IMG/VR virus record: IMGVR_UViG_3300042914_003231
Coordinates: 64,001-80,155 of that record
Length of the DNA: 16,155 nt
Origin: a virus
Lineage: Duplodnaviria > Heunggongvirae > Uroviricota > Caudoviricetes
Reading direction: 5' to 3' (one strand)
Every line of letters starts with the position of its first letter. Positions within the stretch are counted from its first letter, which is position 1. Positions 1-16,155 of this stretch are shown here, in pieces. The position numbers and the translations under genes are program-made. The notes under the pieces were generated by a model. It saw only the letters and a program-made list of their open reading frames with translations, was not told the DNA's origin and did not search any database.

Positions 1-6
1 GGAAAG

Positions 7-1722
7 ATGTTTGTTAAAGATGGTCAAGTATTTCCTAACTACATGCAACAAGAAGGTGGTGCTTATGATCCAGGTAATGCTGGAACCTATCCTGTCCTTG
101 ATTTTGGTGGACTAAAATCTATCATAGATGCTACAGCTAAGAATATGAAGAAATCTTATGGTGGAGATCTTACTGAGCAAGGTGGTAATCAAGATTTCAA
201 GAAACAATACCGTGCTACTTTTGATAACTACATTAAGCAGAATACTTACAATGCTATGATTGATCAAGAGCACCAGGCTATGCTGAATGAGTTTCAAAAC
301 ATGCCTTATGCTCAAGCTGGAAAACAAGTTGGAAATTTAGGATACAAAGTTCCGGTAAACACACAGAGAGAAGCTTTAGAAAAGCAATTAGCTGAAAAAC
401 AAAATCAGCAACAAACTTTATTTGGTAGTCTTGCTGATATGTATGCTCCTTCTGTTAATAGAAAACAGATGAGTGTGTTTGGAAGTCTTTTCCCAGCAAA
501 CTTTACAAGAGGATATGAATTTAGTAATGCTGATTATGCTCGCTTAAAAAAGATGGGTGATCAAGGTCAAATTACAGGCATTACAGAAAACTACGGACCT
601 TTAGCTCGAATGCTGGGTAAAACTGGTAGAAGAATGTTTGGCCCTAAGTCTGTTACTATCGGGATGATGGGTCCGGGATCCACTTCCGATCAACAGCAGT
701 CTATTCAAAATGTAGGTGCAGGTGCCTATGATAATCCTTTAGAAGGAATGGATCAAGGACAATTGTTCAAAGATTACAATAAAGGAGTTACTCCTGTGGG
801 AAAACAACGCGCTGATTTCATGTCTTCTAAATTAAAAAACCCTATGGGTCCACAAATAGATCCTTGGACTGAAATGATGAATGCTGCACCAGAAGTTACT
901 CCTCCAGCAGTAAATGCTGAGCCAGATCGTTCCAATATGCAATTTGTAGCAGGTCAATGGATACAAAAAGCTTTTGGTGGAGCCTATCAACAAGGTGGTA
1001 ATCCTATATCTTATTCAGAGGTGAATCTTAATAGAAAATATTCAGGTCAAGAAGATCTTTGGAAATATGCTCCAGGAGCATTCAATTTTTTAGCTCAAGG
1101 TATTGAGTCTAGACATGATACTCCTGAAATGAAAGCAGCTCAGCTGGCTTTAATGACTCCAGGATCTGATATGGGACCTTTCCAATCTGTACCTGCAACT
1201 GGTAGAAGAATGGGAGACTATGATACTAACTCAGGAATGTTCAGACCTAACCAAATGATACCTATACAATTTCCAGGCTATGCTCAGTGGGGTGGATTTA
1301 ATACAATGCAAAGTGGCGGCAGTAAATCTAAGACTGAAATTGATCAATTAAAGAATAGATTTAATGTATTGGATAAAGCTTTATATGGTAATAATAAGCA
1401 ATATATTAAACAATTAGCTGGATCTAAGAATCAAGCAAAAAGAGAAGCAGATTCTATACAGCAAGTATTAAGTGATTATTATGAAAATAGAAATCCAACA
1501 GTTCCTGAAGGCTCTACTTGGGATCAATTTAAACAAGGATTTTCACAAGGTATTGATATGTGGATGCCTAATCAAAATACTTGGGATCAATTTAAACAAG
1601 GATTTACTTCTGCATATAAACAAGAAGGTGGAGTTTATGAGGAAGGAGAAGAAATAGATCTTTCACCAGAAAAAATAGCTGAGTTAAGAGCTCAGGGTTA
1701 TGAAATAGAAGAACTAGATTAA
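7..1722 (+). CDS. Putative virion cargo (internal/ejected) protein, Gln/Gly/Met-rich, with five QxGG motifs and a C-terminal DLSPE-x4-LRAQGYE tag
   Basis: 571-aa ORF ending TAA at 1720-1722, with no Cys and low-complexity composition. The frame is open back to position 1 (gga aag atg), so the true start may lie upstream of the window. Confidence 0.7.
   Translation: MFVKDGQVFPNYMQQEGGAYDPGNAGTYPVLDFGGLKSIIDATAKNMKKSYGGDLTEQGGNQDFKKQYRATFDNYIKQNTYNAMIDQEHQAMLNEFQNMPYAQAGKQVGNLGYKVPVNTQREALEKQLAEKQNQQQTLFGSLADMYAPSVNRKQMSVFGSLFPANFTRGYEFSNADYARLKKMGDQGQITGITENYGPLARMLGKTGRRMFGPKSVTIGMMGPGSTSDQQQSIQNVGAGAYDNPLEGMDQGQLFKDYNKGVTPVGKQRADFMSSKLKNPMGPQIDPWTEMMNAAPEVTPPAVNAEPDRSNMQFVAGQWIQKAFGGAYQQGGNPISYSEVNLNRKYSGQEDLWKYAPGAFNFLAQGIESRHDTPEMKAAQLALMTPGSDMGPFQSVPATGRRMGDYDTNSGMFRPNQMIPIQFPGYAQWGGFNTMQSGGSKSKTEIDQLKNRFNVLDKALYGNNKQYIKQLAGSKNQAKREADSIQQVLSDYYENRNPTVPEGSTWDQFKQGFSQGIDMWMPNQNTWDQFKQGFTSAYKQEGGVYEEGEEIDLSPEKIAELRAQGYEIEELD
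1515..1605 (+). repeat. Exact 28-bp direct repeat (TACTTGGGATCAATTTAAACAAGGATTT) at 1515-1542 and 1578-1605, period 63 bp, encoding TWDQFKQGF twice
   Basis: Read directly from the sequence; in-frame duplication with 21-codon spacing inside ORF1. Confidence 0.95.
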
Positions 1723-1724
1723 CA

Positions 1725-4628
1725 ATGGCAAGAGCAAGAATAGTAAAACTTCCAAAGGCCTTATCAGGACTAGAAGTAAAAATGGCACCGGGATTGTATG
1801 GTACTAATGGTAACCGTCAGTTCTCTCTACCTACTCAGATAGATAGTCAAAAGTATTCTGAACCGGATACTGAAGTGAGAAACACTCTTAAACCGGTTCC
1901 TAGAGAAATGGCTAACCTTGAAGCAGAAAAGGGTGAGACAGCTGTTGTAAATATTGATGGCTTCCCAGCTCATTTTAATATTGGAGGTAAGAGACACTCA
2001 GAAGGTGGTACTCCTTTAAACTTACCTGATAACTCTTTTATTTTTTCTGATACTGCTAAGATGAAGATCAAGGATCCTGAGATCCTTAAACAGTTTGGTA
2101 TGGCTATGAAATCTGGAGGATTCACTCCTGCAGATATTGCTAAGAAGTACCAGATCAATAACTATCGCAAGATGCTTGCTGATCCGGAGACTGATGATCT
2201 ACAAAGAAAGACCGCGGAAATGATGATTGCCAACTACAATGAAAAGTTGGCTAAGCTTGCTTTAGCTCAAGAGTCAAAGAAAGGATTCCCACAAGGTATT
2301 CCAGCTATTGCAATTCCTTACATTGATGCTCACAATATTGATACAAGTCAATATGCCCCTACTCAAGCACAACAAGAAGATCCTAATGCTAACATGGGTG
2401 TTGCACGTTATGGTGCAAATGTTATTGCCGGCTGGAACAAAATGCAAGTTGGTGGACCTATAGGTGATCAAACATGGGCACAAGATGCTACAATCGGATC
2501 TAGTTATAACTTATATCTGGAAGCTTTAGCATCTAAGGATCCAAAAAAAATGCGTGATATAGGTAAAAAAATCTCTGATAGAGATATTGAAGGTTTTGGA
2601 TGGTGGCCAGGTTCTAGACAAGGTAAACTTCATGACCTGGGTTATGATCTTATGAGACAAGCTACTCTTACAGAAAGAGCTCAGGCTCCTAAAGAACTTA
2701 CAGAAGAAGAGTTAGATATAAATACTCGAAATAAAGCTGCTGAACTATTTACTAAGCTATACAATCTGAAAAGAAAAGCTACTGAGGCTAAAGACTTCGA
2801 TGCTGCTTATAACTATGATGTTGAGCTTGAAAACTTACATAAGCTTCACCCTGATTACAAAGCTGCAGGTTTCATGAGAAAGAAACAATCTGCAAAACAA
2901 GAGATAAACAGTAAAGACTTTTATTCTCCTGCTCAACCTGCTATCTATTATACAGAAACTGAAACTAATAAAGTAAATGATCTGTATGACAAATATCTTA
3001 AACCTAAAGAAGTTGCTAAAGCTCCAACTACTTCTGCAAAACCGCAAGAGAAAAAAGTAGAAGCTAAGCCTCTTCCAGCTACAACTCCTACATTAAATAC
3101 TTCTCCTAACAGTGTTCTTGTAAAACCGGTTAAAACTAAAAAAGATACTACTATTTCTAAAGAAGCTCTTGATGCATTAGCTCAAACCGATCCGGATGCA
3201 TATGATAAGTTGATGAAAGATTTTAAAGTAAAAGAATATCAAGGTGGTGGATCTACAGCAACAGCCGTAAGAAAAATGGAGCCTGGTAAAATTAAACCAG
3301 AATACTCTATGGAAGAAGCATATGGTCCTAAGGGTGTTGCTAGACAGAATGAGTTCAGACGACATATGGGACTTCCAGAGTTACCATCTAATGCTACTAA
3401 AGCTCAAATACAAGCCGGAGCAGGAGAACTTCAGAAATATGCTATTGAAAACTATCCTGAACTGGTTAGTGATTATATGACTGAAAAAAATCCTAAGCCT
3501 AATAAAAAGCTTGAGGATGTGTTACGATCAAAAGGTTATAAGCCAACCAATGCTGAATTAAAAAAAGCTATGGCTGAAGGTAATATTTCACCAGAAGATA
3601 TCCGTAGTGCTTACAAAGATGATCAGTGGTGGTTCCGTGCTATCAAGGCTGATAGAAAGAAAGTATCTCCTGAAGAATATGAGAAGTTAATGAAAAGACC
3701 GGGATCTATCAAACAAGGGGAAAACATGTACTACAGTGAAGATCCGTCTAAGCCTTGGGAATACACTACTTACTACACAGATAAACCAGCTCCTAAAGTT
3801 GAGCTTAAACCTGAAGTAAAGCAAGAAGTAGAGCCTGCAAAACAAGAGGTAAAAAGAAATCCTATTGTGAAGGGTAATCCTCCTACTTATGCTCCTTGGT
3901 GGTTACAAGATATTATTGGTACCGCTGGTGCTTTTGGTGACTTATCGCGTGTTAAGAAATATCAACCATGGCAAGCTACTCCTCAAGCATTTTTACCACA
4001 GGCTACTTTTTATGATCCAACGCGTGAGTTAGCAGCTAATGCTGAGCAAGCTAATATTGCTAGTCAATTCCATCAAGCTTTCACTGGTCCTAAGACCGGT
4101 CAAATGGCAGGAGTTCAAGGTCAAGCTATGAAGAATGCTGCAGATATCATGGGTAAATACAACAACCTAAATGTTGGAGTAGCTAATCAGTTAGAACAAG
4201 AAAGAGCTCAAATCATGAATGCTGCTTCCCAGAACCGTGCTAACTTAAGTACACAGCTTTGGGATAAATACAATATCGCCAACCAACAGTTTGACAATGC
4301 TAAAAATCAGGCTCGCGAGCAGTTAAGAAAGCATGTGATCAGTGCCGTAACCAACCGAGCCAAAACTCAAGCCCTAAACACTCTTTACCCTAACTATTAC
4401 ACAGATCCTTCTCTAGGAGGCTTTTTAAACTTTGCTCCAGGATATGATCCAAAACCTGTTGGAAAAGGAGAAGACTATATCGATAAGGTATGGAACAAGG
4501 CTAAGATAATGGACCCGAATGATCCTGCCGGTATGTTTAAAACTATTTACTCTAAAAAGGGAGACTCTGAGGATGATGTGAATCCTGAGTTGAAACAGTA
4601 TTTGAGAGCACAAGGCTATCAGGAGTAA
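1725..4628 (+). CDS. Putative virion cargo protein: conserved N-terminal EAEKGE...HSEGG...FIFSD module, variable middle with Pro/Lys/Thr linkers, Gln/Asn/Ala-rich helical C-terminal region, C-terminal DVNPE-x4-LRAQGYQ tag
   Basis: 967-aa ORF starting 2 nt after the ORF1 stop, ending TAA, with no Cys. The function is inferred from context and motif recall. Confidence 0.7.
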   Translation: MARARIVKLPKALSGLEVKMAPGLYGTNGNRQFSLPTQIDSQKYSEPDTEVRNTLKPVPREMANLEAEKGETAVVNIDGFPAHFNIGGKRHSEGGTPLNLPDNSFIFSDTAKMKIKDPEILKQFGMAMKSGGFTPADIAKKYQINNYRKMLADPETDDLQRKTAEMMIANYNEKLAKLALAQESKKGFPQGIPAIAIPYIDAHNIDTSQYAPTQAQQEDPNANMGVARYGANVIAGWNKMQVGGPIGDQTWAQDATIGSSYNLYLEALASKDPKKMRDIGKKISDRDIEGFGWWPGSRQGKLHDLGYDLMRQATLTERAQAPKELTEEELDINTRNKAAELFTKLYNLKRKATEAKDFDAAYNYDVELENLHKLHPDYKAAGFMRKKQSAKQEINSKDFYSPAQPAIYYTETETNKVNDLYDKYLKPKEVAKAPTTSAKPQEKKVEAKPLPATTPTLNTSPNSVLVKPVKTKKDTTISKEALDALAQTDPDAYDKLMKDFKVKEYQGGGSTATAVRKMEPGKIKPEYSMEEAYGPKGVARQNEFRRHMGLPELPSNATKAQIQAGAGELQKYAIENYPELVSDYMTEKNPKPNKKLEDVLRSKGYKPTNAELKKAMAEGNISPEDIRSAYKDDQWWFRAIKADRKKVSPEEYEKLMKRPGSIKQGENMYYSEDPSKPWEYTTYYTDKPAPKVELKPEVKQEVEPAKQEVKRNPIVKGNPPTYAPWWLQDIIGTAGAFGDLSRVKKYQPWQATPQAFLPQATFYDPTRELAANAEQANIASQFHQAFTGPKTGQMAGVQGQAMKNAADIMGKYNNLNVGVANQLEQERAQIMNAASQNRANLSTQLWDKYNIANQQFDNAKNQAREQLRKHVISAVTNRAKTQALNTLYPNYYTDPSLGGFLNFAPGYDPKPVGKGEDYIDKVWNKAKIMDPNDPAGMFKTIYSKKGDSEDDVNPELKQYLRAQGYQE

Positions 4629-4689
4629 ACTTTAAATGTGTATTAAACTTTTAATATTTTATAGTATTTTTAAAGCATAAAACTTTACC
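4629..4689 (+). promoter_or_regulatory. Only substantial intergenic region; AT-rich candidate promoter/operator
   Basis: 61 nt containing the palindrome TATTAAA-CT-TTTAATA (4641-4656), three AAACTTT copies (4627, 4645, 4680), and TATTTTTA (4665-4672), a near match to the Bacteroidota -7 element TAnnTTTG. No clear -33 TTTG. Confidence 0.35.
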
Positions 4690-7485
4690 ATGGCAACATA
4701 CATTCCAGGGATGACTGACTATATACCTCAAGTTCAACCCTTTCAACCTGATCTTAACTTCTATGCTAATGTCATGCAGACAAAGCAAGGAAGATTTGAT
4801 AGTGCTAAAAGAAAGATCAATGAACTGTATGGTACATTGTTGAATTCCCCTATGAGTAGGGACAGCAATATCAAAAGAAGAGAAGAGTTTTTTAAGATAA
4901 TCGATCAAGATATAAAAAAGATCTCAGGCCTAGATTTGTCATTAGAACAAAATGTGGATCAAGCCATGAATGTGTTCTCTGGATTTTATGATGACAAGTA
5001 TATGGTTTCTGATATGGTTAAGACAAAGAACTATTTTAATGAGTTAGAGAAAGCTCAGAACTATAGAAACTGTAATAACCCAGAAAAATGTAATGGTCAG
5101 TACTGGGATGCTGGAGTACAAAAACTCCAGTATAAAATGGATGAATTTAAGAAGGTATCTGATAATGAATCTTTGAATTTTCAGATAGGTAGTTTTGATC
5201 CTTACTTTGACTGGAAGAAAGATGCCGCTAAGAAAGCTAAAGAACAGGGTTATGATGTAAAACAAGATACAGTATCTGGAAGATGGATTGTAAGAGATTC
5301 AAATGGAAAACTGGTTCAAGGAGGACTTGAAAACTTTTTTACATCTCTTTATGGAGATGACCCTCGAGTAAAAGCTAACTATGAAACGCAGGCTTATGTA
5401 ACAAGAAAAAATTATGCAGCTAGCAATGCTGCTCAATTTGGTTCTGAAGAAGAAGCTGAAAAGCAGTATATAACAAATCACTTTAACAAAGGCTTAGAAG
5501 AGTATCATAATACTCTTAATGCTGTTATTGATGGATACAATCAAGTAAGTAATACACTTACTAAGTTGGAAAGAAAAAAGAATGGTCCGGGCCTTACTCC
5601 ACAAGAAAAAGAAGCTTATACTTTAGCTACTCAGCAAAAACAGTATTTAGAAAAATCTAAAAGTACTGTTCAAGGAAGAATAGATGAGATTCAGAATAAC
5701 ATAAACACTGAAGACTTAAATAGCCTTAGAAGAAGAGTGGATCTTAGTGTAGCAGGAGCTTATGAAAAATCTGATATTGTAGGATTAGCTGAGTCTCTAG
5801 CTAATTTGAAAAAAGAACATACTCTTGAAGTTAATCCTTATGCTAAAATGTATGAAGAGTTTGGTCTTCAAAAGAAGTTAGCTGATCATAATGCTCTGCT
5901 TGATGTATGGAAAATGAAGCATGAGTTTGGGTATAAGGTAAAGCTTGAAGAATTAAAGAATGCTAAAAAAACAGGACAGCTTCCTGGAGCAATCCCTGGT
6001 ACAGAAGGCTATGAAATAAAAGGAGCTCCTTGGTCTAATGTTAAGGAGAACTTAGATGAAAACCCTTCTTTGATCTATGATCGAAACATACAAGAGAGAA
6101 ATGCTAAAATGGAATCTGCTTCTGCTTTAAGTAGTGGGGCTCTTTTACAATTAGTACAAGCTGCTCAAAATGCTTACAAAGCAAATCCTAATGAAAACAG
6201 TGGGGCTGCTTCTTTCTTATCTCAGTTTGGAAAAAATGCTGGTAATATAAAGACTATAGCTGAGTTGCAACAAGCAATAAAAGAAAATAAGCAAACTCCT
6301 ATTAGTCTGTTTAATGGTCTTGTATCTCAAGCTAGCATGAAACAGAATCCTACAGGTGATTATGATTGGGCCCGCGGAATACTTAACCAAAAAGGTGGTA
6401 TGATAGATCAAGTAAGATTTGCTAATGAAGCTTTTCATGCTACTCTTAATGATCAGTTAAACACTAACAAGAGAATTGCAAAAACTATAGAAGGTACTTT
6501 AAGTACTGAGAATCAGGTAGCAAGACATGCTGGATTACTTGTATCAAACTCCGGCTTTTTAGAAAGTGAAGATACTTTTGTTAAGAAATACATTAAAGCA
6601 AATGCTGATAGAAATATCATGGCATCACCTTCAAAAGCAAAGGAAGCTTATCAAGCTCTTACCAAGCAGTTCTTTTCTACTTATAATTCAGCTGCTGAAA
6701 CTAGTTTAAGACAAGGTGAAGGTTTAGCCGGATCAGGAATGATATCTGCTACACCTATCCAATTCACAGGATTAGATCTTTTGGATAAAGGAACTAATAA
6801 GGTTGTAACAGATATCATCTCTACAACAAATCAAGCATTAAATACTCAAGGTACTACAACAGTTGTGATTGGAGACCCGTCTAAAGAAAGCTTAAAGCAA
6901 GAGAGTAATACTGCTGTCGGAGACTTTTTAACTTGGTATCTTAACCAAGCAGACCTTACTGATAAAAGTAAAAATAGATCTTTCTCTGCTGTTGTAAGTA
7001 ATATTGCAGGAGAAGATCCTACTAAAGCAGCTATCACATTTAAAGGTATTGATCCTGATGTGATCAAACAATATACTGGTTCTGAAAAAGACCCTAAGGT
7101 TTTCTTTGGGCAAGACTTATCAAAAGGGATCACTGTATTCTTTGATAAGACTCAGCAAATAAATCCTTTTGAAAAACCCATGAGTGACCAAGAAACCATT
7201 TTAAGATTAAATGGTCATACTAAGTCAACCGGTTTTGAAGATCTGGCTGGTACAGTAGATTGGAGCTATGATAAAAATACAAATAGAGTTAGAGCTGTAC
7301 ATCATCCTGCTTATTTTGATAAAGGTAAGTGGGTACCTGCAGGAACCCCTCAGGTTCTTGTTGATAAAGATATGGCCAATCTAGATGAGTCTGTTAAGTA
7401 TGTAAACCAAACTTTAGAAAATCTGGCTAAAGTAAATATGCAAATAGGTGCTAACATTGCTAATGCAACAAGAGGACAACAATAA
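4690..7485 (+). CDS. Putative virion internal/ejection protein, largely helical
   Basis: 931-aa ORF (MATYIPGMTDYIPQVQPFQPDLNFY...) ending TAA. Its only two Cys form C-x5-C at 5071-5091. No catalytic motif recognised. Confidence 0.65.
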   Translation: MATYIPGMTDYIPQVQPFQPDLNFYANVMQTKQGRFDSAKRKINELYGTLLNSPMSRDSNIKRREEFFKIIDQDIKKISGLDLSLEQNVDQAMNVFSGFYDDKYMVSDMVKTKNYFNELEKAQNYRNCNNPEKCNGQYWDAGVQKLQYKMDEFKKVSDNESLNFQIGSFDPYFDWKKDAAKKAKEQGYDVKQDTVSGRWIVRDSNGKLVQGGLENFFTSLYGDDPRVKANYETQAYVTRKNYAASNAAQFGSEEEAEKQYITNHFNKGLEEYHNTLNAVIDGYNQVSNTLTKLERKKNGPGLTPQEKEAYTLATQQKQYLEKSKSTVQGRIDEIQNNINTEDLNSLRRRVDLSVAGAYEKSDIVGLAESLANLKKEHTLEVNPYAKMYEEFGLQKKLADHNALLDVWKMKHEFGYKVKLEELKNAKKTGQLPGAIPGTEGYEIKGAPWSNVKENLDENPSLIYDRNIQERNAKMESASALSSGALLQLVQAAQNAYKANPNENSGAASFLSQFGKNAGNIKTIAELQQAIKENKQTPISLFNGLVSQASMKQNPTGDYDWARGILNQKGGMIDQVRFANEAFHATLNDQLNTNKRIAKTIEGTLSTENQVARHAGLLVSNSGFLESEDTFVKKYIKANADRNIMASPSKAKEAYQALTKQFFSTYNSAAETSLRQGEGLAGSGMISATPIQFTGLDLLDKGTNKVVTDIISTTNQALNTQGTTTVVIGDPSKESLKQESNTAVGDFLTWYLNQADLTDKSKNRSFSAVVSNIAGEDPTKAAITFKGIDPDVIKQYTGSEKDPKVFFGQDLSKGITVFFDKTQQINPFEKPMSDQETILRLNGHTKSTGFEDLAGTVDWSYDKNTNRVRAVHHPAYFDKGKWVPAGTPQVLVDKDMANLDESVKYVNQTLENLAKVNMQIGANIANATRGQQ

Positions 7486-7486
7486 C

Positions 7487-10400
7487 ATGGCTGAAGAAAT
7501 ACCTACACCCGAACCTAATCTTTCTGAGTTAGAAGCAGACTTAAATGCTACATTAAGCACACCTGGCTATGGCTTAAGTGATACTCTTCCTGCTAAACCA
7601 GAGGCTATTGATATCTATAAAAACAATGTAGGTAATCCTATTACAGGGAGTGAGCCACAAGGAAAGCTTGCTACATTTAGTAGTAAAGATTATGCTGCTG
7701 CATTAGGAAATGCAACATTGCAACAAACAAGTATTGCTGAAGAAGATCCTTATATTAAAATGCGTCCCTTCACTTATAGTGGAGACTATGATGCAGCTAA
7801 CTTCGATCGATACTATGGAACCAAGGCTTATAAGACTTTAGGTTTCTCTCCTTACCGTGACAATGATGCTCTCTACAATCAGAAGATGACTTTTGGTGAT
7901 CAGTTTGTAAGAGCAGCTGGTCAGTGGGATAACTTGATGGCTACCGGGTTTATGTCTGGAGTAAAATCGTGGGGAACAATGTTTACTGATCCCTTAGCTC
8001 CAGATCTTGACTCTGCAAGAGATATGAAAAGATCTATGGCCATTGGTAATATCAGTACAGGTGGTGTCGGAGCTTTTGTAGGAAATACCTTCTTAAACTC
8101 TGCATACAGTATTGGTATAGGTCTAGAATTTCTAGCTGAAGAAGCTGCACTAGCTGCAGCAACTGCTTTTACCGGTGGTATGGCAGGTGAAGTAACTCTT
8201 CCTGCAATGGCAGCTCGTGGAGGTTTTTTTGCCAGACAGCTTGGTAAGATTGGTGAAATGGGTGCAAAAGTAGGTGGTAACACAGAACGTTTTGCTAAAG
8301 CAGCTGAAGTTGCCGGACAATTTGCTAAGAATCTTAAAAAGGCTCCTAGTGGATTAGATGATATGTCTTCTGCAAGACAATTCTTTAGTAAAGTAGCTAA
8401 TGGAACCTTTGATCTGATTAATCCTTTAGAATCAACGGCTGGAGCTTTAAAGAGTCAAAGATATGCTAATGATCTAGCTAAGACTGTAGGAACAGCCGGA
8501 GCTTTCATGGATGATATTATAAGAATTAAAACAGCTGCTTCAGAAGCTCAGTTAGAAGGAGGTATGGTAAAGATCGATGCGACTGAAAGACTCATTGATC
8601 AATACCGTGAGATGAATGGTAAAGATCCTGAAGGAGATGATTTAAAAAAGATTGAAGACTTAGCAAGTATTGAGGCCCGTAGAACAACTCTGTACAATTT
8701 CCCGGCTATCATGACTACAAATAAGTTGTTGTTCTCAACAATCTTATATCCATTAAAGAAGACTCTTGGTACAGCTAATGCACGCATGCTTGAAGATGTA
8801 GTAGCTGAAGACGGTATGAAAGCTTTAGCTAAAGATCCTTTTTCAGTTATTGGAAGAGGTACAAAAGCGCAGATGAAAGCTGCTGCTAAGTCTTTAGCTA
8901 AACCTGCTTTGTATGGTCAGTATGGTATGGCTTATTTAAAAGCCAATGTTGCAGAAGGTCTTCAAGAAAACATTCAAGAAGCTATTTCAGCGGGAGCTAT
9001 TAATCATGCTCTAGCTGTACAAAAAGATCCGGGAATGGCTGCTTATCGTGGCTATATGGGATATTTAATGGATGGCTTGAAAGAACAAGTATCTGCTCAA
9101 GGTGCTGAGACATTTGCTTCTGGATTCTTAATGGGCATGTTTACACAACCTATTATGACAGCTCCTTCATGGGCTGTATCAAAAGGTATTGAGAAATTTA
9201 AGAATAAAGAAGCTCGCGATAAGGCTAAAGCAGAAAGAGATGAGGCTTTGAAAAAAGAAGCAGATACTCTTAATGAGATGGCTAATAATGATATTAACTA
9301 TTGGGCCCCAGATCTAGGAACTGCTGTAAAGAATGGAGCATTAAGCAATGATCTTATGTCAGCTGCATCTATAGGAGATGAAAAAGCTTCTAAAGATGCT
9401 AAGTTCAGAATAGAGTTTAATCATATTGAAACTGCTATTAACTCAGGTAAGTTTGAAGATCTTATGACTAAGCTTGCTGACTACAAGAATCTTACTCCTG
9501 AAGAAGCATTTGAAGCATTCCAAAGATATGGTATTGGTATTAATACTAAAGAAGAAGCTATACAAGCCTTAGAAAAAATTGATGGTGTTATCGAAAGAGC
9601 CAGATCAATCAAAGATAAATATCAGGCTGTAGCACAAGATTTTCCTAATCCCTTCAACCCTTCAGGACTAAAACCTGGAACTGATGATTACAATGCTGTA
9701 GTAGATTCCCATATGGCATGGAGAGAAGCACAAAAGAATCTTGTATTTGCAACAGCAGAGTTTGAAAACTATTCTACCCGATTAGCTCAAATGACTGATG
9801 CATTCAGTAATCTAGCATCTCCTATTGCTAAAGCTGATACTCAAAGACTTTTATCTACTATGAATATGGTTTCTCTTAAAAAAGAGATTGCTACTTTAAA
9901 GCAAGAACTAAAAGGTCTGAATCAAGTAGAGGCTCCAGCTTCAGAGAGAAAAGAAAAAGAAAAAAACTTAGAGCTTCTTGAGAAGTTCTATGATGCTATA
10001 ACTGTAGCTCAAGAAACTATTAAAAAAGAAAACCTTACAGATAAGGTTGAGAAGCAAGTAGTATATCAAGATGCAAAAGAAGCCTATCAAAAGTATCTAG
10101 GTCATATTGCTAAAAAGAATGACTCTATCTTGTTTAACAAGACTACAGATAAAGCTTTTGATTTGTTGACTGATACTTTAGAAATGAAGTCCGAGCAATA
10201 CAATCTTGCTAAAACTATCAATGTTCTTAATAACCCTAATGGTTTCTTAAAGCTTCAGAAGAGACTTCAAGAAGCTTTCAATCAGGAAAGATTAGAGAAG
10301 CAGGAAAGAATTCTAGAAAACCTGGAAGCTTTCCTTACAACAAAAGATGAGAACCAGATAATTCAAACCTTAGGAAAACTTGGTGTAAAGATTCCTGAAG

Positions 10401-12829
10401 ACTTTCTTGCTGAGTATAAGGATGCTCTTAAAAATAAGAAGCCATTACCGAGCCCAGAGTATTATATAAACCCGGCTACTCAAGAGAAGATCACAAAAGA
10501 AACCGGTGGACAAGAGTTTGAAAAAGCAGCTGAATTATGGGATGCCTTCCGCGCATGGATGCATTTGACCAATGATATTAAAGATACAGCAGAAATAGAG
10601 AAATGGGCTTCTCTTATTGACAGTGCTACATCTGAAAAAGAGCTTGATTCTATAATGGATCAGCTTGATAAAGCTGGAGCTATGACTCCGGATTTTCTAA
10701 CAGATATCTCTAAAAAGAGAGAATTACTACAGAAAGGTGGAGAAGAAGCTATCATTAAAGCATTCAATGATTATAATCCAGGACTAAAAGATAGGCTTAC
10801 TCAGATGTATCATCAGGCCAAAGTAGATGGAAAGATCAAAGAAAGTACTTCATTGGCTCAGTTCCTAGCTACCGATCCAGATGCTATTATACAGATCCGA
10901 TCGGCTGAAAGTGTAGAGAAACTTGTAGATAAACCTGTAGTAACTCCTGAACCGGTTAAGAAAGAACCTATAAAAGGATATACCCAGCAAATGCCAGGTG
11001 GAAGAACTGTTACTTTTAATCCTGATCTTAGAACCTGGGAATTCAGAAATCGATCAGGTAAACTTATCACCAATAAGAAAACAGTAGAGAAGCTTGTAGA
11101 TGATCTTTCTAGAATGCCAGGTATTGTAAAGACCTGGTGGACAAGATTCTTAACAGATGCTGAGAGAGATAATGTAAGAGCTGCTTTTGAAGATTATGCT
11201 AACAAAGCAAGAGCTGGTATGGAAGCTAAAGGTCCGGAAGGATTTGCTCCTACACTAGAATTTATGTTGCTTGAAGCGTTGCAAGGTGCTAAATTTGATA
11301 TTAACTCTGATGTTGCAACAAATGTAACAGATGCTGGCGGAGCATGGTTTGGAGCTAAAGGTTATAAAAGTGTGGATGCTTTTGTCAATAGTGGGTTAGC
11401 TGATATTTATTCAGCTTACGGTATGCAACTTCCTGATGATACACAAGACCTTATTAATGATGTCTATAATATAATCAATGAATATCCGGCTGGGATTAAA
11501 GATAAAGATCTTAAATCTTATAAAGAAAGGGTAAATCCTAATGAAGAGTTATTAGATCTAAAGAAAGATTTTGCTAAAGAGCATGGTCTGGATATAGAAA
11601 AAGCATATTTTAAGATTGAGTCAGAAAACTTATTAAACTATAGTGAAGCTCCTCCTGCAGATGTGGATGTAACTGTGCCTCCGGAAGAAGTAACTCTTGT
11701 TCCTGAGAAAGATTGGAAACCTATCACAAATGCTAGTGCTCTTAAGAAAGGAGATGTCCTTATAGATAAAGCTGGTAAAGAATATGTATTCATAGGATAC
11801 GATCCTGGTTATGAACCTTCTTTTTCTCCTGATGATAATGTTACTTTCCCGGGAGAACCAGAAAGTATCTCTACAAAAGATAGAGAAGGTAAGACTGTAG
11901 ACTTTTATGGTCCGCAGATATTAACTTTAGCTATGAAGCCTTTTGCTAAAAGAGAAGTAGTAGCTACAGAAGTATTACCTGTAGAACAGGCAGTTAAGAC
12001 TGTAAACAAAGACTATGAAGGTAAAGTGATCTTTATCACACCGGGATCAGGTAAAACTGATCTTGCCAAAAATAATGAAGATGTGATAGATGCTGATAAT
12101 TTACTTTTAGAAGCTATACAAGAGCTTAATCCTATTTATCCTATAAGTGATCAATTATCGGCTGCTCAAAATATTTATGATGCTATTCGATATGCAGGTA
12201 TAGATAAGAAAAAGCTATATACTATAGGTGCTCAAAAAATAAAAGAGATGGCGGCAAAAGGTAAGACTGTTATAACCAGTAGTGTAGCACTCATGAAGCA
12301 TGCTGATATTATTATGAATCAAACCAATCCGGAGTTTATTATAGAAAAGTATGATCGAAACAAGGAACTTACAGCCGACACAGGAGATGCTTTAGTAATA
12401 GGGATCTATCAGGATATTCAAGATGCTATTAAAAAATCTCCAGCAGAACTTTTAGGAACTATTACTGCACAAGAAGTAACGGAAGTTCCTGAGATCACTA
12501 TTGAAGATATTAACAAGAACTTGACAGCTGATAACTTGGCTTTGGCTCAAGAAAGAGGTTATGATGCTATTTACAAAAATGAAAGATATGCTATTACCAA
12601 AGTTGAGCAAAATTCTGTATCTTTAAAAGCTCTGGATGGTTCTACTCAAACAGTGGCACCTTCAGAAATTACAGCTGTAACAGAAAAGGAAAATGTGGTA
12701 ATTACATCAGAGGAGAATAAAGACTTTAAGGATAATAGTAAAAAGCTAGAGACCGGAGCCTTTGATGTTGATTTTGATGCAGACAACCTTGATGATGCAG
12801 CAAATGCTATTAGAAAAAATATTTGTTAA
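7487..12829 (+). CDS. Giant (about 1780 aa) putative ejection/polyvalent protein: N-terminal Gly/Ala-rich membrane-inserting region, central coiled coils, C-terminal SH3-like and P-loop modules, terminal Cys
   Basis: The ORF track starts at GTG 7448, overlapping ORF3. ATG 7487 (MAEEIPTPEP) lies 1 nt after the ORF3 stop, matches the TAA-(1-3 nt)-ATGG junctions seen elsewhere, and is preferred. Ends ...IRKNIC-TAA. Confidence 0.75.
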   Translation: MAEEIPTPEPNLSELEADLNATLSTPGYGLSDTLPAKPEAIDIYKNNVGNPITGSEPQGKLATFSSKDYAAALGNATLQQTSIAEEDPYIKMRPFTYSGDYDAANFDRYYGTKAYKTLGFSPYRDNDALYNQKMTFGDQFVRAAGQWDNLMATGFMSGVKSWGTMFTDPLAPDLDSARDMKRSMAIGNISTGGVGAFVGNTFLNSAYSIGIGLEFLAEEAALAAATAFTGGMAGEVTLPAMAARGGFFARQLGKIGEMGAKVGGNTERFAKAAEVAGQFAKNLKKAPSGLDDMSSARQFFSKVANGTFDLINPLESTAGALKSQRYANDLAKTVGTAGAFMDDIIRIKTAASEAQLEGGMVKIDATERLIDQYREMNGKDPEGDDLKKIEDLASIEARRTTLYNFPAIMTTNKLLFSTILYPLKKTLGTANARMLEDVVAEDGMKALAKDPFSVIGRGTKAQMKAAAKSLAKPALYGQYGMAYLKANVAEGLQENIQEAISAGAINHALAVQKDPGMAAYRGYMGYLMDGLKEQVSAQGAETFASGFLMGMFTQPIMTAPSWAVSKGIEKFKNKEARDKAKAERDEALKKEADTLNEMANNDINYWAPDLGTAVKNGALSNDLMSAASIGDEKASKDAKFRIEFNHIETAINSGKFEDLMTKLADYKNLTPEEAFEAFQRYGIGINTKEEAIQALEKIDGVIERARSIKDKYQAVAQDFPNPFNPSGLKPGTDDYNAVVDSHMAWREAQKNLVFATAEFENYSTRLAQMTDAFSNLASPIAKADTQRLLSTMNMVSLKKEIATLKQELKGLNQVEAPASERKEKEKNLELLEKFYDAITVAQETIKKENLTDKVEKQVVYQDAKEAYQKYLGHIAKKNDSILFNKTTDKAFDLLTDTLEMKSEQYNLAKTINVLNNPNGFLKLQKRLQEAFNQERLEKQERILENLEAFLTTKDENQIIQTLGKLGVKIPEDFLAEYKDALKNKKPLPSPEYYINPATQEKITKETGGQEFEKAAELWDAFRAWMHLTNDIKDTAEIEKWASLIDSATSEKELDSIMDQLDKAGAMTPDFLTDISKKRELLQKGGEEAIIKAFNDYNPGLKDRLTQMYHQAKVDGKIKESTSLAQFLATDPDAIIQIRSAESVEKLVDKPVVTPEPVKKEPIKGYTQQMPGGRTVTFNPDLRTWEFRNRSGKLITNKKTVEKLVDDLSRMPGIVKTWWTRFLTDAERDNVRAAFEDYANKARAGMEAKGPEGFAPTLEFMLLEALQGAKFDINSDVATNVTDAGGAWFGAKGYKSVDAFVNSGLADIYSAYGMQLPDDTQDLINDVYNIINEYPAGIKDKDLKSYKERVNPNEELLDLKKDFAKEHGLDIEKAYFKIESENLLNYSEAPPADVDVTVPPEEVTLVPEKDWKPITNASALKKGDVLIDKAGKEYVFIGYDPGYEPSFSPDDNVTFPGEPESISTKDREGKTVDFYGPQILTLAMKPFAKREVVATEVLPVEQAVKTVNKDYEGKVIFITPGSGKTDLAKNNEDVIDADNLLLEAIQELNPIYPISDQLSAAQNIYDAIRYAGIDKKKLYTIGAQKIKEMAAKGKTVITSSVALMKHADIIMNQTNPEFIIEKYDRNKELTADTGDALVIGIYQDIQDAIKKSPAELLGTITAQEVTEVPEITIEDINKNLTADNLALAQERGYDAIYKNERYAITKVEQNSVSLKALDGSTQTVAPSEITAVTEKENVVITSEENKDFKDNSKKLETGAFDVDFDADNLDDAANAIRKNIC
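12020..12450 (+). other. P-loop NTPase / NMP-kinase-like domain within ORF4
   Basis: Hydrophobic strand VIFI, then ITPGSGKT (12035-12058; Walker A with the first Gly replaced), then VIDAD and later the strands KTVITSS and ADIIM, consistent with a small kinase-type alpha/beta fold. The end coordinate is approximate. Confidence 0.55.
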
Positions 12830-12832
12830 GCC

Positions 12833-15800
12833 ATGGGAATTTGTAATTTAGATCAGAATAAAGATCTTGCTAAAGCACTAGCCACTTACTTAAACATCAG
12901 CATTAAGAAAAATCTGGAAGGTGAAACACCTTTCAAACTTGTTAGTGTAATGAGAGATGTTTATAAAATTGCTTATGAGAAAGATCAGGATGTAAACAAG
13001 GCATTAGGTGTAGCAGGAGCTATGCCAAAATTATTTTTACAGCTTCTCAATAAGAAGCCAGAGTATTTAATGAAGCTTGCTGATAAAGGCTTCAAGATAG
13101 ATCCTATTATTGATTTCAATAAGAAGATTGAAACTTCTGAAAAACCTCTTGATGTTGTTAGTGAGTCTATCAAAGGCATTGCCGTACCTACAGTTACACA
13201 AGCTATTCAAAATAGTACAAGTGTAGAACCTATTAGCAAGCCTATTATAAAAGAGGCTGCTAATGTTCCTACCTATACTGATAAGTCTTTAGTAAAAGAT
13301 ACTTTCAAAGCTACTACCGGATTCAGTGTAGTAAAGAGTAAAGAAGGAAAGTTTGAGATTGATCAAGCCAATCCGGCAAAAGCTGCTTCTTATGCAGCAT
13401 TGCAGAATCTACTAATGATCCAAACAGAGGATCCTACATTTGAAAATGTTAAGTATGATGGTCATACTGGTTTCAAATTGAAAGCTGCTATTGAAGCATC
13501 TCTTCCTGCAAACAGTATATACAGTGAAGTAAAAACAAGTACATCTGTAGTATTAGCTATTACAGATAATCAAGGTAATTATTTATACTTCGATGATGCA
13601 GGTAAGATAAGCAATCCTGAGAATGGTAAAGTAGCTTATTTTTCCTTAGAAGCAATCACTAAAGAAAAGATAGCAAAAAAGGTAGAGCTTGGTTTAGAAA
13701 AATACAAAGTTGATTTTGCTGAAAAAAGTGGAGAGAATGCACAATCACTTGAAGATGCTTTAGAGCAAGAAGAAAAGAGACTTACTAAGAAGTTTAATCA
13801 ACAAGCTAAGCTTATTGAAAGCATAAGACTTAAGACTAATATGAATGAGAAGGTAATGCTTGATATTACCGGTGGAGAGGTTGGTTTTGTAGATGATAGA
13901 GCAGGTAAGAATAACTTATCTGAGTTTAACTTAAAGCCTGAAGAGATTAGAAGTATTGGTGCTGCATTTACTGATTACAAAGAAGGCAATCGTAATGTAA
14001 GAGTGCCTGCTGTAAAGTTTGCTAACTATGATAAGTTGATCGGCTTAAAAGGCTTATCTATAAAAATAGCAAGTCCTGAATTGTTTGATAGTCTTATTAA
14101 CTTATTAGTTGATGATCTTGTAAAAGATGATGGTAGTCCGGTTTCTCCTCAAGAGAAGATTGATTTGTTCAAGCAGTATGCTCATGTAAACAAATTCCTA
14201 TTATCGGCCGGTGAGAATGCTTTAAATATCTTTATTGGTAAAGAACTTGTATCTCTTGAGAACAAGGAAGAAGCTAAGAAAGTAATATTAGACTTCTTAG
14301 CAAAGAATGCATATCATACCTTCATCAAAACCTTAGATGGTAGTTATACCAGCTTTAACATTGCTGATGGTGTGTTATCTGTTAAACAAGAACCTTCTTA
14401 TGTAGACTTCATAAGTAAATATTTGGTACCGCGTGTTGGTATGGATATCAACACAAAGAGACCTATGATAAACAATGGTTACTTTACTTTTGAAGTAAGT
14501 AATCAACAAGAGGTTGCTGCTGAAAAAGCTAAGGAAGCAGTAAAAGAAGCTAAAGAAGAAATTAAAAAGTCTAAGTATAATACTGATGACTTAGCCGATG
14601 CTTTAGAAAGATCTAAGCTTATTGCTTCACGATCTACTCCAGAGCAAGAAGCTGCAGGTGACAAGTGGTTAGCAGAAACTGCTTTACTAAAAGTAGAAAT
14701 TGATGGTAAGCCGGTTATTACTTTAGCTGATCTTAGAAATATTGTTAACTCAGATGCCTTTGCTACTTTTGCAAAAGCAACTATGACATTGCATGAGGGT
14801 GGTAATTCTACCCATATGTATCATGAAGCTTGGCATGCTTTTAGTCAGATCTTCCTAAAAAAAGGAGAAAGAGATCATCTTTATACTGAAGCAGCTAAGT
14901 TAAACCAAAGCTTTACTTACATTAAGAAAGTACCAGGGCCTGGTGGAAACACTATTAAAAAGGTTTCTGTAAAGCTTAATACTTTAGATCCAAAGAATCC
15001 TTCAGATAGAAAGATCCTAGAAGAGTTTATAGCAGAAGAGTTCCGTGTATTTGCTATGAACAAAGGTGCATTTAAGACTACACCTACTGGCTTTAAGGCT
15101 ATCTTCAAAAAGATATGGGCCCTATTAAAAGCCTTGTTTAAAGGTACAGTACCTATAGATGTTTATTCTACTCCGGGATCATCTGTTTTTTCTGAGATGT
15201 TTAATGCATTATACAATGCTAAAAATGTTGAAGATCTTAATATGTTCCAACCAGCTATTCAGAATGCTGAGTTTGGTACTCTTAATACAGGATTGATCAA
15301 TGAGCTTTCTGAACTAGATATGGAGCTTATCTCAAGATCTATAGATGGTATTATTTCTAATGTTACTACTGATCTTATTATAAATAAAGGTAAGCCGGGA
15401 GCAGCAATGCAGATATTTGCTACTACAAAAGCTTTAGACTTCCTTTACAATGTAAGTATCAAGACTGCTTTAAGCGATCGATTAGAAGAACTAGTAGCAG
15501 AAAAGAAAGCTAATGAAAGTAAGTGGAATACTATTGAGTTAGATTATCATCTTAACAATATCAATATCTTACAGAAAGCCTTAGATAACTTCGGTGATGT
15601 AAAAAGTATCCTGGAGAATAAAACTAAGGATAATAGCATTACAGCATATCATTTAAAGAATAGTGCTTTTGCTAGTAGAATAAAAGAAGCTATTGTTGAT
15701 CCCACAGATATTTCAGAAACAAGTGCCGCGGATATATTAGCTAGAAATGACAAGCAAGCAAACAGTGCTGAATCTGAAAAGCTTGCTACAGCTTCAGCTG

Positions 15801-16155
15801 TTTATATCATGCAAAGTCTTGTTCAACAAGAATACAATGATAACAAAACAAGGATCACAGATAGACTTAACCAGTTAGGGTTTCCTCAAACTATAGAGTT
15901 TAAACCATTCTGGAACTTCCTAATGAACAAAGTAGGAGGTGAACAAAATGAGGTTGATCTATACAACAAACTTGTTGAGTTAAAAGATAAGAAAGTAACT
16001 CCACTTATCCAGCAATTGTTAGATAAGGTTGGAGATCCGGCCGAGAGAATGACTGCTAGTAAGATATCTGCAGACATATGGTTAGGATTAGTAAGATCTA
16101 TGAACATGACTCGTATAGATCTACACAACAATGTTTTTGAGGTTACTAAGGATGA
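12833..16155 (+). CDS. Giant virion protein (3'-partial, more than 1107 aa) containing a zincin metallopeptidase domain; likely part of the crAss-like virion RNA polymerase locus
   Basis: Hand translation from ATG 12833 (MGICNLDQNKDLAKALATYLN...) shows no stop through 16155. It is absent from the ORF track, presumably because no stop falls in the window. HEAWH at 14822-14836 and EEFIAEEFR at 15020-15046. Confidence 0.85.
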   Translation, partial: MGICNLDQNKDLAKALATYLNISIKKNLEGETPFKLVSVMRDVYKIAYEKDQDVNKALGVAGAMPKLFLQLLNKKPEYLMKLADKGFKIDPIIDFNKKIETSEKPLDVVSESIKGIAVPTVTQAIQNSTSVEPISKPIIKEAANVPTYTDKSLVKDTFKATTGFSVVKSKEGKFEIDQANPAKAASYAALQNLLMIQTEDPTFENVKYDGHTGFKLKAAIEASLPANSIYSEVKTSTSVVLAITDNQGNYLYFDDAGKISNPENGKVAYFSLEAITKEKIAKKVELGLEKYKVDFAEKSGENAQSLEDALEQEEKRLTKKFNQQAKLIESIRLKTNMNEKVMLDITGGEVGFVDDRAGKNNLSEFNLKPEEIRSIGAAFTDYKEGNRNVRVPAVKFANYDKLIGLKGLSIKIASPELFDSLINLLVDDLVKDDGSPVSPQEKIDLFKQYAHVNKFLLSAGENALNIFIGKELVSLENKEEAKKVILDFLAKNAYHTFIKTLDGSYTSFNIADGVLSVKQEPSYVDFISKYLVPRVGMDINTKRPMINNGYFTFEVSNQQEVAAEKAKEAVKEAKEEIKKSKYNTDDLADALERSKLIASRSTPEQEAAGDKWLAETALLKVEIDGKPVITLADLRNIVNSDAFATFAKATMTLHEGGNSTHMYHEAWHAFSQIFLKKGERDHLYTEAAKLNQSFTYIKKVPGPGGNTIKKVSVKLNTLDPKNPSDRKILEEFIAEEFRVFAMNKGAFKTTPTGFKAIFKKIWALLKALFKGTVPIDVYSTPGSSVFSEMFNALYNAKNVEDLNMFQPAIQNAEFGTLNTGLINELSELDMELISRSIDGIISNVTTDLIINKGKPGAAMQIFATTKALDFLYNVSIKTALSDRLEELVAEKKANESKWNTIELDYHLNNINILQKALDNFGDVKSILENKTKDNSITAYHLKNSAFASRIKEAIVDPTDISETSAADILARNDKQANSAESEKLATASAVYIMQSLVQQEYNDNKTRITDRLNQLGFPQTIEFKPFWNFLMNKVGGEQNEVDLYNKLVELKDKKVTPLIQQLLDKVGDPAERMTASKISADIWLGLVRSMNMTRIDLHNNVFEVTKD
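14750..15150 (+). other. Zincin-like (HExxH) metallopeptidase domain, MPTase type as in phage polyvalent proteins
   Basis: Strand ATMTLH, then YHEAWHAFSQIFL (H664-E-x-x-H668), then the helix LEEFIAEEFR supplying a candidate third ligand (Glu730-Glu736), then an amphipathic helix FKKIWALLKALF. Domain boundaries are approximate. Confidence 0.8.

Follow-up and report, generated by a model that had tools for sequence, protein, structure and literature searches.

The way in which crassviruses put their large cargo proteins in order and deliver them has been stated as an open question (PMC10172136). At the locus described here this question takes a concrete form: why do two adjacent giant genes each carry a single cysteine, and why do these two residues sit on the ends that face one another? 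The window, i.e., the whole stretch of DNA analyzed, covers the final 16,155 nt of a viral contig that is 80,155 nt long (Table 1). With the ORF4 start taken as the ATG at 7487, which is common to its homologues, ORF4 encodes 1780 aa and its only Cys is the final residue. The contig end cuts ORF5 after 1107 aa, and within this visible part the only Cys is residue 4. An earlier note on this DNA had described the two singletons and the 3-nt gap between the genes correctly, and had judged chance placement unlikely. Given one Cys in each protein, the chance that both fall at the facing ends is about 2e-5, a naive figure for window sizes picked post hoc; the homologues presented below settle the point. 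Here, we show that the arrangement is real, that docking of the two ends as modeled is well supported, and that a chain held by disulfides is likely. The cargo block of these phages is already known; we found the end-to-end Cys link described in no paper, including the crAss001 atlas (PMC10172136), the gp66 preprint (10.1101/2020.03.07.982082), a Crassvirales review, and Schitoviridae papers, in a mostly open-access literature.

Table 1. Features at the ORF4/ORF5 junction, in positions of the window.
Feature	Position	Strand	Remarks
ORF4, 1780 aa, first chain member, helical, positional counterpart of crAss001 gp47	7487..12829	+	
ORF4 C-terminal docking tail (predicted), final 45 aa, with an amphipathic helix and Cys at the end	12692..12826	+	co-fold, charge co-variation
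ORF4 Cys1780 (TGT), sole Cys, C-terminal residue	12824..12826	+	conserved in 31/31 homologues
ORF4 stop TAA (12827-12829) and 3-nt spacer GCC before the ORF5 ATG at 12833	12827..12832	+	in frame here; frame and spacing not conserved among relatives
ORF5, first 1107 aa of a ~3400-aa zincin and two-barrel RNA polymerase protein	12833..16153	+	assigned from full-length homologues
ORF5 N-terminal docking head (predicted), ~115 aa, seven-helix domain, pLDDT 92.6	12833..13177	+	
ORF5 Cys4 (TGT), sole Cys in the visible part	12842..12844	+	invariant in head alignment A3
ORF5 HExxH zincin motif, residue 664	14822..14836	+	conserved

An RNA polymerase cargo block in a distant crAss-like phage

The terminase, portal, and capsid proteins of this phage match crAss-type families in PHROG, and its capsid protein is 22-28% identical to those of crAss-like phages, with Lbo-JY46 and csAssE-Sib as the best matches. 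No GenBank record comes close to this phage; its close relatives are metagenome-derived. ORF1-5 come after a 1789-aa gene that is in the muzzle position, an assignment by position only. PHROG and Pfam yielded no useful family for ORF1-5, and ORF5 had neither a tblastn match in GenBank phages nor a sequence match in the PDB. Scans of IMG/VR with single proteins likewise gave no matches; an alignment of the polymerase core was used to retrieve IMG/VR loci, resulting in 160 loci. ORF5 homologues span 3000-5300 aa and contain a zincin HExxH motif near residue 670 and a DFDxD motif near residue 2250. D[FY]DxD is present in 159 of the 160 full-length homologues, including those 68-71% identical to ORF5; in ORF5 itself the position of the motif falls past the contig end and is assigned from these homologues. 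Judged by sequence, the ORF4-ORF5 region is the RNA polymerase cargo block of a crAss-like phage that is only remotely related to cultured ones.

The crAss001 genes gp47-gp50-gp49 and the phi14:2 genes g067-g066-g065 are likewise giant, Cys-poor genes located after the muzzle and cargo genes, and they share with the present block the DFDxD and zincin motifs, variable fusion, and the terminal Cys rule detailed below. In contrast to crAss001 and phi14:2, a single protein of 3400 aa combines zincin and polymerase here, and its head forms a distinct helical domain. Virion presence and ejection of cargo-block proteins have been shown for both phages, and phi14:2 gp66, whose termini are unmodeled, is the virion RNA polymerase (PMC10172136, 10.1101/2020.03.07.982082). 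The proteins encoded by ORF4 and ORF5 are probably also packed in the virion and injected by this phage. The idea in the earlier note that ORF4 is a channel that goes first found no support: ORF4 has no segment of transmembrane strength (no 19-residue window above 1.4 hydropathy), and Foldseek returned no match for a model of residues 81-1000 of modest confidence. The presumed channel proteins of crAss001 are gp45 and gp46 (PMC10172136), and these, like their positional counterparts upstream in this phage, have no terminal Cys.

Cysteines mark the facing ends of proposed chain members

A Cys is located within the last 0-5 residues in all 31 ORF4 homologues (31/31), down to 23% identity, and is the sole Cys in 29 of them. 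Among the 160 full-length ORF5 homologues, 149 carry an N-terminal Cys, 158 a C-terminal one, and 147 both, at an internal Cys frequency of 0.012%. The pattern extends to the other large genes of the 160 polymerase-core loci: 227 of 235 unique junctions between them have a Cys on either side, while internal positions account for 44 Cys in 765,650 residues (0.006%). The earlier note had anticipated that a table of Cys positions would reveal M-x(1-3)-C starts as partners of C-terminal Cys, with the downstream end of ORF5 as a further case, and had named terminal Cys that are not conserved or do not co-occur as the outcome that would speak against a link. The expected pairs were found, the far end of ORF5 included, and the terminal Cys are conserved and co-occur. 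The terminal Cys rule is far beyond chance and is conserved across the order.

In relatives, the chain consists of ORF4 with a tail Cys, ORF5 with a Cys at both ends, and ORF6 with a head Cys only. In the two closest complete loci, ORF6 (~1115 aa) has residue 4 as its sole Cys and a C-terminus devoid of Cys. The first chain member lacks an N-terminal Cys. The last member lacks a C-terminal one in 59 cases; in the 6 cases where it has one, another Cys-headed gene comes next or the locus reaches its edge. The 8 non-Cys junctions comprise 4 outside the chain ends, 3 lesions, and 1 displaced Cys. The lesions (L120, L122, and L145) are frameshifts or stops inside the conserved polymerase, at which no Rfam intron was found, and the displaced Cys (L068) lies ~18 residues from the protein end. 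Apparently missing head Cys were explained by a mis-called start (P0062) and by a protein cut by its contig (P0143). The head Cys also appears to be missing in P0206, which lacks the C-terminal Cys as well and lies 138 nt from a contig end, and in P0153, for which the protein sequence only was available.

Fusions, splits, and inversions

Natural rearrangements of the block provide a further view of this rule. Fusions of ORF4 and ORF5 (P0145, P0194, and L167) retain one Cys only, at the C-terminus; a head domain is not detectable in them, and they still precede a Cys-headed gene. L074 and L091 are fusion-like, yet ORF4 homology is established in neither; the three independent fusions therefore count as two with homology and one probable. 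Extra chain members of 328-782 aa arose five times independently on the polymerase tree. Each of these extra splits carries Cys at both new ends, and other genomes have the homologues of these pieces in fused form, without Cys.

The same behavior is seen in reference phages. The rule is followed in the three-gene state (crAss001, phi14:2, and DAC17), in phages with the first two genes fused (cr1_1, cr56_1, and Fpv1), and in those with the last two fused (crAss002 and CrAssphage ZA), where an internal Met-Ser-Cys downstream of the annotated start is taken as the real start. In crAss001, the facing pairs are gp47 C2339-gp50 C5 and gp50 C2404-gp49 C5. The first gene of crAss001 and DAC17 is encoded on the strand opposite to the other two, and since the terminal Cys are kept despite this inversion, the signal is on the protein and not on the DNA junction. 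The version in Lbo-JY46 has two members and no DFDxD motif; its second member lacks a C-terminal Cys. As a practical consequence, the terminal Cys offers an annotation rule for chain members and their true start codons. Some gut members have more internal Cys.

The ORF4 tail is predicted to dock on the ORF5 head

Structure prediction indicates that the ORF5 head, i.e., the first 115 aa, is a confident helical domain. In the head alignment, Leu6 and Pro65 are near-invariant beside the invariant Cys4. Co-folding of the two termini, a check proposed in the earlier note, returned a score of 0.89 for the last 45 aa of ORF4 with the first 115 aa of ORF5, as compared to 0.00 for the best control. Of the solved complexes, 58 of 80 reach the mark applied, as do 2 of 110 mismatched pairs; since the alignments were our own, this calibration is roughly applicable. 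At least 93% of contacts are shared between runs, and the partner pLDDT is at least 85. In the predicted pose, the ORF4 tail helix packs against helix 1 of the ORF5 head in antiparallel orientation, and the interface would involve head residues 1-7 and tail residues 39-45, including both Cys. The output provides no S-S distance, and the Cys-Cys pair is absent from the 25 listed best contacts. No solved look-alike was found, and a fold search with the ORF5 head gave no clear match (best Z 5.8, rmsd 4.1, 96 aligned). The lack of a fold match for the ORF5 head or for ORF4 does not make these folds new.

Covariation of charge points to the same pairing. The net charges of ORF4 tails and ORF5 heads are anticorrelated (Spearman -0.85, 74 pairs), also in phylogenetically independent contrasts (r -0.63; 50 opposite vs 18 same signs) and in disjoint sister pairs (21 opposite vs 9 same). 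By contrasts, non-cognate ends gave 0.01 (ORF4 tail/ORF6 head) and -0.03 (ORF5 tail/ORF5 head). A faint trend (r -0.20) was seen for a control segment located 100 residues before the ORF4 end. Co-variation is weak at the second joint, ORF5 tail/ORF6 head (r -0.34, signs 27/28). The head profiles of the two joints barely cross-match, and neither do the tail profiles to any larger extent, as expected of orthogonal docks; shared descent alone could also produce this pattern. The Cys table, the co-fold, and the charge co-variation together support the specific ORF4-tail/ORF5-head link and the ordered chain suggested in the earlier note, and the modeled docking of the ORF4 tail on the ORF5 head as a specific partner is well supported. 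The docking module that bears each Cys and the third protein of the chain had been overlooked in that note.

A proposed disulfide-locked docking chain and its alternatives

The best explanation, to which we assign a probability of about 0.6, is that the Cys pair is the lock of a docking joint that stands in for a peptide bond. The RNA polymerase cargo of crAss-like phages would correspond to one long polyprotein cut into 2-4 genes at variable sites, each cut being furnished with an upstream helical tail with a terminal Cys and a downstream cognate head with a Cys at residue 3-7. In sequence terms, this would account for Cys that are present on facing ends, absent from outer ends, lost upon fusion, and gained upon splitting. 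The ORF4 tail would bind the ORF5 head specifically, as the co-fold and charge data suggest, and different head/tail families per joint would set the ORF4-ORF5-ORF6 order and a 1:1:1 ratio at packaging. After the virion exits the reducing cytoplasm, the docked Cys would oxidize to a disulfide that holds the chain while proteins and docks partly unfold through the narrow tail, such that each protein pulls or follows the next. Thioredoxin or glutathione-type reductants of the host could then free the members in the cytoplasm. We are highly confident in a specific docking chain, and the use of a disulfide lock within the virion or during ejection appears likely; ordered threading as one chain is inferred. 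Virions of crAss001 contain inter-subunit disulfides, their cargo has to unfold in part at constrictions <50 A, and the order in which it is ejected has been proposed to depend on interactions of the cargo (PMC10172136). Since the cargo is packed in the reducing cytoplasm, a disulfide needs later oxidation inside the closed capsid, which would be difficult to envisage for gut phages in anoxic settings. No phage oxidoreductase, including thioredoxin, was found in the genome, which is 67% complete.

This difficulty would disappear if, in the same docking chain, the Cys pair bound a metal (Zn or Fe), with acidic side chains as further ligands or in a four-Cys, Rad50-hook-like site across two joints. 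Such a site, which the earlier note had placed next to the disulfide, would work in the cytoplasm without an oxidant and could also bundle parallel chains, and the conservation, fusion, and docking data fit it equally well. However, a second Cys within 8 residues occurs in 0 of 443 ends (no CxxC), a His within the same distance in 0 of 100 ORF4 tails and 9 of 105 ORF5 heads (0-9% of ends), and the head alignment has no conserved His, Asp, or Glu. We therefore favor a metal site less and regard it as unlikely; these ligand counts weigh less against one shared between two joints. A somewhat more doubtful option keeps the dock as the part that assembles and orders the complex but delays the disulfide until passage or the time after ejection. 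The Dsb system of the host periplasm would then form the bond, which would stabilize a trans-envelope ejectosome or tether the polymerase to it. In its favor, Cys suppression in ejected proteins has been ascribed to periplasmic oxidation during passage (PMC11445570), and N4 vRNAP has been modeled as remaining membrane-tethered (PMC13434306). The chain, however, holds the polymerase and a downstream member, both expected to end up in the cytoplasm, and the pair is found at every joint rather than at the first alone.

The terminal Cys might also originate at the DNA level, as a by-product of overlapping stops and starts, translational coupling, or stop read-through. The genes in the window are indeed in frame with a 3-nt gap, and the Cys codon and the following ATG overlap at some ORF5/ORF6 junctions. 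Across the junctions, however, the genes are separated by -11 to 647 nt and stand in any of the three frames, TGT and TGC are both used, and the Cys is found 0-9 residues from the upstream end and at residue 3-7 downstream. The varying gaps, frames, and codons rule out stop read-through, and the rule holds in crAss001 although its gp47 and gp50 are encoded on opposite strands, which leaves the DNA-level origin with hardly any weight. Terminal motifs are common capsid-targeting signals, as in the T4 internal proteins, and ORF5 has a Cys at both ends. Both points would suit Cys that act as independent tags with no link to the neighbor, e.g., as packaging signals, portal or capsid attachment points, modification sites, or a means of ORF5 self-cyclization. 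We consider such tags improbable in view of outer chain ends without Cys, fusions that remove exactly two Cys, and splits that add exactly two. Moreover, the charges of ORF5 tail and ORF5 head are uncorrelated (r -0.03) whereas those of ORF4 tail and ORF5 head co-vary, and the tail/head co-fold passes.

Taken as disulfide-locked joints, the Cys-tipped docks would provide a residue-level answer to the delivery question that is directly testable in two cultured phages, crAss001 and phi14:2. Docking joints would also account for the occurrence of fused and split versions of the block in different genomes, and for its survival of gene inversion. In a wider proposal, to which we give even odds, crAss-like phages use orthogonal Cys-tipped docks to build a covalent, redox-releasable pseudo-polyprotein of 5,000-8,000 residues, thread it through the tail in a fixed order, and add cargo, such as an ADP-ribosyltransferase module, by inserting a protein with head and tail. 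If true, the docks would represent a natural plug-in system for delivering proteins into bacteria.

Comparison with known systems

In PKS and NRPS assembly lines, short C-terminal helices bind the N-terminal dock of the next polypeptide, orthogonal classes of such docks set the order of the proteins, and the docks disappear where modules fuse. The phage joints resemble them in their predicted helix-on-head binding, apparent orthogonality, and loss upon fusion. PKS and NRPS docks, in contrast, are non-covalent, lack a terminal Cys pair, and pass substrates, whereas the phage joints would chain cargo. Pfam, PDB sequence, and fold searches, which are weak for a small helical domain, gave no match between the phage dock and known PKS/NRPS dock classes. 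Terminal Cys that join separately made chains, as proposed here, are also known from von Willebrand factor and mucins, which form head-head and tail-tail disulfide homopolymers from the secretory pathway, and from split inteins, which require a Cys at position 1 and a His-Asn end. A split intein was rejected as an explanation, since the phage Cys is at residue 3-7 downstream, the upstream partner has its Cys at or near the end, and no intein family matched.

The ejection operon of Schitoviridae (N4, DEV) likewise encodes an ejected giant polymerase and exhibits strong Cys suppression (PMC11445570). Cys is essentially absent from these proteins and strays have been put down to errors (PMC11445570), whereas exactly one is present on each facing end here. 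The polymerase class of Schitoviridae differs from the crAss-like one.

Variation in the proposed cysteine chain and its cargo

The closest capsid protein was that of Leptolyngbya phage Lbo-JY46, whose recorded host is a cyanobacterium. A search of the literature for a paper on this phage found none. Its chain, in which successive cargo proteins carry one Cys on each facing end, has two members and lacks the DFDxD motif of Crassvirales virion RNA polymerases. In csAssE-Sib, a 2208-aa protein with a C-terminal Cys is followed by an unrelated 192-aa gene, after which comes a protein of 752 aa that carries Cys at its N- and C-termini; the chain genes of this genome are dispersed.

One related locus, L081, encodes an additional chain member whose two termini each bear a Cys; this protein is ART-PolyVal ADP-ribosyltransferase-like and would be plug-in cargo. 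Variable domains are inserted between a fixed head and tail in the ORF5 homologues P0041-P0045, P0052-P0055, P0060 and P0064, and precomputed Pfam annotations identify helicase-like, 2OG-Fe(II) oxygenase, NADAR and ART-PolyVal inserts among them. At three further loci, the annotated starts look mis-called, and an internal or upstream Met-x-Cys start agrees with the Cys rule.

Upstream genes and sequence composition

The conserved Cx5C pair of ORF3 is kept in the relatives L001, L002 and L005, and internal Cys pairs spaced by 8-9 also occur in crAss001 gp45 and phi14:2 gp80. The ORF3 pair lies outside the Cys chain and possibly forms an intramolecular disulfide. ORF1 contains CxxC at residues 85-88. 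A conserved acidic motif closes the protein, and L001, L002, L010, L011 and Lbo-JY46 share this motif.

Outside the window, the phage's genome (G000) contains a stretch of structural genes that are very rich in Cys, unlike the Cys-free cargo. The window itself has few CG dinucleotides.

Coordinates of the features described
Feature	Location	Detail
Lbo-JY46 (PP438436)	L172:7355-20261	
csAssE-Sib	L174:7401-16909	
Extra chain member	L081:13420-14403	328 aa
Start apparently mis-called	L175:9059-21334	
Start apparently mis-called	L176:9383-22120	
Start apparently mis-called	L182:894-13649	
ORF3 Cx5C	window 5071-5091	C128, C134
ORF1	window 1-1722	start upstream of window; full 777 aa in genome
Cys-rich genes	G000 44720-55014	122 Cys / 1414 aa
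CG dinucleotides	window 1-16155	151; 43 inside CCGG
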